From: Sulfurospirillaceae bacterium
GTDB lineage: Bacteria; Campylobacterota; Campylobacteria; Campylobacterales; Sulfurospirillaceae
Reading direction: 5' to 3'
Length of the DNA stretch: 64,000 nt
NCBI GenBank assembly: GCA_033723415.1
Contig: JAWVXD010000001.1
Span: 320,001-384,000, forward strand
The notes under the pieces are model-generated. The model was not told the DNA's origin. It searched no databases and was given only the letters and a program-made list of their open reading frames with translations. The translations under genes and the position numbers were made by a program. This document shows positions 1 through 64,000 of this stretch, piece by piece; within the stretch, counting starts at the first letter, position 1; each line of letters opens with the position of its first letter.

Positions 1-655
1 GTAAAAACAATGGCAAGATAACGGCAGACATAAATAGTACTGTAATGAGTGGTACAGCTCTTATAACTTCTATATACGTAACACTTATGCTTTTGATGAT
101 CGGTAGATCTGATTTTCTTCCAAGTGCGAACAAAACCCCAACCGGAAATGAGAAAAGAATACCAACAGCAGACACGACTATAGTCAGCATGAGGCCTCCC
201 CATTTATTATAATTGACACCATCTAAGCCAAAAATGCCGCCTCTTATCAATATATATGCTACTATAAAATATAGTGTTGCGACTGCTATCTTTGGTACAC
301 CGTGTTTGAAGTATTTGAAAGCAGCGATAACTACAACAAACAGTCCATAAGCTAGATTAACTCTCCAACGATCTACTTCAGGATAAAAACCGTACATAAA
401 CATACTTAATTTTACTTTGATAAAAACCCAGCAAGCGCCGCTTCCGGTACAAACATCACTCGTTGTTCCTTTAAAATGTGCATCTACGACCGCCCACTTA
501 ATAAAAGGAGGGATAATAGTCAACAAAAGAGCGATTCCTAGTATTGTAAGAGCAACATTTAACGGAGATGAAAAAAGATTTTCTCTCATCCATAACACGA
601 TGCCTCTAGAACTTAAAGGGGCATCTCTTGTTTCAATTTTTTTATAAACAGCCAC
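1..655 (-). CDS. aapM: General L-amino acid ABC transporter permease (AapM-like), truncated by window start
   Basis: Not in ORF track. Hand translation from GTG at 655 gives MAVYKKIETRDAPLSSRGIVLWMRENLFSS...GACWVFI...YGFYP...RWRVN; lies directly downstream of aapQ. Confidence 0.85.
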   Translation of the reverse strand, partial: MAVYKKIETRDAPLSSRGIVLWMRENLFSSPLNVALTILGIALLLTIIPPFIKWAVVDAHFKGTTSDVCTGSGACWVFIKVKLSMFMYGFYPEVDRWRVNLAYGLFVVVIAAFKYFKHGVPKIAVATLYFIVAYILIRGGIFGLDGVNYNKWGGLMLTIVVSAVGILFSFPVGVLFALGRKSDLPIIKSISVTYIEVIRAVPLITVLFMSAVILPLFL

Positions 656-656
656 T

Positions 657-1811
657 TTATCTTTCCTTAATTTTCATTTTAAAATTTATCCAGTTTAATA
701 AAGCAGATACTACAAGACTTATTACTAGATATACCAACATAGTTATCGCGATGATCTCTATCGCTTGACCGACCTGATTTAGCGTTGTTCCGGCAAAAAC
801 AGTGACAATTTCCGGATATCCTATAGCTGTTGCTAGAGAGGAGTTTTTTAAGATATTTAAATATTGATTTATAGTCGGCGGAATCGCTATCCTGATTGCT
901 TGTGGCAAAATAACTAATTTTAATGCCTGATAGTGAGATAAACCAATCGAAGCTGCTGCTTCTTTTTGTCCTTTGTTGACAGCTTCTATACCACTTCTAA
1001 CCGCTTCAGCTATAAAAGTAGCCGTATAGATTGTCAGTGCAAGCGTTAGTGCAACAAATTCAGGATAAAAATGTTTTCCATCTTGAAAACTAAAACCTTG
1101 TAAATGAGGAAGTGAAAAATTAAAGTTCGCACCACCAAGAAAATATGCTATTATCGGAACAACAATCAACAATCCAACAGCTGTTAAAAGAACAGGAAAT
1201 TCTTCTCCTGTTAATTCTTGTCTTTTATCTGCCCATTTATTTAGGAAAAATGTAAAAACAAGAACAGCAAATATTGAAACCATTATTGTGATAGTTGTCG
1301 AGTTTAGGGAAGGTTGCGGAATATACAATCCACGATTATTTATAAAAATATCACCAAATAATTGAATACTCTGCCGTGGTGAGGGAAGAGATCTGAGAAC
1401 AACGTTGTACCAAAAAAGTATCTGTAATAATACAGGGATGTTTCTAAACATTTCAATATAAGCTAATGAAAGTTTTCGTATCAACCAGTTCTTTGAAAGT
1501 CTAAGAACACCAAGGATCAATCCAAGTATCGTTGCTAGGATCATAGAAACAAAAGTAACTATTAATGTATTTAATAAACCAACGTAAAATACTCTAGCAT
1601 AAGTATCTGAAGGATTATAAGAAATAGGAGAATCATCTATACCAAATCCTGCTGTTCCACCAAAAAAACCAAAACCTGTTCGTATGCCTCTTTGTTCTAT
1701 ATTGTGTGAAGTGTTCGTTCCAATATACCACATAAAAGCTACAACAATTATAACCGTAATAAGTTGAAAGAGATATCCTCTAACCTTTCTATCGCGCAAA
1801 AATGCTAACAT
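657..1811 (-). CDS. aapQ: General L-amino acid ABC transporter permease
   Basis: Hydrophobic; RNIPVLLQ and EAVRSGIEAVNKGQKEAA (EAA loop) motifs; start moved to ATG 1811 (AGGA RBS); ORF track extends to 1853. Confidence 0.9.
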   Translation of the reverse strand: MLAFLRDRKVRGYLFQLITVIIVVAFMWYIGTNTSHNIEQRGIRTGFGFFGGTAGFGIDDSPISYNPSDTYARVFYVGLLNTLIVTFVSMILATILGLILGVLRLSKNWLIRKLSLAYIEMFRNIPVLLQILFWYNVVLRSLPSPRQSIQLFGDIFINNRGLYIPQPSLNSTTITIMVSIFAVLVFTFFLNKWADKRQELTGEEFPVLLTAVGLLIVVPIIAYFLGGANFNFSLPHLQGFSFQDGKHFYPEFVALTLALTIYTATFIAEAVRSGIEAVNKGQKEAAASIGLSHYQALKLVILPQAIRIAIPPTINQYLNILKNSSLATAIGYPEIVTVFAGTTLNQVGQAIEIIAITMLVYLVISLVVSALLNWINFKMKIKER

Positions 1812-1868
1812 TCTATTCCTTTTTCTTGAGTCGGGCAGGAAAATCCTGCCCACAATATAAAAATATTA

Positions 1869-2894
1869 TTATTTGAATGGAGGTGAGTATTGAAGTCCAC
1901 CGTCTTTCCATTGCGCGTTTAGACCTCTTTTGATTTTAAGAGGTGATCCCATACCAACATTTCTGTAGTATGACTCGCCATAGTTTCCTACTTGCTTGAT
2001 GATATTGTAAGCCCAGTCTTTACTTAAGCCTAGATTTTCACCAAGTCTTCCTTCAACACCTAAGATTCTTTTGATAGCAGGATCTTTTGTTGTTGCTTTT
2101 AGCTTATCAACATTTTTGCTAGTAATTCCGTGCTCTTCTGCAGCAACCATAGCATTGTAAGACCATTTTACTATATTAAACCATTTGTCATCACCTTGTC
2201 TAACAACAGGTCCTAAAGGCTCTTTTGAAATGATTTGTGGAAGTATTACAGATCCGCTAGGATTTTTTAGTGTTGTTTGTAATGCATGTAACTGAGAAGA
2301 ATCTGAAGTCATAACATCACATCTACCACTTTCATATCCATTTCTTACTTGTGCAGTAGTATCATAAGAAACTGACTGATACTTCATACCATGTGATGCA
2401 AAATAGCTAGCTAGATTAAGCTCTGTTGTAGTACCTGCTTGTACACATACTGCAGCACCATTTAACTCTAAAGCACTTTTTACGCCAAGAGATTTATGAA
2501 CCATAAATGCTTGTCCATCGTAGAAGTTTACACCGGCAAAATTTAAACCTAAAGAAGAATCTCTAGTTTCTGTCCATGTTGTATTTCTAGAAAGAATGTC
2601 TACTTCACCACTTTGAAGTGCCGTAAATCTTTCTTTTGCTGTTAATGGTGTATATCTTACTTTTGAAGCATCTCCAAGAACAGCTGCTGCAACTGCTCTA
2701 CACACATCAACATCTATTCCACTCCATACACCGGCTGCATTTGCAGATGAGAATCCAGGAAGTCCTGTATTTACACCACATTTTACGAAACCTGCTTTTT
2801 GAACATCACTGAATGTATCAGCTTTGACAACCGAGGCACTTAGCCCCATTACTGCTACTGCAACTAGTGCAACATTAGCAATCTTTGTTTTCAT
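1869..2894 (-). CDS. aapJ: General L-amino acid ABC transporter substrate-binding protein
   Basis: Signal peptide; RFTALQSGEVDILSRNTTWT, SKEPLGP, GNYGE motifs. Confidence 0.92.
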   Translation of the reverse strand: MKTKIANVALVAVAVMGLSASVVKADTFSDVQKAGFVKCGVNTGLPGFSSANAAGVWSGIDVDVCRAVAAAVLGDASKVRYTPLTAKERFTALQSGEVDILSRNTTWTETRDSSLGLNFAGVNFYDGQAFMVHKSLGVKSALELNGAAVCVQAGTTTELNLASYFASHGMKYQSVSYDTTAQVRNGYESGRCDVMTSDSSQLHALQTTLKNPSGSVILPQIISKEPLGPVVRQGDDKWFNIVKWSYNAMVAAEEHGITSKNVDKLKATTKDPAIKRILGVEGRLGENLGLSKDWAYNIIKQVGNYGESYYRNVGMGSPLKIKRGLNAQWKDGGLQYSPPFK

Positions 2895-3082
2895 GAATCT
2901 CCTTCAAAAATAAATTTTAGATTGTGATTATAGTATATGAGCAACAATATAATTTGCTGCCCTAGACTATAACCACACACCTTGCTATTACTGTACCTTC
3001 TTTTTTTTTAACAAATGTTGAAAAAGTGTATTTACTCTAACTTTGTTTTCCCAGATGTTCCTCAAAGTTACAAGAAGAATAT

Positions 3083-3976
3083 TTATTTCTTTTTAATTTT
3101 CCTTGCTGATCTAGAATCCATTGAAAATACGATAAGAGCAAGCCATATCAAAGCAAAAGTCAGGAATTTTTTATGATCAAATGGCTCATGATAAACAAAA
3201 ATTCCAAGTAGAAAAGAGATGCTTGGGGCGATATATTGAGCAAAACCAAGCTTTGTCAGAGATATTCTTGTAGCTGCAGCATTGAACCATAAAAGAGGCA
3301 CCACGGTTATAAACCCGGCACTTATCAAGATCAGTGAAATATAATCAAATGAAAAATCAAATTTATTTTGTGATGTATGCACTAGATATGCAAAGTACAA
3401 AAGTGCAAATGGCAATATAAGCAAGGTCTCTATAAATAATCCTGAAACAGATGGTAGAGAAATTTTTTTTCTAAGCATTCCATAAAATGCAAATAATGAA
3501 GCTAAAGACAAAGATACAAGAGGAATTGAACCAACAGATATCAATTCGTTTAGAATTGCGAGTCCAGCGAGTGCTATGGCTATCTTTTGTAGTTTTGATG
3601 GAATTTCATCAAAAAATATTATGCCAAGAATTATACTGAGAATAGGATTGATATAGTACCCCAAGCTTGCTTCTGTGATCATATTGTGCGAAACAGACCA
3701 TATAAATATTAGCCAATTTGATGAAATCAATACAGAAGTGATCATGAGAATTTTTAGTTTATGCCAATCCTTCAAAATTAACTTGACCTGCGCTGATTGT
3801 TTGCTGTATACGATCAGTATTGAAAGAAAAACAACCGACCAAAAAATTCTGTGCACCAAAACTTCAGATGCTAGTACGGAGCTTGTAAGCTTAAAATAAA
3901 TAGGCACAAGACCCCAAAAAATAAATGCAGCCAGTGCGTATAATATACCTTTTCCCTCTTCATTAGCAGTTTGCAA
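3083..3976 (-). CDS. rarD: RarD / EamA-family transporter
   Basis: WGLVPIYFK, EASLGYYINP, QYIAPS motifs; likely TTG start at 3976 after AAGGA (ORF track start 4003). Confidence 0.88.
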   Translation of the reverse strand: MQTANEEGKGILYALAAFIFWGLVPIYFKLTSSVLASEVLVHRIFWSVVFLSILIVYSKQSAQVKLILKDWHKLKILMITSVLISSNWLIFIWSVSHNMITEASLGYYINPILSIILGIIFFDEIPSKLQKIAIALAGLAILNELISVGSIPLVSLSLASLFAFYGMLRKKISLPSVSGLFIETLLILPFALLYFAYLVHTSQNKFDFSFDYISLILISAGFITVVPLLWFNAAATRISLTKLGFAQYIAPSISFLLGIFVYHEPFDHKKFLTFALIWLALIVFSMDSRSARKIKKK

Positions 3977-4080
3977 AGAAATCCTTAAAATTTTTTTGGA
4001 CATTTTACTATTGTTTTCTTAATTCTAAAGTTTAAAACTGTATAATGCAAACACTAAATTGAAGTAGAGGTAAATTGATT

Positions 4081-5451
4081 ATGGAAGAATGGAATAAAAC
4101 TTCTTGGAGAAATAAAAATATCAAGCAACAGCCGACTTATCCAGATAAAGCCGAGTTAGAGAGAGTTGAAAAAGAATTAAGCAAATTTCCTCCTCTTGTT
4201 TTTGCAGGAGAAGTAAAAAATCTTAAAAACGAATTAGCTAGAGTCTGTGATGGAAAAGCATTCCTGTTACAAGGAGGAGACTGTGCTGAAAGTTTTGCTG
4301 AATTTAATGCTGACAACATAAGAGATATGTTTAAGGTCATGATGCAAATGGCAGTAGTACTGACTTTTGCAGGAGGATGCCCTGTTGTTAAAGTCGGAAG
4401 ATTAGCAGGTCAATTTGCAAAGCCTAGATCAAGTGATTTTGAAGAAGTGGAGGGTGTAAAATTACCTAGTTATAGAGGAGATATCATCAATGACAATGAC
4501 TTTAACGAAGCTTCCAGAATTCCTGACCCTAGCCGGATGATCAAAGCCTATAATCAATCTGCTGCGACTATGAATTTACTTCGAGCATTTGCTAGAGGCG
4601 GTTTGGCAGATCTTCATAAGGTTCATAAATGGAACCTTGGATTCGTAAAAGACAATGCTCTTGGCGGCAAATACGAAGCATTAGCGCATAAGATCACAGA
4701 AACTTTAGAGTTCATGGAAGCATGTGGAATTACTTCTGAAAATACACCTATGATCAATGAAACCGTACTTTATACCTCACATGAAGCTTTACTTTTAAAC
4801 AGTGAAGAAGCACTGACAAGACAAGATAGTCTCAGCGGCGATTGGGTTGACTGCTCCGCGCATATGCTTTGGATCGGTGATAGAACACGTGATGTCAATG
4901 ACGCTCATGTCGAATTTCTAAGAGGCGTTATCAATCCTGTCGGTATCAAAGCAGGTCCAAGTATCACACCGGATGAACTTTTGGCTTTGATCGAGCGATT
5001 AAATCCAAACAACGAAGCAGGACGCATAAATATCATCATCAGAATGGGTGCCGATAAGATAGAATCTGAACTTCCAAAACTGATCCGTGCTGTAAAAGAG
5101 AGCGGTAAAAAAGTCATCTGGAGTATTGATCCTATGCATGGCAATACGATCAAAGCTTCAAATAACTACAAAACACGAATATTTGATGAAATCTTGCGTG
5201 AAGTAAAAGGTTTCTTTAAAGTTCACAAACAAGAAGGCACATTCCCTGGAGGCGTGCACCTTGAAATGACGGGACAAGATGTCACAGAATGTGTCGGTGG
5301 TGTTGCAGATGTCACAGAAGATACTCTGAGTTCAAGATACAATACCAACTGTGACCCAAGACTAAATGCAGATCAAGCACTGGAATTAGCATTTTTGATA
5401 GCCGAATCGCTAAAAGAAGCAAAAGATAGAATGAAAACACAAAAAAGTTAA
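4081..5451 (+). CDS. aroG: Class II DAHP synthase
   Basis: [46 protein letters not shown] motifs. Confidence 0.95.
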
Positions 5452-5468
5452 TTTTTCTACAAGATAGC

Positions 5469-5504
5469 GGGATATGTTCACATTAGAGATCGTGAACATA
5501 TCCC
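5469..5504. terminator. Stem-loop after DAHP synthase gene (putative terminator), left edge of accessory block
   Basis: Perfect 13-bp inverted repeat GGGATATGTTCAC-N10-GTGAACATATCCC. Confidence 0.6.
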
Positions 5505-5544
5505 AAAAACTACTTTACGAGCAGTGATAGGAGCTTTGCCCTAT

Positions 5545-6510
5545 ATGAAAAGATTTTTTTTGGCGATTGTTATATTGTCAGGCATTTTATTTGCAAGCGA
5601 TCATTACCCCTCAAAGCCCATCAATTTTGTCGTTGGATTAGGCAAAGGAGGTAGTGCTGATCGTATGGCCCGCAATATGGGTATTTTTCTAGAACAAGAA
5701 CTCCATACGCCGATTCATATCATCAATAAAAGTAACAATGCCTCTTTAGATGCTGCCAATTATGTTTTATCGCAACCACCTGATGGTTATACGGTTTTTG
5801 TTTCTTCCTTTTCTCCATACCTTATCAATACAATTGTGACCGGCAAAGCTAGGTATTCGTTGGATGATTTTGCATTTATCAATTTGCAATGGTTTGACTA
5901 TGATCTGTTCTTGGTTGACAAAAATTCTAAGATCAAATCAATTATGGGACTGATTCATCAAATCAAAGAACATCCGGGATCTATCAGAGTTGCAGTTGTA
6001 TATCAATCAAGCGGTCATTTGATCATGAAATTATTGCTAAAAACATTTAAAATACCTCTGAGCAGTATTAGATTTGAATTTTTTAAAGGAGGCAAGCTGG
6101 CACGAGAAGCATTATTGAAGTCTAAAGCTGATTTACTAGTGATTTCAGCACAAGGCAGTGAGCGATATAGGAAAGAGATCAAACCTTTAGCAATCGTATC
6201 AAACAAAAAATCTAGAAGATGGGATGCTCCGACACTAAATCATGCCATATCAAAAAGCTATATGCATATTCCAGTGCTCAATGGACCAATCAAAGGGTTT
6301 GCAGTCTCTAAAAAATTCAAAAAAAAGTATCCAAAAAGATACTTGATATTAGAAAATGCTATCAAAAAAGTATTGGCTGAAGTTAGAGTTCAAAAAATGT
6401 TAAAAGAGAAACATATCGGATCAGTTTGGATAGGAAGCAGAACATCTACGAAAATATTAAAAGATCAGTATGACTTTTTTGAGAAGCATAAGGATCTTTT
6501 AAAAGATTAA
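5545..6510 (+). CDS. Tripartite tricarboxylate transporter substrate-binding protein (TctC/Bug family)
   Basis: Signal peptide then YPSKPINFVVG..GGSADRMAR and PPDGYTV motifs; ATG 5545 after GGAG. Confidence 0.8.
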   Translation: MKRFFLAIVILSGILFASDHYPSKPINFVVGLGKGGSADRMARNMGIFLEQELHTPIHIINKSNNASLDAANYVLSQPPDGYTVFVSSFSPYLINTIVTGKARYSLDDFAFINLQWFDYDLFLVDKNSKIKSIMGLIHQIKEHPGSIRVAVVYQSSGHLIMKLLLKTFKIPLSSIRFEFFKGGKLAREALLKSKADLLVISAQGSERYRKEIKPLAIVSNKKSRRWDAPTLNHAISKSYMHIPVLNGPIKGFAVSKKFKKKYPKRYLILENAIKKVLAEVRVQKMLKEKHIGSVWIGSRTSTKILKDQYDFFEKHKDLLKD

Positions 6511-6512
6511 AT

Positions 6513-7883
6513 TTAACTTTCGGGGTATGGAAATATGATAGAAATCTTTAGTCCATTGTCATTGCTTGCCAAAACTTCTGCATTATGCAGTATTGCTATT
6601 TGTTTGACTATGCTGAGTCCCAAACCGGAACCGTTTTTCTTTAAATCCACTCTATAATATCTCTGGAAAATATTTTCCAAGAGCTCTTCTTTGACACCTT
6701 TTCCTTCATCTTTGACGTTTAGCCAAATCGCGTTGTTATGTCTTTGTATAGAAAGTGTGATTTTCCCCATTGGATTGCCGTTTTTATCAACAGCATAATG
6801 TAAGGAATTGTTGATAATATTGTCAAGCATACTCTCTAATATAATAGGATCTGTTTTTATAAATACTTTTTCATCTAAATCTTCAAATTCAAATTCAAAA
6901 CCTTTATGATATATTCTTGGCGCAGTTTTAACGCAATAATCTTTACAAATTTGATTTAAATTTGCCTTTTTAAGTCTTGTCAGATTGATCGTATTAGGGT
7001 TTGTCTTCGCGTAAAGCAGAAGCTGCTCGATAATATGTGACATATCATTGATGTGTGCGTTTAAAACGATGTACTTTTGATCTTTCTTTTCAAAAAATTC
7101 TTCAAGCTCCATTTTCATCTCAGCCAAAGGAGTTCTTAGTTGATGCGAGACATCAGAGTTAAACTGCTCTATATATTCGATATTATCTCTGCTTCGCTCT
7201 AGCAAAATATTGATGCTGTTAACCACATCCTCGATCTCTTTTGGAGCTTGAAATTCGAAAGGAGTCAAGTCTCGTTTGTCTCTTTGGCGGATACTTCTTT
7301 TGAGTGATACCAACGGTTTTAATCCGACATTGACTGCAATCAATGTGATGATAATAGTAAAGAGCGAAACCAAGCTCATGATGATTAAAGTTGTATTGAT
7401 AAGTTCTCTGATGTTTTCCGCCCGCTCATAATAACTCTCTGCGATCGAGATGTATGCGGTGTACACTTTCCCGGAGCTATTGATAGTGGTTTTGTACGAG
7501 ACGACTCTTAACTTTTCACCGTCATATATCTTGTCATAAAATCTTTTATTTTGTTTTGCTAAAAGATTTTTATTGAATAAAAATTGATACCCGATCAATA
7601 GATCACCTTTATCATCGACTACCGAATAATACATTAAACCGTTTTTTGTCGGTGAAAGATAATCAATCGAGAAATTTTGAAAATCAATAATCAGTTTTCC
7701 ATTTTCTACACCGATGTAGTCTTCTATACTTTGGGCAGATGCAAAGAGTCTATTGTCAAAAAAAGTGTTGACCTTAGCTCTTAGAAAGCTGTTGATATAG
7801 ATGAAAAGAAAAAAAGAAAAAAGGCTCAGCGGAACGATAAGCCATAAAATTAGACGTGATTTGACAGAAGGTGCTTGTACCAT
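6513..7883 (-). CDS. tctE: Sensor histidine kinase, TctE-like
   Basis: Two TM helices, FDNRLFASA (2CSK_N-like), DVSHQLRTPLA H-box, NIINNSLHY, DEGKG, GSGLGLSIV. Confidence 0.8.
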   Translation of the reverse strand: MVQAPSVKSRLILWLIVPLSLFSFFLFIYINSFLRAKVNTFFDNRLFASAQSIEDYIGVENGKLIIDFQNFSIDYLSPTKNGLMYYSVVDDKGDLLIGYQFLFNKNLLAKQNKRFYDKIYDGEKLRVVSYKTTINSSGKVYTAYISIAESYYERAENIRELINTTLIIMSLVSLFTIIITLIAVNVGLKPLVSLKRSIRQRDKRDLTPFEFQAPKEIEDVVNSINILLERSRDNIEYIEQFNSDVSHQLRTPLAEMKMELEEFFEKKDQKYIVLNAHINDMSHIIEQLLLYAKTNPNTINLTRLKKANLNQICKDYCVKTAPRIYHKGFEFEFEDLDEKVFIKTDPIILESMLDNIINNSLHYAVDKNGNPMGKITLSIQRHNNAIWLNVKDEGKGVKEELLENIFQRYYRVDLKKNGSGLGLSIVKQIAILHNAEVLASNDNGLKISIIFPYPES

Positions 7884-7884
7884 A

Positions 7885-8541
7885 TTAGTTCATTATGTAA
7901 CCTAATCCACGGACTGTTTTTATATTGATAGAAGAACCTAGTTTTTTTCTCAATCTAGAAATATAAGTTTCAACAGCTGTAGGATTAAAATCATCATCAA
8001 TTGTAGTGATATGTTCCACTATATTTTCTTTGCTGACTATTGCATTTTGATTTTGTAGTAGGTATTCAAATATTTTTAATTCTCTTTTGCTAAGTTCGAT
8101 GATAGCTTCATTTTTTGTTAATATGAAAGTATTGGTATCATATACCAAATCGTTGTATTTGATCGTGTGTGTTAGGTTGTTTTTACTACGTCTAAGCAAG
8201 GCATGGACTCTGGCGATGACTTCTTCCATCTCAAATGGTTTACATAGATAATCATCCGCTCCGGTATCTAAGCCTAATATCCTTTGATCTAGTTGGTCTC
8301 GAGCCGAAATCACGAGAATCGGCAAATTTCGCTGTGATTTTCGCAGCTTCTTGATAACATCAATACCATCAATGATAGGTAACCCCAAATCCAAGATCAA
8401 TAAGTCATAAGTCGTCATCTCTAAGGCATAAAGACCAGCCTCTCCATCGCCAAAAAGATCCACTAAGAAACCGATCTCTTTTAGCTTTTTATAGATACCG
8501 TTTGCGAGCGTTTCGTTGTCTTCGATTAGTAATATTTTCAT
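7885..8541 (-). CDS. tctD: OmpR-family response regulator, TctD-like
   Basis: ILDLGLP, GADDYLCKPF, YISRLRKKL, TVRGLGY; paired with the kinase. Confidence 0.8.
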   Translation of the reverse strand: MKILLIEDNETLANGIYKKLKEIGFLVDLFGDGEAGLYALEMTTYDLLILDLGLPIIDGIDVIKKLRKSQRNLPILVISARDQLDQRILGLDTGADDYLCKPFEMEEVIARVHALLRRSKNNLTHTIKYNDLVYDTNTFILTKNEAIIELSKRELKIFEYLLQNQNAIVSKENIVEHITTIDDDFNPTAVETYISRLRKKLGSSINIKTVRGLGYIMN

Positions 8542-8802
8542 GTTTGAATTATATCATAAAATTTCGCAGCGATATTCTTTAGTTTGTTACGATTTTACTT
8601 CATTTTTATGATTTTTAAATAGAAGAAATATAATGCAAGTTTGATGACAGATTTCAATGCTACGATGATTTTCAAGAGAACAAATAACTTTGCATATGAG
8701 ATTTAAAATCAAGAAACCGGTGATGAGGAGAACCGGTTAAAGCAAAATTTCAAAAATGCAAAAATCAGTGTTTCTTACTAAAAAATTCAAAGGAGAATTG
8801 AG

Positions 8803-9783
8803 ATGAAATTTTTTAAATCCGTTGCAATTTTTGCAATGTCCTCATGTTTTTTGATGAGCGCAAGTTATGGCTCTCAAATCAATATTACATTCCCACTACA
8901 TGTGGCACCTAAAAATGCTAGAACAGTAATGCTCAAAGATTATGTTGACCAAGTCAGTAAGTTTTCAGGCGGAAGGATTAAAGTCACACTCTATCCGGGA
9001 GATCAACTTTATAATACCGCATCAGGACTTAGAGCATTAACACAAGGTTCAGTTCAAATGATGGAGGCCCCAAACGGTGCGTATTTAGCGTATGATAAAA
9101 TATTTAATCTTATAGAAATTCCATTTGTTTTTAACAATAGTCAAAAATACTACAACTTTTTATACGGAGCACCCGGTGAAAAAATACTAAAAAGTCTTGA
9201 AAAAAGTAATATGCACGGTATCACTTTTGCAGATGAAGGTCCTATGATCATCGCGACCAAAGATAGACTTCTTGCAATTCCATCAGATTTTAAAGGCTTA
9301 GTGGTTCGTACATCTGGACATAAACTGGTCGAAGATTCTCTTAGATTACTTGGTGCATCAACCACTAAAATGTCACTTAGCGAAGTTTACTCAGCAGCAC
9401 AACAAAATGTTATCAATGCGGTTTATACAACGATCAGTGCCTATAAAGCACAGCATTTATATGAAGTTATGCCTTATGTAACATTATGGCCGGGTCGTGG
9501 TGCGTATGTTTGGGTTACTTCCGATAAATTGTGGAATAGTCTTGATGCGTATGATAAACACACGATCAGCACAGCTGCAAAACAAGCAGCACTAGAGTAT
9601 GATTATCATGCTTGGCACAATAAAGACAAAGATATTGCCGAGCTTTCTAAAAAAGGTGTGAAATATCATGAATTGACAGAGAGCGAACTCAAAACGATAC
9701 ACTCCAAAATCATGCCGCTTTACAACGACTTGAAGAAAAAATTCGGTTCAGAAATTATCGACAGTATAGTTTCCGGAAAATAA
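8803..9783 (+). CDS. dctP: TRAP transporter substrate-binding protein
   Basis: Signal peptide; LYPGDQL, IPFVF, DFKGLVVR, LSEVYSAAQQNVI; followed by Q and M subunits. Confidence 0.88.
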   Translation: MKFFKSVAIFAMSSCFLMSASYGSQINITFPLHVAPKNARTVMLKDYVDQVSKFSGGRIKVTLYPGDQLYNTASGLRALTQGSVQMMEAPNGAYLAYDKIFNLIEIPFVFNNSQKYYNFLYGAPGEKILKSLEKSNMHGITFADEGPMIIATKDRLLAIPSDFKGLVVRTSGHKLVEDSLRLLGASTTKMSLSEVYSAAQQNVINAVYTTISAYKAQHLYEVMPYVTLWPGRGAYVWVTSDKLWNSLDAYDKHTISTAAKQAALEYDYHAWHNKDKDIAELSKKGVKYHELTESELKTIHSKIMPLYNDLKKKFGSEIIDSIVSGK

Positions 9784-9792
9784 TAATCAATC

Positions 9793-9827
9793 TATCTTGA
9801 CTGGACATTATGGTTTCAGTCAAGATA
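9793..9827 (+). other. Intercistronic stem-loop between dctP and dctQ (likely mRNA-stabilising or attenuating hairpin)
   Basis: Perfect 11-bp inverted repeat TATCTTGACTG-N13-CAGTCAAGATA. Confidence 0.6.
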
Positions 9828-9862
9828 ATCTTAATATCAAAATTACAATAGGAGCGCCGTTT

Positions 9863-10396
9863 ATGATTGCAACAAAAAAACAAGTTGAAAATTCTATTTT
9901 GGGTAAATTATTGAGTTTCAACCTCAAAATAGCAAGTTTAGAATTAAGGCTAGCAAGCATCATGATTGTGATTGCAAGTTGCTTATCACTATATACTATT
10001 ATTGTTCGAAATTCCGGGCATAGTACTGCTGATTGGACTGTTGATTTACCTATTGCTCTTGTTAGCTGGGCTATCTTCATAGGCAGTGGTGCCAATTTTG
10101 TTTACAAGAGTCATATCAACACCGATTTTTTTTTAGAAAAATTGCCTTTTAAATTGAAAAAAACGATTTTGATCTTTGTTAATTTTGTATTGCTTGGTAT
10201 GTTTATCTTTATCGTACATTACAGTATCATCGCAACGGAATTGTTTATAAAAACAGGAAATAGACTATATGAGATGTTTAACACACCTGTATATATTGTG
10301 TTTCTGATTTTGCCGATCAGTGTGGTCATATGGTGCGTACACGTTTTGATAGACATTGTAGATATTTATTGTTCAACTGAAAAAGAGGGAGCTTAG
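9863..10396 (+). CDS. dctQ: TRAP transporter small permease
   Basis: About 4 TM segments, W..FIG...HINTDF motif; ATG 9863 after AGGAG. Confidence 0.85.
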   Translation: MIATKKQVENSILGKLLSFNLKIASLELRLASIMIVIASCLSLYTIIVRNSGHSTADWTVDLPIALVSWAIFIGSGANFVYKSHINTDFFLEKLPFKLKKTILIFVNFVLLGMFIFIVHYSIIATELFIKTGNRLYEMFNTPVYIVFLILPISVVIWCVHVLIDIVDIYCSTEKEGA

Positions 10397-10400
10397 TATT

Positions 10401-11705
10401 ATGGAAATTATCATGACGTTACTGCCGTTTGTTTTTCTTATTGTTTTGATGACTTTGAGTGTACCTGTAGGATTTTCACTCATCCTCTCAAGTATATTGG
10501 AGTTGTTGGTTACTGGCAATTATTTCTTTTTTCAAGAAATCCCTACAACACTTTATTTTTCGCTTGATCATTTTACATTTCTAGCGATACCGTTTTTTAT
10601 CTTATCGGCGGAGCTTCTTTCAGGAGGTAAAGTGATAGATCTATTATTTGCCTTAGCTTCGGTACTTTTAAAACGAGTTCCAGGCGGAGTCGGTGTTGTG
10701 ACTATCTTTGTGAGTATGATGCTCTCATCAATACAAGGCTCGAGTGCCGCTACTGCTGCAGCTCTTGGCAAAATCGGAACGGATGGTATGGGAAAAGAAG
10801 GATATGACCGAGGATTTGCTGCTTCTTTGATCGCAGCATCTGGAGGTTTGGCTATCATGATACCCCCAAGTATAGCGATGATTATCTATGGTACGTTATC
10901 TAATACTTCGATTGGAAAGTTATTTTACGGCGGGATTTTACCAGGAGTCATTATCGGCACTGCATTGATCGCTTATACTATGATCGTTGCTTATAAAAAC
11001 AAATACGGGGTAGAACATGAAGCGATAAGCTGGAGAGCAATTTTTATATTGCTAAGAAACTCAATCCCACTTTTATTCTTCCCTGTCATTGTTTTGTTTG
11101 GTTTTTATACCGGAAAATTTACCGCTACCGAGATTGGAACGATCAGTGCATTTTATTCTGCCTTTATCGGTGCTTTTATTTACAGAACGATCAATATGAA
11201 AAATATTTTTCAAATTATCGACCGATCAAGTAAAGTCACGGTTTCTATCTTTATCATTATTGCCGGAGCGATTTTATTTCAACATATTTTGGTGTTGTCC
11301 GGTTTTGTGAATACAATTTTAGGTGTCATTCATCAAGCCTCACTCTCACGCTTTGAGTTTTTAATTATCATCAGCGTGATCATGTACTTCCTTGGTATGT
11401 TTATGGAAGGTGTCGCACTCAATGTCTTAACCACACCAATTTTAGCACCTATCGCCTTGACATTGGGAATCGATCCTGTGCATTATGGCATCATCTTAGT
11501 TCTAAATATTGAAATTGCACTCATTTCTCCGCCTGTCGGACTCAATCTCTTTGTGCTTTCAGGTGTTACAAATATCAAACCTGAAGCCATGTATAAAGCA
11601 GTATGGCCTGTTATCTTGGTACTTGTGGCTTGTTTGGTTTTACTAATCGCTTTCCCACAATTGACGCTTTTCTTGCCTCATTTGTTGACAAGTACTCATA
11701 TGTAA
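10401..11705 (+). CDS. dctM: TRAP transporter large permease
   Basis: LAIPFFIL, GSSAATAAA, IPPS, FTATE, DPVHYG, SPPVGLNLFV motifs. Confidence 0.92.
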   Translation: MEIIMTLLPFVFLIVLMTLSVPVGFSLILSSILELLVTGNYFFFQEIPTTLYFSLDHFTFLAIPFFILSAELLSGGKVIDLLFALASVLLKRVPGGVGVVTIFVSMMLSSIQGSSAATAAALGKIGTDGMGKEGYDRGFAASLIAASGGLAIMIPPSIAMIIYGTLSNTSIGKLFYGGILPGVIIGTALIAYTMIVAYKNKYGVEHEAISWRAIFILLRNSIPLLFFPVIVLFGFYTGKFTATEIGTISAFYSAFIGAFIYRTINMKNIFQIIDRSSKVTVSIFIIIAGAILFQHILVLSGFVNTILGVIHQASLSRFEFLIIISVIMYFLGMFMEGVALNVLTTPILAPIALTLGIDPVHYGIILVLNIEIALISPPVGLNLFVLSGVTNIKPEAMYKAVWPVILVLVACLVLLIAFPQLTLFLPHLLTSTHM

Positions 11706-11767
11706 GTTTTACCGAGTGTAAAATTTACGTTATTTAATAAATTGAATTATATTATCAGGGGGAACAG

Positions 11768-12835
11768 ATGAATGATCTTAAAAAAATAAAATGTATGTTG
11801 TTTCGTGGGGGAACGTCAAAGGGTGCATTTTTTTTAGCCAATGACTTACCTACGGATATAAAACAGAGAGATGAATTGCTGCTGAAAATCATGGGATCTC
11901 CTGATCCTAAGCAGATAGACGGTATCGGAGGAGCCGCTTTTGTGACTAGTAAAGTTGCCATATTAAGCAGTTCCAAAAGAGAAGGTATCGATGTAGATTA
12001 TAAATTTGTGCAAGTGATGGTCGATGAGCCGATCGTGGATGATAAACCAACTTGCGGTAATATCCTCACTGGAGTCGGAGTTTTTGCAATTGAGCGGGGT
12101 TTAGTGACCATTCAAGACGGTGTTACGCCGGTTAGGATTTACGACATCAACACCGGTGCTACTATCTCACAGATCATACAAACGCCTAATCGCTGTATCC
12201 AATACAAAGGAGATACAAGTATCACCGGAGTTCCCGGTACTGCAGCTCCGGTTGAGATGTACTTTCAAAATATCGCAGGAGGCAAAACCGGACATTACTT
12301 ACCTACAAAAAATCCTATAGACATCATCGACGGTATTGAGGTGACATGTCTTGATATCAGTATGCCTATCGTATTTGTCAAGGCAGAGGATGTCGGTATC
12401 AGCGGTTATGAAACACCCGGTTTGCTTGATAAAAATGAAGCGTTATTTGAAAAATTGATCGCGATACGAGAAAAAGCTTCTTTGATCATGGGATTAGGAC
12501 CTGCAAAAGGCAATGTCATTCCTAAAATTGTCGTGATCAGTCCTCCAAAAAATGACGGCGATATCAATATACGATATTTCACGCCTCTAAGCTGTCATCC
12601 GACAGTCGCAGTATCGGGAGGTTTTTGTATCTCTGTAGGCTGCTTTATAGAGGGAACTTTGATGAATCAAATCCATCCTATGAAATTAGCCGTAGGCGAT
12701 TATACGATCAAAATAGAAAATCCTGGCGGTACGACACCTATTAGCGTTAGTTTTCCGAGCCTTGATATTAGTGAAGTGAGCGGTAAGACGATCAGAACTG
12801 CAAGGTTGCTATTTGATGGAGTAGTCTATGCATGA
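11768..12835 (+). CDS. PrpF-family isomerase (aconitate / 4-oxalomesaconate tautomerase-like)
   Basis: RGGTSKG, GSPDPKQIDGIGG, TSKVAI, CGN, GVPGTAAP motifs. Confidence 0.88.
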   Translation: MNDLKKIKCMLFRGGTSKGAFFLANDLPTDIKQRDELLLKIMGSPDPKQIDGIGGAAFVTSKVAILSSSKREGIDVDYKFVQVMVDEPIVDDKPTCGNILTGVGVFAIERGLVTIQDGVTPVRIYDINTGATISQIIQTPNRCIQYKGDTSITGVPGTAAPVEMYFQNIAGGKTGHYLPTKNPIDIIDGIEVTCLDISMPIVFVKAEDVGISGYETPGLLDKNEALFEKLIAIREKASLIMGLGPAKGNVIPKIVVISPPKNDGDINIRYFTPLSCHPTVAVSGGFCISVGCFIEGTLMNQIHPMKLAVGDYTIKIENPGGTTPISVSFPSLDISEVSGKTIRTARLLFDGVVYA

Positions 12836-14210
12836 TATTATCGTTATCGGAGGGGGCAATGCTGCTTTATGTGCAGCTATCAGCGCAGCAGAAGAGGGCA
12901 AAAGTGTCTTGTTGTTGGAATCTGCTCCAAAACTGTGGCGAGGCGGAAATTCCCAACACACGAGAAATATGCGCGTATCTCATGAAGAACCGACTGAAAC
13001 CTTGGTGGAGCGCTATCCATTTTCTGAATTTTATGAGGATCTCCTCAAGGTCACCAAAGGTGAGACCGATACAGAATTAGCCACTTTGATGATCCAAAAG
13101 TCTGTAGAGCTATTACACTGGATGAACCGTCATGGAATTTACTTTCAGCAAAGTATCTCAGGGACTCTCAGTTTATCTCGAACCAATGCTTTCTTTTTGG
13201 GTGGTGGTAAGACGTTGGTCAACAGAGAGTATCAAATAGCGCAAGATCTAGGTGTCGAAGTTTTGTATGAACATGAAGTTGAGCGCGTCAATATGCAAGA
13301 TGATCACGTCCAATCCCTTGATGTCATGACACCGCAGGGAGTTAAAAATTTCCAAGCTAAAGCATATATTGCAGCAAGCGGCGGGTTTGAATCCAATCGC
13401 GAATGGCTTAAAGAAGCATGGGGAGAAAAAGCAGATAATTTTCTAATCCGAGGTACTCGCTTTAATCAAGGAAAAGTGCTAAAAAGCTTACTAGAACAAG
13501 GCATACAGCCTGTCGGCAAGCCTGAACAAGGGCATGCTGTCGCCATTGACGGGCGAGCGCCGCTTTATGATGGCGGTATTGTCACGAGACTTGATTGCGT
13601 ACCTTTTGGGATTGTACTAAATAAAAACGGTAAAAGATTTTATGATGAGGGAGAGGATTTTTGGCCAAAACGATATGCGATCTGGGGAAGACTCGTAGCA
13701 GCACAACCCGATCAAGTCGGCTATGTCATCATCGACAGTAAAAGTTTTGATCTCTTTATGCCTTCCGTCTTTGCACCGATAAAAGATGAGACGATAGAAG
13801 GATTGGCAGAGAAATTAGATCTTCCGGTTGAGTCCGTGCTTCAAACCATCAATGAATATAACGACCACGTAAAAAAGGGTGATTTTGACACAACGATTTT
13901 GGATGGATGTCAAACAGAGGGCTTGGAAGTAGATAAAACAAACTGGGCGAGAAAGATCGACACTCCGCCGTACTATGCCTACATGTTACGCCCCGGCATC
14001 ACGTTTACCTATCTTGGCGTCAAAATAGATACCAATGCACAGGTTTATATGCGTGATGGAAGAGCGGTAGCAAATCTATTCGCAACCGGTGAGATGGTTG
14101 CAGGTAATATCTTAGGACAAGGTTATTTGGCAGGTACCGGTATGGCTATAGGAGGCGTATTTGGAGTGATAGCAGGGAAAGGGGGCAGTCAATGTTGCAA
14201 GATAGTATAA
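12828..14210 (+). CDS. tcuA: FAD-dependent tricarballylate dehydrogenase
   Basis: GGGNAALCAA, RGGNSQHTRN, GTLSLSRTNAFFLGGGK, DEGEDFWPKRYAIWGRL, PGITFTYLG. Confidence 0.93.
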   Translation: MHDIIVIGGGNAALCAAISAAEEGKSVLLLESAPKLWRGGNSQHTRNMRVSHEEPTETLVERYPFSEFYEDLLKVTKGETDTELATLMIQKSVELLHWMNRHGIYFQQSISGTLSLSRTNAFFLGGGKTLVNREYQIAQDLGVEVLYEHEVERVNMQDDHVQSLDVMTPQGVKNFQAKAYIAASGGFESNREWLKEAWGEKADNFLIRGTRFNQGKVLKSLLEQGIQPVGKPEQGHAVAIDGRAPLYDGGIVTRLDCVPFGIVLNKNGKRFYDEGEDFWPKRYAIWGRLVAAQPDQVGYVIIDSKSFDLFMPSVFAPIKDETIEGLAEKLDLPVESVLQTINEYNDHVKKGDFDTTILDGCQTEGLEVDKTNWARKIDTPPYYAYMLRPGITFTYLGVKIDTNAQVYMRDGRAVANLFATGEMVAGNILGQGYLAGTGMAIGGVFGVIAGKGGSQCCKIV

Positions 14211-15307
14211 AACAAACACCACAAGATAACTTGCAAGAAGCAAGACGTATCATGGAGATCTGTAACGCGTGTCGTTACTGCGAAAGTTTATGCCCGGTTT
14301 TCCCGGAGATCACACGATTTAGAACGTTTAGTGATCATGATCTAAACTATTTAGCAAATCTTTGCCACAACTGCAAAGGATGTTACTACGGGTGTCAGTA
14401 CTCACCTCCTCATGAATTTGCCATCAATGTTCCAAAAACGTTGGCGGAAGTGAGAGTGGATAGTTATGCCAGATATGCATTTCCTCAGGTTTTGGGTAAA
14501 TTGTTTGCAAAAAATGGAACATTTGTCAGTATCATGATAGCCTTGTGCATCGCATTGATCTTTGTAGTAGGATCAATATTTAGCACTACGGGGTCATTTT
14601 TTGCAACTCACAGCGGCGAGGGGTCTTTTTATCAAGTAATACCAAGTTTTCTCATGATCGGTGTGCCGATGATCATCGGTGTTTATGTTTTGGCAGCTTT
14701 TTATTTTGGATTTCAACAATTTTGGTTAGAAAGCGGCAATGAAATAGGTGAGCTTAAATGCGGCGCCCTTTGGAAGTCGGCTTTTGGTGACATCATGACC
14801 TTAAGACATTTAGACGGCGGCGAACACGGACACGGATGCACCCATATGGATGATCGCTTTAGTCACTCAAGAAGATGGTTTCATCAAGCCACAATGTTTG
14901 GATTTTTCTTTGCGATCATCTCTACAAGTATTGCGGCGATTGATGAGCATATTTTAGGTTTGGCGGCGCCCTATGGATTTACTTCGCTGCCTGTGATCTT
15001 TGGCACGTTAGGCGGCGTGATGATGGTGATCGGCACGATTGGACTTGCCGCGATTAAAACCAAAGCAGATCCTGCTCCGATGGCAAAGCAATTACTGGGT
15101 ATGGATTATTCATTTATCGTTTTATTGTTCTTGGTGAGTTTGTCCGGCTTGCTTTTATTGGCTTTACGAAATACGGCTTTGATGCCTTTGACGTTATGCA
15201 TCCATCTTGGCTTTGTTTTAGCGTTTTTCGTAACCATGCCTTATAGTAAGTTTGTGCATTTTCTCTATAGACTAGGTGCCTTGCTCAAATTTGCCAAATA
15301 CAAGTGA
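14192..15307 (+). CDS. tcuB: Tricarballylate utilization 4Fe-4S membrane protein
   Basis: CNACRYCESLCP and CHNCKGCYYGCQYSPPHEF Fe-S motifs; C-terminal TM domain ending PYSKFVH. Confidence 0.92.
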   Translation: MLQDSIKQTPQDNLQEARRIMEICNACRYCESLCPVFPEITRFRTFSDHDLNYLANLCHNCKGCYYGCQYSPPHEFAINVPKTLAEVRVDSYARYAFPQVLGKLFAKNGTFVSIMIALCIALIFVVGSIFSTTGSFFATHSGEGSFYQVIPSFLMIGVPMIIGVYVLAAFYFGFQQFWLESGNEIGELKCGALWKSAFGDIMTLRHLDGGEHGHGCTHMDDRFSHSRRWFHQATMFGFFFAIISTSIAAIDEHILGLAAPYGFTSLPVIFGTLGGVMMVIGTIGLAAIKTKADPAPMAKQLLGMDYSFIVLLFLVSLSGLLLLALRNTALMPLTLCIHLGFVLAFFVTMPYSKFVHFLYRLGALLKFAKYK

Positions 15308-15325
15308 TTTGAAACCATTAAAAAG

Positions 15326-16381
15326 ATGAATATGAAAAATATTGCTAAAGTACTACTCACACTCTTTATAGCCCTTATTGGAGCAGTAATATTTGAATAT
15401 TTTAAATTACCTCTTCCTTGGTTAATAGGACCTATCGTTATCATATCTATTGTGGTAAAACTTTTTCCGACATTGCCAATGGAAGAGCCGAAAATTTTCT
15501 CTTCTCCTGCAAAGGCAATACTTGGCTTGACGATAGGAAGTGCCTTTGTGCCTGCAATTTTAAATCATCTAGGCAGCTACATGATCAGTTTGTGTATTGT
15601 CGTACCTTTTATTTTGGTGATAGCCGTTGGAGGTACTTTTTATTATTGGAAATTTCTAGGGCTTGATCGTATGACGGCTTTTTTCAGTGCGATGCCTGGG
15701 GGTATCTTGGTCATGGTTTCCATCGGCGAAGAGATGGGTGCCAATGTCTATAAAGTGACCTTGATGCAAGCCACAAGGCTCCTTTTGGTGATCTTTTCAC
15801 TGCCGCTTATCATCAAACACTGGGCACATATTGATCTTAGTTCCAATGTAACATTTACGCCTCCGCTGAGAGATGTTTCTTTGGTTGACTTGGCTTTGTT
15901 GGCGATTCTTGGCATCGTTGGAGTTTGGATTTCAAAAAAATGGAAAATTTCAGGAGGAAACCTCCTGATTCCTATGGTGCTGAGTGCGGTTTTTTATTTT
16001 AACGGTTGGATCGTCTCTAAACCGCCGGATGAAATTATCAAGCTGGTTCAGATTATCCTTGGCTCATCAATCGGTTTTTCATTTTATGGGGCCCCTATAA
16101 AAGACATCATCAAGACCATTGTTTCGACTATCGGGTATTTTATCCTTTTGCTTTCAACCTGTTTCCTTGCGATCATGCTGGTGCATGAGATCACCGACAT
16201 CGATCTGCTCTCGATCATCTTGGCTTTTGCGCCGGGCGGGCAGGCTGCGATCAATCTGATAGCCATAGTGGTAGCGGCAAATATCCCTTATGTTGCACTG
16301 CATCATGTTTTAAGGATTTTTTTGGTCATGGCGGTTTCACCGATCTTTGCCAAAAAGTTTAAGTCTGAAGAGATAATTTAA
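15326..16381 (+). CDS. AbrB-family (AidB regulator-like) membrane protein
   Basis: PLPWLIGP; duplicated halves with MPGG/APGG motifs; many TM segments. Confidence 0.8.
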   Translation: MNMKNIAKVLLTLFIALIGAVIFEYFKLPLPWLIGPIVIISIVVKLFPTLPMEEPKIFSSPAKAILGLTIGSAFVPAILNHLGSYMISLCIVVPFILVIAVGGTFYYWKFLGLDRMTAFFSAMPGGILVMVSIGEEMGANVYKVTLMQATRLLLVIFSLPLIIKHWAHIDLSSNVTFTPPLRDVSLVDLALLAILGIVGVWISKKWKISGGNLLIPMVLSAVFYFNGWIVSKPPDEIIKLVQIILGSSIGFSFYGAPIKDIIKTIVSTIGYFILLLSTCFLAIMLVHEITDIDLLSIILAFAPGGQAAINLIAIVVAANIPYVALHHVLRIFLVMAVSPIFAKKFKSEEII

Positions 16382-16386
16382 AAAAG

Positions 16387-16965
16387 CTAATCTATATGTA
16401 GCGATACGATCCTATCGCTGCACCACTTTGCTAAACTTTCATCATGAGTTATCAATAAAATTCCTACCATATCCAAAAATTTCACAAGAAGCTTCATGAC
16501 TTCAAGCTGCGTTATATTGTCAAGAGCGCTTGTCGGTTCATCAGCCAAGATCAGATCAGGTTTCATAAGAAGAGCTCGCAATATAGAACATCTCTGCAGT
16601 TGTCCACCGCTTAGTTCATGCGGTTTCTTTTCCAAAAGTTCTGTTGCAAGATTTAACTCACTACAAAGCTTTTCATGACCATCCAAAGTAGCCACATCTT
16701 TTATTTGATCTATTATCTTATATGTTGGATGAAAAGACGTGTAGGGATCTTGAAAAATTTGAGAAAAATTTGAAACTTGGATGACACCGGAACTTGGTTT
16801 TAAATTCTTACTAATCAACTCAAACAATGTACTTTTACCTGAGCCGCTAGGTCCTACAATACAGACAATTTCACCTTTATTTACATCTAGAGAAAAATTT
16901 TTATAAATATTTCGCTTACCGTCATACGAGAACGATATATCTTCAATCTTCAGAATCTTATGCAT
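16387..16965 (-). CDS. ABC transporter ATP-binding protein (orphan, peptide-transporter-like)
   Basis: Walker A GPSGSGKS, IFQDP, LSGGQLQR, DEPTSALD, ITHD. Confidence 0.88.
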   Translation of the reverse strand: MHKILKIEDISFSYDGKRNIYKNFSLDVNKGEIVCIVGPSGSGKSTLFELISKNLKPSSGVIQVSNFSQIFQDPYTSFHPTYKIIDQIKDVATLDGHEKLCSELNLATELLEKKPHELSGGQLQRCSILRALLMKPDLILADEPTSALDNITQLEVMKLLVKFLDMVGILLITHDESLAKWCSDRIVSLHID

Positions 16966-18198
16966 TTATCTTATGTTTCCACTGCCATAAATCTTATATT
17001 TATAGGTCGTCAGATCATTTATTCCCATTGGTCCTCTAGCATGAAGTTTACTTGTGCTTATACCTACTTCCGCACCAAAACCAAACTCAGAGCCATCTGT
17101 AAATCTTGTACTTGCATTGATATATACACAAGCAGAGTCCACTTCATTTAAGAATTGTTCTCCATTAGAATACACCTGCGTAATAATAGAATCAGAATGT
17201 CCTGAGCCGTATTTATTGATGTGAGCTATTGCTTCATCAATATTTGCTACAACTTTTATGGATAGTATATTGTCAAGATATTCTGTATAAAAATCATCTT
17301 CTGAGGCTTCTTGAACGTCAATATATTGTCTCGTTTTTTCACAACCTAAGAGTTTTGTGCCCATTGCAATAAAATCATTTTTTAGTTGAGGAAGTATTGA
17401 TTTTGCAATATTTTCGTGAATCAAAAGTGTTTCCATCGCATTGCAAACACCTGTTCTTTGGCACTTTGCATTTACAGCTATCTTTAAGGCATCTTGTATT
17501 TTGGCACTTTCATCTATAAAAATATGGCATAGTCCCTTGTCATGTTTTATGACAGGCACACTTGAGTTTTCAGATACATATCGGATCAACTCTTCACCGC
17601 CTCTTGGTATGATCAAATCAACAAATTTATCCATTTTTATGAGTTTTGCAACACCTTCTCTTGAATCATCAGGCAATAAGGAAATGATCTCTTTAGGTAA
17701 ACCAAGCTCGACAAGCGTCTCTTGCAGTATATTTGCTATGACGGTGTTGCTGTGTCTTGCTTCTTTTCCACCTTTTAAAACACAGGCATTTCCGCTTTTA
17801 AAACAAAGTGCTGCCGTGTCGCTGGTTACATTTGGACGACTCTCATATATAATACCGATAACTCCTATAGGAACTGATACTTTTTCTATGCGAAGGCCAT
17901 CAGGTGTTATCCAACCATCAAGAATCCTTCCTGTCGGTTCTTTCAATACAGCGATTTCTCTGATGCTTTTTGTCATGCCCAATATTCTTTCTTTTGTAAG
18001 AGAGAGCCTATCCATCAATGCATCAGGAAGTTGGTTAGCTATACCGGCTTCTAAATCTTTTTGATTTTCACTGATAATCAAAGCAATATTTTTTTCTATA
18101 TTCTCAGCCATATGATTTAATATCTTTGCTTTATATTTGGGTTTAAATGTAGAGAGCACTCGACTTGCATCTTTGATATTTTTTAAGAAATTTTCCAT
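16966..18198 (-). CDS. proA: Glutamate-5-semialdehyde dehydrogenase
   Basis: IYESRPNVT, LKGGKEA, CNAMETLL, NASTRFTDG, LHARGPMG. Confidence 0.97.
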   Translation of the reverse strand: MENFLKNIKDASRVLSTFKPKYKAKILNHMAENIEKNIALIISENQKDLEAGIANQLPDALMDRLSLTKERILGMTKSIREIAVLKEPTGRILDGWITPDGLRIEKVSVPIGVIGIIYESRPNVTSDTAALCFKSGNACVLKGGKEARHSNTVIANILQETLVELGLPKEIISLLPDDSREGVAKLIKMDKFVDLIIPRGGEELIRYVSENSSVPVIKHDKGLCHIFIDESAKIQDALKIAVNAKCQRTGVCNAMETLLIHENIAKSILPQLKNDFIAMGTKLLGCEKTRQYIDVQEASEDDFYTEYLDNILSIKVVANIDEAIAHINKYGSGHSDSIITQVYSNGEQFLNEVDSACVYINASTRFTDGSEFGFGAEVGISTSKLHARGPMGINDLTTYKYKIYGSGNIR

Positions 18199-18322
18199 TT
18201 TTTACCCTTCTCACATAAATATTATAAACAAATTGAATAAATTTTTTAAGATTTTACTCTTTTTTTAATGTAAGTAAGATAAAATTGTTTATAATTCACT
18301 GCAAGAGGATAAAGGAGGCAAA

Positions 18323-19279
18323 ATGCAACAAGTATATGACGTTATAATTATAGGTAGTGGCCCGGGTGGCGTTGGTGCAGCTATAGAATCAAAAGTTCTA
18401 GGGCTTGAAAAAATTCTTGTTATTGAAAAAGGCGATAACCATTCTCAGACAATTAGAAAATTTTATAAAGACAATAAACGAGTAGATAAAGATTATCAAG
18501 GACAAGAGGTTGATATCAAAGGAAATGTTCAATTTCTAGACGGTACAAAAGAGAGTACTCTTGATTACTTTGATCAACTCATAGATAATGAAGAAATAGA
18601 CGTAGTTTTTAATAGAGAAGTAGAAAAAGTAGAAAAACAAGATGGATTATTTGCAGTGACGACATCTAAAGCAGGATATTTAGCTAAAAATGTGATAGTA
18701 GCTATAGGACGCATGGGAAAACCAAATAAACCTAGCTATAAAATTCCGCCTTCAATCAAACAAAAAGTAAATTTTAATCTAGAGAGATGTACACATGGAG
18801 AAAAGATATTAGTCGTAGGAGGAGGAGATTCTGCATCTGAATACGCTGTTTATCTTGCAAAAGAAAATACTGTAACGTTAAATTATAGAAAAACTGAATT
18901 TTCTAGATTAAACAGTATCAATGCAAAAGAGTTAGCCGATGCAAACGGAGAAGAGAGATTGCGTTTAAGACTAGGTGTAAATATACTAAGTCTTGAAAAT
19001 GAAGGTGGATCGGTTAAAGTAACTTACGATGACGGATATAGCGTTGTTTACGACAGAATTATTTATGCAATTGGCGGGACAACTCCTGTAGATTTCTTGA
19101 AAAAATGTGATGTAGAATTAGATGAAAACAAACAACCGATACTAGATCAAAATTTTGAAACTAACAATAAAGGTTTATACATAGTCGGAGATTTGGCAGT
19201 TGACAGTGGCGGTAGCATTGCTATAGCATTAAATCACGCTTTTCATGCCGTAACTCATATGCTGCAAAAGGATAAGTAA
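18323..19279 (+). CDS. TrxB-like FAD/NAD(P)H oxidoreductase (flavodoxin:quinone reductase FqrB-like), copy 1
   Basis: GSGPGG FAD motif, VGGGDSA NADPH motif, no redox CxxC; HSQTIRKFYK..KRVDKDY segment recalled from Campylobacterota FqrB. Confidence 0.75.
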   Translation: MQQVYDVIIIGSGPGGVGAAIESKVLGLEKILVIEKGDNHSQTIRKFYKDNKRVDKDYQGQEVDIKGNVQFLDGTKESTLDYFDQLIDNEEIDVVFNREVEKVEKQDGLFAVTTSKAGYLAKNVIVAIGRMGKPNKPSYKIPPSIKQKVNFNLERCTHGEKILVVGGGDSASEYAVYLAKENTVTLNYRKTEFSRLNSINAKELADANGEERLRLRLGVNILSLENEGGSVKVTYDDGYSVVYDRIIYAIGGTTPVDFLKKCDVELDENKQPILDQNFETNNKGLYIVGDLAVDSGGSIAIALNHAFHAVTHMLQKDK

Positions 19280-19311
19280 GCTTTATTCTTTAGAGATATT
19301 TTATATATTTA

Positions 19312-19360
19312 TAAAGCCAATATAAAAAAGGATAAATTTTGCCTTATTATATTGGCTTTA
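19312..19360. terminator. Long stem-loop between the two oxidoreductase paralogues
   Basis: Perfect 14-bp inverted repeat TAAAGCCAATATAA / TTATATTGGCTTTA with inner AAGG/CCTT pairing. Confidence 0.55.
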
Positions 19361-19432
19361 AAAAAAATTTTACTGCTTTATCAACATAACTAAGGTAAAA
19401 TCCCAACGATTATACAAGACAAGGAGTTTAAA

Positions 19433-20389
19433 ATGCCTCAAATATATGATTTGATAATAGTTGGTGGCGGTCCTGGTGGCATAGGGGCTGCAGTAGAGTC
19501 AAACGTGCTTGGCATAAAAAATATACTTTTAATTGAAAAAGGGGACAATCACTCTCAGACAATTAGAAAATTTTATAAAGAGCATAAAAGAGTAGATAAA
19601 GACTATAAAGGTCAAGTTGTTGAACTAGCAGGAAGTATAGAATTTAAAGACGGCACAAAAGAGAGTACTCTTGATTATTTTGATTTTCTCCTAGACAATG
19701 AACAGATAGACGCTGTATTTAACAGTGAAGTAGAGAGTATTGAAAAATCTGACGGCACCTTTTTAGTTACGACTTCAAATGCCGGATATGTTGCAAAAAA
19801 CGTAATAGTTGCGATCGGTCGCATGGGGAAACCAAATAAACCCAGCAATTATAAAATACCGCCTTCAATCACACAAAGAGTAAATTTCAACCTTGATAAA
19901 TGCGTTAAGGGAGAAAAGATCTTAGTTGTAGGAGGAGGAAATTCTGCTGCTGAATATGCAATTGAATTAGCCGAAAACCATATAGTTACATTAAATTATA
20001 GAAGAACAGAGTTCAATAGACTAAACGATAAAAACCTGGAAATGTTAAACGAATACAATGGACACGAAAAACTAAGACTTAGATTAGGATGTGACATCAC
20101 ATCATTGGAAAATGAAGAAGGACTTGTAAAAGTAAATTTTACTGATGGTTACTACACAATATACGATAGAGTTATATACGCGATCGGTGGAACTACTCCT
20201 GTTGAATTTTTGAGAAAATGCGGAATTGAGATGGATGAAAAAAATGAGCCGATATTTGATGAAAATTATGAAACTTCTACAAAAGGATTATTTGTAGGCG
20301 GCGACATCGCTGTAAGAAACGGTGGAAGTATCGCTATAGCTCTAAACCATACTCATCATATTGTTACTTATATTTTAAATAAAATATAG
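19433..20389 (+). CDS. TrxB-like FAD/NAD(P)H oxidoreductase (FqrB-like), copy 2
   Basis: GGGPGG and VGGGNSA motifs; colinear paralogue of 18323..19279. Confidence 0.75.
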   Translation: MPQIYDLIIVGGGPGGIGAAVESNVLGIKNILLIEKGDNHSQTIRKFYKEHKRVDKDYKGQVVELAGSIEFKDGTKESTLDYFDFLLDNEQIDAVFNSEVESIEKSDGTFLVTTSNAGYVAKNVIVAIGRMGKPNKPSNYKIPPSITQRVNFNLDKCVKGEKILVVGGGNSAAEYAIELAENHIVTLNYRRTEFNRLNDKNLEMLNEYNGHEKLRLRLGCDITSLENEEGLVKVNFTDGYYTIYDRVIYAIGGTTPVEFLRKCGIEMDEKNEPIFDENYETSTKGLFVGGDIAVRNGGSIAIALNHTHHIVTYILNKI

Positions 20390-20392
20390 CCT

Positions 20393-20965
20393 ATGCGATA
20401 TAGTTCTTTTTCTATATTTTTGAACTTTATTCTTGTTTTTTTTATAGTAGCCGGATCTGTATATATCTATAAAAAACAGAAGACTGAAGAGACAAGAATA
20501 TTGAAAAACTATATCGCTAAAAAAGATATTAAATTTAGCGATCTGTCAAAAAAAGAGCAAAGAAACTATCTGTACATAGGCTCACCTGATGAATATGATC
20601 CTGATGTTGCTGATTCTTCTGATGAAAATACGAGTCAAAGATACATACAAGAGCTAAAAAACAAGCTTGTTGTAGTACAAGAAGATAATTTGCGTTTATC
20701 TGATGAAAAAGACAAGATATCAAAACTTCTAGCCGATATGAAGTTGGAATTAATAAAACAAAAGAAACTGTTATTGGCACAGAATATAGAGCAGATGGAT
20801 GAAACAGAACAACAACATTATAAAAATATCAGCGAGCTAAGGAAAAGGATAAATGATCTGCAAAGGGAAAATATTGATCTATTGCAAAATGACAATGAGA
20901 GAATAATATCCTTGCAAAATGAAATAAAGATTTTAAAACAAAAATTAAAAGGCAAACAAAAATAA
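20393..20965 (+). CDS. Membrane-anchored coiled-coil hypothetical protein
   Basis: N-terminal TM helix followed by E/K/Q/L-rich heptad-like sequence. Confidence 0.65.
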   Translation: MRYSSFSIFLNFILVFFIVAGSVYIYKKQKTEETRILKNYIAKKDIKFSDLSKKEQRNYLYIGSPDEYDPDVADSSDENTSQRYIQELKNKLVVVQEDNLRLSDEKDKISKLLADMKLELIKQKKLLLAQNIEQMDETEQQHYKNISELRKRINDLQRENIDLLQNDNERIISLQNEIKILKQKLKGKQK

Positions 20966-20968
20966 CAT

Positions 20969-21658
20969 ATGACTTTTTATCAATATAAAAACGGCTATAG
21001 ATATAACAGCGACACTGTATTTTTATATAATTTTATATCAAAATACAACTTAAAAGGAGAGGTTTTAGATGTAGGTTGCGGATGTGGTATATTGGGTCTT
21101 TTATTAAAGCGGGATTTTGATCAGATCAAGCTTACTCAGATTGACATACAGGAAAAAAATACAATTTTGACACAAAAAAATGCCGCAACAAATAATATAA
21201 CAACTAAAGTTATAAGTGATGATTTCCTTATTCATGATTTTGATGAAAAATTTGATGTAATAGTCAGTAATCCACCTTTTTATCACAGCGGTTCTTTGAA
21301 AAGCGAAGATATTTCATTATACTTAAGCAGACATAGTGATGCACTTGTTTTTGATGACTTTGTAAAAAAAGCGTATAAACTTTTGAATCATAGGGGAAGT
21401 TTGATATTTTGCTATGATGCAAAACAAATAGATATCATTACCGCCTCTCTTATTAACGCAAAATTTAAGATAAATGAGTTGCAATTTGTTCATGTAGATA
21501 AGAACAAGCCTGCAAGCCTAGTGATGATTTTAGCCAAAAGAGAGTCCAAAAGTCTTTGCAAGGTATTGCCTTCTATTGTTTTATACGAAAACAAAGAATT
21601 AACAAAGGATGTTCAAAATTTTTTTATAAAGGCAGATACAAACAGTGAAGATATCTAA
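20969..21658 (+). CDS. tRNA1(Val) adenine(37)-N6 methyltransferase-like (YfiC/TrmN family)
   Basis: GYRYNSD, LDVGCGCG SAM-binding motif, NPPFY. Confidence 0.82.
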   Translation: MTFYQYKNGYRYNSDTVFLYNFISKYNLKGEVLDVGCGCGILGLLLKRDFDQIKLTQIDIQEKNTILTQKNAATNNITTKVISDDFLIHDFDEKFDVIVSNPPFYHSGSLKSEDISLYLSRHSDALVFDDFVKKAYKLLNHRGSLIFCYDAKQIDIITASLINAKFKINELQFVHVDKNKPASLVMILAKRESKSLCKVLPSIVLYENKELTKDVQNFFIKADTNSEDI

Positions 21659-22019
21659 AGATGGTTACAATTTTAGTTTTAATCCCAAAGCTTGTGAGAG
21701 CTGCGAAGGAAATTGCTGTATAGGGGAGAGTGGCTATATCTGGGTTGACAAGAAAGAGGCCGAGAATATTGCCGTTTTTTTGGGTATTTCTGTAGAAGAT
21801 TTTTATAGTTTTTATCTAAAAAAAGTCAATTATAAATATTCGTTAAAAGAGATTGAGTATAATGGCGGTTACAAGTGCATCTTTTTTGACGAAACTAAAA
21901 AAGGCTGTACTATTTATCCCGTAAGACCGAAACAATGTATTAGTTTTCCGTTTTGGGATCATTTTAAAACAAATATCAAAGATGTGGAGGATGAATGTCC
22001 AGGTATAGTACGACACTGA
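21645..22019 (+). CDS. YkgJ-family cysteine cluster protein
   Basis: CESCEGNCC, CIFF, CTIYPVRPKQCISFPFW. Confidence 0.88.
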   Translation: MKISKDGYNFSFNPKACESCEGNCCIGESGYIWVDKKEAENIAVFLGISVEDFYSFYLKKVNYKYSLKEIEYNGGYKCIFFDETKKGCTIYPVRPKQCISFPFWDHFKTNIKDVEDECPGIVRH

Positions 22020-23278
22020 TTTTTATAATATTTTTTCTTTTTTACGGGTGTGCTCCAAAAGAGCCTAATGTTCCTATCGGCAAAAAAGCTTTTGCAAATG
22101 AAGATATAATGATAATGAAAGCGCTTGAATATCAAAGACTTGGTAGACATGATGATGTTGTAAGAACGTTTAAAACTCTATATGAAAAAAGCCATAAAAT
22201 TAATTATCTTGAAGAAGAGGCAAGAGCATCCTTCTTAACTAACAATCAAAAGAGAACATATAATATCTTGAAATATGCAATAAACAAATATCCAGAAAAT
22301 CTGTTTTTTAAGAAGTTGCAATCTGGTTATTACATGAAAGAAAAGGATTATCCAAATGCAGAAAAGATCGCATTGGATGTCTTAAATAAAGACAAAAGTG
22401 CTGACAATCTATCTATGCTTGGTGATATTTACTTCATGGAAAAATCATACAATCTATCACTAAAATATTATGAAAGTGCCTTTAAGGTAAATAAATCAGA
22501 AGACTTACTCTTGAGTATGGTAAATCTTCTATATAAATTTTTGGACAGGAAAAAAGAAGCCATATCATATTTGGAAACATATATTAGGATCCAAGATGCA
22601 AGCAAAAATGTTTATTTTACACTCATTAGGATTTATGGAGAAGAAAAGAACATAGACGGACTTATCTCTACTTATGAAGAGTTATATAACAAATTTAAAA
22701 AAGATGAGTACGGTAAAAAAGTAATAGATTTGTTAATGTATAAAAAAGATAAAGATGCTGCTATAAAATTTTTGGAAAAAAGTGACTATAACCCGCAAAT
22801 GTTGCTAGACATCTATACATCAGATAGAGATTTCAAGAATGCATATAGAATAGCAGAAAAGATATATAACTCAACAAATGATATCAATTTTCTAGGTAAA
22901 ATGGCTATATTTGAGTATGAATCAAACAAAGATCATCTCAATGCAAAAATACTAAAATCCGTTTCTATGAAGTTTGAAAAAGTTTTGAAAACTTTGCAAG
23001 ATCCATTGTATTTGAACTATTATGGATATTTATTGATAGATCATGATCTGGATGTCAAAAAAGGTATAAAACTGGTGAAATTAGCGCTTAAGGCAGATAA
23101 AAATTCTCCGTTTTATCTTGATTCTCTTGCATGGGGATACTATAAATTAAACCAATGCTCTAAAGCTATGAAGATCATGAACCAATTTATCAACGAGACC
23201 AACGAACCGGAAGTTATGATGCACTATAAGCTGATTCAAAAATGTTTAATAGACAAAAAGAACAAAGAGAAAAAATGA
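21995..23278 (+). CDS. TPR-repeat lipoprotein
   Basis: Lipobox-like [14 protein letters not shown] and [15 protein letters not shown] motifs. Confidence 0.8.
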
Positions 23279-24060
23279 TATTAGATGATATAATTGAAAA
23301 AACAAAAGAAGATCTAGAGATCAGAAAAGAAAAATTTTCGATGGATTGGCTAGGCAGGAGCTTAGCTTATAATCCTTATCCTCCAAGAGATGTAAGAGAA
23401 TTTTTGACTTCAAGCAAAGAAGATCCTTATAAGATCATAGCAGAAGTCAAAAAAGCAAGTCCCAGCAAGGGAATCATACGTGAAGAGTTTGATCCTCTTC
23501 AAATCGCAAAAGATTATGAAGCAGGTGGGGCAAATGCTATCTCCGTTTTGACAGAGCCTCACTTTTTCAAAGGTGATCTAGAGTATTTGACGATGCTAAG
23601 AAGATATACATCACTTCCACTTTTGAGAAAAGATTTCATAATAGACGAATACCAGATATTGGAAGCTGCCGTATACGGTGCAGACTTTATCCTGCTTATA
23701 GCAAAAGCACTTTCAAAACAGGAGCTAAAGAAGCTTCTGGAATATGCTTGGAGACTTGGGTTAAATGCTTTGGTCGAGATACATGACAAGGATGATCTCA
23801 CAAAGGCTATCTTTGCAGGAGCCGATATAATAGGCATAAATCACAGAAACCTGGATACATTTGAGATGGATATGAAACTCAGTGAAAAGCTAATACCTCT
23901 TATACCAAATGGCAAGATTATAGTTGCAGAAAGTGGACTCTCGGACAAAGCAACGCTTGTAGAACTGAACAAAGTCGGAGTAGATGCTTTCTTGATCGGA
24001 GAATTTTTTATGAGACAAGATGACATCGTAAAATCACTTAAAGAATTTAAAGAGATCTGA
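23275..24060 (+). CDS. trpC: Indole-3-glycerol phosphate synthase
   Basis: [31 protein letters not shown] 23275 overlaps upstream stop. Confidence 0.96.
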
Positions 24061-24554
24061 TGGATTATTTATATGCGCCTTGGAGAACAGAGTATGTCAC
24101 TAGAGGCAAACATGAGTGCGTTTTTTGTGCTATAGCCGAACATGAAGAAGCTGATGAAGAGAACAGTGTTCTATATCGAGATGAACTTTGCTTTGTTGTC
24201 ATGAATAAGTATCCCTATACTGCAGGACATCTTTTGGTCGTACCAGTATGTCATACCGATTCTATAGAAAGTTTAGATGAAAAGGTCTGGATTCACATCA
24301 GTAAAATTGTAAGACAGTGTAACTCAATGCTAAAAGATGAATTTAACGCCGATGGGATAAATATAGGTATGAATCTTGGCAAAGCAGCAGGTGCCGGGAT
24401 TGCTGAGCATATTCACTACCACATCATGCCACGCTGGCTTGGAGACACTAACTTTATAACCACTATTGCAAACAGCAGGGTCTTTTCAACTGATTTCAAA
24501 AAAATTTATACAAGACTTAAAAATGATATAGGAAAATATGTTAAAAATAATTAG
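24060..24554 (+). CDS. HIT-family hydrolase
   Basis: YAPWR, CVFC, NKYPYTAGH, HIHYH histidine triad. Confidence 0.9.
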   Translation: MDYLYAPWRTEYVTRGKHECVFCAIAEHEEADEENSVLYRDELCFVVMNKYPYTAGHLLVVPVCHTDSIESLDEKVWIHISKIVRQCNSMLKDEFNADGINIGMNLGKAAGAGIAEHIHYHIMPRWLGDTNFITTIANSRVFSTDFKKIYTRLKNDIGKYVKNN

Positions 24555-25545
24555 CACGGAAGATTTTTTAGACGATTTAGATGAATTTGATATCATCATA
24601 GATGCAAGAAGCCCTAAAGAGTATCATCATTCCAAGATTCCAAATGCCGTTAATCTTTATGCTCTAAGCGACAGTGAACATCAGGAAGTAGGGTATATTT
24701 ATAAGCAGCTATCTAAAAATGATGCCAAACTAAAGGGTGCAAGTTACATATGCTTAAATGCTTCAAGACATGTTTTTACACTTAGCAATATGTGTAAAAT
24801 AGGCTCTAAAATAGCTATCTATTGTGCTAGAGGAGGGCTTAGGTCAGCTTCATTAGCCACGATATTTTCCAACATAGGATATAGAGTATATAAACTTGAA
24901 TTTGGTTATAAAGGCTATAGAAACGCCGTGGTAGATTATCTAGAAAATTTCAATCAAATAGATTTTATAGTATTGGGCGGCAATACCGGGTGCGGTAAAA
25001 GTGAACTTTTACAAAATTTAGCAAATTCTATAGATTTGGAAGCCTTGGCAAATCACCTAGGTTCTACATTTGGATCTGTAAAAGGAGTTCAACCGACTCA
25101 AAAAGAGTTTCAAAACAGACTACATGACGCACTCCGTCATGTGGACAAGACTAAGCCGGTATTTATAGAAGGGGAAAGTAAAAGGATTGGCTCGATCATA
25201 TTGCCAGATCTTTTATATAAGAAGATGGGTGAAGGCATGAGAGTTGAGATCACTGCCCCGATTGGACAAAGAGTTGAAAGAATTTTAAAAGATTATATCA
25301 ATATTGATGATGATTTTTTTTATCGTTCAATGGAAAAAATCACTCCATACATCAAAAAAAGTGCGAAGAGCGAAGCTATAAAATTTTATCAAGAAAAAAA
25401 TCTAGCTAAAGTAGCTGAAATCTTACTTTTAGACTATTATGATAACGTTTATAAGAAACCGGAGAAGATAGATATTAGCATAGACAATAGTGATATTTCT
25501 GTTACATTATCAAGACTACATAAGATTTCAAAAGTAAAAAAATAA
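24538..25545 (+). CDS. mnmH: tRNA 2-selenouridine(34) synthase
   Basis: Rhodanese domain DARSPKEY...YCARGGLRS; P-loop GNTGCGKS; DLEALANH.GS.FG; EGESKRIG. Confidence 0.92.
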   Translation: MLKIISTEDFLDDLDEFDIIIDARSPKEYHHSKIPNAVNLYALSDSEHQEVGYIYKQLSKNDAKLKGASYICLNASRHVFTLSNMCKIGSKIAIYCARGGLRSASLATIFSNIGYRVYKLEFGYKGYRNAVVDYLENFNQIDFIVLGGNTGCGKSELLQNLANSIDLEALANHLGSTFGSVKGVQPTQKEFQNRLHDALRHVDKTKPVFIEGESKRIGSIILPDLLYKKMGEGMRVEITAPIGQRVERILKDYINIDDDFFYRSMEKITPYIKKSAKSEAIKFYQEKNLAKVAEILLLDYYDNVYKKPEKIDISIDNSDISVTLSRLHKISKVKK

Positions 25546-25605
25546 TTTTATTTCACTTTTAATACTCATACTGTAAACTCTATAAAAATTTATTAAAGGG
25601 TCAAA

Positions 25606-26064
25606 ATGATAAAAAAGATTTTCTTATTTTCAGTTATCGCTACTTCATTGATAGTAGCCGGTAATATCGAGGTAAAGGATGCTTATGTAAGAGCAGTTCC
25701 ACCAAGTTTACCTAACTCAGCTTCATTCATGAAGCTTATAAATCACAGCAGTGATATCATATATTTGAAGCGAGCAGATTCAACTCTGGCTAAAAGATTA
25801 GAATTACATGAACACACAATGGAAAACGGAATGATGGTTATGCGCAAAGTTCCAAGTATAAAGATACCTGCAAAATCAATGGTTATGCTAAAACCGGGAG
25901 GTTATCATATTATGTTGATTGGCTTGAAAAAGCATCTAAAGAATCATGACACTGTTAAAAAAATTGATCTATATTTTTCAAACGGTGAAAAAGTAATACT
26001 TAGAAATGTGCCTGTAAAAAGCGTTATGGGCGGCATGAACATGAGTAAAATGAAGAAGAACTAG
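25606..26064 (+). CDS. Periplasmic copper chaperone PCuAC
   Basis: Signal peptide; ELHEH..ENGMMVM...LKPGGYHIML copper motif. Confidence 0.92.
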   Translation: MIKKIFLFSVIATSLIVAGNIEVKDAYVRAVPPSLPNSASFMKLINHSSDIIYLKRADSTLAKRLELHEHTMENGMMVMRKVPSIKIPAKSMVMLKPGGYHIMLIGLKKHLKNHDTVKKIDLYFSNGEKVILRNVPVKSVMGGMNMSKMKKN

Positions 26065-26070
26065 ATAACC

Positions 26071-26652
26071 ATGAAAAAAAAGCTTATACTTACACTTCTG
26101 CCTATAGCTGTTTTGGCATTCATTGTCTTTATTGGAGTTCCATACTATCAAAACCAACAATTAGTTAAGAAATATGCATTTACTATGGATTCAGCAGGAG
26201 GTAAGGTAAGCCTGAGTGATTTTAAAGGCAAGATCGCGATCATCTACTTTGGATATATGTACTGTCCTGATATTTGTCCTACAACGCTCAGTATGATTAG
26301 TGATGCACTACATAAACTGCCAAAAGAAGAGGCTAAAAAATTTCAACTGATCTTTATAAGCGTAGATCCGGACAGAGACAAAGTAAAAAATTTGAAAGAA
26401 TACGCTTCCTACTTCTATCCAAGCGCAATCGGCTTGACTTCATCTGCAAAAAATCTAAAAGCTGTCAGTAGAGAATATGGAGCCTATTATTCAAAGATAT
26501 ATGAAAAAGGCTCCAAAACAAACTACTCGGTAGCCCATACTTCAAATGTTTATCTTATGGATAAAGAGGGCAAGCTGGAAAAAACGATCCCTCATACAGA
26601 CGATGAAAATGTATTTCTTACAAATTTCAAGGAAGCCTTGAAATCGATGTGA
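26071..26652 (+). CDS. SCO-family copper chaperone
   Basis: YFGYMYCPDICP, ISVDPDRD, YSVAHT. Confidence 0.92.
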   Translation: MKKKLILTLLPIAVLAFIVFIGVPYYQNQQLVKKYAFTMDSAGGKVSLSDFKGKIAIIYFGYMYCPDICPTTLSMISDALHKLPKEEAKKFQLIFISVDPDRDKVKNLKEYASYFYPSAIGLTSSAKNLKAVSREYGAYYSKIYEKGSKTNYSVAHTSNVYLMDKEGKLEKTIPHTDDENVFLTNFKEALKSM

Positions 26653-26697
26653 CATACTATTCTCATATAATTTTTATAAAGCTATCTATGGGCATTG

Positions 26698-26731
26698 GCT
26701 ACTTTTTTGATATATAAATCAAAGAAGTAGC
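26698..26731 (+). terminator. Putative terminator hairpin after PCuAC-sco
   Basis: GCTACTTTTTTGAT-N6-ATCAAAGAAGTAGC, 14-bp stem with one G-U pair. Confidence 0.55.
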
Positions 26732-26984
26732 AACAAAACACATGAAATAATATAAAGCATTTTTCACATTAGAACCAAATCTCTTGAACATATCAATGTT
26801 ACATATAGATACATATATAATAGTTTGTCTATTAGGCAGTGAATTTATGGTTTTATGTGTTGAAATTTTGACTTAACCTCTAAGTGCGCTTTGATATAAT
26901 CCGCTTTGCTTTTCTTTTAATAATTTATGCTTAGTATTTTTGTGGTATAGTATTCTAAACTAAATAATTATGCAGAGGAATTAT

Positions 26985-27392
26985 ATGGAAGCTATAACAA
27001 CTATTAGCACAATATTATCCAGTGTGAAAACTGCAACAGAAATTGCAAAACTTATCAAAAATAGTTCTACTTCATTAGAAGAAGCAGAAATTAAACTTCA
27101 AATGGCAGAACTTATTGGTACACTTGCTGATATTAAAATTGAACTTGCAGAAGTTCAATTTGCTCAAAGAGAAAAAGAAGAACAAATAAGAAAATTAGAA
27201 AAGCTACTCGCAAAAAAGGAGAAATTGACTTTTAAAAAAGATATGTATTGGATGGAAAATGATGATGTGCCATTTTGTAAAGTTTGTTTTGAAAGTAATT
27301 TAAAATATCATCATTTGGATTATGTAGCAAAAAGTGAATATGGTTTAGAAAGCTACTATTGTCGTGTGTGTAATAATAGCTATTATGTATGA
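26985..27392 (+). CDS. Hypothetical protein: N-terminal coiled coil plus C-terminal zinc ribbon
   Basis: Heptad-rich N-terminal two-thirds; CKVC...CRVC; GAGGA RBS before ATG 26985. Confidence 0.75.
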   Translation: MEAITTISTILSSVKTATEIAKLIKNSSTSLEEAEIKLQMAELIGTLADIKIELAEVQFAQREKEEQIRKLEKLLAKKEKLTFKKDMYWMENDDVPFCKVCFESNLKYHHLDYVAKSEYGLESYYCRVCNNSYYV

Positions 27393-27455
27393 CAGAATTA
27401 GGATAAAAATAGTTGATCCTGCGAACGCAATTATTCGTTAAATCAAACATTAGTA
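27387..27455 (+). other. Degenerate attC-like recombination site (integron cassette remnant)
   Basis: 69 nt beginning at the stop codon: GTATGAC ... AATAGTTG/CAATTATT inner inverted repeat ... TCAAAC-ATTAGTA; both core sites deviate from RYYYAAC/GTTRRRY. Confidence 0.4.
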
Positions 27456-27476
27456 TAACACGATAAGGTAGAAGAA

Positions 27477-28256
27477 TTGCAAAATACAATTAAATGCTAC
27501 ATGTGCACAAGAGATGCTGCTTCTAGGGAACATATACCACCAAAAAATTTATTTCCTGAGCAAAAAGATATTGGAGAAGATTATAGACAATATCTTATTA
27601 CGGTACCAAGTTGTGAAATACATAATAGTGCTAAGAGTAAAGACGATGAATTTTTAATGGTTAGCTTAGCTGGAATATTTGGCAACAACTCAATTGGATA
27701 CTTACATAAATTTACAAAAGTAAATCGTGCAATTAGACGAACTTCGAATAGGCTGCTAGATAAAGCATTTATAAAAAGAAAACACTATTACTTACAAAAG
27801 GACAACAGTTTTATTGAAATAATATGGGGAAATCCAGATTATAAAAGACTGATTACTTGTTTTGAACATATAGCGTATGGACTTCATTATCATCATTTAA
27901 AGAAACGCTTACGAGGTAAAGTAAAAGTTCTTCTTGGTTATCTTCATAGTGAAGATGAAAATAATAATAATTTTGTTCAATTTATAAAACATCAATCGAA
28001 AATTGATTTAAAAGATGTACCTCTATGCGGAGCAAATAAGGATATTTTTTCTTATCAATTTTCAGAACCAGATCATTATGGGACATATTTAGTTCTTATG
28101 AGATTTTATGGAGGAATTGATGTATATGCTTCTTTTTTACCAGAAGACAAACCAGAAGTATATGACTTGGGAATAGCAATTGCAAATGCTTCTGATGAAA
28201 TCATATTCAAAGTCGAAGATAAGGAATATAGGGTCAAACATGTAAATAAAAAATAA
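27477..28256 (+). CDS. HNH-endonuclease-like protein with uncharacterised C-terminal domain
   Basis: CYMC...SREHIPPK...VPSCEIHNSAKS (CxxC, EH, CxxHN pattern). Confidence 0.7.
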   Translation: MQNTIKCYMCTRDAASREHIPPKNLFPEQKDIGEDYRQYLITVPSCEIHNSAKSKDDEFLMVSLAGIFGNNSIGYLHKFTKVNRAIRRTSNRLLDKAFIKRKHYYLQKDNSFIEIIWGNPDYKRLITCFEHIAYGLHYHHLKKRLRGKVKVLLGYLHSEDENNNNFVQFIKHQSKIDLKDVPLCGANKDIFSYQFSEPDHYGTYLVLMRFYGGIDVYASFLPEDKPEVYDLGIAIANASDEIIFKVEDKEYRVKHVNKK

Positions 28257-28323
28257 AATAGCAATCTTGTAGTAGTTTTATATTTTTAAATACCTGATAA
28301 CATATCGGTCTATTCTAAGGTGG

Positions 28324-29226
28324 TTATTGCACTAACCACCTATCTATGACTAAAAATACGACTACTGCTAGGGTGTAAAGGTTTAATTGCATGAAGATTT
28401 TCTTGCACAATCTTTTATCCGACCAGGCATCATCTCTCAGAAGAACAAAGCTTTTATATGCCAAAAAGATTGAATGTAAAATTATAAATGCAAAGATCAC
28501 TGTACTTTTTGGTATAAAAAATGACACAACCATCAGAGCACTTATGATCGTCAACAATATCCATACATAGGTTATATGAGACAATGACTGAGCACCGACC
28601 ACATTTGCCATATTTGGGAACTTTGCTTTATTGTAGTCATTTTGGTACATCAGCACCAATAACCAAAAGTGAGGAATTTGCCATATAAAATAAAACCAAG
28701 CAATGGCCAAGAAAGATGGACTAAATACACTTTGATCCGTAGCCATAGTACACAGCACTGTCGGGATTACACCCAAGATAGCACCTGGAAATACCGCATA
28801 TGCACTAGTTCTTTTCATAGGCGTATAAATAGCATTGTACAGGATAACAACAAAAGCAAATATCACAACTCCACTAATTCCAAGTACGTAATATTCGATC
28901 AATGTTGAAGTACCGATCAATCCTATGATAATTCCTAATGCCTCTTTTTCACTTATACTACCGGTAACTAGAGGTCTGTTTTGTGTTCTTGGCATAAGAG
29001 CGTCTAATTGACGCTCTTGAAACTGGTTTAACGCACTAACACCCAGTGCCAACAAAAATATAGCCAATACAGAAAGCCAAAAACCAGGATTGATTTCATC
29101 TGCAAATAAAAGATATGACAACGCACCGGGTATCATAACCGCAAACGATAGATAAGCCTTTGTCAGAGCAATATAATCTTTTACACCTGCACCTTGTTTA
29201 TCTATTAAAATAGCCGTTTTCATCAC
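28324..29226 (-). CDS. cyoE: Protoheme IX farnesyltransferase (heme O synthase)
   Basis: LNQFQERQLDALMPRTQNRPL, YTPMKR, WQIPHF, DYNKAKFP. Confidence 0.92.
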   Translation of the reverse strand: MMKTAILIDKQGAGVKDYIALTKAYLSFAVMIPGALSYLLFADEINPGFWLSVLAIFLLALGVSALNQFQERQLDALMPRTQNRPLVTGSISEKEALGIIIGLIGTSTLIEYYVLGISGVVIFAFVVILYNAIYTPMKRTSAYAVFPGAILGVIPTVLCTMATDQSVFSPSFLAIAWFYFIWQIPHFWLLVLMYQNDYNKAKFPNMANVVGAQSLSHITYVWILLTIISALMVVSFFIPKSTVIFAFIILHSIFLAYKSFVLLRDDAWSDKRLCKKIFMQLNLYTLAVVVFLVIDRWLVQ

Positions 29227-29253
29227 TAAAATCTCCCTTTGGCTTTCATTTTA

Positions 29254-30525
29254 TTAATTTTTTAATGTTTTGAAATACTGAATCAAGATATTGATATCTT
29301 TATCATTCAATATTCCCTTATATGGCGCCATCATACCGCCATTATATCCTTGTACGATCTTTGCATTAGGATCTAAGATCGATTCTTTGATATATTTGTC
29401 ATCGGCTAGCACACTTTCTACTTTACCTTTTACTACGACTTTTACAGTATGTCCGTACATACCTTTATAGCTTGGTCCAATCAATTTAGAGCCATCTAAT
29501 GAGTGGCAACCTAAACATCCGTTTGAATCCAAGATATCTTTTGCTTTAGCTTTTATGTCGACTTTCTTAGGTTTGTTACCGTTTTTAAAATAGTCTATGA
29601 TCTGATTGATATCTTTATCGCTCAAGACACCTTTGTATGAACTCATCATACCAGGAGTAAATCCTTGTACAACTTTAGCATTCGGCTTTAAGATCGACTC
29701 TTTTAAGTACTTATCATCAACAATAATGTCTTCTAATTTACCGTTAACTAAAACTTTTTCTTTTCTGCCATACAAACCTTTATAGCTCGGTCCTACCAAA
29801 GGAGAGCCATCAAGTGTATGACAACTTGTACATCCATTTGACTTTAACAAGGCGAGACCTTGGTTTTCTCCACTTGGAGACTCTTTACTAAATGGTGTCT
29901 TTCTATCGCTGTTGTACCATTTGTCAAAATCTTTTTTACTCAAGACATATACTTTTGCAAGCATATGTGAATGCCCTCTACCGCAGTATTCGGTACATTC
30001 TATATCAAACACGCCTTTATCTGTAGCTTTAAACCATGCATGATAAGTAAATCCCGGAACAACGTCTTGCTTAAATCTAAATGCAGGTACATAATAACTG
30101 TGTAAAACGTCATTTGCCGGTGCCGTTAGGTCAAGCTTGATATTTTCACCTATTGGAACGTATAGATCTCTTGTTTTTTTACCGTTTGGATAAACATGAG
30201 ACCAAAACCACATCTGTCCGATGACTTTGACTTCCATATTCTTTTTAGGTATTTCTCTTATTGCTTTTAAACTTGTATATCCATAATAAAACATAATCCC
30301 AAGTAAGAACATAGGTATGATCGTCCACGCTATCTCCAGAGGTGTATTGTGTTCTATATTTTCAATTTTATCACGCGCATGTCTTTTGCTGTTATACTTA
30401 TAGAGAAAGTAAAACATAACGCCCACAACAAGCACAAACATCGCTAGGTTTATGCCTATAACTATCCACATGGCAAAATCAACCGTACTTGCGAAACTTG
30501 AAACGCCCTTCATTCCTTCTAACAT
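29254..30525 (-). CDS. coxB: Cytochrome c oxidase subunit II with two C-terminal c-type heme domains
   Basis: LEIAWT, DVLHS, CTEYCGRGHSHM (CuA); CTSCH and CLGCH heme-c motifs. Confidence 0.95.
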   Translation of the reverse strand: MLEGMKGVSSFASTVDFAMWIVIGINLAMFVLVVGVMFYFLYKYNSKRHARDKIENIEHNTPLEIAWTIIPMFLLGIMFYYGYTSLKAIREIPKKNMEVKVIGQMWFWSHVYPNGKKTRDLYVPIGENIKLDLTAPANDVLHSYYVPAFRFKQDVVPGFTYHAWFKATDKGVFDIECTEYCGRGHSHMLAKVYVLSKKDFDKWYNSDRKTPFSKESPSGENQGLALLKSNGCTSCHTLDGSPLVGPSYKGLYGRKEKVLVNGKLEDIIVDDKYLKESILKPNAKVVQGFTPGMMSSYKGVLSDKDINQIIDYFKNGNKPKKVDIKAKAKDILDSNGCLGCHSLDGSKLIGPSYKGMYGHTVKVVVKGKVESVLADDKYIKESILDPNAKIVQGYNGGMMAPYKGILNDKDINILIQYFKTLKN

Positions 30526-30543
30526 ATGCTGCCTTTCACTATT

Positions 30544-30876
30544 TTAATTAAGAATTGTAAGAATATCATGATTTCCATATCTTACATAAGTATCTATTGC
30601 CATCAATCCATATAACACGATCAATAAAATAATCGTACCGAAAATCAACTTTTTGAATATCGAAGAAGATGATTTTATATGCATATAATACAATACGATC
30701 AACACTATCTTGATTAGTGCAATGCCCATTTGAACCATAAGCGTAGGAGCAAGTTGCATGTGTATTACCAAAGGCTGTAATATCGTCAATGCAGTTAATG
30801 TTATCAAAAGTAGAAAAACATTGAAGTACATCTTTCTGCTTATTGGATGTAAATTTTGATTAGTATCTGTACTCAT
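30544..30876 (-). CDS. coxD: Cytochrome c oxidase subunit IV
   Basis: Three TM segments; IALIKIVLIVLYYMHIK motif; operon position. Confidence 0.85.
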   Translation of the reverse strand: MSTDTNQNLHPISRKMYFNVFLLLITLTALTILQPLVIHMQLAPTLMVQMGIALIKIVLIVLYYMHIKSSSSIFKKLIFGTIILLIVLYGLMAIDTYVRYGNHDILTILN

Positions 30877-30885
30877 ACATTACTC

Positions 30886-31551
30886 CTAATAGATCAAATA
30901 AAATAAAGGAAATACGATAACCCACACTATATGAACAAAATCCCAATATAGTGCCGTATTTTCCAAAAAGACATAATTTTCAGGTGTGATCTTACCTTTA
31001 TTTATAAGTCTTAGTAAAACAAGCATCACGATGATACCCACGATGATATGAATCCCATGAAGTCCTGTCAAAGTAAAATAAAGCCCAAAAAACAGTTTTG
31101 TGCCATTACTCATAGCATCCAAACTTGGAGAACTTGGATAAAATCCGTGATGTATCTCCAAACTCCACTCTGTAGCCTTTATTGCTAGAAATACAACAGC
31201 TAAGATCATAGTGGCCCAGATATATTTTTTACAAGTACTGACATGACCATTTCTAAGATGTACCAATGACAAACCCATAGTCAAAGCACTAATCAAAAGT
31301 ATAAAAGTATTTATCCCTCCAAGGAGTCTATTCATCTCCTCAGAAGCATGAACAAAATCAGCACTGTGTTGAAACATATAAAAACCATATACCAAGAACA
31401 TAGACCCAAAGATCATGATCTCTGTAAGCAAAAATACCCAAAACCCTAGTTTTGCCCCATCATAATCGTTATTAAAGTCAACGACGATATGCTCATTGCC
31501 TTCTTTATCTAAAACAATTTCAGGTTGACTCACGGTAGTAGCATCAGACAT
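30886..31551 (-). CDS. coxC: Cytochrome c oxidase subunit III
   Basis: GFWVFLLTEIMIFG, NTFILLIS, LTGLHGIH, LYWDFVH. Confidence 0.92.
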   Translation of the reverse strand: MSDATTVSQPEIVLDKEGNEHIVVDFNNDYDGAKLGFWVFLLTEIMIFGSMFLVYGFYMFQHSADFVHASEEMNRLLGGINTFILLISALTMGLSLVHLRNGHVSTCKKYIWATMILAVVFLAIKATEWSLEIHHGFYPSSPSLDAMSNGTKLFFGLYFTLTGLHGIHIIVGIIVMLVLLRLINKGKITPENYVFLENTALYWDFVHIVWVIVFPLFYLIY

Positions 31552-33211
31552 GCTTCTTATCCTCCTTTACAGATAAATCCATAACATGAACCGGCTCGCC
31601 TTTTTCGTATTCATAAGGCATAAAATCAACATAAGGGATCGTACCAAAGTTTGCCAATTGAGGAGGTGAAGGTATCTGCCACTCTAGTGTAGTTGCATTC
31701 CATGGATTTGGACCTGCTTCTTCTCCATGCTTCAAACCTTTGTATAAGTTATATGCCATGTATATTAGGCCAACTGCGAAGACCCATGAGCCAACAGTTG
31801 CGATTCTATGATAGATCGTAAATTCAGGAAGGTAGTCAAAATATCGTCTTGGCATACCAAGTGCACCGGCTATGAACATCGGGAACCACAGCATATTAAA
31901 ACCGACAAATATCACATAAAAAGCACGTTTTGCCCGTTTATCATCATACATCTTTCCTGTCATTTTTGGGAACCAGTAGTGAAATCCTGCGAACATCAAA
32001 AATACAACGCCGCCAAGAATCGCATAGTGAAAGTGCGCCACGACAAAGTAAGTACCGTGAAGATAAACATTAAGACCGACTGCGGCCAATATAAGACCTG
32101 TCAAACCACCTATAATAAATGTCACAAATGTACCTACAACCCATAGCATCGGTGCTTTAAAGTCGATAGAAGCTTTGTACATCGTCGCAATCCAGTCAAA
32201 GAATTTTATACCTGTAGGAACAGCAACAAAAAATGTCAAGACTGAAAATATTAATTGAATTGTATTTGACTCACCTGATGTAAACATATGATGTCCCCAA
32301 ACTAAGTAACCAACACCTGCGATCATAGCACTTGAGATAGCTATTGAGCGGTAACCGAATATAGGTTTTCTACAAAATGTCGGTATGATCTCAGATGCGA
32401 TTCCAAAAGCCGGAAGGATCATGAGATAAACTGCAGGATGAGAATACATCCAAAACATATTTTCAAGTAGTACGGGATCGCCGCCTTTGGTCGGATCAAA
32501 GATCCCTATACCAAATACTCTCTCTATAACAACCATAAGCAATGTAATCCCGATGATCGGAGTCGCAAGAACTTGTATCCAAGACGTTGCATATAGTCCC
32601 CAAACAAACAAAGGCATTTTGAAAAAGCCCATACCCGGAGCTCTAAGCCTGTGAATTGTAGCTATAAAATTTAAACCTGTTAAAATTGAAGCCAATCCCA
32701 GAAAATACGCCGCAGTCAATGCCAATATAACATTGGTTCCACTTTTTGTACTATATGGTGCATAAAATGTCCAGCCTGTGTCTGCTGAACCGCCATTTGC
32801 AAACAACGATACAAAGACCAAAATAGCACCAAACATATATATCCACCAAGAGAGTAGGTTCAATCTAGGGAAAGAAACATCTCTGGCACCAAGTTGCAAC
32901 GGAAGCAGAAAATTACCAAGAGTCGCCGGAATTCCCGGAACAATAAATAAAAAGATCATGATAATACCATGCAATGTAAAAGCTTGGTTATATCTCTCGG
33001 GACTCATTATCTGCTGACCCGGGCTAAATAGCTCCAAACGCATCAATAAAGCTATACATACGGCTGCTGTGAAAAATGTAAACATTGCAACGCCGTAAAG
33101 TATAGAGATACGTTTGTGATCTATACTAAATATCCATTGCAGGAACTTATTCTTATGATGCCCAAAAACAGTGTGGGTCTCATGGTAAAAACTTGTGTGA
33201 GTATTACTCAT
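31544..33211 (-). CDS. coxA: Cytochrome c oxidase subunit I, family A2
   Basis: DHKRI, TLHG, ARDVSFPRLN, GWTFYAP, YSHPAVY, WGHHM, AHFHY, GMPRRY; ATG 33211 after GGAG (ORF track start 33259). Confidence 0.96.
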   Translation of the reverse strand: MSNTHTSFYHETHTVFGHHKNKFLQWIFSIDHKRISILYGVAMFTFFTAAVCIALLMRLELFSPGQQIMSPERYNQAFTLHGIIMIFLFIVPGIPATLGNFLLPLQLGARDVSFPRLNLLSWWIYMFGAILVFVSLFANGGSADTGWTFYAPYSTKSGTNVILALTAAYFLGLASILTGLNFIATIHRLRAPGMGFFKMPLFVWGLYATSWIQVLATPIIGITLLMVVIERVFGIGIFDPTKGGDPVLLENMFWMYSHPAVYLMILPAFGIASEIIPTFCRKPIFGYRSIAISSAMIAGVGYLVWGHHMFTSGESNTIQLIFSVLTFFVAVPTGIKFFDWIATMYKASIDFKAPMLWVVGTFVTFIIGGLTGLILAAVGLNVYLHGTYFVVAHFHYAILGGVVFLMFAGFHYWFPKMTGKMYDDKRAKRAFYVIFVGFNMLWFPMFIAGALGMPRRYFDYLPEFTIYHRIATVGSWVFAVGLIYMAYNLYKGLKHGEEAGPNPWNATTLEWQIPSPPQLANFGTIPYVDFMPYEYEKGEPVHVMDLSVKEDKKHV

Positions 33212-34004
33212 GTAAATCATCTCCTTTTTTTCTTTTTCTACTTTTACTTGTAAGAACAAAATATATAAACAACATGATCATGAACAACGTCATGACTGCA
33301 CCAAATATCTTTTTGGTTTCAAAAACGTATTTGTTGCTTTTTGGATCAAATGAAAAACAAAAAGCTACGGCTCTGGCGATAGTAGGTCTAGCTATGCCTT
33401 TGCTTGCTTCGCCTATGGCCATTTGGAGGTCAAAAGGAAGGTAATCTATACCGTTTAGATATCTAGTTATCTTTCCTTTAGGAGAAAGGATAACAAGACC
33501 TGCGGGATGGATATAATCAATAAAACCTTGTTTGTTTATAATCTTTTTAAAGTTATATCCCAAAGCATTTGTAAGAGCATCAACTGTCTTTTTGTCAGGA
33601 GTAGTTAAAAAACTCCAAGCACTCTTGTTGAAGTCTTTTCTTATCACAGCTGTGTGATTTTTCTTGAACCACATCGCATCTTTTGGACCATCTGTAGTTA
33701 CAAAACTTATTGTTAAAGCTTTATAATCTTTACCTTCTTTTAGGTTTAGTTTATCCAGGGACTTTGTCATTCCATCAATCTGAGGACCACAAATACCGGG
33801 ACAATGAAAATAATTTACGGATATGACCGTAGGTTTATTTTCCATAAACTCACCCAAAGTTTTTTTGACGCCGTGTTCGTCTGTAAAAACCAGATTTAGA
33901 GGCACAAATTTACCTAATCTTTCGTAAGTACCAATTTTCGTATCGCTTCCATATAAAAACATAGAAAAATACACTGATAAGAACAATAATAGAAACTTTT
34001 TCAT
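33204..34004 (-). CDS. SCO-family protein (oxidase operon first gene)
   Basis: Signal peptide, YFHCPGIC, YIHP, C-terminal TM helix. Confidence 0.88.
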   Translation of the reverse strand: MKKFLLLFLSVYFSMFLYGSDTKIGTYERLGKFVPLNLVFTDEHGVKKTLGEFMENKPTVISVNYFHCPGICGPQIDGMTKSLDKLNLKEGKDYKALTISFVTTDGPKDAMWFKKNHTAVIRKDFNKSAWSFLTTPDKKTVDALTNALGYNFKKIINKQGFIDYIHPAGLVILSPKGKITRYLNGIDYLPFDLQMAIGEASKGIARPTIARAVAFCFSFDPKSNKYVFETKKIFGAVMTLFMIMLFIYFVLTSKSRKRKKGDDLHE

Positions 34005-34449
34005 TCTTCTCCCAATTTCTTAATAGAGTTTTTTAAATATTAAATAAATATTAAATTAACATTTATTTAACACTTTTTTAACAAACAAATTCTATCAAAT
34101 ATTATTTTTCTTAAAGGCGTATAAAAATTTTAATCAAGATTATTTATAAATAAAGTTTTAATATTTTAAAAAGGTATTATAAATATAATATTTATTGTAA
34201 TAACAGATTTTATATAAGAGTAAAAATGTCGTATTTAAGCCTAAAATGGATTTAAGATAAATTATATCTTAATTATAAAAACTATATTAATAAAAATATA
34301 TACAAACTTGAAGTTTTATGATTTTTTCTTATATATTGTGATACAATTATATAAGAGATAGACTAGTCTTATCAGGGCTTTTAGAGAAAAAAATAAAAAA
34401 ATTGACAATATAATTCAAGTATATTATATTCTGTATAAAAGGATACAAA

Positions 34450-35421
34450 ATGAGAATTTACAGACTTTTCCCTTTTGTGGTTTTATTGTGCACTTCAATA
34501 ACCTTATATGCCGTAAATACAGGCAATCCTAAATACTTGGGGACTGTGAGTTTAAATGAGATTATTATGAAACCTAATACTTTGATAGTAAATATAAACA
34601 GCAATGGATGTACTGATAAAAAATCTCTTAAAATTGATGTTCAAAAAGATACTTCTATATCAAATCCTGAGCATTATATATTAAATATCAAAAGAATAAA
34701 ACCTGATCTATGTAACAACTTCATACCAAATGGAAAGACTGTGTTTTTTGACCTAAACAGAGATTTGAATATAACAGGTCAATTTAGCTATTCTGTAGTA
34801 AATGGCATAACCAGTGTAATGCATCTTTCAGAGAATAACGATTCATCTACTGCTTTAAGCAAGAACGTGGCACAAACTAAACCTTTAGTAACAGAAGTTC
34901 AACCTAAATCATTCAAAAAATTCTCAGTCATGCATAATTATTTTACCACAGAGATACCGACATCTTGGAAATTATCGTATGACGTAAACAAAGATCAACA
35001 AAATGGTATTTTTGAAATCAGACTAACTAAATCAAACGAATCAAATACCTCTAATACTACGCCTGAACCTATGATATATGTAGGATTTTATGACTCAAAT
35101 AATACTCAAAAAGAAACTTATGACGTGTTTATAAATGAATACAAAAAATTAGCACAGAAGAGGGCAGGTGATCCAAACTATCATTATGAAGATCCAAAAA
35201 CGATAACTTTAAACGGATTACAGGCTATGCAGTTATCATATGAAGTTTATAAAAATACAGACAAGCTTTTGAATCAATTTTGGATGCAAGCCAACTTTAT
35301 TTTATTGAAGACTCAAGAAGGTTTTTATGTATTGGCGTATAAAAGTCCAAAAGAATTCTATGAGAAATTTTTACCAATATTTAATAAAGTCAAAAATACA
35401 TTTAATCCTGGAATATTTTAA
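34450..35421 (+). CDS. Secreted hypothetical protein
   Basis: Signal peptide, AAGGA RBS, 323-aa open frame; no family recognised with confidence. Confidence 0.7.
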   Translation: MRIYRLFPFVVLLCTSITLYAVNTGNPKYLGTVSLNEIIMKPNTLIVNINSNGCTDKKSLKIDVQKDTSISNPEHYILNIKRIKPDLCNNFIPNGKTVFFDLNRDLNITGQFSYSVVNGITSVMHLSENNDSSTALSKNVAQTKPLVTEVQPKSFKKFSVMHNYFTTEIPTSWKLSYDVNKDQQNGIFEIRLTKSNESNTSNTTPEPMIYVGFYDSNNTQKETYDVFINEYKKLAQKRAGDPNYHYEDPKTITLNGLQAMQLSYEVYKNTDKLLNQFWMQANFILLKTQEGFYVLAYKSPKEFYEKFLPIFNKVKNTFNPGIF

Positions 35422-35476
35422 ATTTTAGTATTAAATAGAGTTATTAAATGACTATAAACTAGGCTATAGATGTTGT

Positions 35477-35881
35477 TTATTTACCTAAAATGACAAAATA
35501 AACTATTAAAAATATCACCCATGCTAAAAACATAGCCAAAAATATTTTAATAGTGGAAAGCAAGACTGAACAGTTCCCAAATTGTCTATGTTTTGTTTCC
35601 TGATGAGACATATACAAGATCCAAAGAGATATAACCGGACCGGCTACAGGAAGAGCAACAAAAAGTAGTGCACTGTAAAAATACCAATGAGATAAATAAT
35701 CATTTTGTTTACTTTTAAACTCTACGATAAGTCCGATAGCCATAAGGAATGTACCAAACAAATAAATACAAATACTTAAATCTGCTGAGTTAGAAAAAGG
35801 GATCATTCCGATGATAATAGCAATATAAGACACAATAAGCCCGATTCCTATAAAATTGTTTCCAAAAAGTGTTTTAAACAT
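35477..35881 (-). CDS. Hypothetical membrane protein
   Basis: About four hydrophobic segments in 134 aa. Confidence 0.6.
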   Translation of the reverse strand: MFKTLFGNNFIGIGLIVSYIAIIIGMIPFSNSADLSICIYLFGTFLMAIGLIVEFKSKQNDYLSHWYFYSALLFVALPVAGPVISLWILYMSHQETKHRQFGNCSVLLSTIKIFLAMFLAWVIFLIVYFVILGK

Positions 35882-36034
35882 AGGTACTTCTTTTATATAC
35901 TTTTTTATCTCTCAAAAGCTGTCGTCAGCTCACAATTTACCACAAAAGACGAAAACTAAAACTAAGTTTTGCATTATTCGTCATTTCTGCTACCTCTTTT
36001 TTTCACTAATAAATCTAACGTTAAAATAATTATT

Positions 36035-37708
36035 TCAACTAAAAAATGTATTTTCAAGATCTTCTATACTTTCAATATTCTCTTTAATAAAATCTATATA
36101 ATAATAGTCAACCCCAACACCAAACTTTTTAACAAATGCCGTGATCTCAGTTTCATCAAAAACTATATCTTTCCCAATATTTAAAACCAAAAAGTTATCT
36201 CCAAAAAATCTGATGACTATTGAATTTGGATATCTTTGCATGAGTATTTGTGACAAACTTTTTAGTAGCTCATCTCCCTTTTTCCAACCAAATTCTTTAT
36301 TATAAGCAGTCAAATTTTTCAAAGTCAGGCGATATGCATTTACTTTTTTGTAATTATGTAATTTTGTCAAAAGAGCTTTAAGATGATTTATATTATAACA
36401 GCCTGTAAGCTGATCCTTAAGATAATAACAAAATCTCATCTCATCTAATTCATTTTGAGGTATTTGTTCTGCAAAATCAGCTATAGATATGTCTTCCAAA
36501 GCTTTTAGAGCAGCATTTACGATACGAGGGTTAAACTGGTGTCCGCTCTCTTGCCTCAAAATTTCAAAAGTTTCTTCTTTACTAAGAGCGATTTTGTATG
36601 CTCTACTGGTAGTTATAGCATCAAAAGTATCAGCCACGGCGATGATCTGTGATAAGATCGGAATTTTGTCCCCTTGCAAACCCTCAGGATATCCCTTGCC
36701 ATCATATCTCTCATGATGATAAAGTACGATTTTAGAGAGTTCATTAAATGGACCGTGAGATAACAATTGTGCACCAAAAATAGAGTGTGATTTAATTAGT
36801 TCATATTCTTCATTAGATAATTTTTCCGGTTTTAATAAAATAGCATCTGGGATCTCTATCTTTCCTATATCATGTAGCATTGCCGCTCTAAAGAGTAAGT
36901 CTATTTTATCTTTTGAAAGTTCCATGGTCTGGGCTATTTTTGTCGCATAAGAAGCAACTCTTCTACTGTGTCCGGCCGTATATGTATCTCTTCTTTCCAT
37001 CATATCTGCCAGTAGATATATGTTTTCTTCGTAATCTTTCATTCTGGCATTAAAATAATTTCTGCTTTTATAGTTAGACCAAATTATAACAGCCAATCCT
37101 GCCAGCCATGTTATAAAATACGCAAAAACAAGAAAAAAGTATCTTTTTTTATTTGAATTTTCAAAGATCGGTATTTTTATTATGGCATCGACACTGCCGA
37201 TCACATCACCTTCTTTGCTTTCATCATGAATATGACACAATAGACAATTTCTAGTTGCTATTAAGGGTTTTGTAAAATAAACATAAGAATCAGAATTTTG
37301 TTTATATATAACATATTGTTCTTCTTTTGTCTTCTGCATAGTTTTTATTGTTTTTGTTATTTTTTGGGGATAATCTTCAAAATCATCTTCATAAAAAAAG
37401 CTGTTTATATTTAGTGTTATTCCTTTATTTTCATTTATCTTGTGTATTAAGTTGTTTAGTGAGAAGGTCAGTCCTGTTTTTATTTTATTTTTATTTTTTT
37501 CTTCTTTGATTTTTTGTTGAAATATCCATCTTATAATATATTCTGCTTCTTGAGTTGCTTCTTTACTTTGATATATTTGGTTCTCGACTATGTGTTTATT
37601 TTCATTATGAAGTTGGAAATTGAAAAAAATATATGTCAAAATTGTCCATAAGACTGACATTATGAGAGCAATTCTCTTGAAATAAAAATACTTTATTGGT
37701 GCAGGCAT
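36035..37708 (-). CDS. Membrane HD-GYP phosphodiesterase with periplasmic CxxCH sensor and degenerate GGDEF domain
   Basis: Two TM helices; CLLCH; YTAGHSRRV, LHDIGK, HHERYDGKGYP, AVADTFDA; C-terminal RFFGDNF. Confidence 0.87.
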   Translation of the reverse strand: MPAPIKYFYFKRIALIMSVLWTILTYIFFNFQLHNENKHIVENQIYQSKEATQEAEYIIRWIFQQKIKEEKNKNKIKTGLTFSLNNLIHKINENKGITLNINSFFYEDDFEDYPQKITKTIKTMQKTKEEQYVIYKQNSDSYVYFTKPLIATRNCLLCHIHDESKEGDVIGSVDAIIKIPIFENSNKKRYFFLVFAYFITWLAGLAVIIWSNYKSRNYFNARMKDYEENIYLLADMMERRDTYTAGHSRRVASYATKIAQTMELSKDKIDLLFRAAMLHDIGKIEIPDAILLKPEKLSNEEYELIKSHSIFGAQLLSHGPFNELSKIVLYHHERYDGKGYPEGLQGDKIPILSQIIAVADTFDAITTSRAYKIALSKEETFEILRQESGHQFNPRIVNAALKALEDISIADFAEQIPQNELDEMRFCYYLKDQLTGCYNINHLKALLTKLHNYKKVNAYRLTLKNLTAYNKEFGWKKGDELLKSLSQILMQRYPNSIVIRFFGDNFLVLNIGKDIVFDETEITAFVKKFGVGVDYYYIDFIKENIESIEDLENTFFS

Positions 37709-37786
37709 ACTTTATAATCCAAATTTTAAGTAATTAAAATATGATTATATCCTATTTTAGTTAAAAATAAATTAACCTTGTTAAAT

Positions 37787-38692
37787 TTATTTTATAGCTT
37801 CCTTTACCGCATTGATATAACTTTTTAAAGATAACTCCACATTTTTATATGCTTTGTCAAAGCCTGTCCCATGATCAACGGAAGTTCTTGTAATACTTTG
37901 ATTTAATGTAACATTGATACTTTCCTCAAAATAAAGTGCTTTCAAAGGGATAAGTCCTTGGTCATGATACATACAGACAAAATATTTATATTTATCTCTA
38001 TTAGGTTTTGTAAACGCGATATCCGGGACAAGGGGTCCTACAAAGAGTTCTTTCCCTAATATCTCATTTGATTTTTTTATAGCCAAACTGATATCTTTTT
38101 CTTCATTTCCTATAACGCCGTTGTCTCCTGCATGAGGGTTCAATCCCAAAACTGCAATCTGATCGGTCTCAATATAAGTTGAGACATCCAACAAGAATTT
38201 GGCTAATTGTTTTGTTTTTATTTTGGAACTCACATCCTTAAGAGGTATGTGATGTGTAAAGAGTAAAACAAACATCTCCTCACAGCCTAGCATCATAATG
38301 GTCTTGCAGCCAAGAAGATCAGATATGGCATCAGTGTGCCCTTTGTATTTGATATCTGCCAGATTCCAAGAAGCTTTATTTATAGGTAGTGTTACAACTG
38401 CTGATACTTTATTGCTTCTTGCCAGTGCAATCGCCGTTACAAATGAATCAAATGACATCTCTCCGGCAGCCTTTGTAGAAATACCTGGTTCTATATCAAA
38501 TATATCACCACATTCTTTCGTTTTAAATTTCTCCGGAACGTCAAGTCCAAGCATTGCCGCAGCCCAATTTAGCATCGTTTGATTGATACAATAAACAGGT
38601 TTACAAATTTTACTGATCTCTTCATGAGCTCTAAGGGCAATTTCAAGACCTATGCCGTTTATGTCTCCGATACTTATGGCAACTTTTTTCAT
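37787..38692 (-). CDS. pdxA: 4-hydroxythreonine-4-phosphate dehydrogenase
   Basis: GDINGIG, PINK, GHT, LNPHAGD, YHDQGLIPLK, RTSVDHGT; ATG 38692 overlaps pdxJ stop. Confidence 0.95.
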   Translation of the reverse strand: MKKVAISIGDINGIGLEIALRAHEEISKICKPVYCINQTMLNWAAAMLGLDVPEKFKTKECGDIFDIEPGISTKAAGEMSFDSFVTAIALARSNKVSAVVTLPINKASWNLADIKYKGHTDAISDLLGCKTIMMLGCEEMFVLLFTHHIPLKDVSSKIKTKQLAKFLLDVSTYIETDQIAVLGLNPHAGDNGVIGNEEKDISLAIKKSNEILGKELFVGPLVPDIAFTKPNRDKYKYFVCMYHDQGLIPLKALYFEESINVTLNQSITRTSVDHGTGFDKAYKNVELSLKSYINAVKEAIK

Positions 38693-39471
38693 TTTATAGC
38701 CTCTATCATATCTTTTATTGCTACTTCTAAGCCTGTAAAGACTGATCTGGCAATTATACACTGTCCTATATTTAGCTCTTCTATGCCTTCTATTTTCACT
38801 ATTTCTTTAACATTTTGGTAGTTAAGACCATGACCTGCTGCTACTTTTAGTCCAAGTTTTTTTGCAAGGTGTGTACTGACTCTTAATTTGTCTAAAGCAT
38901 TTGCTAACAATGATTTTAATTCTTCTCTTGATAATTCCAGCTCTTTTATACTGTGTTTTGTTAGCGAAAGATTTGAAAAGAGCATAGCATATATATTTGA
39001 ATAAAGCCCGGTATGCAGTTCTATCCAATCTGCATTCAATTCCTTTGAAAACTCTATAGCTTTATCATCAGGATCAATGAACAAAGATAATTCTATATTT
39101 TTTACTTTAAGTTCTTGTGATATCTTTTTGATGATTTCAAAATTTTTATAAACATCCAATCCGCCCTCGGTCGTGACTTCTTCTCTTTTCTCAGGTACTA
39201 AAGTGATACGGTGAGGGTTTAGCTCGATGACTTTTTTGATCACTTCTTCGTTTATTGAACATTCTAGATTTATCGGTAAGTGTGAATTCTCGACGATTCT
39301 TTTTGCATCATCATCATTGATATGTCTTCTGTCTTCTCTTAGATGTATTGTTATCTGATCTGCTCCGGCTCGCTTTGCCAGAGAGACTGCATCAAGCGGA
39401 TCAGGATCATTGATCTTCCTTGCCTCTCGTAAGACTGCTATGTGGTCTATATTTACACCCAAGAACATCAA
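38689..39471 (-). CDS. pdxJ: Pyridoxine 5'-phosphate synthase
   Basis: LGVNIDH, HLREDRRHI, LVPEKREEVTTEGG, AGHGL, ELNIG. Confidence 0.97.
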   Translation of the reverse strand: MMFLGVNIDHIAVLREARKINDPDPLDAVSLAKRAGADQITIHLREDRRHINDDDAKRIVENSHLPINLECSINEEVIKKVIELNPHRITLVPEKREEVTTEGGLDVYKNFEIIKKISQELKVKNIELSLFIDPDDKAIEFSKELNADWIELHTGLYSNIYAMLFSNLSLTKHSIKELELSREELKSLLANALDKLRVSTHLAKKLGLKVAAGHGLNYQNVKEIVKIEGIEELNIGQCIIARSVFTGLEVAIKDMIEAIK

Positions 39472-39571
39472 AATCTCCTTTGTGAATATCTTTTAAAACC
39501 ATATATTATACCTATATTAAATAAAAGAATTATTTAGTATAATGATAAAAAACAATCACAAAGGATTTATT

Positions 39572-40330
39572 ATGAGAAAGATATTTTTGATTTTAGTATT
39601 ATTTATAGGGTTAAATTTATTTTCCAGCGAACTTCAAATAAAAACAAAAGATGGATTTATATTAAAGGGTTGGTTGACTTTTCCGAAAGTTTCAGAAAAA
39701 ACTTATCCTTTGGCAGTTTTTGCTCATGAATTTGGCAGTGACCATAAAATGTGGGCAAATATATCAAAACTTATGCGTAAAAGAGGATATGCTACGTTTG
39801 AGATGGATCTAAGAGGCCATGGAAAATCAATTATGCAAAATGGAAAAGAAAATAAGATAATCAGTTTTAAAACCTTGGACCATCTAGAAGCTTCCGTAAA
39901 ACAGAGTGCTATAAAAGTAGATTTTAAAAAAATTCCAAATGACTTATCTGCATGGATCGATAAATTGTCACAGAATAAGAAATTAAAAACAGAAAACATG
40001 GTGTTTTTCGGTGCGTCTTTAGGTGGTGGAGCAATCATATCAATCTTGCTTGATTATGAACCTAAAGTCGTAGTGCTATTCTCACCTGCAGCTCCAAAGA
40101 CTTATGATGAAACTGCCATGAATGACTCTATTTCAAATAGCGAAGCTAAAATACTGATTTTTTCTTCTAGAGATGATTTTGCCAGGAAAACAGCTATTTA
40201 CTACATGACAAAAGCACTGACACCAACACTTATAGTTCTACCTGGCAGTGGACACGGAAGTGCAACATTTGACCTTGCTATGCCTTTTTTAAAAACTTAT
40301 CTTAATAAATATTTACCAATAGAAAAGTGA
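39572..40330 (+). CDS. Secreted alpha/beta hydrolase
   Basis: Signal peptide; DLRGHGKS, GASLG nucleophile elbow, C-terminal GHG. Confidence 0.82.
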   Translation: MRKIFLILVLFIGLNLFSSELQIKTKDGFILKGWLTFPKVSEKTYPLAVFAHEFGSDHKMWANISKLMRKRGYATFEMDLRGHGKSIMQNGKENKIISFKTLDHLEASVKQSAIKVDFKKIPNDLSAWIDKLSQNKKLKTENMVFFGASLGGGAIISILLDYEPKVVVLFSPAAPKTYDETAMNDSISNSEAKILIFSSRDDFARKTAIYYMTKALTPTLIVLPGSGHGSATFDLAMPFLKTYLNKYLPIEK

Positions 40331-41229
40331 AGATGATAGGTTGTGACCTTGGATCAAATACGCTAAGAATAGTGGAAATTGACTGTAAAACAAAAAAAAG
40401 AGTTATTGAATTTGAGAAGATAGTAAAAACAGGACAAAATTTAAAAAATAGCGGCAAAATATCGGATGAATCGATCAAAAATATCTTTGATGCTTTAGAA
40501 GAAGCTTCAAGTATTTTTGATTTTTCATCTAAAAAAACTAAATGCGTGACAACAGAAGCAATGAGACTGGCATCAAACTCAGATGAAATTCTAAAGACAA
40601 TAAAGGAAAGATTTAATCTTGATTTTCAAATTATCTGCGGAGACACAGAAGCACAGTACACCTTACAAGGCGTCAAAAACTCGTTGAGACTACTGAATAT
40701 ACCAGATGATGATTTTTGTATGTTTGATTTAGGTGGAGGATCTACTGAGATCATCTATGTGCAAGAAAACAATACATCATATAAAAGCTTCCCTTTTGGT
40801 ATTTTGAAGATTTCTGAACAATATCCTGATTTAGAAAGCCTGCAAAATGGCATTTACGAAGAGATTGAACAGATAAATTACTTTATAAAAGGTCATAATA
40901 AACCTAAAAAACTAATTGCGACTGCAGGAACACCTACTACCGTATGCGCATTTTTACAAGATGTGGATTATAGATCTTATAACCATAACAAAGTATCAGG
41001 TAAAATATTGCATATAAACGATTTTAAAAAAGCATATACCCAAATTTTGGCATTAAGTCTTGAAGAACAAGAGAGGTATTGCGGTACTAACCGAAGTGAA
41101 CTGATCAAGACAGGTATTTTGATAATAATAGGATTAATGGAAAAACTAAAGTTTGAAGAATGCCTAATAGTAGACGATGGACTCAGAGAAGGAGTTGCCC
41201 TTTCATTGTGTAATTTTGGCTTTGTCTAA
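40327..41229 (+). CDS. ppx: Ppx/GppA-family exopolyphosphatase
   Basis: DLGSNTLR, TEAMR, DLGGGSTE, GLREG. Confidence 0.88.
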   Translation: MKMIGCDLGSNTLRIVEIDCKTKKRVIEFEKIVKTGQNLKNSGKISDESIKNIFDALEEASSIFDFSSKKTKCVTTEAMRLASNSDEILKTIKERFNLDFQIICGDTEAQYTLQGVKNSLRLLNIPDDDFCMFDLGGGSTEIIYVQENNTSYKSFPFGILKISEQYPDLESLQNGIYEEIEQINYFIKGHNKPKKLIATAGTPTTVCAFLQDVDYRSYNHNKVSGKILHINDFKKAYTQILALSLEEQERYCGTNRSELIKTGILIIIGLMEKLKFEECLIVDDGLREGVALSLCNFGFV

Positions 41230-41296
41230 GATTTTTTTGATATAATTAACGACTTTTTATATAAAAAAGTAAAAATAAAACTGGAAAGGAGAGGTC

Positions 41297-42991
41297 ATGG
41301 ATTTAAACGGTTCTCAGATGGTCGTAGAAGCACTGCATAAGGAGAACGTAAGTGTAGTCTTTGGCTATCCTGGCGGTGCCATCATGAATGTTTATGATGA
41401 AGTATACAAACAAAACTATTTTGAACACATATTAACAAGACACGAACAAGCTGCAGTACATGCGGCTGATGGATATGCAAGAGCAAGCGGAGAGGTAGGA
41501 GTTGCATTCGTTACAAGCGGCCCAGGTTTTACCAACGCCGTAACAGGACTGGCAACAGCTTATATTGATTCTATTCCTATGGTTGTAATTAGTGGACAGG
41601 TTCCTATAAGTATGATAGGAACTGATGCTTTTCAAGAGATAGATGCAGTAGGAATCAGCAGACCTTGTGTTAAGCACAATTATCTCGTAAAACATGTAAG
41701 TGATCTACCAAGAATTTTAAAAGAAGCATTTTATATAGCAAGAAGCGGAAGACCCGGTCCTGTACATATAGACCTCCCAAAAGACGTTACTGCTCAGGTT
41801 GGAAAATTTGTATATCCTGATGAGATCACAATACAAACTTACAAGCCAACTTATAAAGGTAATTTTAGACAGATAAAAAAAGCCATAGATGCCATAAAAG
41901 AAGCAAAAAGACCTGTACTATATATAGGTGGTGGAGCTGTTAACTCAAACGCTGCCGCTGAAGTAAGAGAATTTGCCAATATTACAGGTATACCGGCTGT
42001 TGAGACTTTGATGGCAAGAGGCGTCATGGGAGATAATAACCCTTTATTACTGGGTATGCTTGGAATGCACGGGTGCTATTGCGCAAATATGTCTATGAGT
42101 GAAGCTGACTTGATGATAGCTTTTGGAGCCAGATTTGATGATAGAGTTACCGGAAAACTAAGTGAATTTGCAAAACATGCAAAAATAATCCATGTAGATA
42201 TTGATCCAAGCAGTATAGGGAAACTAGTAAAAATAGATTATCCGATAGTTGGTGATTTAAAAAATATAGTAAGCGAGATGATCCCTCTAGCTAAAGATAA
42301 AATCGATCCTTCTAAGTATGAACAATGGAGAAAAATACTAAAAAGATATGATGATATACACCCTTTAGGCTACAAAGACAGTCAAACTTGTATAAAACCT
42401 CAATGGGTTATCCAAAGGATTGGCGAACTACTTGGCGAAAAAGCTATAATATCAACAGATGTTGGTCAACATCAGATGTGGACAGCACAATTTTACCCAT
42501 TTGACAGACCTAGACAGTTTATCACAAGTGGCGGACTTGGAACTATGGGATTTGGTTTTCCAGCAGCTATGGGAGTTAAAAAAGCCATAAAAGACAAGAT
42601 TTCGATAAATATCACAGGTGATGGTTCGATTTTGATGAATATACAAGAGCTTATGACAGCATATGAATCAAAGATACCGGTTATAAATATTATATTAAAC
42701 AATGGTTATCTTGGTATGGTAAGGCAGTGGCAAACATTTTTTTATGACAAAAGATACTCATCAACTGATCTAAGCGGAGCTCAACCTGATTTTGTGAAAT
42801 TATCTGAGAGCTTTGGCGGTTTGGGATTTAGAGTTGAAACAAAAGAAGAATTTGATAAAGCTTTACATGAAGCCGTTGAAAGCAATATGGTCTGCATGAT
42901 AGATGTAAATGTTGATAGATTGGAAGATGTTTTACCTATGGTTCCTGCAGGTGGAACACTTTACAATATGATATTAGAGCATAAGGAATAA
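41297..42991 (+). CDS. ilvI: Acetolactate synthase large subunit
   Basis: FGYPGG, RHEQ, TSGPG, DVGQHQM, GDGS...LNN TPP motif. Confidence 0.95.
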   Translation: MDLNGSQMVVEALHKENVSVVFGYPGGAIMNVYDEVYKQNYFEHILTRHEQAAVHAADGYARASGEVGVAFVTSGPGFTNAVTGLATAYIDSIPMVVISGQVPISMIGTDAFQEIDAVGISRPCVKHNYLVKHVSDLPRILKEAFYIARSGRPGPVHIDLPKDVTAQVGKFVYPDEITIQTYKPTYKGNFRQIKKAIDAIKEAKRPVLYIGGGAVNSNAAAEVREFANITGIPAVETLMARGVMGDNNPLLLGMLGMHGCYCANMSMSEADLMIAFGARFDDRVTGKLSEFAKHAKIIHVDIDPSSIGKLVKIDYPIVGDLKNIVSEMIPLAKDKIDPSKYEQWRKILKRYDDIHPLGYKDSQTCIKPQWVIQRIGELLGEKAIISTDVGQHQMWTAQFYPFDRPRQFITSGGLGTMGFGFPAAMGVKKAIKDKISINITGDGSILMNIQELMTAYESKIPVINIILNNGYLGMVRQWQTFFYDKRYSSTDLSGAQPDFVKLSESFGGLGFRVETKEEFDKALHEAVESNMVCMIDVNVDRLEDVLPMVPAGGTLYNMILEHKE

Positions 42992-42994
42992 GAT

Positions 42995-43465
42995 ATGAAA
43001 GAAATCAGAAGAGTTTTATCAGTTATTGTAACAAATGAGCATGGTGTACTTTCAAGAATTTCAGGATTATTTGCAGGACGTGGCTATAATATCGATACAT
43101 TGACTGTTGCTCCTATCCCTGATACGAATTTCTCAAGACTTACGATAGTGACATCGGGAAATGAAAATGTACTGGAACAAATCGTTAAGCAGCTGCACAA
43201 ACTTATACCGACATACAAAGTTATAGAATCTGGAGAATTTGTAGAAAAAGAAATGGCACTGGTCAAAATTCCACTCGGTGAGGATTTTAACGGCCTTGAT
43301 GCTATGTTAAAAGCCTACAATGGTACTATAGCCAATAGTGGAGCAGATTTTATAGTTGTAATGGTAGCTGATAATGCAAAAAGAATACAAGATTTTTTAA
43401 AAGCAATTAAAAAATACAATCCGACCGATATGGTTAGAAGCGGTTCAGTGGCTATGGATGTATAA
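42995..43465 (+). CDS. ilvH: Acetolactate synthase small subunit
   Basis: [23 protein letters not shown] domain; QIVKQLHKL. Confidence 0.95.
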
Positions 43466-44427
43466 TGACACTGAAAGATTTAGCAGATAAATTAGATATT
43501 GCGTATAATGGTCAAGATTTTGAGATAGCATCCTTTGCAACCTTACAAAGTGCGCATTCAAAGAATATCACATTTTTTGATGATGCAAAGTTGCTCGAAG
43601 ATCTAAAGAATACAAAAGCTAAAGCAGTCTTAATAAGTGAAAAATTTGCTTCATTTGTACCTGAAGATACACAAGCTTTGATCTGTGACAATCCGCATCT
43701 CTACATGGCTAAAGCTAGCAAGTATTTTGTAAAGGATTCATTTTCTTTTGGTGAAAATATAGAAATTCATCAAAATACAAGAATCTCACCAAATGTGCAA
43801 ATTGGAAGCAATAGCAAGATAGAAGAGGGTGCAATTATATATCCAAATGTCGTAATAGGATCAAATGTATATATCGGTAAAGACACTCTGATATATCCAA
43901 ATGTCGTAATCTATGCAGATTCCGTTATAGGTTCAAACTGTATATTACAGGCAGGTTCCATCATCGGAAGTGATGGCTTTGGTTATGCTCATACAAGAAA
44001 TGGGGAGCATGTAAAAATTCACCATAGTGGAAATGTTGTAATTGAAGATGATGTTGAAATAGGAGCAAATACAACGATTGATAAAGCAGTATTTGGTTCT
44101 ACCGTGATAAAAAAAGGAACAAAAATCGATAATCTCGTCCAAATTGCTCACAATTGTGAACTAGGAGAATATTGTTTGATAGTATCACAAACAGGAATTT
44201 CCGGCTCATCAAAGCTAGGAAGGAATGTAATCATGGGAGGACAAAGTGCAACTGCAGGTCATCTCTCAATTGGCGATTTTGCAACAATTGCAGCAAGAGG
44301 CGGTGTCACAAAGACAATTGATGGAGGAAAAGTTTATGGCGGATTTCCATTGATGTTACAAAAAGAGTGGCTAAAAAAACAAGCAAAAATAGCAAATTAT
44401 TTTAAAAAAATTAATAAAAGGATTTAA
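43465..44427 (+). CDS. lpxD: UDP-3-O-(3-hydroxymyristoyl)glucosamine N-acyltransferase
   Basis: Hexapeptide repeats; [27 protein letters not shown]. Confidence 0.95.
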
Positions 44428-44428
44428 A

Positions 44429-44668
44429 ATGGGTGGAAAGAACACTATACTAAAGGAATTTCCTTTGGCAGATACAAAAAATGGAAGAATTTCAGTTTCT
44501 CATCTAGAAGAGCCTTATGGTGATGGCTCATTCCCAGTTGTTAGCATAGGAATATCTCTAAAAAAGAATGCTGAAGAGCCAGACTGGAAAGCACACATCC
44601 CTTATGACAATTTGGATGAACTCATAGACGCGCTAAAAGAAGCACAAAAAATCTACGGTAAGAAATAA
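44429..44668 (+). CDS. Small hypothetical protein
   Basis: AAGGA RBS, co-oriented after lpxD, followed by terminator hairpin. Confidence 0.75.
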   Translation: MGGKNTILKEFPLADTKNGRISVSHLEEPYGDGSFPVVSIGISLKKNAEEPDWKAHIPYDNLDELIDALKEAQKIYGKK

Positions 44669-44676
44669 ATCGAAAA

Positions 44677-44708
44677 GGGTTTACTCATCTAAAAAAATGA
44701 GTAAACCC
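44677..44708. terminator. Bidirectional terminator between convergent operons
   Basis: Perfect 12-bp stem GGGTTTACTCAT-N8-ATGAGTAAACCC with A-rich and T-rich flanks. Confidence 0.75.
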
Positions 44709-44721
44709 AACTTTCTCTTTT

Positions 44722-45891
44722 CTAATAATTCTCTTTTACAAAATCTTTAATTCTAGATATTCCTTCTTCGATACTTTTTGTATCTGTTGCAAATGAAAAT
44801 CTAAAATACCCGTCACTACCAAAACCGATACCAGGAACAGTGGCAACACCTTTATTTTCCAATAATCGTTTACAGAAATCTAAAGAATCATTGGATATTT
44901 TTTTAATATTCACATAAAGATAAAACGCACCGCTTGGTTTGATAACACTTAAACCATCGATTTCATTAAATAACTTTACTGCCACATTTCTTCTTTTTTC
45001 AAATTCAACCCTCATGCTTTCCATATCATTGTTTGCTTCACCCAATAATGCAGGAATTGCCGCTTTTTGAGTAATAGAGTTAATATTTGACGTACTTTGG
45101 CTCTGTAATTTTTTGATAGCAGCCGTTATCTCTTTAATAGGGCAGGCCATATAACCAAATCTCCAACCTGTCATAGCTACGGATTTACTCAATCCATTGA
45201 TCGTGATGGTTCTATCATACATATCTTTACTAATACTTGCCGTAGAAGTAAAGACAAGGTTGTCATAGATCAGTTTTTCATACATCTCATCTGAAGCTAC
45301 TAATACCTTAGTTCCTTTTAATACATCTGCCAATGCTTCAAGTTCAGCCTTCGTATAAACGGATCCTGTTGGATTTGAAGGCGAATTGAGTATTAGAAGC
45401 TTGGTTTTAGAAGTCATCGCATCTTTAAGCTGTTGGGGTGTTATTTTAAATCCTGTAGAATCATCTGTTTGGATTTCAACGACAGTTCCACCTGCATATT
45501 TTATGATCTCAGGATAAGTAACCCAATAAGGGGCCGGAACAATAACTTCATCACCATCATCCACAATAGCTTCCATTAGGTTAAATAATGATTGTTTTGC
45601 TCCAACATTAGAAATAATATCTCCCACTTGATAATCTAACCCATTTTCATTTTTTAATTTAATTTTGATAGCTTCAAGTAACTCCGGAGCTCCAGCAACT
45701 GCAGTGTATTTCGTAAAACCATCATTGATCGCTTTAATCGCTGCATCTTTTATGACTTGAGGAGTGTCAAAATCAGGTTCTCCTGCTGAAAAACTCAAAA
45801 CATCCTTGCCTTCTGCTTTCATTTGCTTTGCTAATGCAGTGATTGCAAGAGTCATGGATTCCGATAGTACTTGTATTCTTCTAGACAACAT
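44722..45891 (-). CDS. aspC: Aspartate aminotransferase (PLP class I)
   Basis: AGEPDFDTP, PYWVTY, NSPSNPTG, DEMY, SKSVAMTGWRFG. Confidence 0.9.
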   Translation of the reverse strand: MLSRRIQVLSESMTLAITALAKQMKAEGKDVLSFSAGEPDFDTPQVIKDAAIKAINDGFTKYTAVAGAPELLEAIKIKLKNENGLDYQVGDIISNVGAKQSLFNLMEAIVDDGDEVIVPAPYWVTYPEIIKYAGGTVVEIQTDDSTGFKITPQQLKDAMTSKTKLLILNSPSNPTGSVYTKAELEALADVLKGTKVLVASDEMYEKLIYDNLVFTSTASISKDMYDRTITINGLSKSVAMTGWRFGYMACPIKEITAAIKKLQSQSTSNINSITQKAAIPALLGEANNDMESMRVEFEKRRNVAVKLFNEIDGLSVIKPSGAFYLYVNIKKISNDSLDFCKRLLENKGVATVPGIGFGSDGYFRFSFATDTKSIEEGISRIKDFVKENY

Positions 45892-45916
45892 ATTTTCTTC
45901 CTTTTAACCGTTGAGA

Positions 45917-46636
45917 TTATTGTTTTACTGAATTTAAAAACTGTTTATAAATATCTTCAAGTTCTTTGTCAGTCTCTATAAGATTTTTATCCGCATGCTG
46001 TTCATTAACGGCAGTTTCCAAAGCTTTAATCCTCTTAAATAGATATAAAAATAGTTCTTTATTGATATCTGGTATCTTATTATGAGCCATAGGATTTTTA
46101 TCTCTGCCTTTTTCGATTACTCGTGCCGGGATACCCACGGCAGTTGAATTATCAGGGACGGAATTAACGACTACCGAATTAGAACCGATTCTGCAATTTT
46201 TCCCTATCGTGATATCTCCTAAAACTTTTGCTCCTGCACCGATAACCGTTCCACTCGAGATCGTAGGATGTCTCTTTTGACCTCTGTTTAAATTGACTCC
46301 GCCGAGCGTCACTCCTTGGTATATCAATATATCATCCTCGACAACAGCGGTTTCTCCGATCACCACGCCGAAAGCATGATCTAAAAATACTCTTCTTCCG
46401 ATTGTAGCACCAGGGTGGATATCAATATTTGTCACAAACTGATTGATACCCATAATCATCCTAGCCAGTAACTTGAAATCTCGGATATACAGTTCATGTG
46501 CTATTCTATAATTTACGATAGCCCAGACACCTGGGTAATTAAAAAATAGTTCAAATTTTGAATTTATGGCAGGATCGCTTTGAACAGGCTGAGAAAAATC
46601 TTCTTTGATTTTATGCCATAAACTAACTTTGTTCAT
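45917..46636 (-). CDS. cysE: Serine O-acetyltransferase
   Basis: IDIHPGA, DHAFGVVIGETA, VTLGG, KRHPT. Confidence 0.95.
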   Translation of the reverse strand: MNKVSLWHKIKEDFSQPVQSDPAINSKFELFFNYPGVWAIVNYRIAHELYIRDFKLLARMIMGINQFVTNIDIHPGATIGRRVFLDHAFGVVIGETAVVEDDILIYQGVTLGGVNLNRGQKRHPTISSGTVIGAGAKVLGDITIGKNCRIGSNSVVVNSVPDNSTAVGIPARVIEKGRDKNPMAHNKIPDINKELFLYLFKRIKALETAVNEQHADKNLIETDKELEDIYKQFLNSVKQ

Positions 46637-48474
46637 TGTTCTTCCTTACCATTGATGGTTTTAAGATATCCATTGTCATTTAGGAATAGATAAATTTCGC
46701 CTAATATATACTTCTTTGTCTTATCGTCTATTAAATCTGATTTTTCAATTTTTTCATTTAAGATTTCTTGAACTTCTTTGATATCATAATCTAAATCTTC
46801 GAGTATATCCAAAATACTTTGCGATTCGATTAAATTTTCTATTTCAAATCCTTTGTCATCTATCTTTATTGTTGCTTCTGTAGGATGTGCAAAAAGGTTA
46901 TGATTCATACCCAACACTTCTTGGTATGCACCTACTAGAAAAAATCCTATAAAATAGTCTTCCTTAGTCACATCTAGATCATGTAAAAGTAACGGATTAT
47001 TTCTGTTATAGCTTATCTCTCCATCGCTGTCGCAAGTTATATCCCAAATTGAAGCAGATCTAGTAGGTTTTTCATCAAGTCTGTCAAGAGGCATGGCAGG
47101 GAAGGATTGATCAATTCCCCAAAAATCCGGTAAACTCTGAAAAATTGAAAAATTAACAAGATATCTTTCTTGCACCATATCTTGAATTTGAAGTAACTCT
47201 TTTGTCTTTTTGTCTTTTAAAAGCATAATAGCTTTTTTCATGATCAAATTAACCAATATTTCCGTATTGCTTCTATCAATAAGATCTATATATCCTAAGT
47301 CAAACAATGTCAATAGTGAATCCATATGATCAATGCTGTCATGCAGATATTCTTGAGCATGCAGATGATTCATAGTCGTATACAGATCATATAATTCTTG
47401 TATTAGAGGAGGATTTTTATCCTTTAATTTTAATTTTTCTTCAGTATATTCTTGAGAAAAAAGCTCTAAAACAGGAGCAACCAAAACAGCATGTGATGCT
47501 GCTATATATCTTCCTGATTCTATAAAAATATTTGGTTCGGCGACATTTGCTCTAGTGGATATATCTTTTAATAAAAATGTAATATCATTTGCATATTCAT
47601 TTAAAGAATAGTTTCGATTCATCGTACTTTTTTGCTGTGAATATTCGATCGCGAGCCCTCCGCCTATATTAATCGCATTTAGCCCTGTTGCTCCCATTTT
47701 ATTTAGCTGCACAAATATATTTCCGGCTTCTCTTAGAGCTTTTTTCAAGGGCCCAATATCTGAAATTTGTGAGCCTATATGAAAATGAATCATACTAAAA
47801 CGTTCTATAAGTCCGGCATCCTTTAGCATATTAACAGCTTGCAACAACTCAGTAGAAGTCAAACCGAATTTTGAATTTATACCGCCACTCTTCGCCCATA
47901 TGCCTACACCGGAACTGTGTAATCTTATTCTTAGCCCGATGTTTGGAACCTGTCCGAATCTCTTTTTGGCGATTTTTATTATATTTTCAAGCTCACTTAA
48001 TCCTTCTATGGTTATTGTTATATTGTGACCCATTTCACTAGCAATAAAACCTATATTTATCATCTCTTCGTCCTTAAAGCCATTGACTGTGATAGGTGAG
48101 TTATCGCTATTATACGCCATAGCTAAGAACAATTCAGCTTTACTTCCGGCTTCTAAACCATAATTGTATTTTTCACCTAATCTAACTAGATTTTTTACAA
48201 AATTTGGATATTGGTTTACCTTTAGCGGATAAACAGCATTAAACGAGCCTTTGTATTTGAACTCTTCTCTTGCTTTATTAAATGTTCTGTAAATCAAATC
48301 AATTTGTTTTTCTATCAAATGAGGAAACCTCAATAATATAGGTCCTTTTATATCATCTTCTCTAATTCTTTGTACAATTTTTACTAAAGAAGGGCTACTT
48401 TTATAATTTAGTTTTACTTTTTTATTGTCAATAAAAAAATTATCATCACCCCATATTTTAATTCCATAATCCAA
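46633..48474 (-). CDS. speA: Biosynthetic arginine decarboxylase
   Basis: YPLKVNQ, GLEAGSKAE, HFHIGSQ, FQSLPDFW, DITCDSDG, GAYQEVLG. Confidence 0.95.
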   Translation of the reverse strand: MDYGIKIWGDDNFFIDNKKVKLNYKSSPSLVKIVQRIREDDIKGPILLRFPHLIEKQIDLIYRTFNKAREEFKYKGSFNAVYPLKVNQYPNFVKNLVRLGEKYNYGLEAGSKAELFLAMAYNSDNSPITVNGFKDEEMINIGFIASEMGHNITITIEGLSELENIIKIAKKRFGQVPNIGLRIRLHSSGVGIWAKSGGINSKFGLTSTELLQAVNMLKDAGLIERFSMIHFHIGSQISDIGPLKKALREAGNIFVQLNKMGATGLNAINIGGGLAIEYSQQKSTMNRNYSLNEYANDITFLLKDISTRANVAEPNIFIESGRYIAASHAVLVAPVLELFSQEYTEEKLKLKDKNPPLIQELYDLYTTMNHLHAQEYLHDSIDHMDSLLTLFDLGYIDLIDRSNTEILVNLIMKKAIMLLKDKKTKELLQIQDMVQERYLVNFSIFQSLPDFWGIDQSFPAMPLDRLDEKPTRSASIWDITCDSDGEISYNRNNPLLLHDLDVTKEDYFIGFFLVGAYQEVLGMNHNLFAHPTEATIKIDDKGFEIENLIESQSILDILEDLDYDIKEVQEILNEKIEKSDLIDDKTKKYILGEIYLFLNDNGYLKTINGKEEQ

Positions 48475-48475
48475 A

Positions 48476-49696
48476 TTATTCTCCTAAGAAATCTTCTATT
48501 GCCATACTTTTTTCTTCTTTATTCTCTAAATCTTTTAGCCAAATCAAATTTTTTGCTAATTCATCTTCACCTATACATATACAAAATCTGGCATTTTGTT
48601 TATCAGCATTTTTCAAGTGTGATTTCAGACTTTTCGTCTCATAATTCAATGCAACTTTTTCTTTTCTTCTTAACTGAATTGATAACTTAAAAGTAATATC
48701 CAGTGCTTCTTCACAGAGTGCTCCTATATAATATCCCGATCTTAAACTCTCCGGCATATCAATCAGTTCCATGAGTCTTTCTATACCCATAGCAAATCCA
48801 ATTCCATATGTAGGTTTTCCATCTAAATATTCAACTAATCTATCATATCTACCGCCGCCGGCTATTGCACTTTGAGCACCTATCTCATTACTTACAAACT
48901 CAAATGCAGTCTTATTATAATAATCAAGTCCACGAACTAATTTTGGATTTAACGAGTATTTTACATCAAAATCATTCAAAATTGATGTAAGTTTAGTAAA
49001 ATCACTTTGACAGCCCGTGCACAGATTATCTGTGATCAAAGGAGCTGATTTATAAACCTCTTGGCATCCCTCATTTTTACAATCTAAGACTCTTATTGGA
49101 TTTGTATCTTTTCTTCTTTTGCAATCCTCACAGATCTCACTTTCATGTCTTCCCAAAAAATCTACAAGCTTTTCTCTGTAAAATGGCATGCATTCATTAC
49201 ATCCAAGAGAATTCAGCTCTAATATATAGCTTATGCCAAAGAAATCTAACATCTCTTTTAACATCAAAATGATACTTGCATCTTCTTTTACACTTGATTC
49301 TCCAAAAGACTCGACTCCAAACTGATGAAATTCTCTAAGTCTTCCTTTTTGTGGTCTTTCATATCTGAACATAGGTCCATGATAGAAAAATTTCTTATTT
49401 CCTCCGGCTTTATCAAACTTTTGCTGTATAAAAGCTCTAACTACTCCTGCCGTTCCCTCTGGACGCATACATACGTCATTGCCGCCTTTATCCATAAATT
49501 GATACATCTCTTTACCGACAATATCGCTACTTTCTCCAACACTTCTTTTAAAAAGAGCTGTTTCTTCTAAGATTGGAGTTTCAATATAATTGAATCCATA
49601 GTTTTGTGCTATTCTACTACAGTTTTCAACAAAATATAGATATCTCTCACTGCTTGGTGTCAGTAAATCTTTCATGCCTCTAAGCGCTTGTATCAT
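48476..49696 (-). CDS. hisS: Histidine--tRNA ligase
   Basis: RPEGTA, FRYERPQKGRLREFHQ, LVRGLDYY, GGGRYD. Confidence 0.97.
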   Translation of the reverse strand: MIQALRGMKDLLTPSSERYLYFVENCSRIAQNYGFNYIETPILEETALFKRSVGESSDIVGKEMYQFMDKGGNDVCMRPEGTAGVVRAFIQQKFDKAGGNKKFFYHGPMFRYERPQKGRLREFHQFGVESFGESSVKEDASIILMLKEMLDFFGISYILELNSLGCNECMPFYREKLVDFLGRHESEICEDCKRRKDTNPIRVLDCKNEGCQEVYKSAPLITDNLCTGCQSDFTKLTSILNDFDVKYSLNPKLVRGLDYYNKTAFEFVSNEIGAQSAIAGGGRYDRLVEYLDGKPTYGIGFAMGIERLMELIDMPESLRSGYYIGALCEEALDITFKLSIQLRRKEKVALNYETKSLKSHLKNADKQNARFCICIGEDELAKNLIWLKDLENKEEKSMAIEDFLGE

Positions 49697-50270
49697 ATAT
49701 AAATCCCTCTATTTTTTTATAAATATTTTCTATTGTATCAGACGAGTCTATCATTAAGACTTTTACTGAAAGCTTCTTTAATACTTTTTCCATAAGCTCT
49801 TGTACACTCAAAAGATAATCAATCCCTCTTAATTCTATATTGTCATGATCCTTTTGTGATAATCTTTGTCCTATCAACTCTTTTGTTGTCTTAAAAAGTA
49901 CAACTGCATCCGGCAAGTTCCCGCTTAATGCAAATTTATTTAATTCGATTAAAAAATCAATATCTAAACTTTCACTGTTCGCAAGAGCATAAGCGATACC
50001 TGACACTAAACCTCTGTCTGATAAGATCATCTTTTCATCGTTGTCTTTTATATTTTCAGCAAAATTTTGAGCTCTATCGGCTAAGAAAAGAAACAATTCG
50101 GCATTAAAAGAAAGTTTATGTTCACTATTTAAAATAATCTCTCTTAGATTTTTCCCAAGTTCTGTATTTCCAGGTTCTTTGAGAGTTATGATATTTTCAT
50201 GTCTTTGTTTAAAAAGCTCGATCTGAGTACTTTTTCCTGTCGTGTCTATACCTTCAAATATTATGTACAT
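49680..50270 (-). CDS. tmk: Thymidylate kinase
   Basis: FEGIDTTGKSTQ, EPG, LFLADRAQ, SDR. Confidence 0.95.
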   Translation of the reverse strand: MYIIFEGIDTTGKSTQIELFKQRHENIITLKEPGNTELGKNLREIILNSEHKLSFNAELFLFLADRAQNFAENIKDNDEKMILSDRGLVSGIAYALANSESLDIDFLIELNKFALSGNLPDAVVLFKTTKELIGQRLSQKDHDNIELRGIDYLLSVQELMEKVLKKLSVKVLMIDSSDTIENIYKKIEGFIYDTSA

Positions 50271-50746
50271 TATTTCTTCTTAATATATTTTAAGACTTCA
50301 TTTGGGACTAGGTGACTTGCATCACCATTGTGTCTTATGATATCTCTCACAACTGTTGAGCTTATAAAAGCATGTTCTAAGTTTGGCATAAGATAAACAG
50401 TATCTATATTTTTATCCATAGAAGCGTTTGCGTAACCGATCTGAAGCTCAAATTCAAAATCACTTACCGCTCTAAGTCCTCTTATGATCGTATTGACATT
50501 TTGATCCTTACAAAACTTGACAAGCAGGCTATAAAAGGGCAAAACATCAACATTTTCAATATCTTTTACACTGTCTTTTGCCATATTTACTCTTGTTTGT
50601 ATATCAAACATAGGATTTTTATTGCCTGAGTCGGCAATACCTACAATAACTCTATCAAATATTTTTCTAGCTCTTTTTATAACAGAAATATGTCCAATTG
50701 TTATGGGATCAAATGTTCCTGGATATATTGCGACTAGGTGTGGCAT
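50270..50746 (-). CDS. coaD: Pantetheine-phosphate adenylyltransferase
   Basis: YPGTFDPITIGH, RGLRAVSDFE, ISST; likely start ATG 50746 (ORF track 50779). Confidence 0.95.
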   Translation of the reverse strand: MPHLVAIYPGTFDPITIGHISVIKRARKIFDRVIVGIADSGNKNPMFDIQTRVNMAKDSVKDIENVDVLPFYSLLVKFCKDQNVNTIIRGLRAVSDFEFELQIGYANASMDKNIDTVYLMPNLEHAFISSTVVRDIIRHNGDASHLVPNEVLKYIKKK

Positions 50747-50750
50747 AGTT

Positions 50751-51272
50751 TTAGCCCTCCCATCTTTTAAATAGATCATGTTTTATTCTAAGTGCATCAA
50801 ACCATTTTCCTATCAGAAAATCTTCCATATCATCTAAAGATTTTATATCTGCATAATATCCTAATATAGGTGGGGATATGATCACTCCCAAATGTGACAA
50901 CTTAGACATGTTATCTAAAGCTATAGCAGAAAATGGCATTTCTCTTGGAGCCAGCAACAAAGTTTTACGTTCTTTTATCATAACGCTTGCACTTCTAGTG
51001 ATAAGATTATCGCTTATACCGCAAGCAATTTTCGCTAAAGTATTCATGCTACAAGGTATGATAACCATAGCATCTGCACCAAATGAACCTGATGATACAG
51101 GAGCAGCTATATCACTGTTGTCAAAGAAAGTTCTATTGTCTTCTTTGCTTAAAACAGTAGAAGAGTTTTCAGAAAAAATAATATATTTTTCAATATCCCG
51201 TGGCAATTTCTTTATAAATTTTTCACCTAATCGAACTCCGCTAGCTCCGCTTATACCAATAACTAATTTCAT
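50751..51272 (-). CDS. ubiX: Flavin prenyltransferase UbiX
   Basis: GISGASG, SSGS, PCSMNTL, NLITR, PREMP. Confidence 0.93.
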   Translation of the reverse strand: MKLVIGISGASGVRLGEKFIKKLPRDIEKYIIFSENSSTVLSKEDNRTFFDNSDIAAPVSSGSFGADAMVIIPCSMNTLAKIACGISDNLITRSASVMIKERKTLLLAPREMPFSAIALDNMSKLSHLGVIISPPILGYYADIKSLDDMEDFLIGKWFDALRIKHDLFKRWEG

Positions 51273-51293
51273 TTTATTTTGTCCAATCTACTA

Positions 51294-52276
<983 letters not shown>

Positions 52277-52280
<4 letters not shown>

Positions 52281-53485
52281 AAAAATCCTTTAAAAAGTAT
52301 TATTTTTACCTCTTCATCTTTAGAAAATTCACTAGTCTTTTCATCTGTAACGAGTAAGGCATTGCTCTCAACTATAGGTAATATCATACCTGAGCCATAT
52401 TTATTTTCCATGGTTACAAAGAACTTTCCATCTTTATAGGTACCTAAAATGAGATTTGATCTATTTGGCTTTATCTTCAGGGATTCATTCATCTTAGCAA
52501 CTATAGTCTGATGACTAAAATCTATATTTCCTTGTATCTTTTTCAACATTGGGATTAAAAATAAAAATGCATTTACATAAGCAGCTAGAGGATTACCCGG
52601 CATTGAAGCAACAATAGTATTATCCATTTTACCTATCATTGTAGGACGACCAGGTTTAATATTTACGCCATGGAACAGAGGTTTAAGACCATTGAAGAGT
52701 AAAGCTTCTTCTACAAAATCAGCTTCACCCATACTGATTCCACCTGTTGTAACCAGAATATCATATCTTTTCATTTGTTGGAAATATGCCTTGCTCTGGT
52801 CTAAACTATCAGGTATTACACCACAATAATCAGCATCAAAACCAAACTCTTTAAACAAAGCAATAAGTGCAGATGAATTTACATTATATATCTCATCAGA
52901 TGCAGCTTCTTCCCAAGGCTCTTTTAATTCATTACCTGTAGAAAAAATTGCAATAGATGGTTTTCTATATACTTCAATTTGGGAAATACCTTGAGATGAG
53001 AGTAGGGCAATTCCTGAAGAATTAAGAAAAGTTCCTTGACTTAACAAGATCTTCCCCTCTGAAACTTCTTCACCTTTTTTTCTAAATGCATTTCCTTGTT
53101 TTATACTTTTTTTGATTTCTATATAGCTTTCATCATACAGTTCTGTATCTTCAAAACCGACTATAGTATCAACATCATCTGGAACTTTTGCTCCTGTCAT
53201 GATCTTATAACATTCATTTTTACCTAATGTAGTTTGACAATTACTACCTGCAAATATAGTATCTTTTATATATAATCTATCATTGATTTCTGAAAATTTA
53301 AAAGCATAGCCATCAAGTGCAGAATTATTAAAAGAAGGCAGATTCTTTTTGCATGGTATATCTTTTGCTACAACATATCCCAAAGCTTGAGAAAGAGGCA
53401 ACAATAAGCTTGAAGATTTATTATCAACTAATCCTAATAGTAGTTTTTTTGATTCTTCCAAAGAAACAGATGTTAGTTTTTGCAT
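52277..53485 (-). CDS. moeA: Molybdopterin molybdotransferase
   Basis: PSFNNSALDGYA, IMTGA, STGNEL, TGGISMG, KPGRP, PGNP. Confidence 0.95.
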
Positions 53486-53489
53486 ACAT

Positions 53490-54752
53490 TTACTCCTCTA
53501 ATCTTTCGATCTTTGCACCTAATGCAGAAAATTTTCCTTCCAAATTTTCATATCCTCTATCTAGATGATAAATTCTATGTATTTTGGTTGTACCATTTGC
53601 CACCAATGCTGCCAAGATAAGAGCCGAACTGGCTCTTAGATCTGTAGCCATGACATCTGCTGCATTTAAATCGGTATCACCTTCTATTGTAGCGCTATGT
53701 CCTTTTAATTTGATATTAGCGCCCATCCTTCCAAGCTCACTGACATGCATAAATCTATTTTCAAATAGTCTTTCATCAATAATACTAGTTCCTTTTGCTT
53801 GTGTGCAAAGGGCCATAAATTGTGCCTGCATATCCGTTGGAAAGCCTGGATATTCCGTTGTCTCTATATCACAGGATTTTATAACGTCAGCAGGAAGCAA
53901 AGTGATAGATTCTTGATCTATCTCTAAACCAAAACCCATCTGTTTTAATTTTAATGTAATAGATTCTAAATGTTTTGGTATGATATTAGTAATGGTAATT
54001 TCAGAATTGGTGATAGCTCCGGCACACAAATATGTACCTGCTTCTATACGATCAGGTATGACCTTGACGTCTTTCATATCCAACAGCTGACCGCAACTTC
54101 CTACTATACTAATATTTGAAGTGCCTATTCCTTCAAGTTTAACTCCGGCGTCTTTTAAGACTTCACATAACTGCACTACTTCCGGTTCTTTCGCTACGTT
54201 GACTAGATTTGTTACGCCATGAGCCAAACTTGCTGCCATTATAATATTTTCACTTCCAGTAACAGTCACTTTATCAAAGATAATGTTTGCTCCTACTAAA
54301 CCGTTTGGCGCTTTTGCCACTATATAACCTTGTTTGATCTCAATTTCGGCTCCCATTTGTTCTAAGGCTTTTAGGTGAAGGTCTATGGGTCTTTGTCCTA
54401 TCGCACATCCACCTGGAAGAGACACTTCGCAATGCCCAAAACGAGATAAAAGTGGCCCAAGAGTAAGTATTGATGCTCTCATCTTTCTGACAATATCATA
54501 ATTAGCGATAGCAGACTCTACCCCAGTCGTATCAACAGATACAGAGTTTTCTTTATGCGTAAAGATTGAACCTAAATTTTCCAACAGCTTTAGCAGTGTT
54601 TTAACGTCCGCAACATTAGGTAGATTAGAAAGCGTAACGTTGTTTTTTGATAAAAGAGTAGCAGCTAAAAGAGGAAGCGCCGAGTTTTTGGCCCCTGAAA
54701 TAGCAATTGAACCTTTTAGTTTTTGGTTTCCTTCAATAGACAAATAATGCAT
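53490..54752 (-). CDS. murA: UDP-N-acetylglucosamine 1-carboxyvinyltransferase
   Basis: [47 protein letters not shown]. Confidence 0.97.
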
Positions 54753-54911
54753 AAATATAATCCTTGATGTAATTAACTCAATATTGTATAAAAATTATAT
54801 TTAAACCTTGATATGTTCTATGTATATATAATAAGATAAATTTGCTATTTGATACAAATTTTCTTGATTAGCTTTTGGAAAAATTTATTTATTAGTTGAT
54901 ATAATTCAGAC

Positions 54912-55409
54912 ATGAAAAAAATATACTTGATAAGACATGCAAAATCTAGCTGGAAAAATGCGAATATTAGTGATTTTGACAGACCACTAAACAAAAGAGG
55001 CAAAGAAGATATTAAATTTATGTCCAAAAGATTAAAATTTTTTCGGATCATGCCTGATATAATCATATCCAGTCCTGCGAAAAGAGCTAAAAAAACAACT
55101 GAAGGCATTGCCTCAATCATAGGATATGATGAAAGTAAAATAGTATATCAACCGGCTCTATATGAATCTTCCTTTGAAACTTACATGGATTTAATCACAA
55201 ATATAGATGATTCATATAACTCTGTATTTTTAGTTGCACACAACCCTACATTAACAGAAGCAGGTGAGATGTTAAGTGGTGCAATACTCACAAATATTCC
55301 TACATGCTCGATTGTTTGTATTGAATTTGATATAAACTCCTTTGAAGATATAAAAGAGGGTAGTGGGAAAATATTATTTTTTGATTATCCTAAAAAACAT
55401 AGAAAATAA
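54912..55409 (+). CDS. sixA: SixA-like histidine phosphatase
   Basis: LIRHAKS, DFDRPLNKRG, SSPAKRA, VAHNP. Confidence 0.85.
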   Translation: MKKIYLIRHAKSSWKNANISDFDRPLNKRGKEDIKFMSKRLKFFRIMPDIIISSPAKRAKKTTEGIASIIGYDESKIVYQPALYESSFETYMDLITNIDDSYNSVFLVAHNPTLTEAGEMLSGAILTNIPTCSIVCIEFDINSFEDIKEGSGKILFFDYPKKHRK

Positions 55410-55738
55410 AAAATAAAATTCCTCTCCAAGATTTTTTATACACAAGATCTAAAATTCTCTTTTTGTTTGTTAGTAACACATTTTTTACTCATAACTTATA
55501 AAATTTAAAATACATATAATTTTACATATAATTTTCCAATATGCCTAAATTTAGGGCTTAAAAGGTCTTATAATTACGGTTTTTTCATCAACTAACATGT
55601 TAGTAATTACATATATTTTAAGATAATGTTTCACGCAAAAACAAAGAAGAAATATGAAAAATATGCTAAAAACACATCTCTATCTAACTTTATTTAAATA
55701 AAAAGAATGTATAATTATCTCCACTTAAAAGGAGTCAT

Positions 55739-56020
55739 ATGTTATACGAAGATGAAGATGATTATTTTGTTGGTAGTCCAAAGAGTAAATTTTTTGATAT
55801 AGTTTTTAATGCAAATCGATCTTTAGTAGAAGAATCCATATCAGGAATTGTAGAAAGATATAGCGCAATGGAATTACTATTGGAAGAATTTATACAGGAT
55901 GAGAGAGAATTAGAATATCGAATAAATGAGATAAAAAACGATAGAAGTGATGAGCTTGTAAATAGAAACAACAGCTTATATATCTTAGCAACAGGTGAAG
56001 TTTTAACTCAGCATGAGTAA
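55739..56020 (+). CDS. DUF2018-family protein
   Basis: GSPKSKFFDIVFNAN motif; position upstream of ispB-hemA as in Campylobacter. Confidence 0.8.
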   Translation: MLYEDEDDYFVGSPKSKFFDIVFNANRSLVEESISGIVERYSAMELLLEEFIQDERELEYRINEIKNDRSDELVNRNNSLYILATGEVLTQHE

Positions 56021-56453
56021 AAAAATTTTTCTCATAACTCTTTTGCTTGCGAGTATTACATTTGCAAAAAGTCAAAAGATGTGGGAACATCAGCATAGTT
56101 TTGTACTGAAAAAAGACCAAGTTGCCAATATTTATATTGATGAGATAAATATAAAAAATAAGCAAAAAAATAGTTCCTACTTGTTAAAATTCAAATGGGT
56201 AGTATATGAAAACGGTAGTTTGATTTTATTGCTAAATTATATGGGATATCCACATCAATATATATTGAAAAGAGAAAGATCACTAGAGAGTGTTAAAATT
56301 AAGTTGCTAAGTGATCTTAACGGATTTAACAGTGAAGTTTACGCTCTTATCAATTTCTCTAATTTTAACAAAAGTAAGCAGCTTGCCGGTCTTAATGTTT
56401 ATATTAAAGATATGAAAAAAAGAGTGCTGACAAAATTCATAGATCCAAAATAG
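56013..56453 (+). CDS. Exported hypothetical protein
   Basis: Signal peptide; overlaps upstream stop; operon position. Confidence 0.75.
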   Translation: MSKKIFLITLLLASITFAKSQKMWEHQHSFVLKKDQVANIYIDEINIKNKQKNSSYLLKFKWVVYENGSLILLLNYMGYPHQYILKRERSLESVKIKLLSDLNGFNSEVYALINFSNFNKSKQLAGLNVYIKDMKKRVLTKFIDPK

Positions 56454-56477
56454 GATATCAAAAAGTAAGGATACGTA

Positions 56478-57374
56478 TTGTTGAGAAAAGTAGAAACAAT
56501 CATGAAAGAGTATATAACTTCTCTAAATGACAAAAACAGTCTTGATCTATTTGAAAAAGTTCCAAAAGGCAAAAGATTAAGAGCGAAATTGATACTAAAG
56601 ATTGCAGGAGAAAGTGAAGAAGCATACAAATTAGCAGCAATAGTTGAGTTGATCCATGCTGCCAGTCTTCTTCATGATGATGTGATAGATGATGCCTTGA
56701 CACGAAGAGGAGAAGATTCTATCAATGCCATTTTCGGTGACAAGACTTCTATAATGTTGGGAGATATTTTATATTCAAAGGCATTTACTGAATTGACGAA
56801 CTTTTCAAATGCTATTGCCTATAAAATATCAAATGCCGTAGCTCTACTATCTGTTGGAGAGCTTCTTGATGTAGAATTATCAAAAAATTTCAACAACAAC
56901 GAGAAGCTTTATTTTGACATGATATATAAAAAAACAGCCTCATTAATAGAAGCCGCATCAGCCAGTGCAGCCTTATTATCAAATAAAAATGTTGAGACAT
57001 ATGAAACCTACGGTAAAAACCTTGGATTGGCATTTCAAGTTATAGATGACGTTCTAGACATAACACAAAGCAGTGAAAAGCTAGGAAAACCTTCATTAAA
57101 TGACTTTAAAGAAGGGAAAACGACATTGCCTTACCTTTATCTTTATCAAAGAATAAACAATGAGGATAAGCAGAAATTGCAGGACTTGTTTAAAAAGGAT
57201 TTAGAGAAAGATGATAAAATTTGGATTAAAAATAGAATGAAGGAGACTTCAAGCTTGAATGACTCGATTCAATATGCCAAGAACCTTGGTTTGAGAGCAT
57301 TAAATGCGATACAAAATGAACAAAATGAAGATTTAAGCAGGATAATAAAAGAAATGATCGAGAGAGAATTTTAA
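56478..57374 (+). CDS. ispB: Polyprenyl (octaprenyl) diphosphate synthase
   Basis: GKRLR, LHDDVIDD..RRG, KTA, FQVIDDVLD. Confidence 0.9.
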   Translation: MLRKVETIMKEYITSLNDKNSLDLFEKVPKGKRLRAKLILKIAGESEEAYKLAAIVELIHAASLLHDDVIDDALTRRGEDSINAIFGDKTSIMLGDILYSKAFTELTNFSNAIAYKISNAVALLSVGELLDVELSKNFNNNEKLYFDMIYKKTASLIEAASASAALLSNKNVETYETYGKNLGLAFQVIDDVLDITQSSEKLGKPSLNDFKEGKTTLPYLYLYQRINNEDKQKLQDLFKKDLEKDDKIWIKNRMKETSSLNDSIQYAKNLGLRALNAIQNEQNEDLSRIIKEMIEREF

Positions 57375-58681
57375 TGCATTATCTTACTATAAGCTTTACC
57401 CACAAAAATACTGATATTGCAGTCAGAGAAAAACTAGCACTAAGCGATAAAGAGAAATGCAAAAATTTCCAAGAGATCTTGAATCATTTTGACTCTATAA
57501 ATGAATCCATTGTACTTTCTACTTGTAATAGAGTAGAGATTATTTTAAGCGTTCAAAACTGTGATGAGACAACAAAACTTGTACTTGAAGCACTAAGCCA
57601 AATCAGTGGAGTACCCCTACAGGAGTTAGAAGAAAGAGCAGATGTTTATGAAGATAATGGAGCAATTTTTCATCTATTCTCTGTTATATCTTCATTGGAC
57701 AGTTTGGTCATAGGAGAAACACAGATAGTAGGGCAGCTTAAGGATGCATATAGATTTTCTTTTGACAATGGTCTTTGCGATCAAAAACTTAGTCGTGCAA
57801 TGCATCATGCATTTAAATGCGCCGCATCCGTTAGAAGTAATACTGAAATTTCAAAAAGTTCCGTTTCCGTCTCTAGCGTAGCCGTTTCTATGGCAAAAGA
57901 TCTACTTGGGAACGATCTAGGCGGTTCCACTGCATTGGTCATTGGGGCAGGCGAGATGAGTAGATTGGCTGCAAAGCACTTGATAGCAAATGGCGTAAAT
58001 GTCATTATTATCAATAGAGATGCAGAGCATGCTAAAGCTCTGGCTGATGAATTAGGTGAAATGGCTAGCATAGCTCCTTTCTCAAAATTAACAGATTATA
58101 TCAACAGATACAAATTATTATTTAGCGCAACCGGTGCGCCGCATACTATAATTACCGAAGATCTGATTGAAGAGCGAGAATTTCAGAGATATTGGTTTGA
58201 TATTGCAATGCCTAGAGATATAGAAGATTGTAATATAGACAATATCAATATTTATGCAGTAGATGATTTAAAAGACTTGGTGCAAAAAAACCTTGCACAA
58301 AGAGAAGAACAAGCTAAAATAGCATACTCAATAGTCGGCAAAGCAACAATGGAATTTTTTAAATGGCTTCAGACTTTATGCATTGATCCGATCATCAAAG
58401 AGATTAGAGACAAAGCTCAAGATTGTGCGATCTATGAACTAAACAGAGCTATAAAAAAAGGTTTTATTGACGAATCACAGAAAGAAGCGATCAAAAAAAT
58501 ATTGCATCATTCTTTTAATTCCTTTTTACATACACCGACTAAGAAATTAAAAGGTATTGCAGATTCATCTGAAGCCGATGTGGTTGTACAATCGGTTCAG
58601 TACATCTTCGATATAAATGAAGATCAATCAAAAAAATTAAATATGTATAAATGCGAATACCAAATGGAGGATAATGCATGA
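57374..58681 (+). CDS. hemA: Glutamyl-tRNA reductase
   Basis: LSTCNRVE, SLDSLVIGETQIVGQLK, IGAGEM, DIAMPRD. Confidence 0.96.
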   Translation: MHYLTISFTHKNTDIAVREKLALSDKEKCKNFQEILNHFDSINESIVLSTCNRVEIILSVQNCDETTKLVLEALSQISGVPLQELEERADVYEDNGAIFHLFSVISSLDSLVIGETQIVGQLKDAYRFSFDNGLCDQKLSRAMHHAFKCAASVRSNTEISKSSVSVSSVAVSMAKDLLGNDLGGSTALVIGAGEMSRLAAKHLIANGVNVIIINRDAEHAKALADELGEMASIAPFSKLTDYINRYKLLFSATGAPHTIITEDLIEEREFQRYWFDIAMPRDIEDCNIDNINIYAVDDLKDLVQKNLAQREEQAKIAYSIVGKATMEFFKWLQTLCIDPIIKEIRDKAQDCAIYELNRAIKKGFIDESQKEAIKKILHHSFNSFLHTPTKKLKGIADSSEADVVVQSVQYIFDINEDQSKKLNMYKCEYQMEDNA

Positions 58682-60390
58682 GATTTTCAAAGTTATATGC
58701 CCCTACGACGAAAGATGCGCCAAAAGATGCGACGCTTCCAAGTCACAAATTTCTTTTACGAGCAGGATTTGTAACTCAAAGCGGAAGCGGGCTGTATAGC
58801 TTTTTACCGCTTGGCAAAATTGTCTTAGACAAAATCAGACGAATTGTCAAAGAAGAGATGGATAAATCAGGTGCACAAGAGATAGAGATGGGTGTCGTAG
58901 TTTCAGCAGACCTTTGGAAACAAAGCGGTAGATATGATGTATTTGGGAAAGAACTCTTAAGATTTAAAGACAGGAAGAACAATGAATTTGTCTTGGGCCC
59001 GACACATGAAGAAGTTGTCGTAGATATCGTCAAAAATATCATCACGAGCTACAAACAGCTACCACTTCATTTATATCAAATCACAACAAAATTCAGAGAT
59101 GAAGCAAGACCTAGATTCGGACTCTTGCGAGGTCGAGAATTTATTATGAAAGACGGCTATAGTTTTCATGACAGTGAAGAATCTCTCAAAGAAGAGTTCA
59201 ATGTAATGGAAGAGACTTATACAAAAATCTTCAATAGATTAGGTCTAGATTTTAGGGCAGTAGATGCTGACAGCGGAGCGATAGGCGGAAGTGGAAGCAA
59301 AGAGTTTATGGTACTTGCCGATAATGGAGAAGATGATATTGTAGTTTGTAGTAAATGCCAATATGCTGCCAATGTCGAAGCTGCTAAAAGAGCTAAAAAA
59401 ACAACTTCTGTAGAAGCTCCTATTGCTGATTTTGCCAAATTCCATACGCCTACCCCGGTAAAAGACAGTATAAGACATATAGCAGAATTTTTTAAAGTAG
59501 ATGAGTTTTACACAATCAAATCAGTCATAAAAAAAGCTATTTTTAAAGATGAAGAGAAAATTATATCTTTCTTTATTAGAGGGAATGACACATTACAAGA
59601 GACAAAAGCTCTCAATGCCTGTGGAGCATTGGAGTTAGTTGATGCCAGCGAAGAAGAAGTAAAGAATGCAGGTTTCAATCCAGGCTTTTGTGGACCTGTG
59701 GGATTAAATGAGGATGCTGAATTTTATATTGATAATGAACTAAAAGAAGAAAAAGACTTGATCTGTGGTGCGAACGAAGATGAATACCATTTTGTTGGCG
59801 TTTCTATGTTCAATTTCAAAGATTCAAGATACAAAGACCTAGTACAGGTTGATGAAGGAGATCTTTGCCCTAGCTGTGGTGAAAAACTCCATATTACAAA
59901 AGGTATAGAAGTAGGACACATCTTTCAATTAGGACAAAAATATGCATCGGCTATGGATGCAAATTTCTTAGATAACAATGGTAAATCCAAGCCTTTTTAT
60001 ATGGGATGTTACGGCATAGGCGTAAGTAGATTGGTGGCTGTTATGATTGAGGCAAGTCATGATGAGAAAGGATGTATTTGGAACAAGCAAACTGCTCCTT
60101 ATCTACTAGATATCATTATATCAAATGCAAAAGACGAAACGCAAAATACTTTTGCAAATAACATATATGCAAAATTGCAAGAAAAGAACATAAATGTTTT
60201 ATTGGATGACAGAAAAGAGAGATTTGGTTTTAAGATGGGAGATTTTGAACTTATCGGCTTCCCTTACGCTCTTATTGTAGGGAAAGGATTGGAAAACGAT
60301 GAAGTTGAACTGATAGATAGGGAGACTTTGGAGAAACAAAAAATCAAAACATCTGATATCTTGCAAAAATTAGAGGAAATTTTATCTTGA
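58678..60390 (+). CDS. proS: Proline--tRNA ligase
   Basis: GPTHEE, KFRDEARPRFGLLRGREF, GIEVGHIFQLG, MGCYGIG. Confidence 0.97.
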   Translation: MRFSKLYAPTTKDAPKDATLPSHKFLLRAGFVTQSGSGLYSFLPLGKIVLDKIRRIVKEEMDKSGAQEIEMGVVVSADLWKQSGRYDVFGKELLRFKDRKNNEFVLGPTHEEVVVDIVKNIITSYKQLPLHLYQITTKFRDEARPRFGLLRGREFIMKDGYSFHDSEESLKEEFNVMEETYTKIFNRLGLDFRAVDADSGAIGGSGSKEFMVLADNGEDDIVVCSKCQYAANVEAAKRAKKTTSVEAPIADFAKFHTPTPVKDSIRHIAEFFKVDEFYTIKSVIKKAIFKDEEKIISFFIRGNDTLQETKALNACGALELVDASEEEVKNAGFNPGFCGPVGLNEDAEFYIDNELKEEKDLICGANEDEYHFVGVSMFNFKDSRYKDLVQVDEGDLCPSCGEKLHITKGIEVGHIFQLGQKYASAMDANFLDNNGKSKPFYMGCYGIGVSRLVAVMIEASHDEKGCIWNKQTAPYLLDIIISNAKDETQNTFANNIYAKLQEKNINVLLDDRKERFGFKMGDFELIGFPYALIVGKGLENDEVELIDRETLEKQKIKTSDILQKLEEILS

Positions 60391-60800
60391 TATATTTTCT
60401 CATATATTTATTTTTAGAAGTCACATTTAGTGTCAATATTGCCTCGGGAATTGGAGCTTTTGCTACATTTGCCGAGATTATTATTTCTGCCATGATAGGA
60501 TTTGCTTTACTTGCAAACTTTAGGTACACTTTTTTTGAAACGATACAAGCACTAAATAACAGATCTATTTCGATAGAAGAGTTTCAGAAATTAAACGCTT
60601 TCTCTGTCATAGGAGCACTTTTACTTATATTACCCGGTTTTTTTAGCGATCTGTTGGGTATATTACTTCAATTTAGTTTTTTTGCAACTATTTTTGCAAG
60701 AAAGATTTTAAACGTAAACGATGAAAAACAAAAATTTAACCAGAGGAGAGACGATGAAGTCATTGATGTTGAGATTATTGACGATAATTCTGCTAAGTAG
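60387..60800 (+). CDS. fxsA: FxsA-family membrane protein
   Basis: GALLLILPGFFSD motif; C-terminal VIDVE. Confidence 0.85.
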   Translation: MIYFLIYLFLEVTFSVNIASGIGAFATFAEIIISAMIGFALLANFRYTFFETIQALNNRSISIEEFQKLNAFSVIGALLLILPGFFSDLLGILLQFSFFATIFARKILNVNDEKQKFNQRRDDEVIDVEIIDDNSAK

Positions 60801-61602
60801 CACTATATTACTTGCACAGAACACAAACAATATAGAATCAAAGTTAATTAATTTTATAGATAAAGCAGTAAACACGGGCAAGAATTATAAATTTGTAAAA
60901 GCTGAGATATCACACAGTGAAGATGTTCCAAATATGAAAGGTTGGAAAGCTTACTTTTTAAAAATGGATTTACAGATACTCAGCCAAAAAAGAAATATCT
61001 CCGTAAAAGATATAATTTTTTCAAACGGTCAATTCATAAGCAAAGACTTTATAAATATGAATACAGGTAGAAGTATCAAAAGTGATTTTTCATTTCCTGC
61101 AAGTGCAAAACTATATGATGACACACATTTTCTACTAGGCAATAAAAATGCTAAGAACAAATTGATTCTGTTTAGTGATCCTTTATGTCCGTTTTGTATG
61201 GATTTTGTACCGGATTTAGTAAATTTTGTAGAAAAACATCCTAAGCAATTTGCTCTGTATTATTATTATTTCCCATTGTCTATTCATCCTGGAAGCCAAT
61301 ATTTAGTAAGAGCTATTTTGGCAACAAAGAAAATAAAACATATAAAAGATTTGGATAAAAAAGTCTATTCAATGGCCTTTGATTTTCCAAAAGCAAGTGA
61401 AGATGAAGTCATCAACCAATTCAATAAAGCCTTTGATACAAATCTTACAAAAGCAGAATTAAATACCAAAGATATAACTGAACGTATAAATTATGATATG
61501 AAAGTCGCAAATGATCTTATGGTAAGAGGAACTCCGACTTTATATGTAAACGGTAAAAAAGATCCATCAAGATCAATATATAAAAAATTAGTAAAAGAGT
61601 AG
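60754..61602 (+). CDS. Periplasmic DsbA/DsbC-like thioredoxin-fold protein
   Basis: Signal peptide; [25 protein letters not shown] 60754 after GAGGAG. Confidence 0.85.
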
Positions 61603-61604
61603 AT

Positions 61605-62555
61605 ATGAGAAAATTGATCATTGCCACACGAGGCAGTAAATTAGCTCTATGGCAAGCTGAACATATAAAAGATGTTTTAGAAGAGCTACACAACGGACTT
61701 GAGGTAGATTTAAAGATCATGAAGACAAAAGGCGACAAGATATTGGATACTCCTCTTGCAAAGATTGGCGGCAAAGGACTTTTTACAAAAGAGTTAGAAG
61801 AATCTATGCTAAGAGGCGAAGCTCATATAGCTGTTCATAGTTTAAAAGACGTTCCTGTAGTTTTTCCTGATGGTCTTAAGCTAGCTGTCATAACCAAGAG
61901 AGCAGATGTTCGAGATGCCATGTTATCTGAGAAATATGCTACTTTGGATGATTTACCAAAAGGTGCCATAATAGGTACGACAAGCCTAAGAAGAAGGATG
62001 CAGCTCTTAGAGACGAGACCTGATCTAAAAATCAAAAATCTTAGAGGTAACGTCAATACAAGAATAAGAAAATTAAAAGATGGTGAATTTGATGCGATTA
62101 TTTTAGCAAGCGCTGGAATAAAGAGGCTTGGGCTTGAAAATGAAGTAAAGTACTTTTACCCGATAGACCAAAGCATCATGATACCTGCTTCAGGACAGGC
62201 AGCCCTTGGTATAGAGATAGTAGACGATCCTGAAATCGAAAAACTTGTAAGCGTTTTAAACGATCCAACTGCTATAATAGAAACTGAGATCGAGCGAGAA
62301 TTTGTAAGAAAGTTAGAAGGTGGATGTCAAGTTCCTATAGGTATCAATGCGCACTTAAATGGAGATATTATTGATATATCTTGCCTTATAGGTATGCCTG
62401 ATGGTACAGAGATACTAAAAGAGAAAATACAAATCTCAAAAGATGAATATAAAGGTATAGGCTCAGTATTGGCACAAAAGATGATAGACTCAGGGGCCAG
62501 AGATATACTAAAAAAAGCCGAAGATATGGCTTTAAATGTAATTTTTGAGGGATAA
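61605..62555 (+). CDS. hemC: Hydroxymethylbilane synthase
   Basis: [42 protein letters not shown]. Confidence 0.97.
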
Positions 62556-62556
62556 C

Positions 62557-64000
62557 ATGCAAAGAACAATTGAGCTGTTAAAAAAACATAATTTATTGAA
62601 AATTATAAATGAAGAAGTCGATATCGACTTAGAGATGGCTCATATTGCATATATTGAAGTAAAGCAAGAAAATTCAAAAGCTTTACTTTTTACAAATCCT
62701 GTTTGTAAAAGATTAAATAAAAAATTTGATATTCCGGTTCTTATGAACGTCTTTGGTTCCTTTGAAGCAACTAAATTGATATTTAAAAAAGATCCTGACG
62801 CGATAGCAAAAAAAATAGATGAATTACTACATCTAAAACCTCCTAAAAACATTTGGGATAAATTTAGCATGCTGGGTGAATTATTTAGTTTGAAAAATGT
62901 TTTTCCAAAACGTGTCAATATAAAATCACCTTGTCAAGAAAAAGTTTTAGAAAATATAGATCTACTGGATTTACCAGTTCTAAAAACCTGGCCAGAGGAT
63001 GGCGGAGCTTTTATAACAATGGGTCAAGTATATACCCAGAGTCTAGATGGAACAAAGCAAAATCTAGGTATGTACAGACTGCAGATATATGACAAAACCA
63101 GACTTGGCTTGCATTGGCAAATTCACAAAGACGGTTCGCACTTCTTCAAAGAATATAAAGATGCAGGGGAAAAAATGCCCGTGAGTATAGCAATCGGAGG
63201 TGATCCATTATACATTTGGTGTGGACAGGCTCCTATGCCAAACGGTATGTTTGAACTGCTACTTTATGGTTTAATCAGAGACAAGAATGCTATGCTTGTC
63301 AAATCAAGAACTAATCCTATATATATACCTGCTGATAGCGATATTGTTATAGAAGGTTGGGTAGATCCGCAGAAGAGTGAATTAGAAGGACCTTTTGGTG
63401 ATCACACCGGTTATTATACTCCGATTGAGCCATATCCTGTACTTGATGTCACATGTATAACTACTAAAGAAAAGCCAGTTTATCAAGCCACTGTTGTAGG
63501 GAAACCGCCACTTGAAGATAAATATATGGGATGGGCAACAGAGAGGATATTTTTGCCTCTTTTACGTACAACTACACCTGATTTGATTGACTACTGGATG
63601 CCTGAAAACGGAGTTTTCCATAATCTAATCATTGCTAAGATGAAGACACTGTACCCAGGGCATGCAAAACAATTTATGCACGCATTTTGGGGCGTCGGAC
63701 AGATGAGTTTTGTTAAACATGCATTTTTTCTAAATGATGATGCACCTAGTTTTGAGGACTATGATGATATAATCGATTATATACTTGATAGAGTTTCTGT
63801 TGAGAATATACTGATAAGCGAGGGTGTTTGTGATGCACTTGATCATGCTTCTCCAAATGCATGTTATGGTGGAAAATTAGGGATAGACTGTACTCAAGAC
63901 AATGTTAAGCATCCAAAGAAAACCATAATTAAAGATAGTGAACTTTATGATATAATATCAAATAAAGTTGATGATGTCGTTGGTGTTTTCCAGTATAAAA
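62557..64000 (+). CDS. ubiD: UbiD-family decarboxylase (menaquinone/futalosine pathway), truncated by window end
   Basis: Not in ORF track. Hand translation from ATG 62557 gives MQRTIELLKK..., KTWPEDGG, NLGMYR, HWQIHKDG, EGPFGDHTGYY. Confidence 0.9.
   Translation, partial: MQRTIELLKKHNLLKIINEEVDIDLEMAHIAYIEVKQENSKALLFTNPVCKRLNKKFDIPVLMNVFGSFEATKLIFKKDPDAIAKKIDELLHLKPPKNIWDKFSMLGELFSLKNVFPKRVNIKSPCQEKVLENIDLLDLPVLKTWPEDGGAFITMGQVYTQSLDGTKQNLGMYRLQIYDKTRLGLHWQIHKDGSHFFKEYKDAGEKMPVSIAIGGDPLYIWCGQAPMPNGMFELLLYGLIRDKNAMLVKSRTNPIYIPADSDIVIEGWVDPQKSELEGPFGDHTGYYTPIEPYPVLDVTCITTKEKPVYQATVVGKPPLEDKYMGWATERIFLPLLRTTTPDLIDYWMPENGVFHNLIIAKMKTLYPGHAKQFMHAFWGVGQMSFVKHAFFLNDDAPSFEDYDDIIDYILDRVSVENILISEGVCDALDHASPNACYGGKLGIDCTQDNVKHPKKTIIKDSELYDIISNKVDDVVGVFQYK

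Follow-up and report, generated by a model that had tools for sequence, protein, structure and literature searches.

An inserted block of ~11 kb in a Sulfurospirillaceae bacterium, a relative of Campylobacter, probably imports tricarballylate and aconitate through a TRAP transporter and feeds them into the TCA cycle, with the TctE/TctD pair sensing its signal via a stand-alone TctC-type binding protein (hereafter TctC'). In the scheme that we propose, a tricarboxylate would bind TctC', which would contact the periplasmic domain of TctE by analogy to Bordetella BctC-BctE, and phosphorylated TctD, acting on a tandem repeat present at 8634-8650, would activate a dctPQM-isomerase-tcuAB-abrB transcript. 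The acid would then be imported by DctPQM; TcuA and TcuB, which by family membership are a tricarballylate dehydrogenase and its partner, would convert tricarballylate to cis-aconitate with electrons passing to quinone; a YbhH-like isomerase would turn trans- into cis-aconitate, followed by AcnB, which is encoded elsewhere in the genome and scores above its family cut-off; and AbrB may act as an accessory carboxylate carrier. A preliminary description had likewise proposed a unit for tricarballylate/aconitate uptake and oxidation under TctDE instead of a LysR regulator, a view that is supported here, with a candidate TctD box as new support.

Layout and insertion of the gene block

The block is part of a 64,000-nucleotide stretch (the window), where it lies between aroF and a gene for an ABC ATPase; each of its ten genes is real and intact according to ORF calls and family profile matches. 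These also agree with the arrangement described before: tctD and tctE lie divergent from a tight dctP-dctQ-dctM-isomerase-tcuA-tcuB-abrB unit (successive gaps of 79, 4, 62, -8, -19 and 18 bp), with 261 bp between tctD and dctP, and tctC' indeed converges on tctE, leaving 2 bp between its end and the tctE stop. The reported lack of LysR and MFS genes at the locus was confirmed as well, and genome-wide there are zero matches to the TcuC-type MFS model and three LysR genes, all away from the locus. At the left insertion edge, between aroF and tctC', lies a perfect hairpin (5468..5505) that is present as a single copy in the genome. The insertion site is empty in two of the four relatives examined, and the remaining two have 0.6-0.8 kb of different DNA there, thus tctC' through abrB presumably arrived as a single block. 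The gene rarD (3083-4003) was rejected as a member of the island, as it flanks aroF in relatives devoid of the insertion. A contig from the likely source run, not independent of the assembly, covers the complete stretch with zero differences; two other sediment runs hold matching pieces only, none spanning the locus, and no RNA run is among the sequencing runs listed as carrying it.

TctDE, the candidate promoter and the stand-alone TctC'

The sensor kinase gene tctE (6513..7883, reverse strand) encodes a 2CSK_N periplasmic domain with HisKA and HATPase_c, and tctD (7885..8541, reverse strand) an OmpR/PhoB-family response regulator, for which TctD is the best of 95 NCBIfam families at 200.5 bits, below the 337 cut-off. 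Homologues at 55-74% flank tctA operons. On the forward strand at 8634..8666, 169 bp ahead of the dctP start codon, two hexamer repeats 11 bp apart are followed by an extended -10-like element. A promoter matrix was generated from 27 upstream regions of relatives' tct operons, with the window left out of training, and its best site in the entire genome is the one at 8634, reaching 32.3 bits against 18.1 for the runner-up and a maximum of 18.2 for ten column-permuted matrices. Given this wide margin, the dctP operon is likely under TctD control via the candidate promoter, as judged from sequence. Held-out sites are found immediately upstream of tcuA at L142 (25.4 bits) and L145 (27.4 bits), and the box is conserved in the genome G359 (29.2 bits). 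Discrimination is achieved only with the repeat and the -10 together; the 17-bp repeat without the -10 is not discriminating (23.0 versus 21.9 bits, permuted maximum 21.0). Expressed as an IUPAC pattern, in which one position was widened to admit the site of the window and 8 of the 13 sites are training sites, the motif is absent in all 53 family genomes without the TctE sensor domain, and only this absence and four new sites in other genomes count from that scan. We offer the motif as a candidate signature of TctD-controlled promoters in Campylobacterota. A second extended -10-like element (8548..8556, reverse strand), 6 nt ahead of the tctD start codon, makes a leaderless tctD transcript possible, and a generic sigma-70/terminator scan was uninformative (48 promoter-like sites, 37.1 +/- 6.1 in shuffles).

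The tctC' gene (5545..6510, forward strand; Pfam TctC 36.4 bits) is the most unusual part of the locus and was left unexplained in the preliminary description.

TctC' is the sole TctC/Bug-family protein in this 100%-complete genome, where TctA and the TctB model both have zero matches; without TctA, it has no transporter of its own to serve. In a sensor-domain search, all 15 tctE genes adjoin a TctC of the TctC' subfamily, 11 of these convergent and four heading a tctA operon, while a convergent tctC is present at 27 of 38 full-length tctE genes examined, at loci partly picked via TctC. The convergent copies make up a clade of their own (12/12; 96/95), recovered in a larger tree for 22 of 26 (SH-aLRT 85) along with a second independent duplication, and members of it are also found beside DASS transporters (L153, L154). 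Complex prediction for TctC' with TctE gave 0.58, compared to 0.01 for the best control, with runs sharing at least 13% of contacts and a partner pLDDT of at least 88; 116 out of 157 solved pairs come up to the mark, as do 2 out of 215 mismatched ones, but only 18 of these solved pairs and both mismatches lie at 0.60 or below. The model hints weakly at a contact. We predict that TctC' is likely a sensing-only co-receptor of TctE.

We consider it rather unlikely that TctC' is instead the leftover of a lost TctCBA, a passenger in a two-component-regulated TRAP/tcuAB locus where TctE senses the acid directly or via DctP. Its gene is located outside the operon, behind the hairpin and with no promoter motif found, and among near relatives it has apparently diverged faster than DctP (best non-self matches 79% versus 94%), both congruent with such a fate. 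Moreover, tctDE-dctPQM are intact in G359 and the box is kept, yet no TctC match exists there, hence TctC' may be dispensable. TctC' has nonetheless retained an intact reading frame, signal peptide and GGxxD motif, and the recurrent convergent copies, their separate clade that extends to DASS loci and, weakly, the complex prediction argue for a retained function, favoring the co-receptor. No sensing-only TctC was found in the literature covered, and of kinase activation by a binding protein, one review in its accessible part counts only ~10 characterised cases (PMC9602780); the locus represents a testable case for the role of orphan TctC/Bug proteins.

TcuA, TcuB, the isomerase and AbrB

TcuA (12828..14210, forward strand) belongs to the FAD-dependent tricarballylate dehydrogenase family, scoring 667.9 with NF006130 (cut-off 369) and 565.6 with TIGR02485 (cut-off 372.55), and exhibits the FAD-binding glycine motif GGGNAA at residue 8. 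Its 4Fe-4S membrane partner TcuB (14192..15307, forward strand) has two CxxCxxCxxxC motifs and scores 409.2 with TIGR02484 (cut-off 246.6) and 389.4 with NF011607, below the cut-off of 524. The isomerase (11768..12835, forward strand; Lys62, Cys96, His277) had been labeled prpF, which is correct for the superfamily but not for PrpF proper: the 2-methylaconitate isomerase model TIGR02334 gives 170.1 bits (cut-off 440.55), whereas the 4-oxalomesaconate-tautomerase model NF033377 is narrowly missed at 427.7 (cut-off 440), and the closest solved structure is E. coli YbhH (PDB 6OTV, 345.9 bits). In alignment, K62 and C96 match the residues mutated in the LigU structures 6P3H and 6P3K, and Shewanella PrpF requires K73 and C107, according to the accessible text (PMC5690661). 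The protein hence combines the PrpF fold and the catalytic Lys/Cys of TarA/TbrA-type aconitate isomerases, and we predict that it is likely an aconitate cis-trans isomerase, a reaction proposed here for the YbhH branch. Roles in 2-methylcitrate and gallate metabolism were both rejected, the former on the PrpF-proper score and the absence of AcnD from the genome, the latter on the NF033377 score and the lack of a LigK match in the genome.

The shortage of knowledge on this branch, for which the available portion of PMC9068703 gives no reaction, leaves a very slim chance that the true substrate is an analogue, e.g. methyl- or homo-tricarballylate/aconitate, handled by homologues of shifted specificity. 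Tricarballylate is in addition a hindgut-associated substrate in what is accessible of PMC5473279, yet the best-matching DNA run stems from a tidal flat. TcuA and TcuB are, on the other hand, far above equivalog cut-offs, which would favor tricarballylate itself.

AbrB (15326..16381, forward strand; PF05145) was modeled with a pLDDT of 94.1 and is close in fold to CitS (5a1s; Z 20.7, rmsd 4.4, 333 aligned, 12% identity) and to the AspT antiporter (Z 18.2); a CitS-like fold was predicted earlier (PMC8396727, as far as accessible). A role as transcription factor was rejected for this membrane protein with a modeled secondary-transporter fold, and the model gives grounds to view membrane 'AbrB regulators' as putative carboxylate carriers. 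Fold proximity to an antiporter also fits an opposite direction of the pathway, which we judge improbable: in an anaerobic aconitate respiration, the TRAP would import aconitate, the isomerase would supply its cis isomer for quinol-dependent reduction to tricarballylate by TcuAB, and AbrB would export the product. Reduction of aconitate to tricarballylate occurs in rumen bacteria, and the family of the host respires fumarate. In P. aeruginosa, the final gene of the tct operon, which we take to be of the AbrB family, blocked citrate growth of E. coli in the accessible text, an effect that an exporter could have. Nevertheless, TcuA has been characterised as working in the oxidative direction (Lewis 2006; PMC10468695, in the portions available), a high-affinity importer fits a scarce carbon source rather than a bulk electron acceptor, and AbrB is also found in tct operons without tcuAB (L144, L147, L148, L150).

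The TRAP transporter, a proposed history of the cassette and known systems

The adjacent genes dctP (8803..9783), dctQ (~9863..10396, from an ATG; the ORF tool starts at an upstream TTG at 9797) and dctM (10401..11705; TIGR00786 365.8, cut-off 268.45), all on the forward strand, constitute a TRAP transporter. DctP scores 130.6 with NF037995 (cut-off 50) and 152.8 with TIGR00787, below 175.05, and retains Arg169, which is invariant in 18 of 18 sequences and lines up with the FRIQ/FRVQ-strand arginine of solved DctPs. Its best PDB match reaches 99 bits, and the model (pLDDT 72.8) resembles generic DctPs only (top fold matches 17-25% identical) with no ligand pointed to; rather than being closely similar to ligand-bound C4-dicarboxylate DctPs, it falls in a small separate clade. 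No match was obtained in plasmids, and a search of 60 other family genomes did not turn up the closest DctP clade. No tricarballylate-binding DctP is described in the literature covered, though one for a tricarboxylate may already be on record, for example in the ligand tables of Vetting 2015. The preliminary description knew of no well characterised tricarboxylate specificity among TRAP receptors; the clade of this DctP is uncharacterised, and it joins an isomerase and tcuAB at two distant loci, L159 (DctP 56% identity) and L164 (40%). As the isomerases there are of a different PrpF branch and tcuAB is only 56% identical, repeated pairing is indicated. The TRAP, unrelated to TctC', likely does the importing, and represents a testable case for whether TRAP receptors carry tricarboxylates.

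One may instead suppose, with a low probability in our estimate, that the cargo of the TRAP is not tricarballylate but citrate, cis-aconitate or a branched dicarboxylate, tctDE-dctPQM being a separate module to which isomerase-tcuAB-abrB was appended. Such a module exists alone in G359, where tctE-tctD-dctPQM and the box are kept (77% at the nucleotide level across 5.2 kb, with dN much lower than dS) with no TctC, TctA or TcuA match, hence TcuAB may not be required for the TRAP ligand. Five of seven DctP-clade loci extending at least 2 kb beyond dctM are without tcuAB; L158, the closest metagenome match to DctP (62%), neighbors CoA-transferase, IclR and HMG-CoA-lyase-like genes, L160 (53%) adjoins CoA-transferase and IclR, and L173 tartrate dehydrogenase. 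GC3 is 0.37-0.44 for prpF-abrB and 0.29 for dctP, and P. aeruginosa TctDE serves citrate and cis-aconitate in the accessible text (bioRxiv 2022.07.01.498397). Opposing this, the pairing at L159 and L164 ties the clade to tcuAB, and the locus has no other importer, AbrB possibly excepted.

Neighborhoods were mapped by six-frame HMM scans, since longest-ORF calling yielded wrong frames in high-GC loci and was dropped; the HMMs derive from those very loci, and the one for TctE additionally picks up other kinases. Only 3 of 61 family genomes bear tcuB, this one included; in the other two, as well as at L030, L275-L277 and L284, five loci in a second family, tcuAB occurs with TctA and convergent tctC'/tctED. 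The tcuAB genes of relatives reside within TctDE-linked TctCBA (TTT) operons, together with the same isomerase, AbrB and convergent tctC, and the closest relatives (L142, L145, L284) combine TctCBA with TctDE. On sequence grounds, the TRAP thus displaced a TTT transporter and took the place of TctAB, not of TcuC as first proposed. Nor was the isomerase added to tcuAB, for it accompanies the tct transport cassette without tcuAB at seven loci. In a GTDB-wide sample of 80 tcuA loci, none has MFS and LysR genes together, and the framing as a rewired tcuRABC is not borne out; the Salmonella comparison misleads. An ancestral tctC-tctBA-isomerase-tcuAB-abrB-tctC'/tctED cassette would have exchanged its transporter for the TRAP, perhaps since sensing had already shifted to the duplicate binding protein. 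Tentatively, and with somewhat less than even confidence, we suggest that Campylobacterota split the TTT binding protein into transport and sensing-only copies, making TctC'/TctE/TctD and the box a portable tricarboxylate sensor for any importer (TTT, DASS or TRAP), here driving the first tricarballylate/aconitate TRAP receptor. If true, 'orphan' TctC/Bug proteins would have one concrete job.

The core chemistry is already known and rearranged tcuAB clusters are common, while no report of this architecture was found in the literature covered. The likenesses below follow the accessible portions of the sources cited. Salmonella enterica tcuRABC shares the adjacent and overlapping genes for flavoprotein TcuA and Fe-S partner TcuB, with cis-aconitate as presumed product (PMC10468695, PMC5473279); unlike it, the present locus is without TcuC and TcuR, and has TRAP uptake, TctDE control, an extra isomerase, AbrB and TctC. 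Bacillus velezensis tarRAB similarly couples a PrpF-superfamily isomerase and an importer to supply cis-aconitate to the TCA cycle, but with an MFS importer, a LysR regulator and no TcuAB, TarA being likened by description only (PMC11495376). In E. coli ybhD-ybhHIJ, YbhH, the nearest solved structure, is encoded beside a tricarboxylate transporter and a hydratase, both putative, and the locus differs in its DASS-type carrier and LysR control. The Acinetobacter baylyi locus reportedly employs LysR regulators, an MFS carrier and a periplasmic isomerase. There too, tricarballylate use is tied to that of cis- and trans-aconitate (Baugh 2024 via PMC12338516). In Pseudomonas aeruginosa, divergent tctDE activates the tricarboxylate uptake operon opdH-tctCBA-PA14_54580, with a TctD motif in the promoter and an accessory membrane gene last, yet with a TTT transporter and neither tcuAB nor isomerase (bioRxiv 2022.07.01.498397, PMC4513871). 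Finally, in Bordetella pertussis BctDE-BctCBA, a TctE-type kinase activates the uptake operon upon a signal that is proposed to come from a TctC-family protein (Antoine 2005, via PMC5812351 and PMC9602780); BctC serves transport and signaling alike, whereas TctC' exists in a genome without TctA or TctB, a TRAP takes the part of the regulated importer, and catabolic genes belong to the operon.

Composition and setting of the island

The ten genes of the island (window 5545-16381), tctC' converging on tctE-tctD and the divergent dctPQM, prpF-like isomerase, tcuA, tcuB and abrB genes, were all recovered with open frames in an ORF check of the window and with family matches for every component, as the preliminary description had it. 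TcuA (667.9 bits, cut-off 369) and TcuB (409.2 bits, cut-off 246.6) exceed their family models, the OmpR-type regulator has TctD as its best model at 200.5 bits, below the cut-off of 337, and the remaining matches are DctM, DctP, DctQ, AbrB and a 2CSK_N kinase. The close spacing claimed for the dctP-abrB unit is likewise borne out, with successive intergenic gaps of 79, 4, 62, -8, -19 and 18 bp.

The genome of the window (2.43 Mb, 100% complete) has its best DNA match among sequencing runs in a tidal-flat metagenome, possibly its source, where one contig spans the whole stretch. In two of four same-genus loci aroF abuts the ABC-ATPase gene found here 3' of abrB, with 0.6-0.8 kb between them in the other two, and the tctC'-to-abrB block is an insertion. 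Only 3 of the 61 family genomes, the present one included, have tcuB; GC3 from prpF to abrB is 0.37-0.44 (genome median 0.279, 95th percentile 0.393), and that of dctP and tctC' is near 0.30. Just outside the island lies rarD (3083-4003, reverse strand), which adjoins aroF also in relatives without the island; RarD has been implicated in citrate/aconitate growth of P. aeruginosa. Further downstream, 18323-20389 (forward strand) holds two tandem paralogous genes for apparent thioredoxin-reductase-like flavoproteins of 318 aa each.

A candidate TctD promoter

When 27 upstream regions of relatives' tct operons (22 distinct sites, the window left out) were searched for motifs, a single one emerged, common to all 27: a pair of hexamers 11 bp apart followed by an extended -10-like element. 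Scored with the 33-column matrix, window 8634-8666 (forward strand) is the top site genome-wide at 32.3 bits, the runner-up reaching 18.1; across the six largest contigs, none of ten column-permuted matrices scored above 18.2. Without the -10 element the repeat discriminates poorly (23.0 versus 21.9 bits). Held-out sites also lie just upstream of tcuA in two relatives' loci, L142 and L145. A degenerate pattern occurs in 8 of the 61 family genomes, the same eight that have this TctE sensor domain, and in none of the 53 without it; since its design was adjusted to include the window site and 8 of its 13 sites are training sites, the weight rests on the 53 absences. Tandem repeats of 11-bp spacing are described as typical of OmpR/PhoB-family activators (PhoB; PMC4513871), and TctD as activating the tct operon of P. 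aeruginosa (PMC4513871; bioRxiv 2022.07.01.498397). We infer that TctD binds the candidate site.

From motif start to the dctP start codon the distance is 169 bp, longer than in most training loci, and the leader (8667-8802) contains a short inverted repeat near 8716-8739. On the opposite strand, only 6 nt separate an extended -10-like element (8541-8556) from the downstream tctD start codon and there is no Shine-Dalgarno sequence; the tctD transcript may thus be leaderless. L030, L275 and L276 of the second family carry several motif copies each, two of them arranged divergently between tctC and a LysR gene, suggesting that TctD would also control the LysR facing tcuAB there.

TctC' as a probable sensor and exchange of the importer

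The tctC' gene (5545-6510) encodes the sole TctC of the genome, and a genome-wide search of this complete assembly found no TctA. All 15 tctE genes from a family-wide sensor-domain search adjoin a TctC of this subfamily, 11 tail-to-tail with tctE and 4 heading the adjacent tctA operon. In a first tree the 12 convergent copies form one clade (96/95), sister to the transport copies, and in a larger one 22 of 26 group together (SH-aLRT 85, not starred), the other four stemming from a separate recent duplication. That duplication, in L278-L281, put a second tctC after tctA, facing tctE; in L280 and L281 this copy has its own promoter motif. Convergent copies stand beside TTT (TctCBA-type), DASS and, in the window, TRAP importers, and such a recurrent sensing-only TctC would let the importer be swapped. 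In Bordetella, signalling through BctE requires citrate-loaded BctC according to reviews (PMC5812351, PMC9602780). The predicted TctC'-TctE complex scored 0.58 against 0.01 for the best control (contact agreement at least 13%, partner pLDDT at least 88), hinting at a contact between the two; among 157 solved pairs 116 attained the score mark, as did 2 among 215 mismatched ones, and the range up to 0.60, where this complex falls, holds only 18 of the solved pairs and both mismatches.

One genome counts against the sensing role. G359, alone among 184 second-family genomes, has tctE-tctD-dctPQM at 77% nucleotide identity to the window (dN 0.07-0.17, dS about 1-3) with the promoter box kept, and its genome gave no match for TctC, TctA or TcuA, so TctC' may be optional for tctDE-dctPQM. 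Alternatively, the G359 genes may be a remnant. Where isomerase-tcuAB-abrB would be, this locus (L289:450-10035) has restriction-modification-like genes directly after dctM; it lacks the leader's inverted repeat and carries a variant of the -10-like element before tctD.

The nearest relatives of the locus are L142, ordered tctC-tctA-abrB-tcuA-tcuB-tctC' facing tctE-tctD, L145, identical in order up to its contig end, and L284, with tctC-tctA-isomerase-tcuA-tcuB-tctC' facing tctE-tctD. A TctC' query matched 23 of 151 second-family genomes; among the loci examined from 20 of these, seven read tctC-tctA-tctB-isomerase-tauE-tctC'/tctED and show no tcuAB within the DNA fetched; another four (L030, L275-L277) have lysR-tcuAB inserted in that cassette. 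For enzymes and regulators, the window shares 45-75% identity with L030, L142, L145 and L284, whereas its DctPQM has other relatives; the TRAP system thus took the place of a TTT transporter. It had been proposed to stand in for TcuC; the closest loci carry tctA operons, and it is the TTT transporter that was displaced instead. A TauE/SafE-like membrane gene sits at the position of abrB in second-family cassettes (L268-L277, L282, L283, L030), which would fit accessory carriers able to stand in for one another. The genome as a whole, with nine DctP-type and twelve DctM-type matches and no TTT system in a whole-genome search, looks like that of a TRAP-rich carboxylate scavenger.

DctP has 17 relatives at E <= 1e-30 and eight 50%-clusters above 200 bits on its clade profile, and sequence and fold searches returned no close solved structure. 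Among 74 metagenome DctP loci 24 belong to the clade, and two of the seven extending 2 kb past dctM continue with isomerase and tcuAB: L159 (DctP 56% identical) and L164 (40%), the latter with an isocitrate/isopropylmalate-dehydrogenase-family gene in between. Their isomerases fall in a different branch and the window's TcuA shares 56% identity with theirs, suggesting that clade and isomerase-tcuAB were paired repeatedly. Elsewhere in the clade the neighbours are genes for tartrate dehydrogenase, a CoA-transferase or an HMG-CoA-lyase-like protein. The ligands of the clade are probably several small poly-carboxylates, and for the window DctP a tricarboxylate is the likely one. The closest metagenome DctPs (L158:3363-8770, L160:297-2213) lie near prpB/prpD-like, HMG-CoA-lyase-like, IclR and CoA-transferase genes, possibly a branched-dicarboxylate pathway.

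Chemistry and comparison with known systems

For the isomerase the best match is E. coli YbhH (345.9 bits), followed by LigU (303.4) and PrpF (163.3); K62, C96 and H277 are retained. AcnB is encoded in the genome, a search of which found neither AcnD nor LigK. Two separate PrpF branches were recruited by tct/tcu loci, and aconitate isomerases are known among PrpF-superfamily enzymes (PMC11495376). AbrB gave a confident model (pLDDT 94.1) with the citrate symporter CitS as best fold match (Z 20.7, rmsd 4.4, 333 residues), a fold predicted for AbrB earlier (PMC8396727); the modeled likeness is one of fold, indicating neither substrate nor direction. Aggregated, the gene content points to a mosaic for tricarballylate/aconitate uptake and oxidation.

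In the class, 27 of 401 genomes have tcuB (in pieces or as a fragment only in G334, loci L026, L028 and L029, and G369, L027), and 17 of 20 fetched loci include a TcuC-like MFS gene, one a fragment only; TctE is present in one locus. Across GTDB, where tcuA loci number at least 599, we surveyed the 80 best, many of them ending at contig ends and four duplicating class loci. Within 10 kb of tcuA, these best 80 have TctC in 30, TctA in 15, AbrB in 14, GntR in 30, kinase-model matches in 11, LysR in 8, PrpF-like genes in 10, TRAP in 8, MFS in 6, and MFS together with LysR in none. Judging by these counts, tcuAB is routinely paired with importers and regulators other than MFS/LysR. The rearranged pairing of the preliminary description is real but common, and tcuRABC, as whose rewired form the island had been framed, is the wrong baseline. 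No literature description was found of the promoter signature, a sensing-only TctC or the TRAP clade, in a search whose scope excluded supplements, Lewis 2004, Baugh 2024, Antoine 2005 and Vetting 2015. Compared with known systems, the chemistry of the island is established and its rearrangement of a common kind; new are the candidate TctD promoter signature, the recurrent, probably sensing-only TctC and the uncharacterized TRAP clade.
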